Source: a virus (Duplodnaviria; Caudoviricetes). From it: 62,646 nt of DNA. Shown here piece after piece: positions 1 to 62,646 of this stretch. The stretch's first letter is position 1. Each line of letters opens with the position of its first letter. The stretch is from the IMG/VR virus record IMGVR_UViG_3300035703_000094, positions 1 through 62,646 of that record. One strand, written 5' to 3'. The notes beneath the pieces were generated by a model. The model ran no database searches. It had not been told where the DNA came from and worked only from the letters and a program-made list of their open reading frames with translations. The translations under genes and the position numbers were made by a program.

Positions 1-90
1 AGATGATTATTGAGTTTCTCGAAGGAGAAGGAATGCAGCCGCCCAAAGTTGAAAAATGGGAAGAAATTTCTGGAACTTTCTTAGGGGAAG
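1..90. repeat. Terminal direct repeat, copy 1 (circular assembly overlap)
   Basis: Bases 1-90 are identical to 62557-62646, and an ORF reads through the join. Confidence 0.95.
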
Positions 91-146
91 GCTTTAAGGT
101 TATGAAGATAGTAAGCGAGTGGGAGCCAGAAGATGAAGCGCAGTGA
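1..146 (+). CDS. MKRSEM-family protein B, 3' part (gene starts at 62475 and crosses the junction)
   Basis: Frame from the ATG at 3 reads MIIEFLEGEGMQPP...SEWEPEDEAQ, stop at 144-146; continues the ORF from 62475. Confidence 0.85.
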   Translation, partial: MIIEFLEGEGMQPPKVEKWEEISGTFLGEGFKVMKIVSEWEPEDEAQ

Positions 147-372
147 GATGAAAGCAAGGCTGGCTCAGACTATCCATGACTATCAGTGGAGCAGTACCGC
201 CGACGAGTTTGCGGACCATCTGTTGAACTTCCTTGAGCAGCAGGGCATGCTTCCCCCGGAAACAATAGTCGTAGTAGACTGGTCCCGCTGGGACCCAGAG
301 AAGAAAGAATGGTATCCGAGCAAGGAAAGAATCCACTCAAACAAATGGGAGGCCGAAGATGAAACGCAGTGA
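133..372 (+). CDS. MKRSEM-family small protein C
   Basis: Anchors MKRSEM, FLEQQGMLPP, WEAEDE; GGGAG upstream. Confidence 0.88.
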   Translation: MKRSEMKARLAQTIHDYQWSSTADEFADHLLNFLEQQGMLPPETIVVVDWSRWDPEKKEWYPSKERIHSNKWEAEDETQ

Positions 373-565
373 AATGATTAGACGCTTACAAAAGAAATTT
401 TATTTTGACTCGGAAGACATCGCAGACCTTGCCGACGAAATTATCGACTTTCTTGTTAGCCAAGGCATGCAGCCGCCGCCTTACACGTTCAAGCACGAGG
501 TCGTGAACCCCGATACAGTCAAAACAATAAGTGTCACCAATTACGAGTGGGAGGACGAGGAATGA
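359..565 (+). CDS. MKRSEM-family small protein D
   Basis: Anchors MKRSEM, FLVSQGMQPP, WEDEE; GGGAGG upstream. Confidence 0.88.
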   Translation: MKRSEMIRRLQKKFYFDSEDIADLADEIIDFLVSQGMQPPPYTFKHEVVNPDTVKTISVTNYEWEDEE

Positions 566-798
566 AACGCAGTGAAATGATAGCAAAGTTAAGGGATTAC
601 TTTTTTGGTGAAGAAGTGAGACCTGAAAATTTTTGTGGATTTTCAAACAAATTCATTGAAGATTTTTCAGATTCAATTTTGACCTTTCTCGAAAGCCAAG
701 GCATGCGGCCACCATTGCCACAACCTGTAAAAATAATTGTAGAAAAAGACGAACCGCTCGGTATACAACCCACCGACATATGGGAACCAGAGGAGTGA
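562..798 (+). CDS. MKRSEM-family small protein E
   Basis: Start moved to ATG 562 (ATGA overlap with D); anchors MKRSEM, FLESQGMRPP, WEPEE. Confidence 0.88.
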   Translation: MKRSEMIAKLRDYFFGEEVRPENFCGFSNKFIEDFSDSILTFLESQGMRPPLPQPVKIIVEKDEPLGIQPTDIWEPEE

Positions 799-801
799 AA
801 T

Positions 802-1107
802 ATGAAACCCGAGTTATCCAAAGAAATGAGAGAACTGATAGAAGAGATAACCGACGAGTTTGACTTCGAGATAGTTCACCGCACCATGAAAGCACTCGAA
901 TGGACTTGGCATGGCTCAGTCGAGTCGCCGAGCATCGGTGACCTGCGCCGCATGGCAAGAGGACTGTTGCAGGAACTACTCAAGGATAACAACCAATGCG
1001 TTGGCACGGGTGGGCTGTATGCCTACAAGGAAGACGGTCTGGTGGGACTGCGCTTTGTGGTCACGCACTACGAGGTAGAGAAGGAGCCGGCATGCAAGTC
1101 TACATAG
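802..1107 (+). CDS. Hypothetical phage protein
   Basis: GAGGAG Shine-Dalgarno; tightly packed in the operon. Confidence 0.8.
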   Translation: MKPELSKEMRELIEEITDEFDFEIVHRTMKALEWTWHGSVESPSIGDLRRMARGLLQELLKDNNQCVGTGGLYAYKEDGLVGLRFVVTHYEVEKEPACKST

Positions 1108-1256
1108 TTACATTCGATGCGAAAGTTACAGACGACTACGTATTTACCGACTACGAGCAGGCAAGGCAGCGCCTCGAAGAGTTTCGAGCAGACGATAAGG
1201 AAGACGCAGACTTGTACGAGCTGGGGGTGTTCAAGCTAGTAGGAGAACCGCAATGA
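1092..1256 (+). CDS. Small acidic hypothetical protein
   Basis: AAGGAG before ATG 1092; ATGA overlap with the next gene. Confidence 0.7.
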   Translation: MQVYIVTFDAKVTDDYVFTDYEQARQRLEEFRADDKEDADLYELGVFKLVGEPQ

Positions 1257-1591
1257 AAGCAGTTTACAAATTAAGTTACATGACTATAGACGGCATCGGT
1301 TACTTCGAGCCGGAAGATAAGATGACCTACGACGAGGCTGTGGAGTGGGCAAAGATACGCGGCTTGCGCCTCTTGACTCGTGGTGAGTGGTGCGACCTTT
1401 TTGACCACAAGGAAGAGTTTAGGGAAAGCTGCGAAGATAAACTCTATTGGACGGCCTCGCCACATCTTAATAAAGAAGATTTCGCGTGGTACTTTATTGG
1501 CAAACACGGAATCATGAACTATGATAGTAAGAAGTTTTTTGGTGTAATCCGCGCCGTACTAGCAGAGCCGGATGGTCATCATAATTACTGA
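1253..1591 (+). CDS. Lcl/DUF1566-like C-type-lectin-fold protein
   Basis: MTYDEAVEWA..GLRLLTRGEW and YWTAS...AWYF...G.......K.....IRAV match the DUF1566 pattern. Confidence 0.7.
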   Translation: MKAVYKLSYMTIDGIGYFEPEDKMTYDEAVEWAKIRGLRLLTRGEWCDLFDHKEEFRESCEDKLYWTASPHLNKEDFAWYFIGKHGIMNYDSKKFFGVIRAVLAEPDGHHNY

Positions 1592-1638
1592 AACAAAATG
1601 TCGTCAGTCAGCAATAAGTACCTACAGAAAGGAACGTT

Positions 1639-1869
1639 ATGAATGTAAATTTTAGCATCGAATGTAGTCTAACAATCGGACATTACGACTTCGAGGCGAG
1701 CTTTTGGCTCAAGGATTGGCGACTCGCAGCAGAGACACACTCAGGCAATGCCTTCAGGGTTCTGCAGATAGGCCCGCTCGCTTTTAGTGTAATGAACCTG
1801 AAGAGACTCAAGGAACTATATGGCAGCAAGCCACAGCCAGCGTCTCTTGACGACCTTATTGACAAGTAA
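1639..1869 (+). CDS. Hypothetical protein, paralog of 4430-4783
   Basis: AAAGGA Shine-Dalgarno; ungapped similarity to 4430-4783. Confidence 0.75.
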   Translation: MNVNFSIECSLTIGHYDFEASFWLKDWRLAAETHSGNAFRVLQIGPLAFSVMNLKRLKELYGSKPQPASLDDLIDK

Positions 1870-1879
1870 GGAGCGTGGC

Positions 1880-2098
1880 ATGGATAAGAAAGCAGACACG
1901 GAAGACTGGTTAATGGTTGAGTATTACAGGAAAATAAGAAGTAAGTACGGTTGTAAGATGTGTGAGAAAACACACTTTACAAAGGATTGCAAATATCTTA
2001 AAGAAAGAGATGACCCAAAAAAGAAATCAGAAGAATTCAGTTACACAAAGATGTATTCAGCATACGAACAAGCGGAGGAAGAAACGTATGGCTGGTGA
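1880..2098 (+). CDS. Small zinc-knuckle-like protein
   Basis: AAGGAG before ATG 1880; CKMCEKTHFTKDC is C-x2-C-x3-H-x4-C. Confidence 0.65.
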   Translation: MDKKADTEDWLMVEYYRKIRSKYGCKMCEKTHFTKDCKYLKERDDPKKKSEEFSYTKMYSAYEQAEEETYGW

Positions 2099-2208
2099 TA
2101 GACCGCATAAATTTGCTGGCTTTTGGATTTGGAAACAAGAAATGGACAGGCATGAACTGTGGCCGCGCATGAGTAAAACGATGGCCTCACGACATCTGGA
2201 GACACGTA

Positions 2209-4467
2209 ATGAGACACACACTAGAGAACCCTCTGGCAATAATCAGAGCCAAGAATCTTCCGCCCCGAGGAGAGCCTTCGTTCCTTCCTCTCTCAGAACT
2301 GACCGACCTAGTAGTTGACCACAAGGATTGTGAGCACATCATTGACCTTGAGACACGGGGCACTGACCCGCTTGCCCCGGAAGCGCAGGTCGTAGGCATC
2401 GGTGTCTCCTCGCATTGGGGTACCTTCTACGCAGAGACGCACGACAAGGATGCCTGGCATCACTTCCTCGTACGTACCCATCAGGAGCACGTACCGCTGC
2501 TTGCACACAACGTAGTCTTCGATGCTGCATGGATTGCGGCAGAGTTTGCCCGGTCACAGCAGAGGGCTGACGGCTGGATGTATGCACCCGATTTCCACAA
2601 CTGGCGCATGTGTACCTATGCTGCCTACCGTTGGCTTGCCTGTGAGGGATTCCTCGGCCAGAAGTATGGCCTCAAGCAAGCCATGGTTGAGTTGCTCGGC
2701 TGGGAAGAGAGTAACGAGGGTGAGCTAGACCAATGGCTCATCGACAACGGCTATGCCATGCCACATGGCGGGGCTGACAAGTCACAGATGTGGCGTGCCC
2801 CCTCGGAGATACTAGGCAAGTACTGCTGGTACGATGCCGAGGCTACCTACCTTATCTGGACTGAGATACTCAAGCCAAAGATGGACAAGTTCTCAATCTT
2901 CGAGAAGTACGCAGAAGCGTTCATGTGCCTTGTAGAGCACGTTATCTGGCAGAAGCTGCGCGGTATTCACATTGACCGTGACCAACTGCAGAACTATCAA
3001 CATCATTTAGTCAATACTTGTCAGTCACTTGCAGAGACGTTCATCGCAGCACCCAATGTTAATCAGTGTGTGACACAATTTAACCTAAAGGTTATAGAAG
3101 AACAGGCTGCCAAGGAACCCAACAAGTTCAAGAAAGTGCCTGAGCTGGGACAAGAACCGAAGAAGTACACCAAGGATGGTAAGCTGTCGAAATCGTGGGA
3201 GAAGTGGGATGAGAAACGTCAGCAGTTGGAAAATCATGTACCAGAAATTACCATTCCTTGGAAAAAATGGCACGAAAAATACACAACCCTGTCCGAAGTT
3301 GGCACCAAAGACCCACTTTCTCCAGACGCTAAAGACCTGGGTTTGTTTAATCTGGATTCGGCTAAGCATAAGCAGTGGCTTTTCTATGAGGGACTGAAGT
3401 ATGAAGCGACGATGTTCACTGACAATGAGGAAAACCCACAGCCTGCGGTCGATGAAGATGCCCTGCGTATGCTTGTCCCGCATGGCCCTATGCTCATCGA
3501 GTATAATGAAAGGAACAAGATACTCAGCATGGTGGAGGGCTGTCTCTCCAAGATGCGAGGTAACCTATTGCACGTGGGACTTAAATGTCCTGGCACGTAC
3601 ACGGGCAGGCTTGGGGGTGCGGATGGGCTGAACGTACAGAACGTGCCCAAGGATGCAGGATACCTTAGCTGCTGGAAACCCAGCCCGGGATACAAGCTGG
3701 TGACCTTTGATATAAGTGCACTGGAACCACACGTGCTTGCCCTTGCGTCCGGCGACCCTACACTCCTGCGTATCTACGGCCCGCAGTCTACCGGCTGGGA
3801 TGACATCTACCTGAGCGTAGGCTCGCAGCTGGGCGGGGAAGTGGAGGACCGCATTCGGTCGGCAGGCTATGACCCGTTTACCAACACTAAGGAATCAGTG
3901 GGCAAGGCTAAGAAGGAGGCTAAGCATGCTCGTCAAATTGCTAAGGTTATTCATCTGGCTGCAAGCTACGGGGCTTCTGCGAACAAGATTAGGCAGGCGC
4001 TTGGTCTGCAAGGAATTGAAGTCTCTTCTCAGCAAGCGAAAAGCATGCACGAAAAGTACTGGAAGCTGTTCGCCCAAGTCAAAGCCTACGAGCAATTCCT
4101 CGTCGCCCAATGGGAACGGACAGGCGGATGGTTCCTGAATCCATTCGGTCGGCCCATCTGTGTGGCTCAGGACTACGTGCGTGACATCATCAATCGCTCC
4201 ATACAGAGTGCAGGACACGATTGCTTCATCGTCTTTCTGGCTGTGATGGTTGAAGTCTTGCGCAAACGTGAGATTGAGTATGCACCTTACATCTGGGACA
4301 TCCATGACTGTGTTATGTTTGAAGTTCCTGAAAGACAGGCCGAACAAGTCAAGAAAATTCTTGACGCAGAAGTATTGGAAGAGGTAAATTTTTTACTAGA
4401 CGGACAGGTAAAACTAAAAGGAGCAGCCAATGTCGTCAACAATTGGTGGGAAGATAAGCAAGAGTGA
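2209..4467 (+). CDS. polA: Family A DNA polymerase with 3'-5' exonuclease
   Basis: Exonuclease motifs DLETRG, HNVVFD, YCWYD; polymerase motifs DISALE, RQIAKVIHLAASYG, IHD; TYTGRL. Confidence 0.96.
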   Translation: MRHTLENPLAIIRAKNLPPRGEPSFLPLSELTDLVVDHKDCEHIIDLETRGTDPLAPEAQVVGIGVSSHWGTFYAETHDKDAWHHFLVRTHQEHVPLLAHNVVFDAAWIAAEFARSQQRADGWMYAPDFHNWRMCTYAAYRWLACEGFLGQKYGLKQAMVELLGWEESNEGELDQWLIDNGYAMPHGGADKSQMWRAPSEILGKYCWYDAEATYLIWTEILKPKMDKFSIFEKYAEAFMCLVEHVIWQKLRGIHIDRDQLQNYQHHLVNTCQSLAETFIAAPNVNQCVTQFNLKVIEEQAAKEPNKFKKVPELGQEPKKYTKDGKLSKSWEKWDEKRQQLENHVPEITIPWKKWHEKYTTLSEVGTKDPLSPDAKDLGLFNLDSAKHKQWLFYEGLKYEATMFTDNEENPQPAVDEDALRMLVPHGPMLIEYNERNKILSMVEGCLSKMRGNLLHVGLKCPGTYTGRLGGADGLNVQNVPKDAGYLSCWKPSPGYKLVTFDISALEPHVLALASGDPTLLRIYGPQSTGWDDIYLSVGSQLGGEVEDRIRSAGYDPFTNTKESVGKAKKEAKHARQIAKVIHLAASYGASANKIRQALGLQGIEVSSQQAKSMHEKYWKLFAQVKAYEQFLVAQWERTGGWFLNPFGRPICVAQDYVRDIINRSIQSAGHDCFIVFLAVMVEVLRKREIEYAPYIWDIHDCVMFEVPERQAEQVKKILDAEVLEEVNFLLDGQVKLKGAANVVNNWWEDKQE
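4361..4390 (+). promoter_or_regulatory. Possible sigma70 promoter in the polA 3' end
   Basis: TTGACG-18-TAAATT; the -35 lies in the inverted repeat gtcaagaa-aa-ttcttgac. Confidence 0.35.
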
Positions 4468-4783
4468 GAAGCAATTTAGTCACATTGTGCAGGCCGAACT
4501 GCGACTGACCTATGCCGTCCATTACAAAGGCAAAGAATACTTGGCGGAGATTGACCTGACCCGTTGGAAGATTACGACACGCCACCAACCGGAGATTGGC
4601 TTTTTTTGCTGGCTCTTTGGCCCGTTTAAGGTTGCCAAGATGGACCGCGCAGTCTACGATGCTTTCCTTGACCAAAAGATTGAAAAGATTTTTGGCAATA
4701 TCGGAGAGGCTCTGGATGACAGAATCGAAAAGATGGACCGAGTTGCACCGCAGGATGTGCCACCAGCAGACAAGTTGAACTGA
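4430..4783 (+). CDS. Hypothetical protein, paralog of 1639-1869
   Basis: AAGGAG Shine-Dalgarno; shares A..L..W..F..GP..M and LDDxIxK with 1639-1869. Confidence 0.8.
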   Translation: MSSTIGGKISKSEKQFSHIVQAELRLTYAVHYKGKEYLAEIDLTRWKITTRHQPEIGFFCWLFGPFKVAKMDRAVYDAFLDQKIEKIFGNIGEALDDRIEKMDRVAPQDVPPADKLN

Positions 4784-4791
4784 GGTGCAGT

Positions 4792-5340
4792 GTGCCAAGG
4801 AAGGACCGTAAGAGTAAGTTCTCCATCGAGGCAAAGCGGCTGGCTACTTCCATACGTGAGGGCCGGGTACTTTGTATCGACCCTGCCTCTGGCGGTAGCC
4901 TTCCTGGGTATGCGCTGTTCGAGAAGTCTGCTTGGATTGAGTCGGGCGAGATTCAGTTGAGCAAACGGAAACAGATGCCACATCACCGCTACAGGCAGAT
5001 ACTCTTTGAACTACAAAACAATCCAGACCTTTTTGCAAACATTGATGTGCTGTGCATAGAATTCATTCCGCCCTTCATGTCTGGCTTTGGTGGCGGAGGA
5101 TTCCGTACTCAGGGTGTGGTTAATCTGCACCGCTCGGTCGGTCTATTCATGGCGGGAATAGAATCGAAAAGTCTTATTGAAATACCCAGCACGACGTGGC
5201 ATGCTTGGGTACGCGAACACGTCAAAAACTACGAGAAGTCGGACATGAAAGATGCCACCGTCATGGGACTCACCTTGTTCCACCATGCCGGACAGAAGCT
5301 GCTGAATGAGAGCGAGGTACTTGAAATTGTTGGAGGGTAA
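4792..5340 (+). CDS. RuvC-like Holliday junction resolvase
   Basis: VLCIDP, LCIE and DMKDA acidic motifs of the RNase H fold. Confidence 0.75.
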   Translation: MPRKDRKSKFSIEAKRLATSIREGRVLCIDPASGGSLPGYALFEKSAWIESGEIQLSKRKQMPHHRYRQILFELQNNPDLFANIDVLCIEFIPPFMSGFGGGGFRTQGVVNLHRSVGLFMAGIESKSLIEIPSTTWHAWVREHVKNYEKSDMKDATVMGLTLFHHAGQKLLNESEVLEIVGG

Positions 5341-5343
5341 CAC

Positions 5344-6798
5344 ATGCGTATTCTTGAAGTATTTAGAGGAACCCCCAGAGATTGCCAGACGCAGGCTCTC
5401 CGAGAAATAGAATCCTCTTGGGACGAGGCCGACATCTTTGTCCTCTCTGCGCCTACTGCAGCAGGCAAGACGAAGATGATGACCACCATTGCACGTTGGG
5501 CTAACCAGCAATACAAAATGCAGGCCACCATACTCGTACCTAACAACGTGCTGCTCGACCAAGTGGTAGACACCGAAAAGATTTTTTCGCTACGTGGCAT
5601 GGACCACTACAAGTGCGAGGCCGGGCAACGCGAGGAACCAATGAGTTGTGCTGAGCGTAAGAGAATAATGGGAGAGACCTGTGGAAATTGCGTTTACCGA
5701 CAAAGGGTTCGGCAAGTCCACAAGGTCCCATATCGGGTAGCTAATTATTACACCTACTTGGCCCATCGACTCTACTCCCCTGTCGTGTTGGTCGATGAAG
5801 CGCATCTGCTCGTGAACATGGCCCGGGAATTGGCAGCCCGGCATATCTGGGTGGATGACATACTCCTGAAGAACGGTGACCAAGTCAGACTACCCCTGTC
5901 AGTCGATACCTACGAGAAGCTGCTCAACTGGATTTCAGGAAAAGAGTTCCGTAGCAAGGCGTGGCAGCAGCTGAGAGAGGAGCTGGCTACCGGACGTATG
6001 CGCTACCTCGTCGAACGCCGTGACAAGCCTTATAGGGGCCGATTCAGGGATTGCCTATCTTTGCTCCCTCTGGACACGTCTCACGAGGAAAAGGTCAGCG
6101 TTCTATGGCCTACCAAGAAGGTCAAGAAGGTGTTCCTGTTCAGCGGTACTATTAGCCGGCTGGAAGTGGAGCAGCTTGCACTTGCAGGCAAGCGTGTAAA
6201 GTTCATCACTGTACAAAGTCCCATCGAGGCGAAGCGTAGGCCCATCATCGCGGATGCTGCTTACAACATGACCTTCCCGGTAGCAGACAAGGAACTGGAC
6301 AGGATGGCTGAGCACATCACTACCATAGCCAACCGCAATGCACGCACCAAGATGCTCGTCCATATTCCCTATGCCCTGTCTACCCGCCTGATGCCCCTGC
6401 TTCAGGAGAGGCTAGGTGAGCGTGTAATAGGACACGCTAGGGAAAACAAACAGGAAGTGGTTGACTACTTCAAGGCTGCAGAAGAACCACTCGTGCTACT
6501 TGGTTCCGGCCTCTACGAGGGGCTGGACCTCTACGGGGATGATTACCAAGTTCAGGTTATCTGCAAGGTACCCTGGCCATTCTTAGGTGAGCCCGCGTGG
6601 AAGTTCATTGCCGACACGTTTCCAGAACGCTACGCATGGCAGGCCATACAGCAAGTCGTGCAGGCGGCAGGTCGTATCTGTCGTGGCCCGGATGACTATG
6701 GAGAAACATTTATTCTTGACCGGAGTTTTCGCAGGCTGTACACTCAGCACGAATCTCTATTCCCTAAATACTTTACCGATGCAGTGAGTTTCACATGA
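5344..6798 (+). CDS. DinG/Rad3-family SF2 helicase
   Basis: APTAAGKT, DEAH, SGT, EGLD, QAAGRICRGPDDYG..FILDRSF; four Cys in the Fe-S region. Confidence 0.9.
   Translation: MRILEVFRGTPRDCQTQALREIESSWDEADIFVLSAPTAAGKTKMMTTIARWANQQYKMQATILVPNNVLLDQVVDTEKIFSLRGMDHYKCEAGQREEPMSCAERKRIMGETCGNCVYRQRVRQVHKVPYRVANYYTYLAHRLYSPVVLVDEAHLLVNMARELAARHIWVDDILLKNGDQVRLPLSVDTYEKLLNWISGKEFRSKAWQQLREELATGRMRYLVERRDKPYRGRFRDCLSLLPLDTSHEEKVSVLWPTKKVKKVFLFSGTISRLEVEQLALAGKRVKFITVQSPIEAKRRPIIADAAYNMTFPVADKELDRMAEHITTIANRNARTKMLVHIPYALSTRLMPLLQERLGERVIGHARENKQEVVDYFKAAEEPLVLLGSGLYEGLDLYGDDYQVQVICKVPWPFLGEPAWKFIADTFPERYAWQAIQQVVQAAGRICRGPDDYGETFILDRSFRRLYTQHESLFPKYFTDAVSFT
6716..6744 (+). promoter_or_regulatory. Possible sigma70 promoter in the helicase 3' end
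   Basis: TTGACC-17-TACACT about 50 bp before the next start. Confidence 0.4.
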
Positions 6799-7271
6799 AA
6801 GTCTATGGATGGAAAGAACAACTCAAGATAGGCGAAGAAGGAGAGGAGCGTTTCAAAATGATGTGGTGGGCTATTCACAACGAACAGCTCATCAAAGCAC
6901 CAACACGTGACTTCGACTTTCTGACCCCTAACGGTGAAGCCCTCGAACTCAAGTCAGACAACTATGACCCAGCCAAGACGCCAAACTTTTTCTTCGAGCG
7001 TTTCTCTGTACTTGCTCAAAAGAAACCCGGTGGTCCTTGGCAATCCTGGGAGAAGGGTGCTCAAATATTTGTCTACCAATTCCTGCGCACAGACGAGGCA
7101 TACATCTTCAGGGATATACCGCAACTCATCGAACGCATTGACTACATCGTACACGAGCATGCACTCAAGCCACGTAAGGTAGCCAACCGCACATACTTCG
7201 CATCCGGCTATGCCATTGAGCGCGAGCTATTCAAAGACCTCTATGAGTACATCCGGCTGGAGGTGCCATGA
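6795..7271 (+). CDS. PD-(D/E)xK-like nuclease
   Basis: GEEGE...DFDF...ELKSD pattern. Confidence 0.6.
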   Translation: MKVYGWKEQLKIGEEGEERFKMMWWAIHNEQLIKAPTRDFDFLTPNGEALELKSDNYDPAKTPNFFFERFSVLAQKKPGGPWQSWEKGAQIFVYQFLRTDEAYIFRDIPQLIERIDYIVHEHALKPRKVANRTYFASGYAIERELFKDLYEYIRLEVP

Positions 7272-7492
7272 GTTCAGAGAATCCGATTTGGACATTGCCC
7301 GAAGGTCGTGAATATGCAGTTGAAATGTGGATAGGAAATGAGTGGAAACGGCGTGAGGAATATTCCACAATTAAAGCAATGAAGGACATGGCACAAGCAA
7401 TTCAGCAAGTACCAATTCTGCGTGTTGTCAGAGTAAGTCGCTATCCACCACATCCAGCACAGGCAGTCGTTTACTATTTGGAGAGAGACTAA
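7268..7492 (+). CDS. Hypothetical protein
   Basis: GGAGG Shine-Dalgarno; overlaps both neighbours. Confidence 0.7.
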   Translation: MSSENPIWTLPEGREYAVEMWIGNEWKRREEYSTIKAMKDMAQAIQQVPILRVVRVSRYPPHPAQAVVYYLERD

Positions 7493-7986
7493 TGACTATT
7501 CTACTAAAGTTTTGGCGTGAGATACTTATTGCTATCCTTGGCTTGGCTGTCTACTTGCAGCACAAATACAAGCCTGTCTGCGAGCCACCAAAGACAGAGG
7601 TCGTAGTGCAAGAGAAAGTCGTCTATAAAGACAAGATTATTTACAAGGACAAAGTCATCTACAAAGACCGCGTCATCACAAAGCCGGACGGTACGAAGAT
7701 TGAGGAGCGCACCCGTACCGAGGAAACAAGTCAGACCGAGGAAAAGAAGCGCAAGGAAGATAAGAAAGTTGAAATTAAGATTCCTGTTAATCCACCTAAG
7801 AGCAAGCATATTAGCATTGCGCTTGACCCTTTGGCAAAGTTTAGGGACAATGAGTACGTGGCTATCCTGGGCGGTGGTCTGAGGCTAGGGAATACACCCT
7901 TCTTCTTGACCATCAATCCTAACATTAACTTGAGCAAACCGAGATTGGAGAACCTGTTCATCGGTATAACATGGGAGATTGAGTGA
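7492..7986 (+). CDS. Membrane-anchored protein, spanin-like candidate
   Basis: N-terminal hydrophobic helix, YKDK repeats, charged stalk, amphipathic beta-strand C-terminus. Confidence 0.5.
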   Translation: MTILLKFWREILIAILGLAVYLQHKYKPVCEPPKTEVVVQEKVVYKDKIIYKDKVIYKDRVITKPDGTKIEERTRTEETSQTEEKKRKEDKKVEIKIPVNPPKSKHISIALDPLAKFRDNEYVAILGGGLRLGNTPFFLTINPNINLSKPRLENLFIGITWEIE

Positions 7987-8426
7987 TGCGTGTAACTTAT
8001 GCAAAGTGTTATGCAGGCGGAATTGAACGTGTGCATGGTCCCTTTCCATCCATGGAAAAGGCTACTGCGTATGTTTTGGAACATCACCAAACGCTACGCT
8101 GGGATTTCTACTACGTAACAGAATATGCAGAGACACCGCCTAAGCTGTCAGACTATCAGTGCTTGGCATGCGATGCGGTGACAGAGGCGTGGGACCTGCC
8201 TTCGGCTTGCTCGCAATGTAATCATCCTACGCTGATGAAGTTGATGCCCATGCCCGGACTGTGTGGTCTGGAAGGCTCAGCCTCTTTTCTCTCAGGCACA
8301 AAGCGTAAGGGCTTTGCCGAATTGAAGGAAGCCAACAAATTGGAGACAGCCTCATACGATATGCCTGCCGAGAAGCGTGGCCAAATACAGGCAGAAATTG
8401 ATAGACTCCGACGTAGTCCTACCTAA
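7983..8426 (+). CDS. FmdB-like zinc-ribbon protein
   Basis: DYQCLAC...CSQC...LMKLMPMP. Confidence 0.6.
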   Translation: MMRVTYAKCYAGGIERVHGPFPSMEKATAYVLEHHQTLRWDFYYVTEYAETPPKLSDYQCLACDAVTEAWDLPSACSQCNHPTLMKLMPMPGLCGLEGSASFLSGTKRKGFAELKEANKLETASYDMPAEKRGQIQAEIDRLRRSPT

Positions 8427-8809
8427 TACGTCCACTCTTTACGTTGGCCAGGGCGTACGTCAACGTGAATGAATCCTTTCCTGCGGCCATCCCCCAGGCC
8501 AACTACGCCCGTCTCTTCCTTACAAAGTCTATACAATTCTTCCAGGTCTTCCTTATCGCCCGAAGCTGGGCGAATATCTGCTGCGGTTCCGAGCAGATGT
8601 TGACTAGCCACAGCACCACCAATAGTAGCATTGTGCTTTTTACACCGGAACCCAGATGTGACGACAATAGGTTTACCAAATTGTTCACGTAGTCGATTGA
8701 GTGCGTCAAGTAGTGCATCGTTTAGCCTCAAGTTAGGTACTTTACCAGGACATTTTTCCTTGCATTGACACTGAAATTCAGCTAACTTAAAAAAGCTACC
8801 CGTACTCAT
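8423..8809 (-). CDS. Peptidase M15A endolysin
   Basis: FKLAEFQC, VTSGFRC..HN, SQHLLGTAAD, FIHVDVR; start at 8809 with a GGAG Shine-Dalgarno. Confidence 0.9.
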   Translation of the reverse strand: MSTGSFFKLAEFQCQCKEKCPGKVPNLRLNDALLDALNRLREQFGKPIVVTSGFRCKKHNATIGGAVASQHLLGTAADIRPASGDKEDLEELYRLCKEETGVVGLGDGRRKGFIHVDVRPGQRKEWTY

Positions 8810-8822
8810 ATTGGAGGTCTCC
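8810..8822. promoter_or_regulatory. Palindromic bidirectional ribosome-binding site
   Basis: CAT-attGGAGgtCTCC-ATG gives GGAGG on the plus strand and GGAG on the minus strand between back-to-back start codons. Confidence 0.65.
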
Positions 8823-9230
8823 ATGTCTGTCACGTTCAAAGAATTGCATCTCGGAAGACGCAATCATGTTGCTCTCAATCTTCAACTAAAAGAGCAAGTT
8901 ACTGTAAAGAATAGCCCGAATGGTAAAGGTTTGCTACTGGGCAATCCTGAAGTTGTGCAAGCATCGGGAAAAGATGAAGGTTCTCTGCAGGTTGAAAGCA
9001 AATTGCCGCACGGTAGATTTGTACGCCTGAACTTTGGTACACTTCATGTGTCGGAAAAGGACGAGGTACTTGTCGCGTTGAATCCAAAACTCGCAAGTGC
9101 TTGTCTCCTTTCTGGTCCAATTATTCTCACCCCAAAAGAACTGCACGAAGTAAGTATCTCTCTTTACACAGTTAAGCAAATTGACCTAGCGGATTACGAG
9201 TGGGTTGTGGCATTGTACTCCTTGACGTGA
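8823..9230 (+). CDS. Hypothetical protein, possibly a degenerate dUTPase/dCTP-deaminase fold
   Basis: GGAGG Shine-Dalgarno; beta-rich spacing resembles the beta-clip fold but catalytic motifs are absent. Confidence 0.5.
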   Translation: MSVTFKELHLGRRNHVALNLQLKEQVTVKNSPNGKGLLLGNPEVVQASGKDEGSLQVESKLPHGRFVRLNFGTLHVSEKDEVLVALNPKLASACLLSGPIILTPKELHEVSISLYTVKQIDLADYEWVVALYSLT

Positions 9231-9258
9231 CTACTTCGCACGTCCAGGGAGTATAGCC

Positions 9259-9543
9259 ATGGATAACGTGATTGACATTACGAAGCGTTCTAAGAAGATG
9301 AAGGAATGGCAGAAACCCGCAGAGGAACCCAAGAATAAGCAGGTGCAATTAGTCGCAGTGGAAATGGCAACCCTTCTTTACAATCTGGTGCAAAGTAATC
9401 TGCAGCTCATCGAAAAGATTGAGGAGATGAGTGATATGATGGAGCACATGGAGTACCAGATTGACTGTCTACGTAAAGATGTAGACCAGGTCGCTGACCA
9501 CATCACTCGGTCACAGCCTCAAACAAAGTCTCCAAACTCCTAA
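9259..9543 (+). CDS. Coiled-coil hypothetical protein
   Basis: GGGAG Shine-Dalgarno; heptad pattern; its 3' end overlaps the convergent 9503 gene by 41 bp. Confidence 0.75.
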   Translation: MDNVIDITKRSKKMKEWQKPAEEPKNKQVQLVAVEMATLLYNLVQSNLQLIEKIEEMSDMMEHMEYQIDCLRKDVDQVADHITRSQPQTKSPNS

Positions 9544-12500
9544 CCTCATTCTCATCTCCAGATGTCAGCTTCGTAGCATCATTCCATGTACGGAGTATGC
9601 CTGGCAGCATGGGAATGTAGGCATCACCAAGCGATGCCAGAGCAGAGCCTGCCTTATCAATGTCACCTTCTATAAGTGCTTTAGCGAATTTACCTGTACT
9701 CGTGACAATCGGTGGAGTACCGATGCCCTGTGTCAACGAGGCAAGCGGTGACAGACCAGTCAATCCCTTCTTACCACCAATGAGCGCCTGAATCTGCGGG
9801 TCTTCCTGACTGAAGAATGACTTGTCTTCACTCATGACCGCAGCATTGATTACACCGAGCATCATGAAAGGGGCCAAATAGCGCCCTCCTAGCTCTGCAG
9901 AGCCTGCGCCTATACCCTTCCTAGCATACGCATCAATAACGTCACCAGCGATTGCCGTAGGCCACTTAGAGAAGGTACTCAGGACAGGGCCTGCTGCGCG
10001 ACCGAAGGCACTCATGGACAGTTTGTTGTACTGGAAGACTGTCTTGTCCAAGAGGTTGTTAATCAGAAGACCTTCGAGTGCCTGGTCATCACCCTTTTCT
10101 ATAGCTTCCTTGACGGCCCGACGCATGCCTGGGTTGAGTTTCTGCACGTACAGTTTTGCAGCCTGATTACCGCTCAGTAAATCCTTGGTTAACTCCTTGC
10201 CCATCTGTACCACGATGACGCGGTTGGCACGCTCGGCTGTTTCATACAGAGCCATTGAGTATTTTGTATAAGTATCAATGAGAGCATCTGTCTTAGCGCC
10301 AATCCAACTACGTTTAATCTGCGACTCAAGCACGGACATTAGTTCAGTGTTCCATTGCGCGGCACGGAATTGTCCACCTTGCCTTACCGTATCCAAAGGA
10401 TTGAGAGCCACATTTTTAAGGGCACGCATGACGTAGCCCATACCTGCAGCACCCAACTCAGGAGCTGTAACCAATATAGGCTGCGACATATTTTGTAGAG
10501 CAGAGCGTATGTTAGCTCCGAGGAAGTTAGGATAAACGGCACCAAACATACGTGATGAGGTACTCTCACCTGCCTCAAGCATCCACTCGGCGATACGTCG
10601 AAGCTGAGAGTCGGCGCTACGGTTATCACGAATATCCAATAGTGCATTCGCAAATTGTTGAGTAGCCGCTCGCCATGTGTTGCTACGGACACCGCCTAGG
10701 TTATCTGTCAGAAGATTGCTTAGGTACTCGGCATCCTTATGGAAACCACGGCGGATTAGAATATCCCTTACATTTTCCATCTCTGCAAATGTATCACGCA
10801 TAAATGCGTGCTTGAATGTATTCGATGCCCAGCGTGCTGCCAGCTTGGTTACATTTGTTTCACGAATCATCTCAGGAACTTCTTCAACAGAACGACGGTA
10901 GACAGCTGCAGCATTTGATGTGTCACGAATGCCAGCTGTGCGTGGATTGATTTGTCGTGCAAGAACTTGTCTCATCGTATCGGCGTCCTGAATAGCTCCG
11001 CCATTCAAATACTCAAGCGAGTCCTTCAATCTACGATAGTTTACATCATTTCGCAAACCTGCCTCGGCTGCTTTCGTGTACGCTTCTTCGCCGTAATCCA
11101 TGAGGTTTATCCCAAAACGGTCACGAATATCGGCAATGCCATCACGCAGACGCTTGGCAATCTCAATACGGTCCAGGACAGCGTGTGGAACATAGCCACC
11201 ATATTTCTGTACAAAGTCTGCAATATTGAGTCCTTGTTCGTTAGCTTCTGTACGGGCTGAGGCAAACCACTTCCGGTATTCATTGACTACATCGGCTTTC
11301 TTCGGGTCAGGTATTTCAGTAATACCTTTGTCCAAAAATTTATAGAGGTCATCATCACTTAGATTTGCTGCCTGCTTCATCTTATCCAGACTTGCAAGTC
11401 CTTTAATCTTGGTGAGAACTCCGTCCGCGCCCATAACCTCACGGTCATTGACAACCTGTGCAAGCATTCTAGTAAAGGCATTGTATTGATTATTGCCTTT
11501 GTTCAGCGTCACTTCGAGGCGTGTGCCTGCGCGTCGGTCAATGCCACGCAAGACGAACTGAGCATCTGTAAAACCCTGAGCAATGTTCCGTAGTACCGGA
11601 CCTTCTGCTTCTCCAAGCCCAGCCCGGGCAATGATTCTGTCTGAGATAAGTTTGTTCGCTGCATTTTGTTGCAGCACTCGACGGAATTCGCCCTTCAAGA
11701 ATTCAGCGCCTTCACCCGCTCTGCTAAGAATATTGGTGAGACTGCCAGTCATTGACTGCGTCCCTTCCTGTACTTTGCCTGCAATCCTCGGCAAGTTTTC
11801 ATCCAAGTACTTCTGTACGATGACGGTCCTGCCCAGCTCGGATACTTTATTTTCGGCATCCAACAAACGGCCATCCTTGAGGTCAGTCAGTAACTTGCGT
11901 TGACCTTCGGTGCTAAGACCGTTGAAGATTTCTTCGGAGGCAGATTCGACTGCTTTTTTGCCAGCCTCTGTATCGCCTTTCCCGAGTAATTTGTATAGAC
12001 CTTCAGTGCTGTTTATCTCTTTACTCAATTTCTCAATATCTTCTTTGCCTTTGGCGGCGACTGCACGGTCAATAACGGTATCCATTGTCTGCTGAGCATT
12101 CTGTGTTTTGCTTACTTGTTCGTTAATCTGCCGAACCATATCAGGGCTTTCGGCCAATTCTGCTTCTGCAGCTTCTGCAGCACGTCGTGCCCTTACGTTA
12201 CGGATAAGGCCAAACACCTCAACGCCCGCAGCTACTGCCCCGCCCAGGCCGGCACCGAGCATGACTGCCTTGCTCTCGTAGTCCTTCTCTGCTCCGGCAT
12301 AGGTAGCTGCTGCAGCTTCACCCACACCTGTGGCAATGGTCGCTGCTTTGGCTGCCGTTTCACCTGCACCTGCAGCTTTCGCAGCAGTGCCTGCAACTTT
12401 TGCTAAACCGTAGCCTGTGGCCAAGGCACCACCAAGTTCTGCAGCCTGCAGCAATCCTGATTTCTTGGCGAGTGCAATGGTACGCAGGTCATCGAGTGCA

Positions 12501-13051
12501 GCCTCCATCTTGGGGTCACTCTGGAATTTGATGGCCAGTTTCTGGGGCAGGCCCATAGCCACGGCCTCGGAAAGAGAACCAAGCAAACCTTCTGAGACTT
12601 GCGCCAATTCGCCGCCGATACCGCCGGTAGCCATAGGCGCACCGAAGAATGCGGCCCAGTCAAAGGAAGTTAGATTGCTTACGGGAATATTGTGCTTACG
12701 TGCGATGCCTTCCAGCTCGGAAGGAAGAATGCGCATCTCTTCGACTTTACCACTGATGACAGGTGTCTTGAGTGCCTCTTCGTCCAGCTTCTTACGTTCC
12801 TCTGGACTTACCCTAGATTGAATATCTGCAGTCAATTCCTTTGGGTCAGTACGGATTTGCAATGCTGCCAAGGCTTTACCAAAGAAGCCAGGTTCTTCTT
12901 TTTCTTGTTCTTGCGGCTCAACCTTGTACTTTGCAAACGGGTCTTCCTCTGGCACCTTGTATTTCTCAAAAGGGTCAGCCTCAGCTTCTTTGACTTTGTA
13001 CTTCTCGAAGGGGTCTTCCTGCGAGTTTACGAGTGGTTGTGTTTCAGCCAT
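9503..13051 (-). CDS. Large internal virion/DNA-ejection protein (putative)
   Basis: 1182 aa, helical; three N-terminal DPFxKYKV repeats; Gly/Ala hydrophobic segments; last gene of the structural arm. Confidence 0.65.
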   Translation of the reverse strand: MAETQPLVNSQEDPFEKYKVKEAEADPFEKYKVPEEDPFAKYKVEPQEQEKEEPGFFGKALAALQIRTDPKELTADIQSRVSPEERKKLDEEALKTPVISGKVEEMRILPSELEGIARKHNIPVSNLTSFDWAAFFGAPMATGGIGGELAQVSEGLLGSLSEAVAMGLPQKLAIKFQSDPKMEAALDDLRTIALAKKSGLLQAAELGGALATGYGLAKVAGTAAKAAGAGETAAKAATIATGVGEAAAATYAGAEKDYESKAVMLGAGLGGAVAAGVEVFGLIRNVRARRAAEAAEAELAESPDMVRQINEQVSKTQNAQQTMDTVIDRAVAAKGKEDIEKLSKEINSTEGLYKLLGKGDTEAGKKAVESASEEIFNGLSTEGQRKLLTDLKDGRLLDAENKVSELGRTVIVQKYLDENLPRIAGKVQEGTQSMTGSLTNILSRAGEGAEFLKGEFRRVLQQNAANKLISDRIIARAGLGEAEGPVLRNIAQGFTDAQFVLRGIDRRAGTRLEVTLNKGNNQYNAFTRMLAQVVNDREVMGADGVLTKIKGLASLDKMKQAANLSDDDLYKFLDKGITEIPDPKKADVVNEYRKWFASARTEANEQGLNIADFVQKYGGYVPHAVLDRIEIAKRLRDGIADIRDRFGINLMDYGEEAYTKAAEAGLRNDVNYRRLKDSLEYLNGGAIQDADTMRQVLARQINPRTAGIRDTSNAAAVYRRSVEEVPEMIRETNVTKLAARWASNTFKHAFMRDTFAEMENVRDILIRRGFHKDAEYLSNLLTDNLGGVRSNTWRAATQQFANALLDIRDNRSADSQLRRIAEWMLEAGESTSSRMFGAVYPNFLGANIRSALQNMSQPILVTAPELGAAGMGYVMRALKNVALNPLDTVRQGGQFRAAQWNTELMSVLESQIKRSWIGAKTDALIDTYTKYSMALYETAERANRVIVVQMGKELTKDLLSGNQAAKLYVQKLNPGMRRAVKEAIEKGDDQALEGLLINNLLDKTVFQYNKLSMSAFGRAAGPVLSTFSKWPTAIAGDVIDAYARKGIGAGSAELGGRYLAPFMMLGVINAAVMSEDKSFFSQEDPQIQALIGGKKGLTGLSPLASLTQGIGTPPIVTSTGKFAKALIEGDIDKAGSALASLGDAYIPMLPGILRTWNDATKLTSGDENEVRSLETLFEAVTE

Positions 13052-15525
13052 TACTGTCTCCGTGCGCCTTTTGCTTCAAGAGCTTTAACTTCGGAAGCGG
13101 GTACACGTAATTTATCACCTTTCGGAGAGACCATGTCAACCATTTGTTCAACTTCTGCAGGAGCCTCTTCTTCTCCTAAATATGACTTAACTTTACGACT
13201 ATAAGCCTCTTGGAGAATGCCTCTGGCTGTTGCTTTGTTTTCCTTGGAACTAAAGAAACCAGGACCTTCCGACAGGCGGGAGAGTTCTGCAGTTTCTTCG
13301 GGTGTAAGACCGAGACCTGCAGAAGCATTGGCAAATTCTTTCTGTCTCAGTTCCTTATTCTTTGACTTAGCATCATACCAGTTATCGAACAAGAGACTTG
13401 ACTTAGAGTAAGATTGTTCTGCTGTTTCAAGTTTCTTTTTGTCGGTTGTCGATGCTTTTGTTTTGGCTGCAGTGACGCGGGCATCCAAATCCATCTGCTT
13501 CAGCTTGAGTGCGTTGGCCATCTCTGCAGCGTTTTGTTGCTGCTTAAAGGCACGTTCCTCTGCATTCATCTTCGCCCGGGCAGCCTCTGTCTGAGCACGT
13601 TCACGCTCATCCAAGGATGCTTTCAGGAACATATCTGCTCGCTTGTATGCACGCTCCTGCAATCCCTCGCGCTCTTTCGAGAGAGCCTTACGTCCCGCTT
13701 CCACCTCTTCTCTGGCGATGCCGAACTTCTCTTTTGCCTGAGCCATATCTACTTCAAGTTTCTTCATGCTGCGATTAAGGTCACTAGACCAGTCATATTT
13801 CTCAAGCTGAAGATTGGAGCCGATACGCTGGCCAAGTCGTTTACCTTCACGTGCAGCGAAGTATTTGATGGCAGCCTGTCCAAGTGTCTCGAAGATTTGT
13901 CCCCAGGATGCAATGGCTTCACGACGTGCAGCTTCATCCTTGGCAGTCTTAATTGATTCATTGTAAGAAGCTGTGGCATCTTTGATTGCAGCAGTCAAGG
14001 AATCCTCTTGTCCCTTGAAGCGTTCCTGTGTTGCCTGGTCTAGCTCTGCCATAGGCTCTACAGCTTTCTGAATATTTGTCCAGAACGTATTCAAGTCTTC
14101 TGGTTTATCTACCTTAATACCGGCCTGTTTGGTAGTTGGGGCAGCTGGTTTACCTGGTGCTACGGGTGCTTTAGGCGCAGACGGAACTGCCGGTGCCGTA
14201 GGTTCGGTTGGTGCAGGTGTTGGCGGAGTAACTTTCTGTGGCTCTACCTTCTGTACCGCTTCTTCTGTAGGCTTCAGGAATTGACTTCCTACGCCGAGAA
14301 GTATTCCACCGGCAGCTAATCCCTTAGCGTACTTGGCAATACCAGCAGAGCCTTCTTTCTGCGCTGCGACGATACCTTTCTTGAGTTCGACAACTTGCTC
14401 AGGAGGAAGTGCTTCACCGCTTTCCTTAACGAACTTAACATTATAGAGACCTTCATTGAGTTTTGTCTCAAAGCCTGTCTGTTTGTTGAACGTGGCGTAG
14501 TCAGTGTCGGCACGTTTGAAATTGCCTGCAGCTCCTTTGATAAGTGTTTCCTTGTAGGTAGGTCCGGGCGGCAGCGGCGAGGACGTAGGCTCCTCTCCTG
14601 CTTTCGGTGGACCGACGAAGTCACTGTTTTGTTTAGCTGTTTGTTGAAGTTTCGAGAGTGCTTCTGGACTTGTCTTACTTGCCACCTCTTCTTTTTGTCC
14701 AGAGAGGTTAGACTTTTGTTCTTTTAGTTTGGCTAACTCAGTATCATTCTGTGCTTTTTCACGTTTAAGGTTAGCCTCTTCTTGTCTGAATTGTGGTTTC
14801 TTTTTGGACAAGCGTTCTGCTTTGGCACTTCTTTCTGCAATCTGCTTATCTACATCGGTAATTTTTGTGTCAGATTCTTTGATGTTTTTGACATTATAGG
14901 CATCATCCATCTGTACTTGACCAGGAGAACGACGCGCCTTGACGAGTGCATCAAAGTCTTCACTGGTTCCTCCCATGCCGGTAAACTCAGCTCGTGTTAA
15001 TTTTCTGCCATTTTCTAACTCAACTGAGTCGGTAGGAGAACCAGCCTTGGAGGTCAGTTCTTTTACTTTGGCAGGGACGGCGGGAGCGTTGGTAATAGTT
15101 TCAGCTTTTGGTACTTCGGTCGTAGCTTTTACTTGTTGTTTCAAATTTGATAGCTTCTGTGATTCTGTCTTAGGTACAACATCCTCAGCAGGCGTCTCAA
15201 GTCCTTGCCGTTTTTTGATGGTCTCCATCAGACCTTCGCCGCCGCCTGTCTTATAACTCTTCTTGAGTTCATCAATCGTCTCTGGGCTAGTCTTAGCCTC
15301 AGCTACCGATTCTTTTTTGACAGGAGCTTTCTTCTCTACCTTTGCCGCAACTTGTTCGACAGGAAGTTCTTCGCCAGCATTATGTGCATCAATGCGTTTG
15401 ACAGCATTGGTAAAGCCCATACTCTCTGCCATATCGCGGAGATTTTTTGGTATCTTTTCTCCGGCCTTGATAAGGTCACTAATTTCATCCAAAAATTTTG
15501 TAGATGCACCTGCTAGACTTGCCAT
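13051..15525 (-). CDS. Internal virion/ejection protein (putative)
   Basis: 824 aa; Lys/Ala/Glu-rich coiled coils, Pro-rich linker, hydrophobic segment. Confidence 0.6.
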   Translation of the reverse strand: MASLAGASTKFLDEISDLIKAGEKIPKNLRDMAESMGFTNAVKRIDAHNAGEELPVEQVAAKVEKKAPVKKESVAEAKTSPETIDELKKSYKTGGGEGLMETIKKRQGLETPAEDVVPKTESQKLSNLKQQVKATTEVPKAETITNAPAVPAKVKELTSKAGSPTDSVELENGRKLTRAEFTGMGGTSEDFDALVKARRSPGQVQMDDAYNVKNIKESDTKITDVDKQIAERSAKAERLSKKKPQFRQEEANLKREKAQNDTELAKLKEQKSNLSGQKEEVASKTSPEALSKLQQTAKQNSDFVGPPKAGEEPTSSPLPPGPTYKETLIKGAAGNFKRADTDYATFNKQTGFETKLNEGLYNVKFVKESGEALPPEQVVELKKGIVAAQKEGSAGIAKYAKGLAAGGILLGVGSQFLKPTEEAVQKVEPQKVTPPTPAPTEPTAPAVPSAPKAPVAPGKPAAPTTKQAGIKVDKPEDLNTFWTNIQKAVEPMAELDQATQERFKGQEDSLTAAIKDATASYNESIKTAKDEAARREAIASWGQIFETLGQAAIKYFAAREGKRLGQRIGSNLQLEKYDWSSDLNRSMKKLEVDMAQAKEKFGIAREEVEAGRKALSKEREGLQERAYKRADMFLKASLDERERAQTEAARAKMNAEERAFKQQQNAAEMANALKLKQMDLDARVTAAKTKASTTDKKKLETAEQSYSKSSLLFDNWYDAKSKNKELRQKEFANASAGLGLTPEETAELSRLSEGPGFFSSKENKATARGILQEAYSRKVKSYLGEEEAPAEVEQMVDMVSPKGDKLRVPASEVKALEAKGARRQ

Positions 15526-15526
15526 C

Positions 15527-16465
15527 TCATTTTCTCCTTATCATTCCACGAATTTCTTCACGACTAGGTTGATAGCCTTTACTGCCCGGCTTTGTTGCTC
15601 CAGCAACTCCACTACCAATAGCAGAGCCAGCGGTCGCTCCAAGGGCTGCTCCTTGTGCGATTGCAGCTGCTCCTACTGCAGCGCCTGCACCGGCTGTGCC
15701 GACAGTAATTGCAATACCAGCTGCAATACCCAGACCTGCACCAATAAGACTTCCCATAGAACTCCATTGAGCCGATTCTTCTGCAGCTTTTGCTTCTGCT
15801 TCTGCAATCTTACGTTTAATCTCAGCCTGTGCTTTAGTCAATCTATCTTGTAATTCTCTATCTGCTGCAGCTTCACTTTTTGCAAACTCTTGCTGCAAGG
15901 TCTGCTGAATCTTAGCTTGAGCAGTTTTAAGTAGGGTCATACGTCGTTTTTGTACCTGCGCTACCTGCAATTCTGTATTCCTGTAATCCTGCCAGCGTTG
16001 TGCTTTCTTTGCTGCATAATCCATAAGTTGTGTCTGAGACCAGATGGTCCTGCCCAGCTCATCCTTCTGGAATTGCATGGCTTTATCATACAGCTTATTC
16101 TTAACATCCCCGCCAAGCTGGGTCAAGATTTGTTCATTCTTTCTTACTTGCTGTTGTAAGCCAAGCTGTCTGTCTGCCAGGATTTGTTGTTTCTCCAAGC
16201 CTTGGCGTTGAAGTTCCATCTGACCTACCTGCATGGCCCCGCGCTGAACTTTCTGTTGTGCTTCCCGTGCAGCCGCTGCCTGGGCAGTGTAAAGCTGTGC
16301 ACCCATATCTGCAGCCGAGACACGTTGGCCGGTAGCTGCCTGCTTTGCGACGGCTTGCTGAGCTGCAAAGGAAGCTGCACTTTGTTGCATCTGCTGTCCT
16401 TGCTGTGCCATCGAAGGAAACTGCGAAGCTAGATTGGCTAGTTGTGAAGTCTTAGGTGTTGCCAT
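15527..16465 (-). CDS. DNA pilot/ejection protein (putative)
   Basis: Gln-rich coiled coil with a glycine-zipper hydrophobic C-terminus. Confidence 0.6.
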   Translation of the reverse strand: MATPKTSQLANLASQFPSMAQQGQQMQQSAASFAAQQAVAKQAATGQRVSAADMGAQLYTAQAAAAREAQQKVQRGAMQVGQMELQRQGLEKQQILADRQLGLQQQVRKNEQILTQLGGDVKNKLYDKAMQFQKDELGRTIWSQTQLMDYAAKKAQRWQDYRNTELQVAQVQKRRMTLLKTAQAKIQQTLQQEFAKSEAAADRELQDRLTKAQAEIKRKIAEAEAKAAEESAQWSSMGSLIGAGLGIAAGIAITVGTAGAGAAVGAAAIAQGAALGATAGSAIGSGVAGATKPGSKGYQPSREEIRGMIRRK

Positions 16466-17463
16466 TAGATGTCTAGCTCCGAATTGGGTGTTTTAGTAGT
16501 TAATCCAAATTTCGGTTTACCGCCTTGGGAATAGTCAGGTATATCGTTTGGAGGAGCAAAACCTCCACGAGAGATTCCTGGCATAGGAATGACGGTAGTC
16601 TGAGTATTAAGTGTACGCGGAGCTGCTTGTGGACCACCGCTTGTGCTGAGCAAGGTATTGGGTCTTTCTATTGTTTCAGTAGTTTCGGTAGTTTTTAGAT
16701 TTGCTGCATTCTTTTCCATTCTACCAGCAACCATTGAACCCGCCTGTAATGTACCTTGCAGAATTTGACCATAGGCTTGATACTGTGCCTGTGTTTCTGC
16801 AGCTTCCGATTCAATTGCTGCAAGTTGTATAGCTTGGTCAATATTGAATTCTGCAATATACTCCTTAAACTCTCGGTCTTCGGCATTCATTGCGGCCTTA
16901 AAAGAGAGGTCATTCTTGAACATTTCCATCTCATCAGCCATGAGGGTTTGTGTCAACTCCCACTCAAAAGCATTCTGGTCTTCGAGACGGGAACGCGCCC
17001 CCTCTGCTTCTAGCTTATCCAAGTAGTCGTCATTACTCAAGCGCATAGATGCAAGCGCATATTGTACTCTGGCACTATTTGCTTTGAAGTCCAATTCATC
17101 ACGGCGTTGTACAAAGTCCTGCAATATTTCCTGAGTCTTATTTTGCATTTGCTGACGTACGTTGAGTACTTGTTCATCGAGCTGTGCAGTCTTTTGTTGG
17201 AATTGCTGTTCTTGTTCTTTCTCTTGTTGCTCTAGTCCAGCAGCTGCTACCTGGCCTTGCAGTATGTCTTCTTGCTGTTGTTGCTGAGCTGCAGCTGCGG
17301 CGACAGTCTCCGCCAGGGAACCTTGCTGCGGTCCACCTTCTCCGCCCGCCACTTCACGCCCGGCTGCACCTGCCTGCAATTCACGGATACGCTCGGACTG
17401 TCCGAACTGCGGAAGTTGGAACCCGGAGGTAAGACTTTTCTTAACTTGGTCTAGCAGTGCCAT
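16465..17463 (-). CDS. Internal virion protein (putative)
   Basis: Gln/Ala-rich coiled coil; translationally coupled to its neighbours. Confidence 0.55.
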   Translation of the reverse strand: MALLDQVKKSLTSGFQLPQFGQSERIRELQAGAAGREVAGGEGGPQQGSLAETVAAAAAQQQQQEDILQGQVAAAGLEQQEKEQEQQFQQKTAQLDEQVLNVRQQMQNKTQEILQDFVQRRDELDFKANSARVQYALASMRLSNDDYLDKLEAEGARSRLEDQNAFEWELTQTLMADEMEMFKNDLSFKAAMNAEDREFKEYIAEFNIDQAIQLAAIESEAAETQAQYQAYGQILQGTLQAGSMVAGRMEKNAANLKTTETTETIERPNTLLSTSGGPQAAPRTLNTQTTVIPMPGISRGGFAPPNDIPDYSQGGKPKFGLTTKTPNSELDI

Positions 17464-19946
17464 TAAGCAAGCCCTCCAATAATGTCACTGAGTTTAGTAT
17501 ATCTTGCTCTGACTTTTTGATTTCTGTCATCCATGCCGGATTGTTTATTGTCTACCCAAGTTTTAATTGCATCGCGTTGGTCTTTTTCATATTGATAGCG
17601 ATTATTTTCAAAGGCAATACGGTCATTTTTGACATTCCAAAATTCAGCTTCTGATTTTTTGTGTGCTGCCTGTGCATTCCGCCAGTTATCGTATATTTCT
17701 TTATAACGTCTGTATTTATCCATCCGTTTTTCATAATAACTTAAACGTGCCTGATAATCTTTTTCTGATTCTATGTACTCAGAATCATCGTTTTCTCCCT
17801 TACGTGGACGGTCCGGTACTCGCGGGTAACCACCACGGTCATCGCTTACATCATCATACTCATCGGAACTTCTTGCATCGTAGAATGCTCGCTGAGTAGC
17901 TTTTTCATTGAGCATATTCTGATGATTGATTCCGCCCAGCCGTCCTTCTTCTCCCATCTTTTCATTAAATGCTTGTTGATAGGATTTATTGCCGGTCTCT
18001 TTGTAATATAATTCATCACGGGCCTGCGATGAAGATGGAAGTGATTCTTGTGGAGGATTAGCTGTAGCTTTTCTTAACTTACCCAAAGTTGTAGAGAAAT
18101 ATTCCCGCATTGCTTTAAGATTGGAGCCATCCAGAATCGAAGCTGAAGGTTTAGTTTCTCCGGTCAAACCAAGTTGTTTAACTTTATCTTTAAGTCCTTG
18201 AATATTAAATTGCCCGCCTGCGACTAAGTCACCCAGACCAGCCTGATTAAAGATGTCCTGGAATTCGCCGAGATTCTGATTAGATGCAAGTCTCGAAAAA
18301 CTGCTACCTGTATCTGGGATACCAATAAATTCGAGGAATTGTCTAACTTCACTACCTGCCGTTTCAATATTAGCGGGCTGAGCCACAAAGTCCTTAGCTC
18401 GTTTCTGCGCAATGACATTCTGAATAAATGGCTGTACACCTGTCTTAGCGATTTGCTGCAGGTCAGCTGCCGTAAGATTCTTGTAAATGTCTGGACCTTT
18501 AAGGCCAGTACCACTAAGTGCAAATGAATTCTTGGATAGTGTGGCCAGCAACTCACTCATTGCAGGGCCTGTATTTGCATCCTGCAGTAGTTTGAACTTA
18601 GCTTGGTCATCTGCCGAGAGTGTGGAGAACTTATTATCCAAGCTAGGCTTTGTAAGGTCGCCAAAGAATTCTTCCATAATCTGGTCAGCTGGTTTCCAAT
18701 TTTCATCAATGGCAACATTCTTGAGATTTGCCTCAACTTTATTTGAAAGGTCCTGCAGGTCTGGAGACAATTCATTGACTTTGTTTTGGATAGCATCTCG
18801 GTTAGCTTCAATCCAACCTTTGAGACTAGCCGGAGCAGTATCTGGTTTATCAAGCCAGCCCTTCAATTGAGCCAGTGCTTCAGGTTTCTCGAAGAACTCA
18901 CTAATCTCGAAAGACTGGTCACCAAGCATGACCGTATCGCCATCCTGCATCTGGGCGTCGAGGTCGCCTACCTTTTGGTCCAGAGCAAGTACGCCAACCT
19001 TACCAAGCCTGCGAAGATTTTCCAGAGCCAACTGACGTTGTGCAGGAGATGCGGTCGGGTCAGCAAGGGTTTGCTGGTAGGTTGTAACATCTTTGAATTC
19101 TTCTTGCTTCCATTGCTGAATAGCTGCAGTAACATCGCCCAGACGCATATTGGAAAGGTCAGAACCTTTTGGCAAAATACTTTTGAGCAATGCCGTCAAT
19201 TCATCCGAATCTGCAAGTCCTTCAGCCTGTGCAAGAGTATCCGCTGAATCAGTAGCAAGGAATTTATCGAGAGTTGTATTTGTGTTTGCTTCAGTTACGG
19301 CTTTACCAAAGGCTTGAGACATTTGGTCAGGAGTCATATTATCGTAGAGATTTGAAGCAATAAGCTGAGCATTTATTTGGGCAGATGTATCTTTGGTCAA
19401 CTTAATTGCACCAGCCCCTACACTTGCCAAGGCATCGTTAACTACTTTGATGTCTGCATCTGTGACAGGTTTATCTGTTGTGTTTGCAATAATCTTTCCG
19501 ATAGCAGCACTCAGAGCATCACGTTTTTCTTTGTCATCTTTGTACACACCCTCTTTAAGCGTAGCCCCTGCGGGAACTAGCCGGTTAGTAAACTCTTTTT
19601 CTAATTGTTTATTGATATAGGTAGCCATTGTCTCATCGAGGCGACCCAGGACAGACGCCTTTTGACGTATGCCCGTGACACGTTGGTCAGCTTCAATATC
19701 TTGTTTTGCTATATCACGAATAGCGCCAAGTCTGCGGGAACCTACGTCCTGCATGGCTACACGCAGTGCATTGACTTTGGCAGGAGGTGTGCCTGCCATC
19801 TTAGCTGAATCTGGTCCACGCCCTTGTTCCATAGCTCCGGCAGGAGTTGTCGCCAATTGAGCACCAGTCTGCTCAGCAGCAGTCGTGGTTGTCTCGACAA
19901 GTCCTCGGCCCTGGATACGGGCTAATGTACTAGAGCCATTGGCCAT
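17463..19946 (-). CDS. Internal virion protein (putative)
   Basis: 827 aa, helical; first gene after the nozzle. Confidence 0.55.
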   Translation of the reverse strand: MANGSSTLARIQGRGLVETTTTAAEQTGAQLATTPAGAMEQGRGPDSAKMAGTPPAKVNALRVAMQDVGSRRLGAIRDIAKQDIEADQRVTGIRQKASVLGRLDETMATYINKQLEKEFTNRLVPAGATLKEGVYKDDKEKRDALSAAIGKIIANTTDKPVTDADIKVVNDALASVGAGAIKLTKDTSAQINAQLIASNLYDNMTPDQMSQAFGKAVTEANTNTTLDKFLATDSADTLAQAEGLADSDELTALLKSILPKGSDLSNMRLGDVTAAIQQWKQEEFKDVTTYQQTLADPTASPAQRQLALENLRRLGKVGVLALDQKVGDLDAQMQDGDTVMLGDQSFEISEFFEKPEALAQLKGWLDKPDTAPASLKGWIEANRDAIQNKVNELSPDLQDLSNKVEANLKNVAIDENWKPADQIMEEFFGDLTKPSLDNKFSTLSADDQAKFKLLQDANTGPAMSELLATLSKNSFALSGTGLKGPDIYKNLTAADLQQIAKTGVQPFIQNVIAQKRAKDFVAQPANIETAGSEVRQFLEFIGIPDTGSSFSRLASNQNLGEFQDIFNQAGLGDLVAGGQFNIQGLKDKVKQLGLTGETKPSASILDGSNLKAMREYFSTTLGKLRKATANPPQESLPSSSQARDELYYKETGNKSYQQAFNEKMGEEGRLGGINHQNMLNEKATQRAFYDARSSDEYDDVSDDRGGYPRVPDRPRKGENDDSEYIESEKDYQARLSYYEKRMDKYRRYKEIYDNWRNAQAAHKKSEAEFWNVKNDRIAFENNRYQYEKDQRDAIKTWVDNKQSGMDDRNQKVRARYTKLSDIIGGLA

Positions 19947-19965
19947 GTTTCACCTCGCAGTGGAC

Positions 19966-19994
19966 AGCTTAGCGTTAACTCAAACAAAATGCAA
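19966..19994 (-). promoter_or_regulatory. Sigma70-like promoter for the ejection-protein block
   Basis: TTGCAT-17-TAAGCT in a 57-bp intergenic gap, followed by a GAGGTG Shine-Dalgarno. Confidence 0.55.
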
Positions 19995-20003
19995 GTGCAT
20001 TCC

Positions 20004-23000
20004 TTACTTACGGGTATCGTCAGCTTCCTTGGTACCCTTTGTACTCATGGCTGCAATACGGAATGTAACTCCCGAGAATTGCAGTGTCTCATAGATGCCG
20101 GCATTATCAATCTTGGTCTGGAACTGAATAGCCTTACTTGTTGGTACACTAAAGCGAATAGTCTCTCCCTTTAACAAGCCCAAGTCAGACAAGCCAGTAC
20201 GTGAATACAGACCCTGTGACTCATACTTGTCGCACTCGTAGTAATCCTCATGCAAGTCAGTAGCCATGGAGACTACCGTGTTTTCCTGACTGATGTTGAG
20301 ATTCTCTTCCTGTGGATTGCGGAAGTGAACGCTAACATGCAGCAATCTCTTACGAATGTTAGGGATACCCAGGTCATTGGGACGCAGGGCTACGGTAGCC
20401 ACAATAGCTGACCCACGGTCAGAGTAGTCCCATTTAGTCGCGGAGTTACGGCGAGTACAGACACGTGCATGCGTAGTTGCAAAGAATTCATCAGCAAAGA
20501 GGTTAGCCCAGCCGGTTGCGACGTGATTATCGTAGCGTGTCCACGAGCCGGGTTGTCCACGTGATTCACGGGTATGTTCATAGACAAGCACATCCGAGTT
20601 ACTGGTAGCGTCCTGCAGTGGAACGCTTAGCTTGTATTGTCGTCCTACGCCAAAATGGTGTCCCTGCGCCAAGTCAAGCTGATTAAGGTCAACTTCCTCG
20701 CGCCAAATGCGGTCTACGAATTGGCCAATCGGTTCGACAGTCAACTGCCTGGTCAGCTTGTAAATGCCCGACTCGTTGGCAAACATGATGCCATCCTTGG
20801 TAGGAGCAATCGAGTAAGGAGCCGTGCAGCCCAATCCTTGTGATTCAATCTTCTGTACTTCCCCAGCGACACGTCCGTCATTACCGACACGCAAGTCAAC
20901 CAGGTAAACAGAGTTTGTCTTGAAGACGACAAGCAAAGATTCGCGTGTAGCCTGACCGAAGGCCGACTCACCGAAGAATGGGATTATGCCAGTAATTTCC
21001 TGACCATCGGCGGCATTCACATCGACAGGCAGTACTCCATCATCGTCGGCCAATGTAATCAGTCGCTGGTCTACTTTATTAAATAGTTCAGGATAGTTTT
21101 GGTAAGAATAGATGACACGGCTTGGGAAGATGGGAGCCTCACTTTCGAGCAGCACCACACCTGCCTTGTACTGCAAACCTGTGTAGATAATCTGCAGAGA
21201 ACTATTAGTTAAGTCCATCTTGAATGCAAAGCTGGCTCCATCTTTTGGCTTACGCAGTCTCAACGTACCCAGGTCAAACTCACCACCTGAATCGGCCATA
21301 ATCCAAGGCTTGAAAGAGGACTGTCCATTGAGATTTGTATTGACTTGACGCATAGCTGAGTTGATTGCTGCAGCCGTACGATTCATGATAGTCAACACGT
21401 TATTGTCATTACCGCCATTTTGCTGAAAACATTTATCAGCATGGGCTGCATTTATGAAAATAGGAACAGTTCCTGCCGGGCTAGTCGAAGAACGAATAAC
21501 AGCAGAATCACAAGAAATATTTGCATTAACTGTACCTTCACCGGGAGCATAGACAGTTAAAGATGTTGTCGTGGGATTACTTGCAGCGCCTTGTGCGGTA
21601 CCAATAATTTGAAACCAGCCTACACCTTTCGTTTCTCCACTACTGCTTACGTCATTGGTGACGTGGTGCAAATAGACCCAATCTCCGACTAATGGTGCGT
21701 AAGGAAATGCGTCAGCACTTTTGAGAGTAATTGATAGTCGGCCTGAAGCAATTGTTGCCACGTCTATCTCGTGATATTCTGAAACATATTCACAAGTTAT
21801 CCGACTAGAAATACCTATAGAAACTTGGTCATCTTCATCGTTATAGACAGTAAAGGTCTTTCCTACAAAATCATCAAAAGTAATGGCTGCACTAGCTTTG
21901 ACAAAGCGAAGACTCATAGCCTGATAGCCGCGCAGATTACCGAGAACAATGCGGTTATTAAGCGAGGTAATATATTTTGCACGTAGCGGTTCACTAAGTG
22001 TTACGGCTGATAATTGGTCTCCCGCAGTAGAAACAATCTCTCGGTCCTGTGGCAAGCTGACTATGGTTGAATTTGATTCCGTATCTACAAAATCAATGTA
22101 TCCTGCGCCCATGGTCTGAGGCATCTCCACTTCACCAACAAGGTAGAAAGGAGGTACCGGAGTACCGCTTGCGACAAGTTGAGTGCGGTAAATTTGGATG
22201 GTTAATTTCTCAAAATCATAGTTATCCCAGACAGGCAGTCCTACCAACCGGAGATGAATACTTGTTCCGTTGTCAATAGTTACTTTATAGTCTTGTACAC
22301 CTGTCGTAGCACCGACGACAAAGTTTCCATTAGCATCGCGTCCGCCAATACGGAAGTAATACCAACAAGTTCCGCCTGTCGCAATTGCACCAGAAGTCTG
22401 TCTCCGTACAAACAACTGAGGATTCCAGCGAGGTACACCTGCTCGATATATGTTAAAGCCGTCAAACTTCTGTATTGGGTCATAGCCGTTGGTCAGATAG
22501 AGGTTGTTCTGACTCATGGTTGAGCGTACCGGAACCTGTGTACCGTACTCGTTTGCATGAAAATGTTCAGTCATTCTTTTGTCTACGGCATTGTAGAGAG
22601 TCAGGTTGGCTGTATCAATCTGAGGTTTCTCGACAGCTTCCCAGCGACCTTCTATTGTAAATGTACCTCGGTTGAATGAGTCATCTGCAATACTTGTAAT
22701 CTCACTTAGTTGCATTTGTGCAAGAATAATACAACCAGTCAATGCTGGCATATTCAGGACACCAGGAGCGGCAAGGGTGAGCGTACTATTGTCAATACCT
22801 ATTTCAGAAACCTCGAACTCTGCAGCATCATAGCCTAAATCGTGTACAAGCACCCTCTGTCCGACTGAGAACTGGCGGGCATTCGAGACACCTGTTAGCG
22901 TCAAAATTTCGTTATTGACAACCGCTGTGACGTTAGATAAGTTTGAACTCAGAACGTACGCCACCTCTACCGGCTCCGCTCTCCCAGCTATAGCTAAGCT

Positions 23001-25073
23001 ATCACCTCTCAGCACAGCCCTATCTAAGCTAAACGACCTATCCTGACCACTAGCTGACCTCGGACCATAGCAATACTTATCTGTCCTGCTCAGATTGATA
23101 AGCTGACCATTCGCTACCTGAATCTCCTCCACCACGCCAGATACATACATGTAAGGCTCAGCTGAACGGTCTGTTCCGATATAGCCAAGTTGTGTTCCTT
23201 GAGGGAAGGACTGTGCAGAGATGAGGTCTCCACGTGTCAGCAAAGGACGGTGGTCAATCGAGAAGCGGTCAGTGAATACTCCTGCTTCACCAGAATCGAG
23301 GCAATTGTAATCTTGTGAAGTGAATCCTGGTTTAATCAGGAAGCTACAACTTTCGCTGGCTGTAGTCTGCAGGCTCCAAATTGGCCATTCGCCATCAAAG
23401 GATTTCAGTTCTGCTCCGCGCAGGGAAAGCAGGTCACCGTAACGTGTGGTATCCGTGAAGGGTACAACAAGTGGTTCTGCTCCTTTGAGAACATTCTGTC
23501 TATCGGGAGTACTGAGTGTAACCCAGTAACCCTGGTCTGTCTCTGACCACTCGATGGACAGGATACGTGCCCAGCCAGATGCTCCACCCTCAAATGTGAT
23601 AGCTCCCCTGGTTCTCACGATGAAAGCTGGGTCTTCTACCAGCTCGTGAAAAAGAGGCGCTAAGAGGGCCGTGGCACGTGCTCTGGCACGCAGGGAGGGG
23701 TAGAGTACTGAAGCCTTGAGGTAAGGGGCTGCATCGGCCTGTTTGGTGGCTTGGAAGAGATTCCAGCCTAAACCAGCCACAACTGTGTTGTAGCCTTCCG
23801 ATTTGTAGGTGTCGATGTGCTGTACCCAGCCACTGCGAGGAGCTTCCTTGGTTGGAAACAATTCTTCTGCTACGAGACCGTAGACAGATAGCTCTGGCTG
23901 TGCATCGAAGGCATTTGCGGTAACTGTATTGATAGGGGTTACTGTTATGGTTGTACTTTTAACTTGAGCATATTCCCAAACAAAGACGATGTTTTGCGAG
24001 ACAGGGAAAGGGTTATCGAAGCTGACAGTAGCTGTCCCTGCAACCGCATCTACGGTTAGTTCGTTTGGCATTACCCGGGCAAGATTTCCGGTAGCTGCAT
24101 CGCGCAGAAAACAATCCAGAAAAAGAAAATCTCCTTCCAGATTTGGTATTACAAATTCGGCATTGGCAACATTTCCGCCTACCGAGTCAATCAATTGTTG
24201 CGCCACAGGGACAGAGTAGAGCATGACTCTGTACACACCTGATTCGCTGAAAGTAACATCTACCTGGCCTGTGTTCTCGTTTACAATTAGTTCAGTCGGG
24301 AGGACTTCCTTGTAGAAGCCTCCACTTACTTCGTAGGTTCTGCACAAGATATTGAAAGTGTTTAGGTTGTGGACAGCCGCCGTAATTGTGACGCTGTTTA
24401 CTGGAACAAGGTCAGTTCCGTATGTCGCACTATAACTTACGCCTGCAATGCTAGGCAATTCCAGGGCGTAGACAAAAGTAGTTATCTCGCCGTCCGTATT
24501 GTCGTAGGGCAGTGTTACATCGTATGTAGTTGTATCAATCTCAATGCCGTTGAGAAATAAGAACTTGTTATTCTTGTTTGTTTGACTTAGGCTTTCTACA
24601 CAAGCGATAAATAGGTTTGATGTATTGTTGCCGTGTTCTGACTGAGGAAAACTTAGACTGCCTGAATGGCTGGCTAAAATAACTTTACGTGGATTGGATT
24701 CGAAGGTCGGGTAGTACTGTGAGGTGTACGTTTCACCGAAGTCATTTATTCCATCGGCTGTACGTCCTACGACGAGGATTGGGCCGGGCGGTACGTTGGA
24801 CAGGTCGATGTCTAGATTGGGATGCTCATTGCTTGTCATCTGGAACACCAGCTTATCGGGTGTACCGTTCTCTTGCTTTACTGCTGCAACGCGGATGGGT
24901 AGATTGCCGAGGTAGTTGCGAAAGCCTGCACGTTTCTCGACGAGACCTTCTGAATTGAAGTCTACGTTGAGGGCATGCTCGACAAAACCTGCTGGGATTG
25001 AATCTTCGGGTGCTTGCTGGTTGATACCGGAGGCAAGGTCTTTTTCAGGTACGGAAGCATAATTCTGTGCCAT
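20004..25073 (-). CDS. Tail nozzle/tubular protein B-like protein with large insertions
   Basis: N-terminal GIN...ALNVDF..G.VEKRAGF; C-terminal propeller-type motifs (EITGI, LVVFKTNSVY, GCTAPYSI, GIMFANESGIY). Confidence 0.75.
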   Translation of the reverse strand: MAQNYASVPEKDLASGINQQAPEDSIPAGFVEHALNVDFNSEGLVEKRAGFRNYLGNLPIRVAAVKQENGTPDKLVFQMTSNEHPNLDIDLSNVPPGPILVVGRTADGINDFGETYTSQYYPTFESNPRKVILASHSGSLSFPQSEHGNNTSNLFIACVESLSQTNKNNKFLFLNGIEIDTTTYDVTLPYDNTDGEITTFVYALELPSIAGVSYSATYGTDLVPVNSVTITAAVHNLNTFNILCRTYEVSGGFYKEVLPTELIVNENTGQVDVTFSESGVYRVMLYSVPVAQQLIDSVGGNVANAEFVIPNLEGDFLFLDCFLRDAATGNLARVMPNELTVDAVAGTATVSFDNPFPVSQNIVFVWEYAQVKSTTITVTPINTVTANAFDAQPELSVYGLVAEELFPTKEAPRSGWVQHIDTYKSEGYNTVVAGLGWNLFQATKQADAAPYLKASVLYPSLRARARATALLAPLFHELVEDPAFIVRTRGAITFEGGASGWARILSIEWSETDQGYWVTLSTPDRQNVLKGAEPLVVPFTDTTRYGDLLSLRGAELKSFDGEWPIWSLQTTASESCSFLIKPGFTSQDYNCLDSGEAGVFTDRFSIDHRPLLTRGDLISAQSFPQGTQLGYIGTDRSAEPYMYVSGVVEEIQVANGQLINLSRTDKYCYGPRSASGQDRSFSLDRAVLRGDSLAIAGRAEPVEVAYVLSSNLSNVTAVVNNEILTLTGVSNARQFSVGQRVLVHDLGYDAAEFEVSEIGIDNSTLTLAAPGVLNMPALTGCIILAQMQLSEITSIADDSFNRGTFTIEGRWEAVEKPQIDTANLTLYNAVDKRMTEHFHANEYGTQVPVRSTMSQNNLYLTNGYDPIQKFDGFNIYRAGVPRWNPQLFVRRQTSGAIATGGTCWYYFRIGGRDANGNFVVGATTGVQDYKVTIDNGTSIHLRLVGLPVWDNYDFEKLTIQIYRTQLVASGTPVPPFYLVGEVEMPQTMGAGYIDFVDTESNSTIVSLPQDREIVSTAGDQLSAVTLSEPLRAKYITSLNNRIVLGNLRGYQAMSLRFVKASAAITFDDFVGKTFTVYNDEDDQVSIGISSRITCEYVSEYHEIDVATIASGRLSITLKSADAFPYAPLVGDWVYLHHVTNDVSSSGETKGVGWFQIIGTAQGAASNPTTTSLTVYAPGEGTVNANISCDSAVIRSSTSPAGTVPIFINAAHADKCFQQNGGNDNNVLTIMNRTAAAINSAMRQVNTNLNGQSSFKPWIMADSGGEFDLGTLRLRKPKDGASFAFKMDLTNSSLQIIYTGLQYKAGVVLLESEAPIFPSRVIYSYQNYPELFNKVDQRLITLADDDGVLPVDVNAADGQEITGIIPFFGESAFGQATRESLLVVFKTNSVYLVDLRVGNDGRVAGEVQKIESQGLGCTAPYSIAPTKDGIMFANESGIYKLTRQLTVEPIGQFVDRIWREEVDLNQLDLAQGHHFGVGRQYKLSVPLQDATSNSDVLVYEHTRESRGQPGSWTRYDNHVATGWANLFADEFFATTHARVCTRRNSATKWDYSDRGSAIVATVALRPNDLGIPNIRKRLLHVSVHFRNPQEENLNISQENTVVSMATDLHEDYYECDKYESQGLYSRTGLSDLGLLKGETIRFSVPTSKAIQFQTKIDNAGIYETLQFSGVTFRIAAMSTKGTKEADDTRK

Positions 25074-25156
25074 CTGTGGTCTCCCAAAATATGTAGCACT
25101 TGCGTAGAGATTCGCGCCATGCTATAAGGAAGCTACCACCGAGAGACCCAATTAGG

Positions 25157-25339
25157 CTATTCCTTCTTGGGTTTCTTTTCTTCTTTCTTGGGCATTTTCC
25201 CTTTGAGATTCTGATACTTGCTTTTCCCGGCCTTGCTCAGTGCAATTGCTACTGCCTGTTTCTGCGGTTTCCCTGCAGCTATTTCGGCCTTTATGTTCTC
25301 GCTGATTACCTTGTCTGACTTTCCTGATTTGAGTGGCAT
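25157..25339 (-). CDS. Small basic conserved phage protein
   Basis: [15 protein letters not shown]...[13 protein letters not shown], a pattern common in podovirus late regions; AGGAG Shine-Dalgarno. Confidence 0.8.
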
Positions 25340-25360
25340 AGTTGTTTCTCCTATTATTCT

Positions 25361-25612
25361 TCACCAAGCCGGCTTCCTGCAGGCCCAGTATCCTGGGGTA
25401 AACTTATCATTCTTCTCGTCGCAGTTATGTCTGTCCCGGAATGCTTTTCGGCGGCCCGGTTCATCTGGTCTATTCGGCATTGAGGCGTCCCCGTAACGAA
25501 TCAGCTTCTCCTTGCCATCTTTGCATGCCTTGACTTTGTAGTCGTGCTTGCCGTCATTGGCTCGGGTCGGTTTGTTGCAGGGCATTTTGTCTTTAAGTGA
25601 TTTTACTGACAT
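25361..25612 (-). CDS. DUF6321-like small basic protein
   Basis: KLIRYGD...RRKAFRDRHNC...TPGYWAC pattern. Confidence 0.7.
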   Translation of the reverse strand: MSVKSLKDKMPCNKPTRANDGKHDYKVKACKDGKEKLIRYGDASMPNRPDEPGRRKAFRDRHNCDEKNDKFTPGYWACRKPAW

Positions 25613-25613
25613 A

Positions 25614-26579
25614 TTAGCTATTCCAAGTAACGCGCCATCTTGAAGCGCGGTTCATCCAGTTTTTGCTTGTGTTCCTGACTCGGCTGGTGTTCTCGCGGCC
25701 CGACCATTGACGCTCTACATCCTTCTCCATCTGGTCAAGGACACGCATCTCCATGTCTGTCTCGCCACCTAGCTTCCTGGTAAGTTCCGCAATAGCAAAC
25801 TGAATAACATAATTTGCAAGCGGATTGCGTAGGGGTGAAATACAAGTATCTGTGACCAGGCAGATGTAATCATCCAACTGCACAGTCTCAGGTATAGTCC
25901 GGCTAATAGTCTGTCCATATACTTCTTCACGGCTTGGGATGGCACGGAAGAGGAGACGGTTACCGACAATGTTCTGAATCTGATGAGAACTCTTGACGAC
26001 GCCTGTGTCCTTATCAATTACATTAACATAAGCATTGTTAGAGTCAATAGCTGATTCCAAACTTTCTCCGGCAACATCGACAGTTACGTAGTTTGCTGTC
26101 ACGTTGACGCCCGTGATACGTCCCTGCTCAAGTCCTAGCTTTGGCGGTTCCTTGAGATACCAGATGCGGAATTGGTAATTGCCAGTAGGCTTAGGAGCTA
26201 CACGGTAAGTACGGCCAATGGATGCCCACGCAAGTGGCGAGTTGGCTGAACCTTGTGTCTCGAAATAAAGCAGGTCACGGAAGTCTACGCGGCGTACAGG
26301 AAAGACTGAACCATTCTGGATAGTCTCAATCTTTTCGATACGGTCCTCGAAGGCGTCTTCGGGTATGTCGTAGTCTGCTTTATCTGCAGTAGGGGAGAAG
26401 GTAATGGAGGTCAGCAATGGGTCTGGATAACGACGAGCCAGCACCGAATAGGCTTTCGAGAAGCCACGATTCAGCGCCGGTATTACGTCACGGTCATCAT
26501 CAATGCTGGCTGTGTTGTCTTCGTCAAGCTGACTACGGACAGCCATGATTAGGTCTTTGGTTGTAAGTGCCTTAGCCAT
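25614..26579 (-). CDS. Head-tail adaptor/tail tubular protein A-like
   Basis: LIMAVRSQLDE, ALNRG, YDIPED, VAPKP; position upstream of the nozzle. Confidence 0.7.
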   Translation of the reverse strand: MAKALTTKDLIMAVRSQLDEDNTASIDDDRDVIPALNRGFSKAYSVLARRYPDPLLTSITFSPTADKADYDIPEDAFEDRIEKIETIQNGSVFPVRRVDFRDLLYFETQGSANSPLAWASIGRTYRVAPKPTGNYQFRIWYLKEPPKLGLEQGRITGVNVTANYVTVDVAGESLESAIDSNNAYVNVIDKDTGVVKSSHQIQNIVGNRLLFRAIPSREEVYGQTISRTIPETVQLDDYICLVTDTCISPLRNPLANYVIQFAIAELTRKLGGETDMEMRVLDQMEKDVERQWSGRENTSRVRNTSKNWMNRASRWRVTWNS

Positions 26580-26605
26580 CGTCCTGAGCCTCCAGTATAT
26601 GAGGC

Positions 26606-26851
26606 TTATACTTTAAGCCCGCGCTTCTTAATTTCTTCGAGCAGTTCTTCGTCACTGGCATCTGCGAGCATCGAAGGTGCTTCTTCCATTCCTGCTTCGC
26701 CTTCAGCTTCTCCGCCGAGGTCGCCCAGGTTGATTTCGACTTCGCTCTCAGGTGCTTCACCTTCAGCGCCTTCTGCTTCCATACCAGGCATTGGTGCTTC
26801 CGATGGTTTCTTTTTCTTAGGCATTCCCATACCTTTAAGCATGCTCATCAT
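26606..26851 (-). CDS. Small Met/Glu-rich protein
   Basis: AAGGAG before ATG 26851; ends ASDEELLEEIKKRGL. Confidence 0.65.
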   Translation of the reverse strand: MMSMLKGMGMPKKKKPSEAPMPGMEAEGAEGEAPESEVEINLGDLGGEAEGEAGMEEAPSMLADASDEELLEEIKKRGLKV

Positions 26852-27122
26852 TTTCGCGTTCTCCTTCTTTGACAATGCGAAGTTTACGATTAGCAGAGTT
26901 AACTCCCCGCTGTACCTCGTCTATTGATTCTTTTACCTCAAAAAGACGCTCTTGTACAGCGCCAGTTAATACATCAAATTTTTCTTCAATCTTGGTAAGA
27001 TGGGTATGAACTATATCGAGTGCTTTGGTGGCCAACTTCCAGGCCATCCAGAGGACAAGAGCCAGCAGAACCATAGCTCCGCCGGGGCCGGCCAAGAGTG
27101 TTGCAATGCTGCTAACTTCCAT
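26835..27122 (-). CDS. Holin-like membrane protein
   Basis: One N-terminal transmembrane helix plus a charged coiled coil. Confidence 0.5.
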   Translation of the reverse strand: MEVSSIATLLAGPGGAMVLLALVLWMAWKLATKALDIVHTHLTKIEEKFDVLTGAVQERLFEVKESIDEVQRGVNSANRKLRIVKEGERENDEHA

Positions 27123-27954
27123 TGTTTGTCTCCCTGAGTAACAAGTTACACAGAAAGACTATATCCCATCCCATCGAATCTTTCCACGCCTTCTCAGCGC
27201 TATCTCTTTCCCAGCTCCACTGGCTTCCCTTGCCGGGCTGGATATTCAGGCTAAGCAGAGTCAGGGCTGCCTTATCGTCCTGCCCGTCAAGCCAGAGGAA
27301 CCACGGGTTTCCAGAGTCACGCCGGGCAAGAATGCTAGGCACGGAGGAAGAGTGGCCGAGGAGTTGCATGACAAGGGCTTTGACCGACAAAAGATGGCAC
27401 TGGTATCCAAGTGGGGTCGCGATAGCTGACGCTATTTCGAGGGTTGTAAACAACCACGAGGGGAGCCAGTCGTTCTTTAATTTAGCCTTGCAGCCCACAG
27501 CCTTCGCTACTTTGTTTGTCAGGTAAGTCATCTGGGGAGTCAGGGTGCAGCGTCTATCCGACGCCTTCGGGCAGAGGCAGCCAGTGCGATTGACGTACCC
27601 TATGAGTCTTTCGAGGGGTGCAGGGTCACGCGAGACCAGGGTCCACAGCAGAACCCCGAGGAGCATGTCCTTACTGAAGCCGTCCAGCTCGCTAGGCTCG
27701 CTGAGGAGGTCTGGCGACCTTACGGGTCTTCCATTCTCAGCGATGCAGGCCGGGACATATCCGAGTGCTTCTTCCACGCCTGCGTAGCTCAGGAGGCCGT
27801 TAAAGAGGACGCAATCGCCTTGCGACGAGCGGCTTGCCGCGAGGTCGCCTTCCGAATCGCTAGATGAGGGACCGACTTTTGCAGGAAAGCCCAGCCTGGT
27901 ATTGCACCAGGGCCGAGCCTTGTCTGCTAAGTGTTTGAGTTGTAGCGAATACAT
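27112..27954 (-). CDS. Hypothetical alpha-helical protein
   Basis: 280-aa ORF coupled to both neighbours; motifs GDCVLFNGLL, RSPD, FSKDM, QWSWERD. Confidence 0.7.
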   Translation of the reverse strand: MYSLQLKHLADKARPWCNTRLGFPAKVGPSSSDSEGDLAASRSSQGDCVLFNGLLSYAGVEEALGYVPACIAENGRPVRSPDLLSEPSELDGFSKDMLLGVLLWTLVSRDPAPLERLIGYVNRTGCLCPKASDRRCTLTPQMTYLTNKVAKAVGCKAKLKNDWLPSWLFTTLEIASAIATPLGYQCHLLSVKALVMQLLGHSSSVPSILARRDSGNPWFLWLDGQDDKAALTLLSLNIQPGKGSQWSWERDSAEKAWKDSMGWDIVFLCNLLLRETNNGS

Positions 27955-28898
27955 TATTTAGATTCCAGGGCAGCGAGGCGGGCTTCAAGTGCGTCGTTCT
28001 TTTCTTTAAGCTCCTTGACTGCATTTACTAATACCGGCAAGAGATAGTCAGGAATGATAGTCAAGTAGTCGCTACCATCTTCTGCCTTTTCACCATTCGG
28101 AATAGCCATTTCAGGAATAGCAGTTGCGATATTTTGTGCAGTAAAACCAAGACGTTTTGGTCTTTCAGTATCGTCTGTTATGTAGCGATATTTTACTGGT
28201 TCAATCTTGAGAATTGTTTCAAGACCTTGCGTTGGTTCAAAATCTTTCTTTTTACGTTCATCAGATGAAAGTGGTGACCATTGATTATTTCCGTTAGTAA
28301 GCACGACGCCACTTACTCCACCGGAAGACATTGCTATTGTGTAGCCTGGAGCTGATTCGCAACGAAGCTGTGAACCGGCTGGATATGTGTACCAAAATCC
28401 TTTTTGTACACCAGATGCTCCGAAGGTAATTCCGGGATTTGTACCTAAATTGAGGTCTAAGCCAGTAATTCCTCCACCCATTTTACTTGTTATACCTACC
28501 AGCAAGTTCCCGCTGGCGTCGAGGCGCATGCGTTCTGTGGAGTTTGTATATATCACTAAAGGGTGATTACTTTCAGTCCCTACCCAACCATCTGTCGTAG
28601 TGGCTCCAATAGTAGTATTGACGTTATCAGTACTGTTTCTAATTGTAGCGTATACAGACCCAGAAGCGCCTACGTGTAGTTTTCTAGCAGGACTCGCCGT
28701 CCCAATCCCGACATTCCCGCTGGCGTCCACCACGACGCGCTGCACGCCTGCCGTGCTGAGGCCCAGCACGCCTGCCGAAACCAGGTACACGCCCGTGCCC
28801 GTCGAGTCGTTGAAGGCGAAGGACGGTGCCGCTGCGGTGCCTGCTGGGGCGCGTCTTACGTCGGATAGGATTGGGCCTGTTATTGCGCTGCTTGCCAT
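27954..28898 (-). CDS. Tail fibre with a peptidase S74 intramolecular chaperone
   Basis: GTAAAPS, GNVGIGT.SP...LHV, ERMRLDASGN; SDERKK, GFTAQ, LVNAVKEL. Confidence 0.88.
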   Translation of the reverse strand: MASSAITGPILSDVRRAPAGTAAAPSFAFNDSTGTGVYLVSAGVLGLSTAGVQRVVVDASGNVGIGTASPARKLHVGASGSVYATIRNSTDNVNTTIGATTTDGWVGTESNHPLVIYTNSTERMRLDASGNLLVGITSKMGGGITGLDLNLGTNPGITFGASGVQKGFWYTYPAGSQLRCESAPGYTIAMSSGGVSGVVLTNGNNQWSPLSSDERKKKDFEPTQGLETILKIEPVKYRYITDDTERPKRLGFTAQNIATAIPEMAIPNGEKAEDGSDYLTIIPDYLLPVLVNAVKELKEKNDALEARLAALESK

Positions 28899-28919
28899 GT
28901 TTTAGTTCCTTTCAAGTTC

Positions 28920-29939
28920 TTATAGTTCTGCAGATATGATTCCAACAAAAGTTATACCAATCGGTACCCAATTCACCGACCCTTTACTTCTATTTACATA
29001 AAATCTAAATCCGGTTGTGTCAGCAGCCATTATTGTATAATTTTCATTAGTTAAACCAACCTCTCCTGTACTGTCAAAAAGATACGAAACCCCAGTTGGA
29101 GAAAGAGTAGGGGCGGCTCTCATACTTTTTTGAATACTAAAATAAGACCGTGTATTAGAGACATCAACCTGTCCAACTAAATACATTGGTGCATTGGTCG
29201 TAGTTACTAAGCAATACCTCTGACACAACGCAAGTTCAAGCGCGTACGGTCTTCTTTCAAATGGTGTCGCAGTATTTCCGACTTCGAGCTGTACTTGGGC
29301 GATGTCAATATATCGTCCAGCATTTCCTGCTACCAATGGGAATATAGAGATTTGCAGATAAGAACTGTTTGCGTCTGTGCCTAAACTTTTACCAGATACT
29401 GAAGGCACTGTAAACGTATATGTATATTTAGTCCAAGTAGTTGTGATTGCTTGAGATTGTTGTACAATCGTATTGACCGCAGTAGAGGGACTTCCGCCAG
29501 TACCAAAGTTTTGATTAATTGTAATTGCGCCCTGATTTGTACCAGCTGCCGGATTGATTGTAAGTGCCTGGTCTGCCCTTGCCCAGAAAGAAAGAGTCAA
29601 AGTTTGTCCAGAAGTGCGCGTAACATCTTCTATACGCTGTGAAGTTGCGACAAATTCAACGGCAGTTCCGATAGCATTTAATCTTAGTCTATGAAAATAT
29701 CTTGGATTATTTGGTACATCGGTTTGTCCAATACCAAACACACCCAGGTCTACACTGAAGTTTACCGTATCATTCTTTGTTATACGCCAACGGTCTGCAA
29801 CATACGCATCTGCAGTAAACGGCCCTAAGCTGCCCCCGCGCTGCCAAATATCGAAGTTACCGTTAATCAGCAAATTTCTGAAATTTAGGCCGGAGTTAGC
29901 CAGGTCTCCGTATGCCCCTAGTAGTGCTGTGTTGCTCAT
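28920..29939 (-). CDS. Tail fibre/receptor-binding protein with a carbohydrate-binding-like domain
   Basis: RNLLINGNFDIWQRG...QVQLEVG..ATPFERRP...ELALCQRY. Confidence 0.8.
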   Translation of the reverse strand: MSNTALLGAYGDLANSGLNFRNLLINGNFDIWQRGGSLGPFTADAYVADRWRITKNDTVNFSVDLGVFGIGQTDVPNNPRYFHRLRLNAIGTAVEFVATSQRIEDVTRTSGQTLTLSFWARADQALTINPAAGTNQGAITINQNFGTGGSPSTAVNTIVQQSQAITTTWTKYTYTFTVPSVSGKSLGTDANSSYLQISIFPLVAGNAGRYIDIAQVQLEVGNTATPFERRPYALELALCQRYCLVTTTNAPMYLVGQVDVSNTRSYFSIQKSMRAAPTLSPTGVSYLFDSTGEVGLTNENYTIMAADTTGFRFYVNRSKGSVNWVPIGITFVGIISAEL

Positions 29940-29989
29940 GTTCGATTATCTCCTCATCTGCGGCCTTCCGGCCTTGCTTCGTCGTAGCT

Positions 29990-32623
29990 TTATGTCAATT
30001 GGTACGTGAAGTTAAAAGTATCCGAAGGAATGTTGTTAAAGTTCCAACCAGATGGATAGCCAGCTCCGGCAGCGGTATAATAAGATTGTATTGACGCATT
30101 GTTAAAGTAAAACAAACCAGCACCCAAAACTAATCCACCATTACCAGAATATCTAATAGCCACATTAGCCATGGTAACTCCGGCTCCTATTGCGTATCGC
30201 GTAGGAACTGAACCAAAATCCATTGCTGCTGTTGCATTTGTTATGGTTGCACCAGTATTAATATTTGGAATACGTATATTGGCTAATTTATTTCTACGAG
30301 ATAGCGTTAAATTGTAACTTCCACTAGCATTAGCAAGAGTCCACGTTCTTGCGAGCCAGAACACCTCGCTGACATCTAACACTTTCCAGTTTGCCGCTGT
30401 GCTAGGATTGTCTATTAATGCCATAAGCTCTACAAATCCAGTACCATTAATTTGAGCTTCGGCGATTGACGGAGAAGTAAAGAAACAGTTTGTTTCTGTA
30501 CTGCCAGTCAGCTCAACTTCAATTCGTACTCTGTATCCCGCTTTTACGTTAGTGGGCAGAACTGCTGTAATAGGGGCCGCAGGAGAAGCTACAACAACTC
30601 GATACAAACTGGGGCCGGTAGAGGTTATGTTAAAGTTTCCGGTTGATGTAACATTTGCAAAACCAAGTGGCGATATTGCAGAACCGTCTGGAACAATAGA
30701 ACCTACACTAATACTCAAGGGCAGCGTTGCTCCCACTGCCGGGGCATTCAGGGCGTAGTTAATGTATGCCGACGTAAATCCTGCCACGTTTGGCAATGTG
30801 ACTTGAATCATCCCTGCGGCAGTTATGCTCACACTGAAGCCTGTCGGAGGTGTATCGCCGGTTGTCTGGTAGGACAGATTGAAGTCTGTCGCGTTGCCAT
30901 TCTTTGCGAACTGTGCCTGCACATAGAAGCGTGTATTGACGGTGCCGTCGATGAAGACAGTACCAGCCAATGAACCAGCTTCGTAGTTGGCTGCATCTTG
31001 TACAGAGGTGGTTGTATTATTAGCAAGCGAGATAGTTGTGCGGGCATTGGCTGCACCTACGACTGTCCCGCGCATATTGTAGAAGAACATCTTGGCTGGG
31101 CTAGAGGAGAAGATGATACCGAGTGGCTTGCTGACTTGCCCGACTACGCTAGGCTCCGTCGCGGTCATCTTGCCTGCTTCACTAGCCGAGAGGAAGACTG
31201 CCTCGCCTACGCCGGGAACTGAGCCGCCCTCGAAGTCATCTGCCGAGATAACCTCGATTGCGCCGCCTGTAGCCAGCTCGAATGTATCTGCGTCAATGAC
31301 GTTGGCCAGGATACCTACAACCTCAGCTGTATTGGCTGCGGTAGCTATTGCAGAGGTATAGGTAGTGCCGTTGAGATAGAGGACCTTGCCTTTGTCTGCA
31401 GCATTTGTAAAGCCGTGAGGTGCGGGTGTGGTGACCTGAGTTACTGTACCGCCTGCTCCACCGCCTGTACCACCTACCACTGTCCATTTGTTGACGGTGC
31501 CAGTGCGGTAGACGAGGAAGAGGGCAGCCTTATCTGCCAGACTGACTGGGCCACCTGTGCCTGTAATAATTTGACGACTTGCGTTAGAGCCTGATTCATT
31601 GTCAATAAGAACAGAGCCGCCAGAGCGGTTCAGGATGACCAGATGTTGGCCTTCACTATTCTGCACATTTATTTGGTTGACAATGTACGAACCAGCCACA
31701 CTTGCAGTCAGGGTGATAAGACCCGTGCGATTCGTAGCAAAGACTTCGTTTGTTCCAGGAGACAAGTTAGTCAGAGCGGAATCTGCAACCTGGGTCACGA
31801 GACCATCGAAGGTTTTCAATTTGACGTTACTGTTAGCTCCATCCTGAGTCAGGATTGCCGTGTTATCCGGGATGCTGTTACCGCTGACGATTACGCCTGT
31901 ACCGTCTCTACGGATAACCTTGTTGGCATCTGCAAGGACTGTGGAAAGTTTGCCGATGGAGACCGATGTGTCGGCCAACTTGCTACCTGCAATGTTTGCA
32001 GTAGCAGAAACATCTGCGTCAACGATGAGAGAGGTAGAGAGTGCACCTGCAACGCTGTTGTGGACAACGCCTGCAGTATTGAGGCCAGTTACGGTTGCAT
32101 TGGTTACGCTCAAGTCACCTGTGGTAGTTATGGTCTGTGCACCGAAGTTAGGACTAACCTTGGTTCCTGCGATAGCTGCCGTTGCACTGACATCGCCGTC
32201 CACGATAGTTCCATCAGCAATCATTGCCGAAGTAATTGTACCGCTGTCACTACGTGTGACCAAGATACCGCTTGTATCTGGCAGCGTGAATGTGCGTCCG
32301 TTTGTGAGGCTCTCTGTGGAGATGGTGGCTGCGCTACCATTCTCGCCTGTAACCAACAACTTATTGGCAGCCGATGCTACATTTACTTTGCCAGCTGCAG
32401 GAGTTGCAGCCGTGCCGTCAATAACGGGCGAAGTGAGTGTTTTCTTTTCGAGTGTCTGTGTCTGCTTGTCGAGGACGAGTGTCTGGGCAGCATCAGCTCC
32501 CATGTCAGGGATATTAATAGTTTTATCTGAAGCGCCGGACTGTGTTGCCGGCTCTACCGTAATCTCTTTTCCGTCAAAGAATTTGATTCTAGTCAGGCGT
32601 TCCCAAAGACCAAATACTTTCAT
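29990..32623 (-). CDS. Tail fibre protein
   Basis: QTLEKKTLTSP and IVDADVSATA.IAG.K repeats; Thr/Ser/Gly/Ala-rich; variable C-terminus. Confidence 0.75.
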   Translation of the reverse strand: MKVFGLWERLTRIKFFDGKEITVEPATQSGASDKTINIPDMGADAAQTLVLDKQTQTLEKKTLTSPVIDGTAATPAAGKVNVASAANKLLVTGENGSAATISTESLTNGRTFTLPDTSGILVTRSDSGTITSAMIADGTIVDGDVSATAAIAGTKVSPNFGAQTITTTGDLSVTNATVTGLNTAGVVHNSVAGALSTSLIVDADVSATANIAGSKLADTSVSIGKLSTVLADANKVIRRDGTGVIVSGNSIPDNTAILTQDGANSNVKLKTFDGLVTQVADSALTNLSPGTNEVFATNRTGLITLTASVAGSYIVNQINVQNSEGQHLVILNRSGGSVLIDNESGSNASRQIITGTGGPVSLADKAALFLVYRTGTVNKWTVVGGTGGGAGGTVTQVTTPAPHGFTNAADKGKVLYLNGTTYTSAIATAANTAEVVGILANVIDADTFELATGGAIEVISADDFEGGSVPGVGEAVFLSASEAGKMTATEPSVVGQVSKPLGIIFSSSPAKMFFYNMRGTVVGAANARTTISLANNTTTSVQDAANYEAGSLAGTVFIDGTVNTRFYVQAQFAKNGNATDFNLSYQTTGDTPPTGFSVSITAAGMIQVTLPNVAGFTSAYINYALNAPAVGATLPLSISVGSIVPDGSAISPLGFANVTSTGNFNITSTGPSLYRVVVASPAAPITAVLPTNVKAGYRVRIEVELTGSTETNCFFTSPSIAEAQINGTGFVELMALIDNPSTAANWKVLDVSEVFWLARTWTLANASGSYNLTLSRRNKLANIRIPNINTGATITNATAAMDFGSVPTRYAIGAGVTMANVAIRYSGNGGLVLGAGLFYFNNASIQSYYTAAGAGYPSGWNFNNIPSDTFNFTYQLT

Positions 32624-32625
32624 TA

Positions 32626-35289
32626 TTAGATTCTCCTTATTAGAACTTTCCAGCCAGAACCAGTGGGTACCTCAGACGCAGTCAATGTCACTGTGTTTAC
32701 ATCAGTACGCACGACGGAGTCTACCAAAATATCCTCAAAGGTGTCCAGTGAATAGATTTGAATGAGTACATCACGGCTTGCTAGATTATGTGTGATAACT
32801 TTACTTGTGCCATCTGCTGTTGCCCAGGTCGCGGTGAAGTTGGCACCGGACAGATTGGCGATAGCCTGCAGGCTAACCTTCTTGAGGTTATCCGAGTCGG
32901 AAGCATCTGAAATAAGTAGATAATCTTCTGCTGCAGGGCTGACTTGTGTTTTGCTTGTGATAGCCTCTTTCTTGAGCGTGAGGGTCAAGGCATTGGAGGC
33001 ATCATCGTAGGTAGCTTGCAGGTCATTCGAGGAGCCTACGAGGTTAGCTCCTACGACATCCTGTACAGCCTCGGTAAAGTCAGTAATCTGTGCAGCTGGG
33101 ATAGCAATGCTTTGTTCTGCTGCAGAGGTCAGGCGACCCTTATTGTCTACAGCGATTGTAACAGTTTTGGAAGCACTACCGTAGCTGCCGTTAGTAACGC
33201 CGGTAACTTTAAGAGCAAAGCTAAGCTGGTTACCAGTATCGTCATAAGTTTTAGCAATCTCAGTAGAGTCGATAAGTAGTGCATTGATGGCATCCTGAGC
33301 CAGCTCATCGCTGAAGAATTTGTTTGTTGAGCCTTCAGTAATATTGTCTGTATTGATGGTTGCTTGACGTAGGCTGAATGTAATCGAATCAGGGCCTGAG
33401 CCGTGGGCGATGGTGACACCAGAGGTGACGCCATCATTGACGGCAATCATTCCCTTGACCTTGGTATTGACGCGAGCATCCGTGTAGTAGAGACGTGCGC
33501 CTTCAGGCAAGTCTGTGGTACTGAATGCACCGATATTCAAGGTCGGAGTCAGTGTACGGTTGACTGAATTGTAACTCCAAGTCAATCCTGTGGCTGCTTG
33601 AATAGTCGCATTCACTTGGTCCGAAATCATCTGGTTACGGTTAGCTGAACTATTCAAAGGAGATGGCAGGTCTGTTTCTTGCAGCTGACGGAAGTCCGGC
33701 GTACCTGTAGAACCGATAGGAGAAGCAAAGACCTTGTTGGCTGTCTGATTAGCCAGGACTATGTCAAATTGTCCTGTAGCTGTAATGAATGGAATAGAGT
33801 CGCCAGGCTCGACAGGGATTACTGCACCAGAGCCGTCGCGGGTTGTCACACTAAAGATGTTTGGTGCGGTCAAGCCTACCTTGGATACAGAACCACCTGC
33901 CTGTGAAACAGACCAGCTTGTATTGCCCAGACCGTCCGTGACAAGCACATAGTTCTGACCACCGGCGTTGGATGGAAACTTGAAGTTGAGGTCCTGTGTC
34001 TGGCTCTGGATTCCGAGTGTAGTCTTGAAGGTTTGTCCAATCTTGAAGCCTGATTCAGATTCGGCAAACTGAATACCAAACTTGGCATCCACCTTCTCGC
34101 CGGAAAGCCTGTCACCGGATTGCGAAGACCAGTCAGTATTCTTGAGACTGCCGGTCAATTGCAGCTTTCCGTAGACGATGTCGGCATTGGATGCAATATC
34201 TGCATTGACAATGCTATTGCTCATGCTGAGTGCAGAGTAGGGAATGGCGGAGAAGGTGTTCTCCTGACCGCTCATGCTCTTGTTCTGTAGTGTCTGAGAG
34301 AGGGTACGCCGCTCCTCGTCTGAGCGGTTGTCTACATTGCCCAGGCCCACATCTGCCTTGGTAATCCCGGTAGGTGTAGTGATGTGTGGAGATTGCAGAG
34401 TTTTGTTGGTCAATACCTGTGCATCCGAGACGCCTACGATTGCACTGGCTGTGCCATGTGCTGCCGTGGCTCCCGTGTGTGCATCGAAGTCTGCAGTCTT
34501 TGCACGTGTGTCAATGTCCTGCTGAAGTTCCGAAAGGGCTGACTGCAAGTCTGTGGCAGAAATGTTTGCAATGGCAGCTACGGCAATCTTTGTTGCCGCG
34601 ATTGCTGCGCTGCTGGATATATCTGCGTTATTTACTTGCCCTGCAAGATTGAGTTTAGAGTAGGCAATGGCTGCCGTAGAAGCAATGGATGCGTTGACGA
34701 TGCCGGTAATCTCATTGACTCCCGGGGTAGCATCTATTGTCTTATTGGTCAGCGTCTCTTCGCCAGCAAGTGTAGCTACTGTACCTGTGACTGGCAACGT
34801 AATTTCTGTAGCTGCGGTTGTGTTAAACTTTGTACTAAATCCGCCTGCAAGTTCCAGGTCTTGTGCAAGGACAAGTGCGCGGTTACCGTTTTGAATATCG
34901 AGCAAAAGTTCACGGTTGGCTGCAGTATCTGCTGCACCTTGTTTAGTTGAGTCATAGCGGATGGTAAGATATTTGCGGGTAGCAAGTGGTACTAGGTAGT
35001 CAGGCAAACGGAGTGAACCATTTAGTTCAAAGACACTTGCATAGACTTTGAATTCTGCTACGGGTGTAGCTTCTGAGCCGACGTAAAGGCTGCTGGTTCC
35101 ATTACCGCCTGCCGAGGGGTCGCCAGGAAGAAGACGGATGTCTGTTTTACTACGGATATTAACTGCTTCTGAATTGTCAACTTGATATACGCCGCCGAGA
35201 CGGTCCAAAATTTCCAAGTTGGCTTTGGCCTCTGTACTCAGGCCCGAGGACAGGAAGAGGCGTAGATTTCGGGTACGACTGGTGGCCAC
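32626..35289 (-). CDS. Long fibre-like structural protein
   Basis: GTG start at 35289 with GGAGG; TLTNKT, IVNADI...AAIAYSKL, DVGLGNVDN and EAVQDVVG repeats. Confidence 0.75.
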   Translation of the reverse strand: MATSRTRNLRLFLSSGLSTEAKANLEILDRLGGVYQVDNSEAVNIRSKTDIRLLPGDPSAGGNGTSSLYVGSEATPVAEFKVYASVFELNGSLRLPDYLVPLATRKYLTIRYDSTKQGAADTAANRELLLDIQNGNRALVLAQDLELAGGFSTKFNTTAATEITLPVTGTVATLAGEETLTNKTIDATPGVNEITGIVNASIASTAAIAYSKLNLAGQVNNADISSSAAIAATKIAVAAIANISATDLQSALSELQQDIDTRAKTADFDAHTGATAAHGTASAIVGVSDAQVLTNKTLQSPHITTPTGITKADVGLGNVDNRSDEERRTLSQTLQNKSMSGQENTFSAIPYSALSMSNSIVNADIASNADIVYGKLQLTGSLKNTDWSSQSGDRLSGEKVDAKFGIQFAESESGFKIGQTFKTTLGIQSQTQDLNFKFPSNAGGQNYVLVTDGLGNTSWSVSQAGGSVSKVGLTAPNIFSVTTRDGSGAVIPVEPGDSIPFITATGQFDIVLANQTANKVFASPIGSTGTPDFRQLQETDLPSPLNSSANRNQMISDQVNATIQAATGLTWSYNSVNRTLTPTLNIGAFSTTDLPEGARLYYTDARVNTKVKGMIAVNDGVTSGVTIAHGSGPDSITFSLRQATINTDNITEGSTNKFFSDELAQDAINALLIDSTEIAKTYDDTGNQLSFALKVTGVTNGSYGSASKTVTIAVDNKGRLTSAAEQSIAIPAAQITDFTEAVQDVVGANLVGSSNDLQATYDDASNALTLTLKKEAITSKTQVSPAAEDYLLISDASDSDNLKKVSLQAIANLSGANFTATWATADGTSKVITHNLASRDVLIQIYSLDTFEDILVDSVVRTDVNTVTLTASEVPTGSGWKVLIRRI

Positions 35290-35350
35290 TTGTGAGTCCT
35301 CCACTTCAGGGCGACAGCCCTGCGGTCTGTCAGGTCTTGGGAAGTGTAGC

Positions 35351-35394
35351 AAAAGAAAAGGCCCTACGCAAGTGCCAGGCACGGACGTAGGACC
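35351..35394 (-). terminator. Intrinsic terminator after the major capsid gene
   Basis: Minus strand ggtcctacgt...gcgtagggcc stem followed by TTTTCTTTT. Confidence 0.75.
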
Positions 35395-35415
35395 TTAATC
35401 TAGGACTTCACAGCA

Positions 35416-36795
35416 TTAGATGGTGAAGTTTTCCAGGACCACGCCTGCTGCAGGGTGAGTGCAGAGGAGGGCAATCTGGCCTTCCATGTAGGAAGCGATA
35501 CGGCGCTCATGGCCTCCGCCAGAAGCTGGCTTGAGGTGGAGCTTGCCGGAACCAACGTCCACAGGAGTCATTTCGGTGAAGTACAGCTGCATCATTGCAG
35601 ACTGACCAGCCGATTGCTTAGGCAGAGCGTATGCACGTTTCTGCTTAATGTACTCGGAGCTGATAACTTCGAGCGTGTCGTTCTCGTGCTGGAACACGAA
35701 TGCTTTCGCACCCTGAACGCGCTGGCTGTCAGTTACAGTCAAGCGGCGCTTATCTTCATCAGCTTCCACGAGCGAGTCGCGTGCTTCAGGAGACATAGCG
35801 AGCATATCCCATTTGTACAAGCCTTGGCCGACTGCGACCTTAGCTTCGCTCAGTGCTTCCTGCACATACTTGAGGGCAATCAACTGAGCCGAGCAGTCGA
35901 TACGAGTACCGGCTGTGATTCCGCTCATCTGGATTCCGTGAACGATACGTCCGTCGTTAGCCAAGAGTGACTCGAAACCAGCAAACACGTTCGAGACAGT
36001 TCCGTAATCAGCGACTGCGCCGGAGAGGTCAGGAACATCCGACTGGCCTGCACGGTAAACCAAGTCACCTGCAGAAACATCACCGACAGTTGCAACGGTC
36101 AAAACTGACTCATCAGAGTTAACAGCTTCAAGAGTTACAGTGTTGGTCTTACGGCTGCGGCTCACAACGCGGAGAGCTACAATCGAACCAGCAGAAACAG
36201 TAGGCTGTTGAGCTGCACCAGCAGCGGTACGGCAAATTACGAGGTCTCCATACTCAAAGAGACCGACGTGGCCGCGAGCTGCGTTTGCTGTGTCGAGGAC
36301 AACAACAAGTCTTCCGCCCGAGACAGAAGCCGAAGCAACGGTACCGATAACGCCTGTTCCGTCGCCGTAGAGGTCTGCAGCGATACGACGCTTGGTAGCG
36401 ATAGCTTTAGATTGCATTTCGAGAGCGAGAGGCTCTGCATACTTGAGGGGGCTGTTCAGTGCTTTCTTGTACAGGTTGTACTCGATTTCCACAGTAGCGT
36501 CGAGTTCCTTGGAGACAGCAATCTTCTCGCTGATACCAATGCGCTGAGCCTTTGGAAAGTTTGCGCTGAAGTTGGGGTTGGCATACTGAACTGCCGATGG
36601 CCCGAGGGAGGTCTGGAGAAGGAAGCGTTGCTCGCGCCAGTTGGGGTCGCCAACGCGGAACTTCTTAACCATCTCAAAGTCTGGGAAGGTGCGGTTCAAC
36701 TGATTGAACACACCGGATGTGAAGGCAATCTGGAGGAACTTACCGAGGGGAAGTCCACCGACGCCGTTTACGCCTGCAATTGGGTCGAATGCCAT
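35416..36795 (-). CDS. Major capsid protein
   Basis: 459 aa after the scaffold; DLYGDGTG and FAGFESL; AAGGAG Shine-Dalgarno; downstream terminator. Confidence 0.85.
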   Translation of the reverse strand: MAFDPIAGVNGVGGLPLGKFLQIAFTSGVFNQLNRTFPDFEMVKKFRVGDPNWREQRFLLQTSLGPSAVQYANPNFSANFPKAQRIGISEKIAVSKELDATVEIEYNLYKKALNSPLKYAEPLALEMQSKAIATKRRIAADLYGDGTGVIGTVASASVSGGRLVVVLDTANAARGHVGLFEYGDLVICRTAAGAAQQPTVSAGSIVALRVVSRSRKTNTVTLEAVNSDESVLTVATVGDVSAGDLVYRAGQSDVPDLSGAVADYGTVSNVFAGFESLLANDGRIVHGIQMSGITAGTRIDCSAQLIALKYVQEALSEAKVAVGQGLYKWDMLAMSPEARDSLVEADEDKRRLTVTDSQRVQGAKAFVFQHENDTLEVISSEYIKQKRAYALPKQSAGQSAMMQLYFTEMTPVDVGSGKLHLKPASGGGHERRIASYMEGQIALLCTHPAAGVVLENFTI

Positions 36796-36808
36796 GAGAA
36801 TTTACTCC

Positions 36809-37900
36809 TTATTTTACGCGGCCAGTTAACATACTGGAAAGGGCAGCTGCCCAGTTATTATCCGCAATATGTTTATTAAAAGATTCCTTGTCTGTCTGTC
36901 TACTCCCTTGTACTGTCTGGGCTTTTGCTGCAACCTTGGTTGCGACATTAGCTTTGCGGGCCTCAGCTGCGACTGCTGCCTCTTCTTTCGCTTTGATATT
37001 CATACCTTGTCTAAGACTGTTGGCAACTTCTTCAAACACGCGGCGAGTCATGGCGGGAGTAATTGCCTGCTTACCTTGTTGTTCTTCGATGTTGGAAAGA
37101 ATGTCGATAGCTTCGGACCAGACCGTACGGTCGAGCCTGTCTTCGAGCTGTTCATTACCCAACGTGCCAGCGAATCGGACACGGTCAAACGAAGGGTTGA
37201 CAACGGATTGGAGAGCCGCTTCTTCAGCCGCCGCACGTTCCTTGGCGATAGCTTCCTCTCGTTCCTTGAGACGCTTCGACTCAATGCTGCGTTCTCTCTC
37301 AATCCGGTCAAGCCGTTCGCGGAGTTGAATTTTCTCAAGTTCGTCAGGAGTTGCATCGCGCTTTGCAAGTTCCTTATCAACTTGTTTTTGTAGCCATTCA
37401 GTGTAAGCACCCTGCTTGTTGGCCAGCAAATCTACCAGACCTTCAAGACCTTGAGAAGTATAGGCTTGCTCCACAGCATCCCATGCCGTCTGCACATCCT
37501 TGTATTGTGCTTCCCTTTCTTCCAGGTTCTTGCGAAGTTGGTCTCGCTCGTTTTGCCACTTGCGGGCACCAGCTGCCATCGAGATGGCTTTCTTGATTGC
37601 ATCCTTATTTGCCCAATCAATCTTGATGCGTTTGCGTCCAGTCTCGTCAGTCAAATCGAGGTATTCCACCTCTCCCTGCGCTTCCGGCTGTCCTGCGGAG
37701 CCAGCCACTTGGCCTGACTGCGTCTCGGAGTCAATATCAACTGGCTGGGCACCGCCCTCAGAGTCAATATCGACAGGTGGTACATACGAGTCAGCACTGA
37801 CTGACCCACCATCTGCAGCAGGTTCCGCACCTACGGTGGCTATATCTTCTCCGCCGCCGCCCCACAAGTTTGGAAAAAGATTCTCACTATTACCGGACAT
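36809..37900 (-). CDS. Capsid scaffolding protein
   Basis: Acidic disordered N-terminus plus coiled coil, between portal and capsid. Confidence 0.75.
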   Translation of the reverse strand: MSGNSENLFPNLWGGGGEDIATVGAEPAADGGSVSADSYVPPVDIDSEGGAQPVDIDSETQSGQVAGSAGQPEAQGEVEYLDLTDETGRKRIKIDWANKDAIKKAISMAAGARKWQNERDQLRKNLEEREAQYKDVQTAWDAVEQAYTSQGLEGLVDLLANKQGAYTEWLQKQVDKELAKRDATPDELEKIQLRERLDRIERERSIESKRLKEREEAIAKERAAAEEAALQSVVNPSFDRVRFAGTLGNEQLEDRLDRTVWSEAIDILSNIEEQQGKQAITPAMTRRVFEEVANSLRQGMNIKAKEEAAVAAEARKANVATKVAAKAQTVQGSRQTDKESFNKHIADNNWAAALSSMLTGRVK

Positions 37901-37913
37901 TGCTTTGCTCCTT

Positions 37914-37990
37914 CTACGTCCTATTGGGAGGATAGTAGACTTTGTCCCTTTCGGGTTTAGCGTACGTCCCAGACCACCTGGGATAGTACG
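37914..37990 (-). promoter_or_regulatory. Structured 5' leader of the scaffold gene (twin hairpins)
   Basis: Two hairpins share TAC-TA-TCC...GGA-C-GTA and flank a ccc-GAAA-ggg tetraloop; the second abuts the Shine-Dalgarno. Confidence 0.6.
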
Positions 37991-38007
37991 AATGTGGAAA
38001 TATTAGA

Positions 38008-38226
38008 TTATTTTTTAGGAGGTGTCAACTGATTCTGTTGTTTCTTTTTCAATTCTTCGCTTACCTTCTCTCCAAAAGAAGGTCCAGAGAATTGTGACTC
38101 AATCCATCTTTTCACTTTAGTCATCAGCCCTTCTGACTCTTCTTCATTATTAGTCGGGCCACCAAAAGCGGAAGATATTGATTCTGCTGCTTTCTGTTGT
38201 TCTTCAGTATTCCATTGCTTTGGCAT
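38008..38226 (-). CDS. Small hypothetical protein
   Basis: TAATG overlap with the portal stop; GGAGG Shine-Dalgarno. Confidence 0.7.
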   Translation of the reverse strand: MPKQWNTEEQQKAAESISSAFGGPTNNEEESEGLMTKVKRWIESQFSGPSFGEKVSEELKKKQQNQLTPPKK

Positions 38227-40169
38227 TAGGCTGGTCCTCCGGGTGGTGGTGGCATGCCTGGCATACCGGGTGGCGGTGCTGCTGCGGCTGTTTTTGTTGC
38301 TTGCATTTCTTCACGGGCTTTGATGTGTTTCTTAATCAACTCTTTATGAATAGGATTCAGGTACTTAAATTCTGCGGTCATGATATAGATATAAGCAAAT
38401 GCAAGCATATTGATGTGGTCATCCAATTCCTCTGGCTCAATGTAGACACCTTTGATACGCATTTCTTCAAAGATTTCACGTTGACGAGTTTCTGCCAGTT
38501 CAATATGGTCGTAGGCGTTTTCCAATTCATTCAGTTTTAGTAATTGTAGCATCTTGCGTGGCTGCACACCTGCCTGCTGAAAGAGGGGCATCATCTGCAG
38601 AATCTCTTCACGGCGAGTCATTGGGTCAAGCGAGAGGGATGCACCATATTCGACAACCAGGTCAAATCCCGATGCAATGTCGGCACCGGAGATGTTCATT
38701 GACTCAAAGGCTTTCTCTTTACCAAGCACTTTAATGGTACGAGTCTCTTTCCAATTCTCTGCGACAATCTGTAGATAGGTCTTATAGACCCACTCAACGA
38801 CGGCAATATCCTTATTAAAGAGACGCTTACGAATCATGTTAGATTGCTGTGTTGCGTACTGCAGAGAGAAGCCTGAAGTCTCACGCTGCATGTTACCCAT
38901 CACGGCATCATTGATACCGAACACGTCGTCGATACCGCGCTCCATCCGGTCGCCGATGTTAGGCAAAGCCGATGGCATAGGTACGGGTTCCATGAAGCTG
39001 GGAGGAATGGAGCCTGTATATTTGATAACATCCCAGGTCGAGTTTGTGATGGATTCATCTGCAATCTCTGCTGACTCTGGCATAATGATACGTGCAACAC
39101 CGTGAGCTTGCAAGATGTCGAGCATTACGGTATCCACGCGGTTCTTTGCATCCTGCATTGCAGAAGCATAGGCGACAACACTCATGCCCCAGTAAGTGCC
39201 GGGAACGTCAATATCTGTAAGAATCTTGTAGGGAAGATAGGCACGTGTAGGTCCTGGCTTACCGCCCTTCAGCTTCTGTGTAAAGCGGTGCGGGCTAACT
39301 GTCAATGCTGTGAGCTGTGTCCCGTCTTCGAGGCACCAGCAATAACGTCCCTGCATACCATTCATTGGTGTGCCTGTTTCCCAGTACTGATAGCATTTGA
39401 CTGAATCGTAGCGATACTTGTTGGCTACAGCTGAGGAGGTACTCTGGTATTCTTCGATGTCTGTCTCGTATCCCTTTTGTCTTACGCGCTCAAGTACTTC
39501 CAGTTTGTCCGGGAATAGGTAAACTGCTTCCTCATAACGTAGGTCGATTTCTTCAAAGACATAGGAGACTTCTTCCCAGGTCGTAGCGTCTGCGTCAGGA
39601 TAGATTTTCCAGACAGAAGGTACGGTAAATTCAAAGTCACCGCTCATGACGACTTCTTCTGTTTCCGGGTCGTAATCTGAAATTTCGCCCTTCATTGTAT
39701 TGAAGAAACACTTGGCAAATCCTGAACCATAAATGAGAGTTTCAAGGTTAAGTTGGTCTTTACGTTCAGCCATCTGGTAATGCCGGATACCATAGCGCAC
39801 AAGTCTGTCCGCTGCATCGGCTGCATAGCGGTCATTGGGGTCTGCACTTGTTGGTTTAGGAATAACAGTAGGCGGGTTAGCTGACATCTGGCTATGGATG
39901 AAACGTAGATTCTTCATCGTGCGATTGATGGAGATGTCTGCCTGCGTCATATCTTGTTGATAAGCGGCAGCTTCGCCATCGGTACTAAAGGAAAGCGATA
40001 CGTCTGAATTCTGGATACCAGAGGAACGAGTGGCGTAAACTGTACGCTCATTCTCTTCCCACTGCTTTTCGTAACGAGCACGTGCTTGCCTAGAGAACTG
40101 CAATCTCTTGGCTAGTTCTTTCTTTATCTGGTCCTCGTTGGTCCACCACTGCAAGCGAACTTTACTCAT
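38226..40169 (-). CDS. Portal protein
   Basis: 647 aa; PPTVIPKP, LIYGSGFAK, IYPDADA; Pro-rich C-terminus; follows the terminase. Confidence 0.88.
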   Translation of the reverse strand: MSKVRLQWWTNEDQIKKELAKRLQFSRQARARYEKQWEENERTVYATRSSGIQNSDVSLSFSTDGEAAAYQQDMTQADISINRTMKNLRFIHSQMSANPPTVIPKPTSADPNDRYAADAADRLVRYGIRHYQMAERKDQLNLETLIYGSGFAKCFFNTMKGEISDYDPETEEVVMSGDFEFTVPSVWKIYPDADATTWEEVSYVFEEIDLRYEEAVYLFPDKLEVLERVRQKGYETDIEEYQSTSSAVANKYRYDSVKCYQYWETGTPMNGMQGRYCWCLEDGTQLTALTVSPHRFTQKLKGGKPGPTRAYLPYKILTDIDVPGTYWGMSVVAYASAMQDAKNRVDTVMLDILQAHGVARIIMPESAEIADESITNSTWDVIKYTGSIPPSFMEPVPMPSALPNIGDRMERGIDDVFGINDAVMGNMQRETSGFSLQYATQQSNMIRKRLFNKDIAVVEWVYKTYLQIVAENWKETRTIKVLGKEKAFESMNISGADIASGFDLVVEYGASLSLDPMTRREEILQMMPLFQQAGVQPRKMLQLLKLNELENAYDHIELAETRQREIFEEMRIKGVYIEPEELDDHINMLAFAYIYIMTAEFKYLNPIHKELIKKHIKAREEMQATKTAAAAPPPGMPGMPPPPGGPA

Positions 40170-40507
40170 TTACGGCCTCCATTATAGGCTCTTAGTAAGG
40201 CTTCTCTTCTTTTTCTGTAGGCTTGCTGGATTTCTTCGATGCGCCCTTTTTGGCCGGCATTGGGAGGCGACGGACGGAAGCGATTGTCACCATCACGCCT
40301 TTGCCACCCTCTTTGCGTTTCTTTTTGCAGGTCTCGCAACCGCATCCGTTGTCCATCTCGTGACCCCTTGCTTATTTTTAGATTACGTTTTGCTCGCTCT
40401 ACGAAGGCGCGTGATGAACGCTCAATACGTAGAGCCTTTAACCATAAAGCACCCGCAAGGCACAGTATCATAAGAGAAAAGATGTAGCAAGCTACCAACG
40501 TCCCCAT
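40166..40507 (-). CDS. Membrane-anchored basic protein
   Basis: N-terminal transmembrane helix; fills the gap between terminase and portal. Confidence 0.55.
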   Translation of the reverse strand: MGTLVACYIFSLMILCLAGALWLKALRIERSSRAFVERAKRNLKISKGSRDGQRMRLRDLQKETQRGWQRRDGDNRFRPSPPNAGQKGRIEEIQQAYRKRREALLRAYNGGRK

Positions 40508-41970
40508 GGTTTACCCCATACTCCCTTGCGAGTTTTAACTCCGCGAAATCCTCGTACTTTGTTTTGACTAGATTGTTTCGCTTCGTATGCCTGCTCTTTG
40601 CGGGCATGGTGAGCTTGACGCATATCGGTCCAATAGTCAACAGGACTTGTGTATCCCTCGTACTTTGGTTTCATTTCGTTGAAGTAAACTGCAGAGTCGT
40701 GCAAGTGGTACTTGGAACTCTTGGCAATTTTCTGGTCTTCTGAGTTTGACCATTGCATGGTGGTAAGTTCGGCTATCAGCTCGTGGCACCAGGGTGCGAT
40801 AAATAGAGTCTGCCCTAGACAAAGCTGAAGATTCTTCATCATCTCAAGTTTGCGATTCGATTTATGCACAATAGGCATGTAGCGCATACCCAACTTAGCA
40901 GCTGCACCCTCATACCAAGGAGCCGCTGAGTCATAGATTCTTCGTACTATGTTGTAACCCATAGTCTTTTGCTTTACGACCGCTGCGTAATCTGCCGTAT
41001 CACGCAGGCCAGACAAGTACTCTGCCTTGACGCAGTACCAATGTCCTGTATTCGGGTCTTCAGCCCAGACAGTCATGCCGTGGGCAGTGGTGATGGCAGG
41101 GTCAGAGGACTCTACGTGACGCCAGCCTGGACTATAGTTATCCGGGGCTGCGACCATGACTTGTGGGTCGAAGAAGTAGACAGCACTCTCGGCGCTCATC
41201 CACTCACCTTCGAGACGACAACGTCGAATATGCTCAGGGTAGAGATTCATTTCCTGCAGAATCAATGCCTGCTTATCGGGCGTATAGACCGGATTGTCGA
41301 ACATGTGAATCTTGAACATCTGTCCTTGTGCTTCTGGCAAGTTGTCGCAGAAGGAACGTATCTCATTATTGACAATGAGGGGAGTAAAGGTAGCCCAGAA
41401 GTAGCCTTGGTTCTTTTGGATACGACGCAAGGATTCGTTGAAAAGGTCAATAGAGTTAGGCATTTCATCAATCCATACAGCATGTGCTGTATATGACTGG
41501 ATGCGTTCACGCGCCTGGTTGACGTTCTCGTAGGATTGAAACAGGAGCGTATTGCCTGTAGGCTTATGTATTACTTTCTGTAGAATATTACCTGCCCGAA
41601 ACTCGTGTAGCTCAGATGGGTCAAGGTAGCTTTTGATACGGTAGTAGAGCGATTCCTCGATAATCTTTCCAGTCTTACCGAGTACAAGAATTTGTAAACG
41701 CTCTGTGCCCCACTCTGCAGGACGGGTCCAGGTTGGGTGTGTCTCGCTGAGCATCCAGCTGAAAGTACGAGCACCGAGGGTAGTCTTCGAGGACTGATTA
41801 CCTCCGCGTACTACAGTAATCTTGTTATGACCAAAGGAGTCAAGAATAGCTTGTTGTTTTGGAGAAGGCTTGGCTGCAAGATTATTTGGGTCAATGGCAG
41901 CTGCCTGCTCCAGCCTATTCAGCCGGCGCAGGGCAAGTGCCATCTTCTTCAAATGCAAATCATTACTCAT
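40492..41970 (-). CDS. terL: Terminase large subunit
   Basis: Walker A GGNQSSKT, Walker B VWIDE, TFTP, DNP, nuclease acidic residues (SDPA, HLHDS). Confidence 0.92.
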   Translation of the reverse strand: MSNDLHLKKMALALRRLNRLEQAAAIDPNNLAAKPSPKQQAILDSFGHNKITVVRGGNQSSKTTLGARTFSWMLSETHPTWTRPAEWGTERLQILVLGKTGKIIEESLYYRIKSYLDPSELHEFRAGNILQKVIHKPTGNTLLFQSYENVNQARERIQSYTAHAVWIDEMPNSIDLFNESLRRIQKNQGYFWATFTPLIVNNEIRSFCDNLPEAQGQMFKIHMFDNPVYTPDKQALILQEMNLYPEHIRRCRLEGEWMSAESAVYFFDPQVMVAAPDNYSPGWRHVESSDPAITTAHGMTVWAEDPNTGHWYCVKAEYLSGLRDTADYAAVVKQKTMGYNIVRRIYDSAAPWYEGAAAKLGMRYMPIVHKSNRKLEMMKNLQLCLGQTLFIAPWCHELIAELTTMQWSNSEDQKIAKSSKYHLHDSAVYFNEMKPKYEGYTSPVDYWTDMRQAHHARKEQAYEAKQSSQNKVRGFRGVKTRKGVWGKPWGRW

Positions 41971-42169
41971 CTTTGTCTAACTCGCTAGAGTTAACTACTC
42001 GTACTATCGGTGGCAAAATCAATAAGCATAGAACTACGAGAGCCAGAATAACAGGAGCAGAAAAAGACACAACGGAATGAATATATCCCAGGGTAACACC
42101 TGCGCCAATCCAATGAATGATGGAGGTAAGATAGATAAGCACATGTCTTTGTTCAGGTTCTTTGCTCAT
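41963..42169 (-). CDS. Small protein with two transmembrane helices
   Basis: Two hydrophobic helices; GAGG Shine-Dalgarno. Confidence 0.65.
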   Translation of the reverse strand: MSKEPEQRHVLIYLTSIIHWIGAGVTLGYIHSVVSFSAPVILALVVLCLLILPPIVRVVNSSELDKDE

Positions 42170-42185
42170 CTATCTGTCCTCGTGG

Positions 42186-44033
42186 TTAAAGAATAGAGCA
42201 CTTGTCTCCTTCGCATCCAGAAGTTTGTGCGCGAAGGTCATGTTTCTGCTCATACTGTACTTCACTTAGGTCCAGTTCGCAACTCAATACTTTGCCAAGC
42301 AATTCTTCGTAACGCTCCTTGCTGATAGCTTCGTAAGGTGCCTGAACGTAGGTGTTCTCATCGAGCGGAAGTAAAGAGATACCTGCGTATGAGTCGCGGT
42401 TATTCCACATCCATACGTCCAAATCCTTCTGGTCTTGCTCACCACGATAGTAACAGGTTAAGGACACATTGTGCATATTAGGTCCACGGTCATGCCCTGG
42501 TTTAATCCAGTTTTCCTGAATATATTTAGCACGTTCAAGCTGCTCAATACATGATTCTTTACTGGCGACGATACCTGGCATTTGAATAGGTAAAGCGATG
42601 CAATTGAGACTTGGTTGAAATTCGTCCGTTTCGACTAATTCGCTGGGCAGTGAATTTGAAAGATAGACTGCGAGTGGGTCATCCTTGGCAATACGCACGC
42701 GACGCAGGTAATAAGGCGCGTAGGCACCGTGAATGCCTGCGGTGGTACCCAACACTGTCGAGGTAGTTCCAGAGGGCTTGGTAGTCGTAATACGGGCTGC
42801 GTGATTGATGCCTAGTTCGTGAGCCAATTCTTTGTTCCACAGACGAGTCATGTCAGCAATCTCTGCAAGGTCCCATCTTTTGAGATTCTCCCAGTTCTGT
42901 GCCTGTCCTGTGATGGATACACCGAGCAAAGCATCTTGTTCTGCAATCTGTTTCCAGCGTGGTTTGACGTAGTTGAAGTTGGTCAGAGCTGCCTGGAAGG
43001 TACCAAGCACAGTGGCATAATAAGCGGCCTGAGCAAAGTCAAATTCATTCTCGCAGACGGCTGCATTGATTTCTGTCAGGTTGCAAAGTCCCTGAGATTG
43101 CAGACTAATCTCAGCGCAAGGGTTGGTTCCGTAGTCTGGGTCATTGGTCCAGAAGACTCCTGGCTCTCCTGCCTTGGATTCGAGGCATGCACGCAGTGTA
43201 TCTCTGAAGTGTATGTAGTTTGACTTGCCGCGAATAAGAACTGCTGAGTTATTTGCGCGAGCACGTTGTGGAGCGCGTTGCCACCATGCCCCGCTCTTGG
43301 AAAGAAGCATCTCCTCCTCATCTTGGTCAAAGAGGGAAATAAGAGCTGCGCGACGTACACCGCCTACAACGACTACGTCTGCAATGTAGCAGACCACATC
43401 GTGGACTTCGATGGGGCGGAGTTTACGTCCCTCTGCACCGCGAAGGATGCGGCGAATATTCTCGTGCGCAGTACGCAGTGACTCAGGACCGCTGGCTGTA
43501 CCTCCGGTAGAGAGGCGGGTACCGGCTGCACGAATCTGCGAGTAGTCAAATTTAATATTTGGATTTTCCAGCAGAACTTGTACTGACTCAGCCCAAGCCT
43601 CACGCGAGTCGCCTACTAGAGCGAAGGCAAGTTCCTCGGACTCCTGCTTTGCGATTGTAGGAAGTTGACTAATATGAGAGCGTTGCACAGAGAAGCCAAC
43701 ACCCGTACCATTCATAAGAATGTAAAAAATATCCGAAATGTCTTTAAAGTCTTTTATAGCGACAAAAGAACAATTGTAAGCACGCATATTTTCACGGGAA
43801 AGTCCCTCACCTGCAAATTGCAGCATACGCATACTGGGTACAATCATTCGGCTTTTTACGTAGGAACAAGCACGGCCAATAAGGTCGTGATGTTGTGAAG
43901 AAAACTGGTCAATCATGAATTGCTCGTAGCGTTCAACAACTTGATTCCAGCTTTCTTTTTTTCCTGAAGGGAGAACTTGGCTGTAGGTTCTGTAGAAGGC
44001 CAAGTCGGAAAGAATCTGTGCGGTCCTTTGCAT
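42186..44033 (-). CDS. nrdJ: Class II (adenosylcobalamin) ribonucleotide reductase, monomeric type
   Basis: RTYS, PSMR, YNC, GTGVGF, GGVRRAA, GEPG, TNPCAEI, CNLTE, KPSGT, C-terminal CEGDKC; no beta subunit in the genome. Confidence 0.93.
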   Translation of the reverse strand: MQRTAQILSDLAFYRTYSQVLPSGKKESWNQVVERYEQFMIDQFSSQHHDLIGRACSYVKSRMIVPSMRMLQFAGEGLSRENMRAYNCSFVAIKDFKDISDIFYILMNGTGVGFSVQRSHISQLPTIAKQESEELAFALVGDSREAWAESVQVLLENPNIKFDYSQIRAAGTRLSTGGTASGPESLRTAHENIRRILRGAEGRKLRPIEVHDVVCYIADVVVVGGVRRAALISLFDQDEEEMLLSKSGAWWQRAPQRARANNSAVLIRGKSNYIHFRDTLRACLESKAGEPGVFWTNDPDYGTNPCAEISLQSQGLCNLTEINAAVCENEFDFAQAAYYATVLGTFQAALTNFNYVKPRWKQIAEQDALLGVSITGQAQNWENLKRWDLAEIADMTRLWNKELAHELGINHAARITTTKPSGTTSTVLGTTAGIHGAYAPYYLRRVRIAKDDPLAVYLSNSLPSELVETDEFQPSLNCIALPIQMPGIVASKESCIEQLERAKYIQENWIKPGHDRGPNMHNVSLTCYYRGEQDQKDLDVWMWNNRDSYAGISLLPLDENTYVQAPYEAISKERYEELLGKVLSCELDLSEVQYEQKHDLRAQTSGCEGDKCSIL

Positions 44034-44076
44034 GGGTATCCTCCGTCCAACTCCGTGAAATCAGAGTGGTTTTAGG

Positions 44077-44105
44077 AGTATATCACCTGCTGACCAGGTG
44101 GTCAA
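44077..44105 (-). promoter_or_regulatory. Sigma70 promoter of the nrdJ/head operon with a palindrome in the spacer
   Basis: TTGACC-17-TATACT; CACCTG-N5-CAGGTG at 44084-44100. Confidence 0.7.
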
Positions 44106-44117
44106 GTCCGCTTTCTG

Positions 44118-44149
44118 AAAAAAGAAAAAGCCCTGCATTTCTGCAGGGC
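44118..44149 (-). terminator. Intrinsic terminator
   Basis: gccctgca-GAAA-tgcagggc followed by a long T tract on the minus strand. Confidence 0.85.
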
Positions 44150-44170
44150 CACGCTTTCGGAAGTAACGAA

Positions 44171-45538
44171 TTACTTCACAAGGTATTGAACTCTCAATAC
44201 ATCATCAGCCTCAAGTGCCAATGTACCGCCGGGCAACAAGTCTCCTGCAAAGGTCAACACAGGGTAACCAGAGCCGTTTGTGCTAATTGTAAAGTCTTCG
44301 CCTGCGAACAGACCAAGGCGTCCAATGTGTGCAACAACCGAGCCAGGCATAAGTGTTTTGTGAGCAAGAGTCACAGAACCAGCCGAGATAATTCCGGAAG
44401 TAATCGTGAACTTCTCTTGCTTAGAAGCCAATGCCTCAAAAGAAGCCTGAGAGAGTTTGCGAACCTTCAACGAAACTTTGCGTTTGATGCTAGGGCTATA
44501 GACACCGACAGCTTCGGCAACAAACTGACAGTTACCAATTGCTGTACCAGAATCAGAACCAAACACTGCTGTCAAGATTCTTTCATCTTCAGCCAAAGGA
44601 CCGACAGGTGCGCTAGGAGCACCTGCAGTTACCATCGCCAAACGAGGCAACTCAGGGTGAACTTTAGGGTCAGTACCGAAGTATATCAAATACTTCTTAC
44701 CAGCAACAACTGAAGCACTTGGGTCTACGATGAAGACTTTACGTGAACGATACCAGCTTGCAGCGTTTCCAGAAGCGCCAGGCACTGTATAGAGACCCAG
44801 GTGAGGTTTACTAACCAAGCTGTCAAAAGTGACAATGGCATAGGCGCTGAAGTTGCCTAGAGTAATATTCTCTGCGGCACCATCAAAGAAGTACCAGTTC
44901 ACTTTGTTTGCGGCTGTATTTACTGGTCCAGCATTCTTGAAATACCAACCTTCACGATGGCTAGGGTCTTGGCTAGGAGCAGAAGCATCCGCATAGACGG
45001 CTGCGTTGTTCTCGAACACAGTAGTCTGTTCGGTGCTGTCGATGATGTCCATAACATCGAGGCGAGACTCGTGAGCGGCTACATCAATTTCAACTGCATC
45101 AACTTCACCCTGAACTACGGCAATGTTATTTGCTACAGTTGTGGCAAAGTTTGGGTCAGAGCCAAGTGCGTCAGAAAGTTCCTTGAGCGTGTCAAGTACT
45201 GCAGGAGCAGAGTTGACAAGGTCAGCAATCTTCTGGTCAGCATAGGATTGTGCCGAGGACAAAGTCGCGGCGTCACCAGCTGCACGTGCGGATTCTTCGG
45301 CATCAATCTCAGCCTGGAGAGCTGCTTCTGCTGCCTGTGCTCTTGTTTGCTCTGCTGTAACATCGGACTTAAAGGCGGCCTCAGAACCTTTGAGGAGAAC
45401 CTTATCGTCGCCATCCAACTTAATAAGCTCTACAGAACTACCGTCCTGCTTGGTGCCACGCAGGGCTTCGTCCTTCTTTAGTTTAATCTTGGAACCATCT
45501 ACTGCATCTGATGCAATAAATTTACTCTTAATCTGCAT
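44171..45538 (-). CDS. Fibre-like virion protein (head or tail fibre)
   Basis: E..RA.AAE coiled-coil repeats; LVNSAPAVLDTLKELSDALG.DPNFATT; C-terminal domain shared with 45595-45957. Confidence 0.75.
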   Translation of the reverse strand: MQIKSKFIASDAVDGSKIKLKKDEALRGTKQDGSSVELIKLDGDDKVLLKGSEAAFKSDVTAEQTRAQAAEAALQAEIDAEESARAAGDAATLSSAQSYADQKIADLVNSAPAVLDTLKELSDALGSDPNFATTVANNIAVVQGEVDAVEIDVAAHESRLDVMDIIDSTEQTTVFENNAAVYADASAPSQDPSHREGWYFKNAGPVNTAANKVNWYFFDGAAENITLGNFSAYAIVTFDSLVSKPHLGLYTVPGASGNAASWYRSRKVFIVDPSASVVAGKKYLIYFGTDPKVHPELPRLAMVTAGAPSAPVGPLAEDERILTAVFGSDSGTAIGNCQFVAEAVGVYSPSIKRKVSLKVRKLSQASFEALASKQEKFTITSGIISAGSVTLAHKTLMPGSVVAHIGRLGLFAGEDFTISTNGSGYPVLTFAGDLLPGGTLALEADDVLRVQYLVK

Positions 45539-45594
45539 ACTAGGTATCTCCTATTGCCGGCGAATTCCGGCACAGGGAATTTACTACGGAAGGA

Positions 45595-45957
45595 TTAGAC
45601 TGTCCAGTACAGTACGTGAATGTTGTCGCCATTTGACGGCGCTTCTGGCTGGTTTGTCGCAAAGTTGCCAGCAAATGTGATGCGTACTTTTCCAGCTACA
45701 GTGCTGATTGTGTAGTCTAGGTCAGGGAAGAGTGCAAGCCTGTCAACAAAGACGCTGGTCGCGTTCGGAACAACCTCAGAGACGGGCAATTCTATGTAGC
45801 CATTAGTCACATCTTGTGTGGTCAAAACAAAGTTAAGGCGGTTAGCTTGAAGGCTAAGACCGGCCTGGAGGATGGCATCACGTACATTCTTGGCAGTAAA
45901 GCGAGTACCGCTAGGGTCGAACGGAATACTGCGAGCTGTAGGAGAGATTCTAAGCAT
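45595..45957 (-). CDS. Structural protein sharing a domain with the C-terminus of 44171-45538
   Basis: RLALF...DYTIST.....ITFAG......D...V.Y in both proteins. Confidence 0.7.
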   Translation of the reverse strand: MLRISPTARSIPFDPSGTRFTAKNVRDAILQAGLSLQANRLNFVLTTQDVTNGYIELPVSEVVPNATSVFVDRLALFPDLDYTISTVAGKVRITFAGNFATNQPEAPSNGDNIHVLYWTV

Positions 45958-46265
45958 CAGCCTAACTCCTGTACTACCACTACATTGTTTGCCTGTGCAG
46001 CCACAATGTAGACACCTAAATTACCGAGTGGAATGTCGATGCTTTGGTCTACAAACAAAGGTCTGCCATTAGCTGTAGTGACTCCATCCGGGCCTACGTA
46101 GACTGTGTTTGGTCCGTAGTTATGTATGCTCACGAATTGTCTATTAGCAAGGCGTTCTACACCTACCTTAGCTTCGACAAGAGATGTGCCGACAGTCACA
46201 GTACCTGTAACGTATACGGATTCGTTTACGTCAATACGGTCAGATGATTCGATGATGCCACTCAT
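45957..46265 (-). CDS. Beta-sandwich decoration-like protein (paralog 1)
   Basis: VTVGT...LANRQ...IHN.GPNTVYVG...VTTANG. Confidence 0.65.
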   Translation of the reverse strand: MSGIIESSDRIDVNESVYVTGTVTVGTSLVEAKVGVERLANRQFVSIHNYGPNTVYVGPDGVTTANGRPLFVDQSIDIPLGNLGVYIVAAQANNVVVVQELG

Positions 46266-46459
46266 TTAGCCACCTTCTTTTGTTGTTGTGGCAACTCTTC
46301 GGCGTTCTTAATGCGTTCTGCCAACTTAGAAAGACCTGTCAAAATCTGTGCTGCACCGACTACCTCTTGGCCGTCTAATTGAAAAGTTGCTTTATTGATA
46401 AGGGTAGCAACGGAGGAAAGCAGCTTTTGGTCTTGTTCATCGACGACAATGTAACGCAT
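46262..46459 (-). CDS. Small hypothetical protein
   Basis: AGGAGG Shine-Dalgarno; own promoter candidate upstream. Confidence 0.7.
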   Translation of the reverse strand: MRYIVVDEQDQKLLSSVATLINKATFQLDGQEVVGAAQILTGLSKLAERIKNAEELPQQQKKVAK

Positions 46460-46473
46460 TTGTCAGCCTCCTA

Positions 46474-46518
46474 TATGGTTACGGAGCCTAGCTTAGCTAG
46501 ACTCCGCGCCATAGTCAA
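46474..46518 (-). promoter_or_regulatory. Sigma70-like promoter embedded in a long inverted repeat
   Basis: TTGACT-17-TAAGCT; cggagtctagc-taa-gctaggctccg is centred on the -10. Confidence 0.5.
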
Positions 46519-46535
46519 GGACTTTTAGGTGCTAA

Positions 46536-47156
46536 TTATGCCATTTCGAGAATGCGCACATCAGCCGAGCCACTTGCACAGAGAGCATGCAGGTTTACAC
46601 CGGCACCGATTTCCAACTCGACGTTAGCTCCGGCAGGAATACGGATTCCTGTAGAGGTCGTAACAGAAGCTCCGCCCAAGAAGATGGCATTAGCGCCAAG
46701 ATTCTGGATGAGCAAACGACGACGGTTAGAAAGAGCTGAAGCAACAAGCGCGGCTGCCGTGGTTCCGACTGAAGCTGCAGAGGTAGCAATCGACGAAGCG
46801 TCCATACGTGCATCGACTTTGTCAGAAGAAGCAGTAAGGTTGCGAATGTCGAAGTCGGTAGCTTCAACTACGATGTTGACAGTCTGGCTGTCGAGACGCA
46901 CATGGAGAGCGCCTGAAGTCGAGCTAAGCGAGTTTCCTGAGCCGTCTTTCAACCAAGCTGCAATAGAGTCGTCGCCTGCATCGAGGCTTACGTCAATCTC
47001 AAGAGGGTTTGTAATGAACACGTCAAGGGCTTGTTTTCCACCGTTGAGTGTTGAGGTCAGTTTGGTACCTTCACCATCGCGGAGGAAGGATGCTACAGAG
47101 TCGCCCTCAATGGGGGTATCCACTTCCGCAATAAGTTTTTCTTTACTAATAGCCAT
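46536..47156 (-). CDS. Decoration-like protein (paralog 2)
   Basis: C-terminal SVGTTA...LSNRRRLLIQNLGANAIFLG...VTTSTG domain. Confidence 0.7.
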   Translation of the reverse strand: MAISKEKLIAEVDTPIEGDSVASFLRDGEGTKLTSTLNGGKQALDVFITNPLEIDVSLDAGDDSIAAWLKDGSGNSLSSTSGALHVRLDSQTVNIVVEATDFDIRNLTASSDKVDARMDASSIATSAASVGTTAAALVASALSNRRRLLIQNLGANAIFLGGASVTTSTGIRIPAGANVELEIGAGVNLHALCASGSADVRILEMA

Positions 47157-47168
47157 GATAATGTCTCC

Positions 47169-47525
47169 TTAAACCCAGGCAACTAGCTCCACCACGGCAC
47201 CAGGCTGGGGCGACTGTACGTATAGCACATAATTGAGGTCTGCCGCTAGTGACTCCTCGGTCAAAGAACACCCGGGAAATACGGATAAGTAGTTACTTCC
47301 TGATGTTCCTGTAGCATAGGAAATCTTTAGGATGCCATTACTGCGCAGTTTTACTGTAAATCGCCTAGAGCCAGTAGGCAGAGCTATCGTATATTCTTGA
47401 TTGGCGTTGGTCAGAGTGAGGTTTACGATGTTGGCCTGACTGACCGTATCAGTCGCAAAATTGAGTGAGTTAGCATTTAGGGCTAGATTAAATTTGGACG
47501 CTGCCCCACCTGTACTAATTGTCAT
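47169..47525 (-). CDS. Decoration-like protein (divergent paralog 3)
   Basis: LPTGSRRFTVK...LKISY...YLSVFPG..L......LYV; same spacing as its neighbours. Confidence 0.6.
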   Translation of the reverse strand: MTISTGGAASKFNLALNANSLNFATDTVSQANIVNLTLTNANQEYTIALPTGSRRFTVKLRSNGILKISYATGTSGSNYLSVFPGCSLTEESLAADLNYVLYVQSPQPGAVVELVAWV

Positions 47526-48184
47526 GAATTTATAGCCTCCACGTAGCGAATGTCCATCGGTGATACAGTCCCGATTCCGTACAGAGCCTGGCCACCAGAG
47601 ATATTAAGCATAAAGTTTTCTCCTGGCAATACAGGGAATCCATTTGCAAAGGATGCCTGTGCTTCAGTGAATCCGATGTACAGAGTACCATTCTCATCTG
47701 TATTACGCAAGAGAATTGCTGAACGATTAGAGGTAGAAGCAGGCAGAATCAGGGTAGGTACCGTACTGACCAGTACTCGGCCTGTTTTAGCGGAGGCAGG
47801 ACTGACTACCTTGGCTGCAACTTCACCGGAAGCCACGCCTCTAGCATGCACTTCGTAGGTAACATCTCCGTTATAGGTAGCTTCAATCTTAATATTGCTC
47901 ATCGTAGGAGCGGCTGTTTTAAGGGTCAGAAAGTTGGTTGGAGCAGTCACTGTAGGAAAGGTAAATAGCTCATAGCTCTTACCATCACTGGTCTCTGTCA
48001 AGACACGGATAGTCAAATTACCTGTAATAGAACTTACGTAGAGAGAAAGTAAAGCACCATCAGAGATGGATGATATAGTTTTAGTGGTTACGCCGGAACC
48101 TTGAACAGTCTCCGAGATAACTGTGAGTGTTCGTCCTTGCTCAAGAACATTTATCGCGCCATCGTAACCGCGTGTTCTAGTCAT
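47522..48184 (-). CDS. Decoration-like protein (paralog 4)
   Basis: C-terminal VSTVPT...SNRSAILLRN....LYIG......NGFPVLPGE domain. Confidence 0.7.
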   Translation of the reverse strand: MTRTRGYDGAINVLEQGRTLTVISETVQGSGVTTKTISSISDGALLSLYVSSITGNLTIRVLTETSDGKSYELFTFPTVTAPTNFLTLKTAAPTMSNIKIEATYNGDVTYEVHARGVASGEVAAKVVSPASAKTGRVLVSTVPTLILPASTSNRSAILLRNTDENGTLYIGFTEAQASFANGFPVLPGENFMLNISGGQALYGIGTVSPMDIRYVEAINS

Positions 48185-48429
48185 TGTTCTCTCCGTGCGC
48201 GTCTCTTTTTGGCAGGCGCAAATTGTACCCGCTCATCTAGTGCTCTTACTTCATGTGCATCAAAAATGACAAGAATGCAAGTATTTTTATCATAGACATG
48301 CACTGCCGTATTATCCTCTTCGGTAATGATGTCTGTTCCTTCTACCGTGTAGATGTCGCCTTTTTGATTAGTAACTTGCCAACGCATCTTCTTTGGAGTT
48401 TTTGGGGGAGGCAAAGTAAGGAGTTTCAT
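48181..48429 (-). CDS. Hypothetical protein
   Basis: ATGA overlaps with both neighbours. Confidence 0.7.
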   Translation of the reverse strand: MKLLTLPPPKTPKKMRWQVTNQKGDIYTVEGTDIITEEDNTAVHVYDKNTCILVIFDAHEVRALDERVQFAPAKKRRARREQ

Positions 48430-48938
48430 TCATCTTCCCCTTTTGGTAAAAGGACTGGAGCTTGTTTTTCGATGTATGCACGTAGTTGTTCGGGAGTCAT
48501 GCTGTTAATACTAGCATCAGCGACCTTCTCCGAGCGTCTCTTATTGGCCAAATCAGCCAAAATTTTAATCATAGTAACTCTGGCAGACTGTGCTTTCGGG
48601 TCTTCGTTCTGAAGAATCTGCTCAGCCGCATCCAAAGCTAAGTCAAAGAGATATTCGATGCGTTGAAGATGCTCGTGACGGTTGGAAAACCAGGTACGAA
48701 AGGCTGTGTGTTCCCACCAATTAGGCAAAGAAGGACACTGCAAGGTCTTACCTAGCTCGTATGGGTCAATGCCTTCTGTGTCATCCGCAATAGCTTGCTC
48801 AGAGACGAGCGCCCAATAGCGTGTTTTAGCCTGACGCTGTGCGGGATTGGGTCTGAATGCCTGTCCTACCAGGATATTCTGGGCTTCTTTAGAGCTAATA
48901 CTAGCTTTGGCCTTACGTTTTGGTTCTTCGGCTGTCAT
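48426..48938 (-). CDS. Possible terminase small subunit
   Basis: First late-arm gene; HTH-like segment, helical core, C-terminal NSMTPEQLRAYI. Confidence 0.45.
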   Translation of the reverse strand: MTAEEPKRKAKASISSKEAQNILVGQAFRPNPAQRQAKTRYWALVSEQAIADDTEGIDPYELGKTLQCPSLPNWWEHTAFRTWFSNRHEHLQRIEYLFDLALDAAEQILQNEDPKAQSARVTMIKILADLANKRRSEKVADASINSMTPEQLRAYIEKQAPVLLPKGEDE

Positions 48939-48966
48939 GGAAAACCTCATATTCTTCTAAAAAGAG

Positions 48967-48994
48967 AGTTTATCAAACTATTTAACAATGACAA
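48967..48994 (-). promoter_or_regulatory. Leftward sigma70-like promoter heading the structural arm
   Basis: TTGTCA-16-TAAACT with an extended -10 TG. Confidence 0.5.
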
Positions 48995-49007
48995 GCCCAA
49001 AATGGAC

Positions 49008-49036
49008 TTGACAGAAAGTGGTGGCTCAGCTATACA
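49008..49036 (+). promoter_or_regulatory. Rightward sigma70-like promoter into a non-coding gap
   Basis: TTGACA-17-TATACA, followed by the palindrome atacct-ctgtc-aggtat. Confidence 0.45.
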
Positions 49037-49267
49037 TACCTCTGTCAGGTATCAGCAGCTTGACACCCTCCTGTAGCCCGATGGTTTATTCTGAACTATC
49101 GGGTTTTTCTTGTTATTCAGGCCCAAACTACGACTACTGCGGCCCGATTCCTTCAACGGCAGCACTTATCGGTCCCTCAGCCCGTCTGGACGACAGGACA
49201 GCCCGACTGAGTCCCGAAGTGAACGACGGTGAACGTAGAGACGAGGGAGGGCGGGGGATAACAGGTG

Positions 49268-49720
49268 CTAATCAGCCCAGCCCTGATGCTTAGCTATGGC
49301 CTTAACTAGCCGGAGAAACTCAAGATGTGAGGTTTTTTGCCTGAGCTGCCTGCATTTACCACAGACAGTGACTAGAGTGGTAGGGCCGGGACCTTCTCCC
49401 AGGCCATTATTGAAGAGTAGACCGCAATATTCGCATGGCTCCTTAATCTTAGTACGTAATTCTTCCTCGGATGCCAGGTCTGTGAGACGATGCCTAATTG
49501 GTAACCTATTCCCGCCGAATTGAAGTGCTCGCAGATAGGGACATTTCTTCTTATCTCCGCAAGTTATATGACCTTTCTGAGTCAGCAACTTCGACTTCTT
49601 GAGCACAATCTTACCGCAATCGCACTGACATTGCCAATCTCTTACATGCCCACGCTTGACTAATCCAATAACGATAAGGTGCCCGAATCTTTGTCCTGTA
49701 ATATCAACAAGTTTAGCCAT
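49268..49720 (-). CDS. Degenerate HNH-type homing-endonuclease-like zinc-binding protein
   Basis: DITGQRFGHLIVI...WQCQCDCG; PCEYCG...CGKC; usual catalytic residues not evident. Confidence 0.65.
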   Translation of the reverse strand: MAKLVDITGQRFGHLIVIGLVKRGHVRDWQCQCDCGKIVLKKSKLLTQKGHITCGDKKKCPYLRALQFGGNRLPIRHRLTDLASEEELRTKIKEPCEYCGLLFNNGLGEGPGPTTLVTVCGKCRQLRQKTSHLEFLRLVKAIAKHQGWAD

Positions 49721-49879
49721 AACATCAAGTTCCCGAGTAAAAACACAGAGTTCTAGGGGGCAGTCTACAGTAAAACCCGCCGAGTGTAAAGGGGGAACTT
49801 CCGATTGACGGTCGCGCCAAAACCCACTTACCGTGCTTGGCAAGTGGGCCGGATGATTGGGGTTTTTTGTTTGGGTGAC

Positions 49880-50020
49880 TCACGCGGCTTGCACCCGAGC
49901 CTTCAGGGTTAGGGGTCTTACTTCGAAAGACTCCCAATCGTATTGGTCAAGAGTTGCTTCGACTGCATTAGTGTAGATGATAACAAGGCTTCCATCAGTA
50001 AGAGTAATTCTGAGTTCCAT
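49880..50020 (-). CDS. Small hypothetical protein
   Basis: CAGGAG before ATG 50020; downstream of a sigma28-like promoter. Confidence 0.55.
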   Translation of the reverse strand: MELRITLTDGSLVIIYTNAVEATLDQYDWESFEVRPLTLKARVQAA

Positions 50021-50061
50021 CTTGATTCTCCTGTAAGAGCCGGTTGCTTGGCTCACCCTAC

Positions 50062-50088
50062 TCATCGACACTTTGCCGATTTGCTTTA
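50062..50088 (-). promoter_or_regulatory. Sigma28 (FliA)-like promoter, leftward
   Basis: TAAA-N15-GTCGATGA versus the consensus TAAA-N15-GCCGATAA. Confidence 0.55.
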
Positions 50089-50164
50089 GTTCCCAATCAT
50101 TTCAACAAGTTAGCCAATACTACACATTGTATCTATAGAGATGTGTAACGCACAATTTGGCGCG

Positions 50165-50224
50165 GCGGGGGATGGGCGTCGGGGGAACGTCGTGCAGCGG
50201 GGGATGGGCGCAGCGGGGGATGGG
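50165..50224 (+). repeat. G-rich direct repeats (three copies of GCGGGGGATGGG), G-quadruplex-capable
   Basis: Copies at 50165, 50197 and 50213, plus a G5 run at 50181. Confidence 0.85.
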
Positions 50225-50307
50225 TGGCTGCAGCTGCGGAGAGGTGACGCGAGTGCTACTCGTGAGGCTTCAACTTGCCGAGATTGCTGGCTTTTCCAAC
50301 TTTCCGT

Positions 50308-50335
50308 TAAAGTATTTTTTGCCGTTTGCCGTAAA
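50308..50335 (+). promoter_or_regulatory. Sigma28 (FliA)-like promoter, rightward, heading the early arm
   Basis: TAAA-N16-GCCGTAAA (spacer one base longer than consensus). Confidence 0.45.
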
Positions 50336-50344
50336 GAAGGTGTC

Positions 50345-50655
50345 GGGTCGCTCAGCTTGACTCCTTGTGTCGGACGATACACGGTCAACGGGCTTCCCTA
50401 CCGCTCCCCGTGCTGCGGCACTACGGAGACGCGCCTTGCGGAGCATGTAGTCCTCGGACAGTGCCTACCGTGTACGAATCGGCTAACTACCGACGGCGAG
50501 CGAAAGCAGTTAGGAATCACTGCGTGTATCCGAGGATACACAGACGTGTGAACGAAGCTGTGATTAGCAACAAGAACTCTGGAGACCGCCTCGCGTGTTC
50601 GTGTCGAGATGATACCAAACACAAGAGAGACCGCCCAGAGGTGCAGGATGCACGA
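50345..50655 (+). ncRNA. Putative structured leader/non-coding RNA
   Basis: No credible ORF; serial hairpins including gtgtatcc-ga-ggatacac, gc-GAAA-gc, ctctgg...ccagag and gtgca-gga-tgcac. Confidence 0.5.
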
Positions 50656-50656
50656 A

Positions 50657-50711
50657 CCCTATACACGTCTGCTTCGACGTGCTGACGAGTCCCAGAAAGG
50701 ACGAAATAGGG
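50657..50711 (+). ncRNA. Type III hammerhead ribozyme
   Basis: Stem III ccctaT/Ataggg, AUA cleavage triplet, stem I cacgtc/gacgtg, core CTGACGA, stem II gtcc/ggac, GAAA. Confidence 0.92.
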
Positions 50712-50719
50712 AGTATCTT

Positions 50720-50833
50720 ATGTTTTTCTTCACACCCTTGGAATTATTTATAATTCTCGTTGTTGGCTTTGCCTTTCTCACGCTGTCCGACATTGTAATC
50801 AATGTCGTGAAGGATGTCCTCTCAAAAGAGTGA
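50720..50833 (+). CDS. Small single-pass membrane peptide (37 aa)
   Basis: AGGGAG Shine-Dalgarno overlapping hammerhead stem III; hydrophobic helix. Confidence 0.65.
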   Translation: MFFFTPLELFIILVVGFAFLTLSDIVINVVKDVLSKE

Positions 50834-50841
50834 GGTGACCT

Positions 50842-51525
50842 ATGCCTACGTTGCTTGCACAAAACAGCAAGATTGCCAAGAGCGCAACTGCTGAATACGT
50901 TGTATTCAACTTCGGGATACCTGCATGGAAGTCCAAGACTGGCATGATTACATGCCCTGCGGCTGGCATCTGCGGAAAACAAGGCGGATGCTACGCATTG
51001 CAGGGGCCGTATCGGTTCAGCAATGTGGCCAGCGTGTACGAGTGGAGATTGACGCAAGCCGAGACAGAAACATTCCCGATTCTGATGCAATCAGAATTAG
51101 ACGAGGCAAAACGCAAGGCTACCAAACGTGGCCGCAAGGTTGTCATCCGCATACACGATAGCGGTGACTTCTATTCGGTTCCTTACTTGCGGAAATGGTT
51201 GGCAATTATTGTAGCCAACGAAGATGTTTACTTCTATGCCTACACGAAACAAGTTCGCTTGTTCAGTAAGTTACTGGACAAGTTACCTAGTAACTTCCGT
51301 GTCATCTTCTCCGAGGGTGGCATCTTCGATGACGAGATTGACACAGCTACTCAATTCCACAGTCGAGTCTTCCCTTCTAGGGAAGCATTGCTTGCCGCTG
51401 GCTATGCTGACGCAAGCGAGAACGATTTGGTGGCAGGCATGGGCGACAATATCCGCATCGGCCTTATCTATCACGGTGCTGACAGCAAGCAATGGACAAC
51501 TGACGAACAGGAGAAAGTGTCATGA
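50842..51525 (+). CDS. GP88-family (radical-SAM-like) phage protein
   Basis: TCPAAGIC.....CYA, IRIHDSGDF, YAYTK, PSNF.VIFS. Confidence 0.8.
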   Translation: MPTLLAQNSKIAKSATAEYVVFNFGIPAWKSKTGMITCPAAGICGKQGGCYALQGPYRFSNVASVYEWRLTQAETETFPILMQSELDEAKRKATKRGRKVVIRIHDSGDFYSVPYLRKWLAIIVANEDVYFYAYTKQVRLFSKLLDKLPSNFRVIFSEGGIFDDEIDTATQFHSRVFPSREALLAAGYADASENDLVAGMGDNIRIGLIYHGADSKQWTTDEQEKVS

Positions 51526-51695
51526 CAATAGCACGTTACAGAGAATTGCTGGGCCATCCATACTATAAGTATGAGGTTGAATTGATTGTGCTTTCCAATG
51601 GAAAGCGCATCAAGATTGCTGCAATAAATTGCAGAGACGATGACGAGTTGGCTCAAGCCACAGAGTGGGTTGAGTTTGTACTGAAGGGAGAATGA
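51522..51695 (+). CDS. Small hypothetical protein (57 aa, below the ORF-track cutoff)
   Basis: MTIARYRELL...VLKGE; AGGAG Shine-Dalgarno; ATGA overlaps. Confidence 0.65.
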   Translation: MTIARYRELLGHPYYKYEVELIVLSNGKRIKIAAINCRDDDELAQATEWVEFVLKGE

Positions 51696-51892
51696 ACATG
51701 GAAAACACGATGGCTGCAACGTACAAGGCATTCCTTGAGGAATGCACCACGAAGGAAGAGTGGAACACGCTCATTGACCTTGCTTTGCAAGACTGTTACT
51801 CGGCAGGCAATTCATTCTACGCTGACCTGTGGCTGTACTTCCACGATGGCAGCGACTGCGATGTGAAATACAACGTGTGCGAGGAGGTATAA
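51692..51892 (+). CDS. Small acidic hypothetical protein
   Basis: GGGAG Shine-Dalgarno; operon packing. Confidence 0.65.
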   Translation: MNMENTMAATYKAFLEECTTKEEWNTLIDLALQDCYSAGNSFYADLWLYFHDGSDCDVKYNVCEEV

Positions 51893-51893
51893 A

Positions 51894-52253
51894 ATGCGAG
51901 TGTTTGTCTACCGCAATCTTCGGAAAAAGTGCTTTAGCATCAAGGCTTTGGAGGGGCCGAACAAGGGACGCGTCATTGCGAGGCGTCACTTCGTTGACCT
52001 GACCGACGTGACCTTCAAGGTCAGCGAGGCAGGCAGGCAGCGTGTGCTCCGGACTGGACAGAAGAACGTACACGCTGGGCTGGTAGGTCAGTGGAATGAC
52101 AGGCTACTACCGCTCTCACCTGTGGCAGAGGAGAAGGAAGTCAAGTATAACCCGCGAGAATCGGGAGAGTTTCGGCTGATGGACAACACGCCAATCAAGG
52201 TGGCCAAGTGTGCGAAATTGTTTGGCGGTAAATACATTTTGGTGGAGGTGTAA
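51894..52253 (+). CDS. Conserved phage early protein
   Basis: VYRNL....FSIK...GRVI...FKVSEAGRQRVL....KNVHA...YNP; GGAGG Shine-Dalgarno. Confidence 0.8.
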   Translation: MRVFVYRNLRKKCFSIKALEGPNKGRVIARRHFVDLTDVTFKVSEAGRQRVLRTGQKNVHAGLVGQWNDRLLPLSPVAEEKEVKYNPRESGEFRLMDNTPIKVAKCAKLFGGKYILVEV

Positions 52254-52254
52254 C

Positions 52255-52611
52255 ATGGTGAAATTAGATGGTTACAAGAGGGTTTCAATTAACGAAGTAG
52301 ATGGGTCGAGCCTGAAGACACACATCGAAGCGACCTACGGAGAGCTAGTCACCCTACTGGGTGAACCGGAGGAGTGCGATGGATACAAGGTATCCGGTGA
52401 GTGGGCAGTCAAAGACAAGGACGGCAACGTGTGTACAGTCTACGACTGGAAGCGGACACGCCTCTATGACTTCGCTCTACCGAGTGTCGAAGTCTTTCGT
52501 GCAATGAAGTATCCTACCACATTCAACATAGGAGGACACAGTGGCTACGCTGCGGAGAACTTCCGTCACCAACTAGAGCTGCAATTACTGGCACTTAGAA
52601 ATAAACGCTAA
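52255..52611 (+). CDS. Conserved phage early protein
   Basis: ATYGELV.LLGEP...DGYKV..EW...TVYDWK...FNIGG; GGAGG Shine-Dalgarno. Confidence 0.8.
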   Translation: MVKLDGYKRVSINEVDGSSLKTHIEATYGELVTLLGEPEECDGYKVSGEWAVKDKDGNVCTVYDWKRTRLYDFALPSVEVFRAMKYPTTFNIGGHSGYAAENFRHQLELQLLALRNKR

Positions 52612-52635
52612 ACTTATTACAACTTGTTCCGAACA
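52609..52635 (+). promoter_or_regulatory. Sigma28 (FliA)-like promoter
   Basis: TAAA-N15-TCCGAACA in the intergenic gap before the DUF932-like gene. Confidence 0.5.
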
Positions 52636-52679
52636 ATAATTCATGGCCAATTCCGGCCTTACTTCACAGGAGATTCCAC

Positions 52680-53459
52680 ATGACGAACATTATCACACTC
52701 GCAAAGAACGCTACCGCTGCTGCAAACTGCGTGTCCGAGAACTACAAGTTCCTGAGTACACAGCAAGCACACGAGGTACTGGCTGACTTCGGCTTCATGG
52801 AGTCACGCTACCGTCAGAGCAAGGGAGCAGGCGAGAGACAAGGATTCCAGAAACATATCAGCATCTTCGAGAGAGACACAGACAAGGACGAAGATGGACG
52901 CTTCAACCTGCTCATGCTCAACTCACACGATGGAACATCCTCGCTCCGGCTTGAGGCTGGATACTTCAGGATTCTCTGTGAGAATCAGCTTGGCTCTGGC
53001 GATGTGGGTGTGCGAATCATTCACCGTGGCGAGGCACTGACTCGCTTCGCTGACTCGATTCCATTGGTCATCCATCAGATGCAAATGTTCAAGGAAGTCA
53101 AGTCCTTGCTCCGTGACAAAGTGCTCAACACAGATGCTCAGATGGAGCTTGCCCGCCTTGCACTGCAACTGCGCGAGGTTAAGTTCGAGACACTCGACGC
53201 TTACCAGACCGAGCGTAACCTGCTCAACATGCTGGTGCGTAGACGCTACGAGGATACAGGCAACAACGCATGGAAGGTATTCAATGCAGTGCAGGAGAAC
53301 GTAGTCAAGGGCGGTGTGCGCCTGTACCAGAATGCAGGTACCGTGGAAGCACCGAAGGATGTGCTCCGCAAGATTCGGCCACTGACTTCGGCAGAGCGGC
53401 TGCTCGACGTGAACAATGCACTGACCGAGTGTGCAATCCAACTGGCCCGCGCTGCATAA
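52680..53459 (+). CDS. DUF932/DUF945-family protein
   Basis: NSHDGTSS...AGYFR..CEN, RRYED....WKVFNAVQENV.KGG. Confidence 0.85.
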   Translation: MTNIITLAKNATAAANCVSENYKFLSTQQAHEVLADFGFMESRYRQSKGAGERQGFQKHISIFERDTDKDEDGRFNLLMLNSHDGTSSLRLEAGYFRILCENQLGSGDVGVRIIHRGEALTRFADSIPLVIHQMQMFKEVKSLLRDKVLNTDAQMELARLALQLREVKFETLDAYQTERNLLNMLVRRRYEDTGNNAWKVFNAVQENVVKGGVRLYQNAGTVEAPKDVLRKIRPLTSAERLLDVNNALTECAIQLARAA

Positions 53460-53482
53460 CAAGCAGCGCATCACGAAGGAGA

Positions 53483-53854
53483 ATGAACATGGATACACAG
53501 CAAGCATTTGAAATGGCAGTCAAACATCTCCGCAAACAAGGCTGCCACTCGCAACGCGTTGGTCGCTTTGAGTTAGAGGGTACAGCAATTTGCATGTACC
53601 GCATGAACGGCCTAAAATGTGCAGTCGGTGCGTTAATACCCGACGAAGTCTATCAGGAATCCTTTGAAGGTATAGGTATTGGTGCGTTAATTAACGATTT
53701 TGCTGACCTGAACAATCTGTTTAAGAAGGTGGACTTAAAGCTACTTGAAGACCTGCAACATGTGCATGACAATTGCGGAGTCACGGATTGGGAAAAGGAA
53801 TGGAAAGAACTTTCAGAAGTTTACGGGTTGACAATGCCGAGCAAAGGAGAATGA
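53483..53854 (+). CDS. Conserved phage hypothetical protein
   Basis: AAGGAG Shine-Dalgarno; HLRKQG, CMYR...KCAVGALIPD, LQ.VHD. Confidence 0.8.
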   Translation: MNMDTQQAFEMAVKHLRKQGCHSQRVGRFELEGTAICMYRMNGLKCAVGALIPDEVYQESFEGIGIGALINDFADLNNLFKKVDLKLLEDLQHVHDNCGVTDWEKEWKELSEVYGLTMPSKGE

Positions 53855-53856
53855 GT

Positions 53857-54024
53857 ATGAGCAAGTTTGTAGTTGTGATTAATGTAACTGTCGAATATGA
53901 GGAAGACTTTGAGGAGCTTGACCGTATGCTGCAACGTGCCTCGTGCATCTCGGACTACGAGTACATGCACACCTTTGACCTTGTCGATGAAGGTGAACCA
54001 CTCAATGCAAATGAAGGAAACTAA
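53857..54024 (+). CDS. Small acidic hypothetical protein
   Basis: AAGGAG Shine-Dalgarno. Confidence 0.6.
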   Translation: MSKFVVVINVTVEYEEDFEELDRMLQRASCISDYEYMHTFDLVDEGEPLNANEGN

Positions 54025-54110
54025 GACACGGTGTTCCTGCAGGTGCGGAGCACCGGAAGGTTTCGTAGGGCGCAGTCCTACGGACTTCGAGCGACCGAAG
54101 GGAGTGACGA

Positions 54111-54407
54111 ATGAAGATTGAACTGAGACCACAGGATGGTGCGCGGTACAAAAAGACACGTGTCTATGTGTGGCGCGATGACGAGACCATCACAGAGAAC
54201 ATAATCAATCGACGCTTCAGACCCCACAGGCAGTGGAGGAAGGACGTGCTGCCCAAAGTTTTCAGTGAGTTAGGTTTGGCTGAAGGTACAAGGGCACGTT
54301 GGAGTCAGTACGCAGGCTGTACCTGCGGCTGCTCACCTGCCTTCATCTTGGACATCAATCTTGCGAACCGTGATGTGCACGTGAAACTGGGAGGAGAACA
54401 GGCATGA
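54111..54407 (+). CDS. Hypothetical protein with a GCxCGCSP motif
   Basis: WSQYAGCTCGCSPAF; GGGAG Shine-Dalgarno. Confidence 0.75.
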   Translation: MKIELRPQDGARYKKTRVYVWRDDETITENIINRRFRPHRQWRKDVLPKVFSELGLAEGTRARWSQYAGCTCGCSPAFILDINLANRDVHVKLGGEQA

Positions 54408-54601
54408 ATGTATCTGAATTGATTGAGATTCTCAAGACACTCGACGGAGATGCCGATGTGGGTATCTTCGTTGACCGGCTGAACGGCGACGAGTGGGAGA
54501 GTGAACTGGTTGTAATGAATGCAGATGACCTAGTCATTGCCAACAGTTACGCTGCCTTCCAAGTACCAAGCGAAAGGAGTTTCGACGATGACGAAGAGTG
54601 A
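54404..54601 (+). CDS. Small acidic hypothetical protein
   Basis: Begins MNVSELIEILK..D.D..V; GGAGG Shine-Dalgarno. Confidence 0.75.
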   Translation: MNVSELIEILKTLDGDADVGIFVDRLNGDEWESELVVMNADDLVIANSYAAFQVPSERSFDDDEE

Positions 54602-54794
54602 AGTACCTGTATACGTAGTTTGGTGGAGCGACGGTGAGCAGGACTTCGAGCCTGTGTACGCTGCGGCACTAGAGTGTGACGCGACAGACTACATTCTCGA
54701 CCGCGAAGATGACAACGGAAATGTATATGTTATGACGAAGACTTACAGTCAACAGCCAACACTGGAGACAATGCCAGAGGAGGACGAGCAGTGA
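54588..54794 (+). CDS. Small acidic hypothetical protein
   Basis: AAGGAG before ATG 54588. Confidence 0.65.
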   Translation: MTKSEVPVYVVWWSDGEQDFEPVYAAALECDATDYILDREDDNGNVYVMTKTYSQQPTLETMPEEDEQ

Positions 54795-55093
54795 AAACAA
54801 AACATTACTCCAAAGACCCTGCAATCTTAACAGTGACGCGAAGTGACGGAGAAGTGTTATTCCATAGCAAGGGAAAATTGTGGCGTTGTTTGGGCAATCC
54901 AAACTGGATAGAACAAGCGACCCGATTCAAAACACTGCCCCATGCAATAAAGGTAGCGCGAAAGAAATACAGCCGGATGTTAGGTGGATACCTGTCTAGC
55001 TGGACTGTGACTACTGCGATACCGAAGGTATTGACAGAGGAGATGCCTTCCTATCGGGCCGAGGATAGCGAGTCTAAGCTAAGCATAGACTAG
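54791..55093 (+). CDS. Hypothetical basic protein
   Basis: GTGA overlap; GGAGG upstream. Confidence 0.65.
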   Translation: MKTKHYSKDPAILTVTRSDGEVLFHSKGKLWRCLGNPNWIEQATRFKTLPHAIKVARKKYSRMLGGYLSSWTVTTAIPKVLTEEMPSYRAEDSESKLSID

Positions 55094-55151
55094 CTACGCT
55101 GCGTAGCTATGACTAGCTAAGCATAGACTAGCGTAGCTATAAACTAGCTAC
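55074..55151. repeat. Palindrome-rich repeat tract (candidate origin)
   Basis: AGCTAAGCATAGACTAGC at 55077 and 55115; hairpin tagctacgc-t-gcgtagcta at 55091-55109; several TAGCTA. Confidence 0.75.
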
Positions 55152-55188
55152 CCTTGGCAGTAATGAATAACGTAGGAAGGATAGCCCC

Positions 55189-55216
55189 ATTATACCAAGC
55201 CTCTCAATTCTGTCAA
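55189..55216 (-). promoter_or_regulatory. Consensus sigma70 promoter, antisense to the early arm
   Basis: TTGACA-16-TATAAT with an extended -10 TG. Confidence 0.75.
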
Positions 55217-55247
55217 GTCCAACTTAACAATAGGAGAACAACCTGTT

Positions 55248-55565
55248 ATGACTGTCGTTTCATCTATCGAAAAAGATACCCTGTTCGGCTGCCCTGTGCA
55301 AATCTACACCAGCGTCACTGCCCCCTACGGGGATGGCCTGCTCATGATTAGTCTCGAAGTGCCCAACCATTCGAGCATCCTACTCTACTCGCAGAGTCAA
55401 CGCTCTGCGGTGGAACTGGGCAAGGACAAGAACCTCTACGGCCTGTCAGAGGAAGACAAAAAGATATTGATTAGTTCTGCTCAACACAACATGAAACTGG
55501 AGGAGGTCAAACGTGAAACGTACAACAAAATCAGAAGCATCAGCGAACTGTTCAACCGTGACTGA
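55248..55565 (+). CDS. Hypothetical protein
   Basis: AGGAG Shine-Dalgarno. Confidence 0.75.
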   Translation: MTVVSSIEKDTLFGCPVQIYTSVTAPYGDGLLMISLEVPNHSSILLYSQSQRSAVELGKDKNLYGLSEEDKKILISSAQHNMKLEEVKRETYNKIRSISELFNRD

Positions 55566-55761
55566 GGAGACTAACGTCATCCAACTGAACGTCAATGAAT
55601 CAGGCAGGCGTGGCCACATCCGCAGCAAAGCGGGCTTCCTGTGGGAATACCGTGGCAACGGCCCAGTCTGTACCGAGCGTGGCAAGGCAAGCAAATACAC
55701 CAAGGAGAAACGCAATGAAGACAATGAACGAGTCAAGCGTAGCTACCGACTCACGACCTGA
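55513..55761 (+). CDS. Hypothetical basic protein
   Basis: GGAGG before the GTG start; ends NERVKRSYRL. Confidence 0.6.
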   Translation: MKRTTKSEASANCSTVTEETNVIQLNVNESGRRGHIRSKAGFLWEYRGNGPVCTERGKASKYTKEKRNEDNERVKRSYRLTT

Positions 55762-55921
55762 TGCTCAGGTCATTCCGTTTCCGACGTGGGCAATCCGCCG
55801 CACTCCACCGCAAGCTATCCCATACGAGCAGACCAAGGAGTACGAGGAACGGATGGCCCGCATCCGCGACAAGATTCATCACATCAACCGCATGATACGG
55901 GAAAGGAGCGAGAATGGCTGA
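55715..55921 (+). CDS. Small coiled-coil protein
   Basis: AAGGAG before ATG 55715; VIPFP and ERMARIRDKIHHINRMI. Confidence 0.65.
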   Translation: MKTMNESSVATDSRPDAQVIPFPTWAIRRTPPQAIPYEQTKEYEERMARIRDKIHHINRMIRERSENG

Positions 55922-56198
55922 GCTGTACTTCATGAGCAAGCCTAATAACTTACATCGTGGTTGTATTCGGATGAACTACAAGGGACGCCTAGCTTGGGCG
56001 TTCCTTGAGCGGTGCGAGGATGGCTTTACCTTTCTGTCCAAGCCTGCCGTACTGGTGGTAAGACTGCAAGACAACAATGGAATTACACAGAAGATACGAG
56101 TACTACGTTTCCGCAAACAAGAGAACCTTAACGAATGGGTTTCACAACATCTTCAAGGACTACGAGAGGAAGGATACGATGTCTCATACATGGACTGA
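55914..56198 (+). CDS. Hypothetical protein
   Basis: AAGGAG Shine-Dalgarno. Confidence 0.7.
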   Translation: MAELYFMSKPNNLHRGCIRMNYKGRLAWAFLERCEDGFTFLSKPAVLVVRLQDNNGITQKIRVLRFRKQENLNEWVSQHLQGLREEGYDVSYMD

Positions 56199-56418
56199 AA
56201 TACTCGCTGCATTAACAGACTCAGAACTTCTCGACCTGCTTACAGAAACGGACGGCTATAAAGATGAGATGCTGACCGTCATGGCCGAGCAAGAACTGGA
56301 ACTCAGGAGCATACAACATGGAACTGCTGATTACGACTGCCTTATCCCTGACTGCGACGACCTATGGCTGGGGGGAGAAGATGTGTGGAGACATAGGAAG
56401 ACCACGTTCCTGCACTGA
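56179..56418 (+). CDS. Acidic hypothetical protein
   Basis: AGGA before ATG 56179; overlaps the next gene by 101 bp. Confidence 0.55.
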   Translation: MSHTWTEILAALTDSELLDLLTETDGYKDEMLTVMAEQELELRSIQHGTADYDCLIPDCDDLWLGGEDVWRHRKTTFLH

Positions 56419-56692
56419 CGGTGCGGTGACCGCATCCGGCCAGCCCTTCAAACCATCCATTCCCAGCGCCGCTGTGCCCGCCCCAACCAACCGGAGGATA
56501 CAACCTACCATCCTGTACCTGAAACTCAAGGGCGTGCCCAATGCGCCATGCGTAGCCGTCATCCTGAATGACAAGGCGAACCCGCGCTGGATAGGCCAGC
56601 GTGGATTAGACCTCAGCCCTGCCGCAGTGCAGGCCCTGACAGGCAAGATGCCCACACCCTATTGGCAAGGAGAAGTTGAACAATGCCAGTGA
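56318..56692 (+). CDS. RlpA-like double-psi beta-barrel protein (possible lytic transglycosylase)
   Basis: TATTYG, TASGQPF, SAAV, VILND, RGLDLSPAA..AL. Confidence 0.75.
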   Translation: MELLITTALSLTATTYGWGEKMCGDIGRPRSCTDGAVTASGQPFKPSIPSAAVPAPTNRRIQPTILYLKLKGVPNAPCVAVILNDKANPRWIGQRGLDLSPAAVQALTGKMPTPYWQGEVEQCQ

Positions 56693-56970
56693 ACAAAACA
56701 CGCTTTACATACAGAGCCGAATACGATACACACGGCAATCTGATAGGCACCACACTCGTAGACACAGGCGGTTACTTTGCCAATTGGAAACCCGAAGACT
56801 TAGCAAAGATTGCCGAGCATCTCACACCAAAGTACAGCGGTGGAAACATGAGTGAAACATTCTCGGACATCTACTTCAACCACTGTCTCAGAAGGGAGTT
56901 AGAAGCATGCGAGAAGGGCTTGGAATCTTTGTCTGTTCAGTTGTCCTCGGAGCCTGCGGGAGTACGCTGA
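56683..56970 (+). CDS. Hypothetical protein
   Basis: AAGGAG Shine-Dalgarno. Confidence 0.65.
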   Translation: MPVNKTRFTYRAEYDTHGNLIGTTLVDTGGYFANWKPEDLAKIAEHLTPKYSGGNMSETFSDIYFNHCLRRELEACEKGLESLSVQLSSEPAGVR

Positions 56971-57425
56971 TAAGTTGCGGAACTATTGAGGAATTACAAC
57001 CGGAACCAGTCCGACCTGTACCTGTGCTTATTGCCGAAGGGGAGCTGCGTGAGGTGGCTACGCAATTCATTGCTGACTGCAAGAAACATCTTATTGCACA
57101 ACGATGCCAACTGCCGTACCGCATTACTATGAGTTATTACCCAGAACAAAAACAACCGATGACAAGAGGTTATGCAGAGCAGTGGGGCCGAGGTTCAGTC
57201 ATTACGGAGGTGAAGATTGGCATTGTAGATTACTTGCAAACATGGAAGGATAGCCTGAAAGTTGTTGCCTATCACGAACTATTCCACGCCTTCTTTAACC
57301 TTGACCACGACGATACTTCATTCGGTATCATGAACACTTCAGGCAATTTTATTGACGATAAATACTTGTTGGAAGACTTTGATTACTTTGTAAAAAAGGA
57401 GTTTAACCGTGTCAAACACAAATAA
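56907..57425 (+). CDS. Metzincin-like zinc metallopeptidase, probable lipoprotein
   Basis: HELFHAFFNLDH plus an IMN Met-turn; N-terminal LGAC/LISC lipobox-like motifs. Confidence 0.7.
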   Translation: MREGLGIFVCSVVLGACGSTLISCGTIEELQPEPVRPVPVLIAEGELREVATQFIADCKKHLIAQRCQLPYRITMSYYPEQKQPMTRGYAEQWGRGSVITEVKIGIVDYLQTWKDSLKVVAYHELFHAFFNLDHDDTSFGIMNTSGNFIDDKYLLEDFDYFVKKEFNRVKHK

Positions 57426-57717
57426 TCTTACCGTTGTCAGCCTTGGTTCTCTCTGTTCACAACTGCCCGTCGGAACACTTGTTACGTTAGGCACTGGTAG
57501 TCAGTGGAGACTGCAAAAAAGTTTCGAAGAAAGCGGCCCGCTCTATCTTATTTCCTTGACAAAAGATACACCGACACTTACTCTCGAACAAGCCCAACAA
57601 TTCTTTATTAATGGGGAGAACCTCAATGTCACGTTACCTGATACGCCAAGGGGAAAACGGGTGGACACTCACGACAACTCATCCGTGGGAGGAGGAACAC
57701 CTGCGGGTCAAGGTTGA
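57409..57717 (+). CDS. Hypothetical protein
   Basis: AAGGAG before the GTG start. Confidence 0.55.
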   Translation: MSNTNNLTVVSLGSLCSQLPVGTLVTLGTGSQWRLQKSFEESGPLYLISLTKDTPTLTLEQAQQFFINGENLNVTLPDTPRGKRVDTHDNSSVGGGTPAGQG

Positions 57718-57904
57718 AGTCTATGAACAAGGCCCAACACGGAAGGAGGAATGTGAGGCCCTGCAACGTATGCTCTGGTCGCTTGTTGATGCGCTGCTGC
57801 CCTACGATAAGTGGGCACAGCACAATGTAATGATTAGGATTGAGGCCGGTCATAAACTGGAAAAAGAAACCGAAGAAGATAATGAGGAAAGTACACATGC
57901 GTAA
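57626..57904 (+). CDS. Conserved phage hypothetical protein
   Basis: GGGGAG Shine-Dalgarno; IRQGENGW.L...EVYE...QRMLW...I.IE.G.K.E. Confidence 0.7.
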   Translation: MSRYLIRQGENGWTLTTTHPWEEEHLRVKVEVYEQGPTRKEECEALQRMLWSLVDALLPYDKWAQHNVMIRIEAGHKLEKETEEDNEESTHA

Positions 57905-58628
57905 GATTCTTTTGGCACTCTCGGCTTTGTTCATGGTTGCTGCTGCACCGAAGCATCAGCCCATCGTACTCGACACACACAATACACTCACACTCTTTGG
58001 AGAAGTCAATGAAGGGATGGTTGAGCATGTGGCTAACACCTTGCCTAAACTCGGCCCGACAATCTACGTCAACCTCGTGTCGCCCGGAGGTAGTATCATC
58101 GCAGGAAAGCGAATCATCGACCAACTTACCGCTGCCAGTAATGCTGGAAAGAAAGTTGTCTGCATTCCCCACTTTGCAATCTCTATGGCTTTCGTTATAT
58201 TGCAGAGTTCTGCCTGCCCTGTCCGGCTTGGCCTACCGTCTTCTGTGCTGATGCAACATCAGCCCTCACTTGTCATCGAAGGCCCTTTCCACAATGCAGT
58301 CAATCAGTTGGAAGCATTCCGTGTCGAGGTGGTCGAGCTGGAAAAGATGCAGGCTGAGCGTCTCAAGATGCCTTTGCACGAGTTTGTGGCACGGACAGCT
58401 TTCGATATGTGGCTAAACTCTGGTCAGCAAGCACTCGCATTCAAGGCTATCGACTCTGTCGGTACTGTCATCTGCTCGCCTGCTCTGCTCAAACGCAAAC
58501 GTGTTGACGAAGTGCAAGGCCCATTCGGTATGACCTTCAAGATAGAGAGCAATGACTGTCCGTATGTTCTTCGGCAGAAACTTGTTTTGCCTGAGAAAAA
58601 AGATAGTAAATTTGAAGTTAGATTCTGA
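57897..58628 (+). CDS. ClpP-family protease with an N-terminal signal peptide
   Basis: MRKILLALSALFMVAAA; SPGGS, AISMAF (Ser), LMQHQPS (His), FDMWL (Asp), A.....ID.V. Confidence 0.82.
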   Translation: MRKILLALSALFMVAAAPKHQPIVLDTHNTLTLFGEVNEGMVEHVANTLPKLGPTIYVNLVSPGGSIIAGKRIIDQLTAASNAGKKVVCIPHFAISMAFVILQSSACPVRLGLPSSVLMQHQPSLVIEGPFHNAVNQLEAFRVEVVELEKMQAERLKMPLHEFVARTAFDMWLNSGQQALAFKAIDSVGTVICSPALLKRKRVDEVQGPFGMTFKIESNDCPYVLRQKLVLPEKKDSKFEVRF

Positions 58629-58653
58629 GAATAAACCTACAGGAGGGTATCTC

Positions 58654-58902
58654 ATGACTACACGTAAGCCGTCTGGATTCATTGCAAAACAGAATCAGAA
58701 GGGATGTGCGAGCACAAAGAACGTCGGGGCAATTAATATGCGACTGGAGCAAAATGAGGCCCGTGTAAAGAACGGACTGGCACCTGTCGTTTCTAAGAAG
58801 CGCCGGTGTCTACGTTGTGACACTACCTTCCTTTCAACCAATGAGCAAAGGTGCTGCGATGGCTGCCGTATTACGAATGCTCGTCAGTCCTATTTTAGCT
58901 AG
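58654..58902 (+). CDS. Small zinc-finger protein
   Basis: AGGAGG Shine-Dalgarno; RRCLRC...F.S....R.CDGC. Confidence 0.75.
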   Translation: MTTRKPSGFIAKQNQKGCASTKNVGAINMRLEQNEARVKNGLAPVVSKKRRCLRCDTTFLSTNEQRCCDGCRITNARQSYFS

Positions 58903-58973
58903 TCTTTATTTGTTGTTGACTCCTGTGCTGCTTCTTGTCATGATGTTCGTCAAGGATGACGAGGAACCCAAGT

Positions 58974-59276
58974 ATGACCGCAACTCCAAGAAAGAAGCGA
59001 GTGAGAAGCAGACCGAGCCACTGGAAAGTGCTCGTGGAGTGGAACTTCACCGAAGACGACCTAACGAATCAGTGGCAACTATTCCTGTTCACCGAAGCAC
59101 AGAAGAGGAGCGACATCGAATGTTGGTTTCCGCATCTGCAAAAGAAAAAGATACCGTATCTGATGGCATCGTACGGACGCATGGACCCCGAAGGCAGGAC
59201 GAAGGACTTGAAACGGGTCTTCGGCGTGTTCGTTCCAAGTCAGTACGTCACTGGCAGACTGGAGGATGAATCATGA
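58974..59276 (+). CDS. Hypothetical protein
   Basis: GAGG upstream; ATGA overlap with the exonuclease gene. Confidence 0.6.
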   Translation: MTATPRKKRVRSRPSHWKVLVEWNFTEDDLTNQWQLFLFTEAQKRSDIECWFPHLQKKKIPYLMASYGRMDPEGRTKDLKRVFGVFVPSQYVTGRLEDES

Positions 59277-60265
59277 CTACGCTCAAACTCCTGTCCACAG
59301 CTAGTCTTCTCGAAGAAGGAGCAAGGCTGCTCTCTGACAAATCACGCATAGAAGAAAAGACCAAGGTAGGTACACTGCGTGGCGGGAGTATTGGGTTGGC
59401 AGAAGGTGCAGAAATTTCTGGCACCTGTGCAAGACAGGCAATGCTGCGGTTTATGGGAATTGATGTAAAAGGAATGGAGGAAGCAAGTACACGCGACCTC
59501 ATGTTCGCTGCAGGACGCACGAACGAGGACAGCTGGTTGGAAGTGCTGGCCCCTGCGTGGCCGGGTAAAATCTTCAGGGAAGAAGAAGTGCCAATCAAAT
59601 GGACAACTAAGTCTAGTGTTGATGTAACAGGACGGCCCGATATGGTTCTGGCTGATGCGGAAGGAACCTTCTTCATCCGTGGCTTGGAACTCAAACTTGT
59701 CTCGTCGCTATGGACAGCACGTACGGTACTCAAGGGAGAGCCGAAGACAGGACATCTCATTCAGGCTGCACATTACATGTGGAAACTCAGTGAGCAGGAA
59801 GGTTACGAGATTCCATTTGAATTGTGGTACACATCTCGCGTTGATTGGCATGTGATGGGCTGGGCACAGAAGCATTTTCCGAAGCATGGAGAGCTGAACT
59901 CCGAGTACTGCGAGTACTCAACCAACAAGGATGGACAATCGGAAATAAAGAAGGTGCTTCCATTCACGAAAGGTTTTCAACTTCGCTTTCTCCCAAGTGG
60001 ACAACTTCAGTTTAAAGATACAGGAGGAAAAAAATGGGTTGACACCATAATCACAAAAGGTAGAATAGCAGCATACTACGAGCATGTAGCAGAGATGGCA
60101 CAGAGTAAGACGCTCAGTCCTCGCCCCGTCAATCTTGACTATAGTGGGCAAAAGGAAAACTGGAAACAATGCGACTTCTGTCCACTCATTAAAACATGCG
60201 AAGAGTATGAGGACAAAGGTTTTGAGGTATGGCTCGCTAACGTCAAAGAAAGGACAAACTCATGA
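59273..60265 (+). CDS. Cas4-like PD-(D/E)xK exonuclease
   Basis: CARQ, GRPD, ELK, Q...Y, C-terminal CDFC.....C. Confidence 0.8.
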   Translation: MTTLKLLSTASLLEEGARLLSDKSRIEEKTKVGTLRGGSIGLAEGAEISGTCARQAMLRFMGIDVKGMEEASTRDLMFAAGRTNEDSWLEVLAPAWPGKIFREEEVPIKWTTKSSVDVTGRPDMVLADAEGTFFIRGLELKLVSSLWTARTVLKGEPKTGHLIQAAHYMWKLSEQEGYEIPFELWYTSRVDWHVMGWAQKHFPKHGELNSEYCEYSTNKDGQSEIKKVLPFTKGFQLRFLPSGQLQFKDTGGKKWVDTIITKGRIAAYYEHVAEMAQSKTLSPRPVNLDYSGQKENWKQCDFCPLIKTCEEYEDKGFEVWLANVKERTNS

Positions 60266-60675
60266 GCATGACCCGCAACGCACCAACTAACATCCGTGGT
60301 TCCGCAGTCTCTAACTCCAAGCCAGTTGCTAAGGCAGGAGGAGTACGCAAGTCTGCTGACTTCTCTCTCTATGTAACAGTCGAGGAGAACGGTGAGAAGG
60401 CAAACAAACGCCTGACCGGAATGTTCTTCGACAAGGCTGGCCCCAAGGGTAAGCAGTACTCAGGCTCGGACAAGGAGAGCGGTGTGAAATACAAGCTGTT
60501 CGCCAACGAGGATGGTACATTCGCTCTCTACGCACGTCAAGGCGGCGAAGAGAAGGGAACAAAGATTTGCATGCTGTCTGAGCGTGAAGCAAAGAACAGC
60601 GGCCTGAAGTATCACTCAGGCAAGAGCGAGGGTGGTGAGTACTACTCACTGTTCCGCAATACACCGAATAGGTGA
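60262..60675 (+). CDS. Possible ssDNA-binding protein with two tandem beta-repeat units
   Basis: Two copies of F.LY...K...SG...G..Y.LF.N; follows the exonuclease and precedes a terminator. Confidence 0.45.
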   Translation: MSMTRNAPTNIRGSAVSNSKPVAKAGGVRKSADFSLYVTVEENGEKANKRLTGMFFDKAGPKGKQYSGSDKESGVKYKLFANEDGTFALYARQGGEEKGTKICMLSEREAKNSGLKYHSGKSEGGEYYSLFRNTPNR

Positions 60676-60683
60676 CACCTGTC

Positions 60684-60710
60684 GGGCAGCTTCGGCTGCC
60701 CTTTCTTTTT
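60684..60710 (+). terminator. Intrinsic terminator
   Basis: gggcagc-TTCG-gctgccc followed by TTTCTTTTT. Confidence 0.9.
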
Positions 60711-60721
60711 GATTCAAGGAG

Positions 60722-60958
60722 ATGAACATGAATAGTGGACTCGTAATTCTACTTGCACTCATTGCGATTGTTACTTCTGTCAGTGGATTGGCTCTTAGCA
60801 GATTGGCAGAGACACCCGAAGTTCCGCCCGGAGATATTTGCGAAGCACTCAAGGGGCCACATCCCAAGAAGGATGTAGAGATTCAGCCCTACTGCCCAGA
60901 CGAAACGCCTACACCCGAGCCTACACCTGCATCACCTGTTAAGAAGGTAGAGAAGTGA
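60722..60958 (+). CDS. Small membrane or secreted Pro-rich protein
   Basis: N-terminal hydrophobic helix, two Cys, TPTPEPTP. Confidence 0.7.
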   Translation: MNMNSGLVILLALIAIVTSVSGLALSRLAETPEVPPGDICEALKGPHPKKDVEIQPYCPDETPTPEPTPASPVKKVEK

Positions 60959-61281
60959 TGACAGTCAAACATGACCAAGATAAGCCAGACTATGCGCTAC
61001 TGACAAGCGGAATGCTGGAACCCATGGTCAGAGCGTTGATGTTCGGAGAGAAGAAATACAGCCGGTTCAATTACAAGACCGGCTTCAAGAATGTACGACT
61101 CACGGCGGCGGCCATGCGCCATATCATGGCCTACAATGGCGGCGAGGACAATGACCCAGAGAGTGGCATCTCTCATCTCGCTCACGCCATGGTTGCACTT
61201 GGAATGCTGCTCGACAACCAAGCAAACGGAGTAATGGAGGAGGGACGCTATGTACCAGACGAGACAATCAGCAGGACTTGA
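60955..61281 (+). CDS. dATP/dGTP diphosphohydrolase (DUF5664-type)
   Basis: KHDQDKP.Y.LL, FG.KKY...N, AMRH, DPESG.SHLAHA. Confidence 0.85.
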   Translation: MMTVKHDQDKPDYALLTSGMLEPMVRALMFGEKKYSRFNYKTGFKNVRLTAAAMRHIMAYNGGEDNDPESGISHLAHAMVALGMLLDNQANGVMEEGRYVPDETISRT

Positions 61282-61654
61282 CCTTGCATCTATTGAAGAT
61301 TGCACTATCCGGCCTAATCAAAGAGTTCTTATCGACACAGGAGTTTATCTTAGGGACGTTCTTCCTGATGCAGTTAATTACATGATTAACCCGCATGTGA
61401 TTATTTGCGGAATGGTCTGTCCACGCTCAGGACTGGCAGCCAAGTATGGTCTCACCGTACTCAATGCACCCGGCATCATTGACCTCGACTATCCGCACAC
61501 AATTAAGGTATGCCTCGTGAACCACGGCGAGGAGACTGTCTGCCTCGACGCAGGTACACGCATCGCCCAGCTAGTCTTCTCTGCATCCTACCGTCGCTCC
61601 GAGTTGGTCAAGGATGTGGAACGGACCGGTGGGTTTGGTTCCACTTCCACGTAG
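61250..61654 (+). CDS. dut: Trimeric dUTPase
   Basis: All five motifs: AGLDL, PRSG, GIID.DY, RIAQL, R.GGFGST. Confidence 0.93.
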   Translation: MYQTRQSAGLDLASIEDCTIRPNQRVLIDTGVYLRDVLPDAVNYMINPHVIICGMVCPRSGLAAKYGLTVLNAPGIIDLDYPHTIKVCLVNHGEETVCLDAGTRIAQLVFSASYRRSELVKDVERTGGFGSTST

Positions 61655-61677
61655 TCTATATTTCAGGAGGGTGAAAC

Positions 61678-61932
61678 ATGGACGTAAGCATCAAAACTTG
61701 GCAGACACTTTTTCCTGAGCTTCGGACAAACGACCTCATCTGCGCATGCGGAAAGCCAAGTCACGGCTGGAAGCCATTCTTAGACCATGATTTGGCAGGC
61801 TTAGAAGCCGCGAGTTGCGACTGCGGAAGGGGCGGGATTACCGTCCTGCAGCCACGCAATGCTGAGGCGAGTGCCCGCTGGATGCAAATTATAAATCTGC
61901 TACTCAGTAAAACAGGGAGTACAGGAAAATGA
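61678..61932 (+). CDS. Cys-containing hypothetical protein
   Basis: AGGAGG Shine-Dalgarno; CACG and CDCG. Confidence 0.7.
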   Translation: MDVSIKTWQTLFPELRTNDLICACGKPSHGWKPFLDHDLAGLEAASCDCGRGGITVLQPRNAEASARWMQIINLLLSKTGSTGK

Positions 61933-62192
61933 TACAAGGACTATTGGGATTCTTTCTTTGCTGGGGTATAGTTATTGGATTGCTTCTCACTGCTATGGAT
62001 TTCGTTCTTCGTGCGCAACAAGCTAGACACGAAGCCACATGCGTCAAAGGGAAGATTATTTCGATTGGCGGTTGTAACAAAGAAGGAAGTTGCGGAGTTA
62101 GTGTCCAAGCAAAAGGCGAGGTAATCGCAGGTGTTTGGGCCTTTCCAACTCTAGGTCAAACCGTATGTATTCGGCGGCGGGTTAATCTGTAA
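61929..62192 (+). CDS. Membrane-anchored Cys-rich protein
   Basis: N-terminal transmembrane helix; IISIGGC....CGV...GQTVC. Confidence 0.7.
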   Translation: MIQGLLGFFLCWGIVIGLLLTAMDFVLRAQQARHEATCVKGKIISIGGCNKEGSCGVSVQAKGEVIAGVWAFPTLGQTVCIRRRVNL

Positions 62193-62208
62193 GTAAGGGA
62201 GACAAAGC

Positions 62209-62427
62209 ATGAAACGCAGTGAGATGATAAAAGAGATTAAGCTAGAGCTAGAACAATGGCATCAACCTATGCCGTCCGATACAGTGCTCAGCCTTATTTT
62301 AAATGCTGTAGAAAACGCAGGCATGCTTCCGCCCGACTATGAAAGAGTTGAGTATGTCAGACCGCCGCAAGCTAAAGGTGTGGCAAGGATTAGGGTTAGA
62401 GTGTACGAATGGGAGGACGAAGAATGA
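62209..62427 (+). CDS. MKRSEM-family small protein A
   Basis: Anchors MKRSEM, VENAGMLPP, WEDEE; AAGGGAG Shine-Dalgarno. Confidence 0.88.
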   Translation: MKRSEMIKEIKLELEQWHQPMPSDTVLSLILNAVENAGMLPPDYERVEYVRPPQAKGVARIRVRVYEWEDEE

Positions 62428-62474
62428 ACAACGAAATTTGCCGCTGCAATGGCTGCACAATGGGGGAAAGAAGA

Positions 62475-62646
62475 ATGAAACGGTCGGAGATGATTGAACG
62501 CCTAGCATGCTTTCTCAGCGAAGAGCAGGGATGCCGAAAAGTCAGCTCATACGCAGAGATGATTATTGAGTTTCTCGAAGGAGAAGGAATGCAGCCGCCC
62601 AAAGTTGAAAAATGGGAAGAAATTTCTGGAACTTTCTTAGGGGAAG
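62475..62646 (+). CDS. MKRSEM-family protein B, 5' part (continues across the junction to 146)
   Basis: MKRSEMIERL...FLEGEGMQPP; an in-frame ATG at 62424 would add 17 aa. Confidence 0.85.
   Translation, partial: MKRSEMIERLACFLSEEQGCRKVSSYAEMIIEFLEGEGMQPPKVEKWEEISGTFLGE
62557..62646. repeat. Terminal direct repeat, copy 2
   Basis: Identical to bases 1-90. Confidence 0.95.

What the first reader, a model, noticed from the sequence alone, without database searches (positions are those of the whole stretch)
50657..50722. Type III hammerhead ribozyme whose stem III overlaps the Shine-Dalgarno of the first early gene
Seen: a complete hammerhead with stem III ccctaT (50657-62) paired to Ataggg (50706-11), AUA triplet, stem I cacgtc/gacgtg, core CUGACGA, stem II gucc/ggac and GAAA. 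The 3' strand of stem III runs into AGGGAG, the Shine-Dalgarno of the ATG at 50720. Established: hammerheads cut after the NUH triplet (here after 50663), leaving a 2',3'-cyclic phosphate and a 5'-OH. Inference: one cleavage could both release the upstream leader as a discrete RNA and unmask the ribosome-binding site of the early operon. Phage hammerheads are known; this coupling to a ribosome-binding site and a long structured leader is the interesting part.
Basis: partly seen in the sequence, partly recalled or inferred. Interest (0 to 1): 0.82.

Follow-up and report, generated by a model that had tools for sequence, protein, structure and literature searches.

The report
Phage hammerhead ribozyme at ribosome site
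A genuine-looking self-cutting hammerhead RNA sits just before the first gene of a phage operon, and one strand of its closing helix forms part of that gene's ribosome-binding site; this kind of ribozyme is known and the layout recurs in other phages, so it is a well-supported example and not a new kind of thing.

Summary
Bases 50657-50711 (+) form a complete type III hammerhead with a canonical core, three helices and an AUA cleavage triplet. The AGGGAG Shine-Dalgarno (50708-50713) shares AGGG with the 3' strand of stem III, 6 nt before the ATG at 50720.

It is more than chance. A descriptor scan found this one hit in the window and none in 200 random genomes. A relative (L002) keeps all 16 pairs through 5 compensatory changes with an invariant core. 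Natural variants repeat the stem I swap. Rfam RF00008 gives only 24 bits against a cut-off of 48.5.

The window is a complete 62.6-kb phage genome. The ribozyme lies about 320 nt downstream of a conserved sigma-28-like promoter, behind a structured leader, and before a conserved 37-aa hydrophobic ORF.

The same layout occurs in two other phage lineages (L008/L009, L095/L096) and in 12 more viral hammerheads. It is a minority form: most phage hammerheads end about 23-25 nt before a start codon.

Self-cleavage and Shine-Dalgarno unmasking are untested, and folding predicts only a modest gain in accessibility. Haloviruses HF1/HF2 are a published precedent (PMC3088659). This scan has noted the layout before on other DNA.

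The parts
50308..50335 (+). Sigma-28 (FliA)-like promoter element, TAAAG-N15-GCCGTAAA. The implied transcription start is near 50343 (inferred).
   Evidence: Regex hit. Both boxes are conserved in L002 while the spacer varies. The generic sigma-70 scan found no plus-strand promoter here.
50343..50663 (+). Non-coding structured leader of about 320 nt. It would be the 5' cleavage product, ending in a 2',3'-cyclic phosphate at A50663.
   Evidence: Frame-breaking indels against L002, including a 29-nt gap. RNAalifold predicts 78 pairs, 7 with changes on both sides. Natural variants flip predicted pairs: 50411/50420, 50412/50419, 50450/50459, 50577/50640, 50592/50625. No Rfam family matches.
50657..50662 (+). 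Hammerhead stem III, 5' strand (CCCUAU; U50662 = U16.1).
50663..50663 (+). H17 (A). The predicted scissile bond is 3' of this base.
   Evidence: position rule of the hammerhead family (established knowledge).
50664..50681 (+). Stem I hairpin (CACGUC / loop UGCUUC / GACGUG). It becomes the 5'-OH terminus of the mRNA after cleavage.
   Evidence: Four compensatory pairs against L002. The same swap appears in a run X3 contig.
50682..50688 (+). Catalytic core C3-A9 (CUGACGA).
   Evidence: Invariant in L002 and L004.
50689..50702 (+). Stem II hairpin (GUCC / loop CAGAAA / GGAC).
   Evidence: The loop varies among natural variants while the stem is kept.
50703..50711 (+). Core G12-A14 (GAA), then the stem III 3' strand (AUAGGG; A50706 = A15.1).
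50708..50713 (+). Shine-Dalgarno AGGGAG. 50708-50711 lie inside stem III.
   Evidence: L002 has AAGGGG in the same place.
50720..50833 (+). First ORF of the rightward operon: a 37-aa hydrophobic peptide.
   Evidence: 52% identity, 76% similarity to the L002 peptide. No PHROG match.
50842..51525 (+). Second gene, a GP88-family protein (PF17338). It served as the anchor for finding relatives.
   Evidence: E 1.8e-35.

Best explanation
This is a genuine and probably active type III hammerhead ribozyme. It is built into the 5' untranslated region of the rightward (replication, presumed early) operon of a complete 62.6-kb tailed phage.

Transcripts that start at the conserved sigma-28-like promoter (about 50343) carry a structured leader of about 320 nt. 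The ribozyme cuts after A50663. This separates the leader, which ends in a 2',3'-cyclic phosphate, from the mRNA.

The mRNA then begins at C50664 with a 5'-OH and the stem I hairpin at its very end. The 6-bp stem III becomes an intermolecular helix that can fall apart, leaving AUAGGGAG single-stranded 6 nt before the AUG of a 37-aa membrane peptide.

The most likely role is constitutive 5'-UTR processing. It gives the operon mRNA a short, defined and leader-free 5' end, as hammerheads in front of phage genes generally seem to do. Brief masking and release of the Shine-Dalgarno is a consequence of a compact layout, not a regulated switch.

Shown here: the motif, its conservation and covariation, its position, and the recurrence of the layout. 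Inferred: cleavage in vivo, the transcription start, product release, and any effect on translation or stability.
For: - Motif complete and canonical. One descriptor hit in the window and 0 hits in 200 random genomes.
- Against L002: the core is invariant, 16 of 16 pairs are kept, and 5 pairs are compensatory.
- An independent natural haplotype in run X3 carries the same stem I swap on both strands, plus loop 2 changes. Other contigs differ only by an insertion in loop 2.
- With L008 added, 46 of 46 cells pair and 8 pairs changed on both sides. That alignment was fitted to the model, so it leans towards the structure.
- Context: the promoter boxes are conserved. There is no terminator-like site between promoter and ribozyme. 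The leader is non-coding. The small ORF is conserved.
- The same order of parts (sigma-28 consensus promoters, a long leader, a type III hammerhead whose stem III 3' strand is AGGAG, then a 24-aa hydrophobic ORF) is seen in L008/L009, a phage only 49% identical in GP88.
- A third lineage, L095/L096, has promoter-like sites, a short leader, a hammerhead with UAGGAG, and a 182-aa ORF.
- Generality: of 78 distinct viral hammerheads sampled without regard to stem III, 44 have an ATG-ORF start 11-35 nt after the ribozyme, against 26 of 240 random positions. This fits a general role in setting mRNA 5' ends.
- Published: prophage hammerheads flank genes and cleave in vitro and in E. coli. In HF1/HF2 the major early transcript's 5' end maps within 3 nt of the ribozyme site (PMC3088659, passages seen).
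- Synthetic ribozyme insulators (RiboJ) normalise 5' UTRs in the same way (PMC7536230, passage seen).
Against: - No cleavage assay has been done, and no RNA run holds this DNA, so activity is an inference.
- Rfam RF00008 scores below its gathering cut-off (24 against 48.5).
- No loop-loop pseudoknot or conserved tertiary contact could be recognised, so the cleavage rate at physiological Mg2+ is unknown.
- The ribozyme is not conserved across the wider phage group. Model R2 found it in 3 of 50 GP88-bearing viral records, and in 0 of the 15 that are at least 90% complete. The closest complete relative has none in its equivalent intergenic region. It is therefore dispensable for this operon type.
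- The transcription start is inferred from a motif only.
- The host is unknown, so the fate of a 5'-OH mRNA (stabilised or degraded) cannot be predicted.
Confidence: 0.6

Rival explanations
1. Cleavage-gated translation. Stem III holds the Shine-Dalgarno closed until the ribozyme cuts, so the rate or extent of self-cleavage sets how much of the first gene, and by coupling the operon, is translated.
For: - Four of the six Shine-Dalgarno bases lie in stem III.
- The overlap is kept in L002 although stem III itself changed.
- It recurs in L008/L009 and L095/L096 and in 12 further distinct viral type III hammerheads.
- Predicted accessibility of positions -13..-5 rises after cleavage in 11 of 16 such ribozymes (mean 0.33 to 0.50, Wilcoxon p 0.008).
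- Synthetic aptazymes that free a masked Shine-Dalgarno by hammerhead cleavage work in bacteria (PMC5367253, passages seen).
Against: - The predicted gain is small for the window itself (0.18 to 0.28 for AGGGAG), and 5 of 16 cases do not rise.
- Most phage hammerheads leave the ribosome site outside the ribozyme: only 8 of 78 end within 10 nt of a start codon. Masking is therefore not needed for whatever they do.
- No sensor domain or conserved alternative fold was found. The one 9-nt anti-ribozyme complement in the leader is absent from L002.
- A fast natural hammerhead would keep the site masked only briefly.
- In L096 stem III can extend to 11 bp, which would not dissociate spontaneously.
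Confidence: 0.15
2. 3'-end maturation of a phage non-coding RNA. The main product is the structured leader of about 320 nt, released as a discrete RNA with a cyclic-phosphate end and a function of its own, such as a decoy, a regulator or an anti-defence RNA. The position at the ribosome site is secondary.
For: - The leader is 82% identical to L002 overall, with long near-identical blocks.
- It is non-coding.
- Its predicted hairpins covary in L002 (7 pairs) and in natural variants (5 pair flips read).
- The L008/L009 phage also places 500-700 nt of non-coding RNA between its promoters and its hammerhead.
Against: - No Rfam family matches the leader.
- nhmmer finds no similarity between the window's leader and any of the other loci, including L008/L009.
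- The L096 leader is only about 100 nt.
- Most phage hammerheads lie between genes with no leader at all.
- Fold energy of leader plus ribozyme is not unusual (z -0.94).
Confidence: 0.15
3. Negative control by cleavage (glmS-like). The 5'-OH end made by the ribozyme marks the operon mRNA for rapid decay and limits early gene expression.
For: glmS is the one bacterial self-cleaving ribozyme whose function is well understood, and it works this way (review PMC6765202, section 13, read).
Against: - There is no ligand-binding domain.
- The stem I hairpin sits at the exact 5' end of the product, a feature that usually protects mRNAs (established knowledge, not tested here).
- It would be odd to place a constitutive destabiliser in front of a replication operon.
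- The host and its RNases are unknown.
Confidence: 0.05
4. An inactive or chance look-alike with no function.
For: - The Rfam score is below the gathering cut-off.
- The fold energy is not significant.
- The element is absent from most relatives.
Against: - 0 hits in 200 random genomes.
- Five compensatory pairs with an invariant core.
- A second natural haplotype has compensated stems.
- The same layout occurs in other lineages.
Confidence: 0.04

Closest known systems
HHphage hammerhead of haloarchaeal viruses HF1 and HF2 (Perreault et al. 2011, PMC3088659; passages seen)
   Same: A hammerhead just upstream of the first ORF of an early polycistronic transcript of a tailed virus (13 nt before the start codon). 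The mapped 5' end of the transcript lies within 3 nt of the cleavage site, so the ribozyme defines the mRNA 5' end.
   Different: That one is an archaeal virus with a core-variant ribozyme, discussed there in relation to salt. The words 'Shine-Dalgarno' and 'ribosome binding' do not occur in the main text of the paper. Here the core is canonical, the virus is presumably bacterial, stem III shares 4 bases with the Shine-Dalgarno, and a structured leader of about 320 nt precedes the ribozyme.
Clustered type I/II/III hammerheads flanking genes in prophages (Agrobacterium, Azorhizobium, Clostridium scindens; PMC3088659; passages seen)
   Same: Ribozymes placed in front of phage genes and proposed to process long transcripts into gene-length or operon-length mRNAs. 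My sample of 78 viral hammerheads shows the same habit.
   Different: Those are internal to operons and often tandem. This one is single, sits at the head of the operon behind a long leader, and overlaps the ribosome site.
Synthetic hammerhead devices: aptazymes that free a masked Shine-Dalgarno (reviewed in PMC5367253; passages seen) and RiboJ 5'-UTR insulators (PMC7536230; passage seen)
   Same: The logic is the same: a hammerhead in a bacterial 5' UTR cuts off upstream RNA and leaves a defined 5' end, and, in the aptazyme design, an exposed ribosome site.
   Different: Those are engineered from the Schistosoma or satellite-RNA ribozymes, with an added aptamer or hairpin. This natural element has no recognisable sensor.
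glmS ribozyme
   Same: A self-cleaving RNA in a bacterial 5' UTR whose cleavage changes the fate of the mRNA (PMC6765202, section 13, read).
   Different: It has a different fold, depends on a metabolite, and triggers decay. No Rfam glmS match was found here.

Membership tests
Hammerhead ribozyme, type III (Rfam RF00008, clan CL00010) | Conserved core C3 U4 G5 A6 N7 G8 A9 ... G12 A13 A14, with the A15.1-U16.1 pair and H17 (not G) at the cleavage site | tested here: met
   CUGACGA at 50682-88, GAA at 50703-05, A50706-U50662, H17 = A50663. The cmscan alignment places these on the consensus.
Hammerhead ribozyme, type III (Rfam RF00008, clan CL00010) | Three helices around the core, with stems I and II closed by loops and stem III open (type III topology) and a G10.1-C11.1 pair | tested here: met
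   Stems of 6, 4 and 6 bp. The minimum-free-energy fold equals this structure, and it passes the descriptor.
Hammerhead ribozyme, type III (Rfam RF00008, clan CL00010) | Helices supported by compensatory changes in relatives while the core stays fixed | tested here: met
   16 of 16 pairs kept and 5 compensatory against L002. The same stem I swap occurs in a run X3 contig. Only two or three independent sequences are available, so the statistics are thin (14 of 500 shuffles reach the observed values).
Hammerhead ribozyme, type III (Rfam RF00008, clan CL00010) | Score at or above the Rfam gathering threshold | tested here: not met
   24.0 bits against 48.5, and no gathering-level hit in the window. 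The L090 hammerhead also fails, at 35 bits. This is a curation cut-off of one model, not a structural requirement.
Hammerhead ribozyme, type III (Rfam RF00008, clan CL00010) | [quoted passage not shown] | tested here: inconclusive
   Loops UGCUUC and CAGAAA show no conserved Watson-Crick pseudoknot, and loop 2 varies. By contrast, L008, L226 and L257 carry UGGU in loop 1 opposite ACCA in the short stem II, the pseudoknot type described in PMC3088659.
Hammerhead ribozyme, type III (Rfam RF00008, clan CL00010) | Site-specific self-cleavage giving 2',3'-cyclic phosphate and 5'-OH ends | not testable with these tools
   No RNA run holds the sequence. A bench assay is needed.
Natural ribozyme-masked ribosome-binding site (working class, not a curated family) | The Shine-Dalgarno of the next ORF forms part of a ribozyme helix, with the start codon at normal spacing | tested here: met
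   AGGGAG at 50708-13 with 50708-11 in stem III, and the ATG 6 nt later. This is kept in L002. Further cases are listed.
Natural ribozyme-masked ribosome-binding site (working class, not a curated family) | Cleavage changes translation of the downstream ORF | not testable with these tools
   Only thermodynamic predictions are available, and they show modest gains.

The most novel reading that the evidence does not exclude
One cut does two jobs. The hammerhead is the 3'-end maturase of a structured early non-coding RNA of about 320 nt, transcribed from a host FliA (sigma-28)-type promoter. At the same stroke it hands the freed 3' strand of stem III to the ribosome as the Shine-Dalgarno of the early operon. 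Release of the RNA and the start of early translation would then be stoichiometrically linked. Ribosome capture of the Shine-Dalgarno would also make cleavage irreversible by displacing the leader. The same design in the L008/L009 phage (three consensus sigma-28 promoters, a 500-700 nt leader, a hammerhead, a micro-ORF) would make this a conserved phage start-up module.
Probability: 0.2. Interest if true: 0.7.

Novelty: new member of a known kind. Interest (0 to 1): 0.4.

Why it matters
What self-cleaving ribozymes do in bacteria and phages is still described as largely elusive (review PMC6765202, section 13, read).

This locus is a clean, compact test case. It has a single canonical hammerhead, a defined promoter-like start, a structured leader and a ribosome site that shares bases with stem III. 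It also comes with natural compensatory variants and two further lineages with the same layout.

A simple comparison of active and core-dead ribozymes could separate three ideas: 5'-end processing, translational unmasking and release of a non-coding RNA.

The survey made here adds a general point. Viral hammerheads typically end about 23-25 nt before a start codon, and a minority reach into the ribosome site. This supports an mRNA 5'-end-setting role.

The finding does not reveal a new class of element.

Tried and rejected
- **Rfam over the whole window at gathering score:** nothing. Rfam over the leader, 49200-50660, at E up to 1: nothing.
- **DNA search of the phage collection with 49800-51600:** no match.
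- **RNA evidence:** no RNA holder was listed for this DNA, so in vivo cleavage could not be examined. The four DNA runs that were laid gave variants only.
- **The look-up of encoding contigs:** Only one close relative (L002 = L005, with L004 identical over the ribozyme) was available.
- **Anti-ribozyme switch:** in the fold of the full leader, 50541-50549 pairs perfectly with 50663-50671, which would hide the cleavage site. L002 has a 29-nt indel there, and leader-ribozyme duplex energies do not beat shuffled leaders in any of three phages (fraction of shuffles at least as good 0.29, 0.90 and 0.43). I rejected this as a conserved feature.
- **Leader homology:** nhmmer with 50023-50720 against the loci held at that time (L002-L004, L006-L084) found only L002 and L004.
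- **Ribozyme in the wider GP88 phage group:**
  - Model R1 over 83 sources added only L008/L009.
  - Model R2 over the whole records of 50 of the 80 loci found 3 of 50. The other 30 records were not searched whole.
  - The closest complete relative, G002, has no hammerhead or Rfam hit in its intergenic region.
- **Prophage copies:** the pattern search of genome contigs found 0.
- **Chance matches discarded:** L091/L098, L092, L093, L099 and L101 do not form hammerhead stems. In one search, 66 of 80 pattern matches failed the descriptor or were duplicates.
- **L096:** its minimum-free-energy fold is not the hammerhead fold, so I treat it as a candidate only.
- **Supplementary files of PMC3088659:** They may list hammerheads with ribosome-site overlap.
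Full report
**What is there.** Bases 50657-50711 of the plus strand spell a textbook type III hammerhead.
- Stem III is CCCUAU (50657-62) paired with AUAGGG (50706-11). Its inner pair is U16.1 (50662) with A15.1 (50706).
- The unpaired H17 is A50663.
- Stem I is CACGUC/GACGUG with loop UGCUUC.
- The core is CUGACGA.
- Stem II is GUCC/GGAC, with G10.1-C11.1 and loop CAGAAA. GAA follows it.
- AGGGAG occupies 50708-50713, so four of its six bases belong to stem III. UAUCUU and the ATG at 50720 follow.

The minimum-free-energy fold of 50650-50725 is exactly this junction, but its energy is not exceptional (z -1.36).

**Is it more than chance?**
- A descriptor that asks for the core, U-H, and stems of at least 4, 3 and 4 pairs finds this one site on both strands of the window. 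It finds none in 200 first-order Markov random genomes.
- Rfam reports nothing at gathering score. In a local search RF00008 aligns the element correctly but gives only 24.0 bits against a gathering score of 48.5, E 0.012.
- The decisive support is comparative. A viral contig with a 95% identical neighbouring protein (L002) carries the same element. Its core and stem II are invariant, stem I is changed from CACGUC/GACGUG to CGUACC/GGUACG, and one C-G pair of stem III is changed to U-A.
- In numbers, 16 of 16 pairs are kept and 5 are compensatory. Slid partners pair at 31-53%. With only two sequences, 14 of 500 column shuffles reach the observed values.
- L004 and L005, from the metagenome collection, are identical to L002 over the ribozyme.
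- Contigs of four public DNA runs add natural haplotypes. One in run X3 has the stem I swap on both strands (50665-68 and 50677-80) together with loop 2 changes. Others differ only by a base inserted in loop 2.
- So stems are kept by compensation, loops drift and the core is fixed, which is the signature of a functional ribozyme.

**Context.**
- The window is a complete viral record of 62,646 bases with terminal repeats.
- It encodes a P22-like portal, a DNA polymerase, a helicase, a ribonucleotide reductase and tail fibre proteins.
- Genes from 50720 onward, continuing across the record's ends to about 9230, are on the plus strand. They include a GP88-family protein (PF17338) and the replication genes.
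- Genes from about 50022 leftward are on the minus strand. The ribozyme therefore lies in a divergent control region of about 700 nt.
- At 50308-50335 there is a sigma-28-like element, TAAAG-N15-GCCGTAAA. Both boxes are conserved in L002 while the spacer differs.
- No terminator-like site lies between this element and the ribozyme.
- The intervening stretch of about 320 nt is non-coding. It has frame-breaking indels against L002, and the frame that runs through the ribozyme does not join the small ORF in L002.
- The leader is structured. RNAalifold predicts 78 pairs, 7 with changes on both sides. Five predicted pairs are flipped compensatorily in natural variants: 50411/50420, 50412/50419, 50450/50459, 50577/50640 and 50592/50625.
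- The ORF at 50720 encodes a 37-aa hydrophobic peptide. It is conserved in L002 (17 of 33 identical, 25 of 33 similar), although the DNA there is much more diverged than the leader.

**Does the layout recur?** Among 80 viral loci with GP88 relatives (the best 80 of 326), a covariance model built from the window and L002 found one further ribozyme, in L008/L009. This phage is only 49% identical in GP88.
- Its hammerhead differs throughout: stem I is GGUAGAU.../...GUCUACC, stem II has 2 bp, and UGGU in loop 1 faces ACCA.
- Stem III again ends in UAGGAG. After 8 nt comes an ATG opening a 24-aa hydrophobic ORF.
- Upstream lie three tandem matches to the sigma-28 consensus TAAAGTTT-N11-GCCGATAA and 500-700 nt of non-coding RNA. 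The third match was read by eye.
- Rfam gives this ribozyme 35 bits.

A pattern search for hammerhead cores followed by GAAAUAGGAG returned 12 stretches. Two distinct type III ribozymes were among them (L008/L009 again, and L095/L096), along with two type I ribozymes and five chance matches.
- L095/L096 sits in a divergent region next to a terminase-like operon.
- It lies about 100 nt after TTGACA-N17-TAAGAT, and its UAGGAG is 8 nt before the ATG of a 182-aa ORF.
- Its predicted fold is ambiguous, and stem III can extend to 11 bp.

A further pattern required GGAG three bases into stem III and an ATG 4-9 nt later. It gave 80 matches in the 80 loci read, out of 96 stretches. Fourteen were distinct, descriptor-passing type III hammerheads, 12 of them new, in front of ORFs of 59-154 aa. 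The overlap is therefore a recurrent natural design.

**How typical is it?** I sampled viral hammerheads without regard to stem III, using cores with the common GUCC/GGAC stem II. The sample was the first 80 loci of at least 119 stretches.
- The 88 core matches gave 78 distinct classified ribozymes with enough downstream sequence: 57 type I and 21 type III. Five were unclassified and five were duplicates or too near a contig end.
- In 44 of 78, an ATG-initiated ORF of at least 30 aa starts 11-35 nt after the ribozyme. The same holds for 26 of 240 random positions.
- The median distance is 23 nt for type I and 25 nt for type III.
- Only 8 of 78 have 10 nt or less, 2 of them among the 21 type III ribozymes.

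Phage hammerheads thus generally sit just in front of start codons and leave the ribosome site in the linker. The window belongs to a compact minority in which the linker is so short that the ribosome site is part of stem III.

The ribozyme is also sporadic. Model R2 found it in 3 of 50 whole GP88-bearing records, and in none of the 15 that are at least 90% complete (30 of the 80 records were not searched whole). The closest complete relative has none.

**How it most likely works.** By the established chemistry of the family, the cut leaves the leader with a 2',3'-cyclic phosphate at A50663. The mRNA is left with a 5'-OH at C50664, and the stem I hairpin sits flush at its end. Stem III becomes a 6-bp intermolecular helix.
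- Partition-function folding predicts that the ribosome site is mostly paired before cleavage and somewhat freer afterwards.
  - For AGGGAG the unpaired probability goes from 0.18 to 0.28 in the window, from 0.02-0.07 to 0.36 in L002, and from 0.00-0.16 to 0.28 in L008.
  - For positions -13..-5 the window goes from 0.14 to 0.43.
  - Across 16 overlap-type ribozymes the mean rises from 0.33 to 0.50, with 11 of 16 rising (Wilcoxon p 0.008).
- The direction fits unmasking, but the size is modest. These 16 were chosen by a pattern that demanded the overlap.
- Most phage hammerheads do without masking, and no sensor or conserved alternative fold is present.
- I therefore favour constitutive 5'-UTR processing: leader removal and a defined, hairpin-capped 5'-OH end. 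On this reading, transient masking of the ribosome site is a consequence of compaction.
- The rivals are a true cleavage-gated translation switch, maturation of the leader as a functional RNA, and glmS-like destabilisation. None is excluded.

**What is known.**
- Perreault et al. 2011 (PMC3088659; passages seen) reported thousands of hammerheads, many flanking prophage genes. They showed cleavage of polycistronic constructs in vitro and in E. coli.
- They also described a hammerhead in haloviruses HF1/HF2, 13 nt upstream of the first ORF of the early polycistronic transcript. The mapped 5' end of that transcript lies within 3 nt of the cleavage site.
- The words 'Shine-Dalgarno' and 'ribosome binding' do not occur in the main text of that paper. 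I could not open its supplements.
- A 2019 review still calls bacterial ribozyme function largely elusive and mentions processing of polycistronic transcripts as a suggestion (PMC6765202, section 13, read).
- Synthetic biology uses the same logic: aptazymes that liberate a masked Shine-Dalgarno (PMC5367253; passages seen) and RiboJ insulators that normalise 5' UTRs (PMC7536230; passage seen).
- Full-text searches for hammerhead, phage and Shine-Dalgarno terms listed no paper describing a natural hammerhead whose stem contains the ribosome site. I judged those lists by titles and abstract starts only.
- This scan has already noted the layout many times on other DNA: 89 notes in at least 78 genomes. 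Those are unchecked AI notes and I do not count them as evidence.

**Verdict.** It is a new member of a known kind. The ribosome-site overlap is real and recurrent, but it is a minority variant of a general habit of phage hammerheads, and its regulatory meaning is untested. The specific extras here are the sigma-28-like promoter and the covarying leader of about 320 nt, shared in outline with the L008/L009 phage. They make this a convenient experimental model and leave room for a more interesting dual-function reading.

Noticed in passing
window 50308-50335 (+); also window 24880 (-), L002 2486, L090 2259, 2351 and about 2446: Sigma-28 (FliA)-type promoter motifs head the hammerhead-bearing operons. 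The window has TAAAG-N15-GCCGTAAA, conserved in L002. The L008/L009 phage has three tandem near-perfect TAAAGTTT-N11-GCCGATAA motifs. I estimate about 0.05 chance matches to my regex per 62-kb genome (my own arithmetic, not a tool result). Phages that rely on the host's flagellar sigma factor for their first operon would be unusual.
   Followed up: partly
window about 50343-50656 (+): The structured non-coding leader of about 320 nt has covarying hairpins in L002 (7 pairs) and in natural variants (5 pair flips). It matches no Rfam family and no leader in other loci. It may be a new phage non-coding RNA whose 3' end is made by the hammerhead.
   Followed up: partly
window 50141-50215 (+); L002 about 2310-2400: Three direct repeats of a G-rich unit (GCGGGGGATGGG-like) lie between the divergent operons. 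L002 has three repeats at the same place with a different unit (GCGCAGGCTCGG-like). The repeat number is conserved but the sequences have changed in concert, as expected for operator or iteron sites that co-evolve with their binding protein.
   Followed up: no
window 50541-50549 against 50663-50671: There is a perfect 9-nt complement between the leader and the cleavage site plus the stem I 5' strand. It replaces the hammerhead fold in the minimum-free-energy structure of the full leader. It is not conserved in L002 and not above shuffled controls.
   Followed up: yes
L090 2898-2925 (same as L008 about 880-905): A partial copy of the middle of the hammerhead (GGUAGCCUAUC-CUGAUGAG-UCACC) lies about 90 nt upstream of the real L008/L009 hammerhead. 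It could be a remnant of a duplication or an alternative pairing partner.
   Followed up: no
L008 968-1021; L226, L257, L259: A subclass of type III hammerheads has a 2-bp stem II (GU-ACC-AC region). UGGU in loop 1 is complementary to ACCA in stem II, which fits the pseudoknot-stabilised hammerheads of PMC3088659. All of these have the ribosome site at the end of stem III.
   Followed up: partly
L039 2060-2182: A type I hammerhead with a long insertion in stem III lies between two genes, about 820 nt upstream of a GP88 homologue in another phage. It has no overlap with a ribosome site. Rfam did not report it at E up to 0.5.
   Followed up: partly
L110, L115, L125, L152, L162, L164, L178, L179: Several viral contigs carry three to six hammerheads in series, each in front of a small gene. 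These resemble the clustered arrangements published for prophages.
   Followed up: no
window 49268-49843 (-): An ORF with an HNH endonuclease match (phrog_374, E 4.7e-11) lies near the start of the leftward arm. A small minus-strand ORF with a good ribosome site starts at 50022.
   Followed up: no
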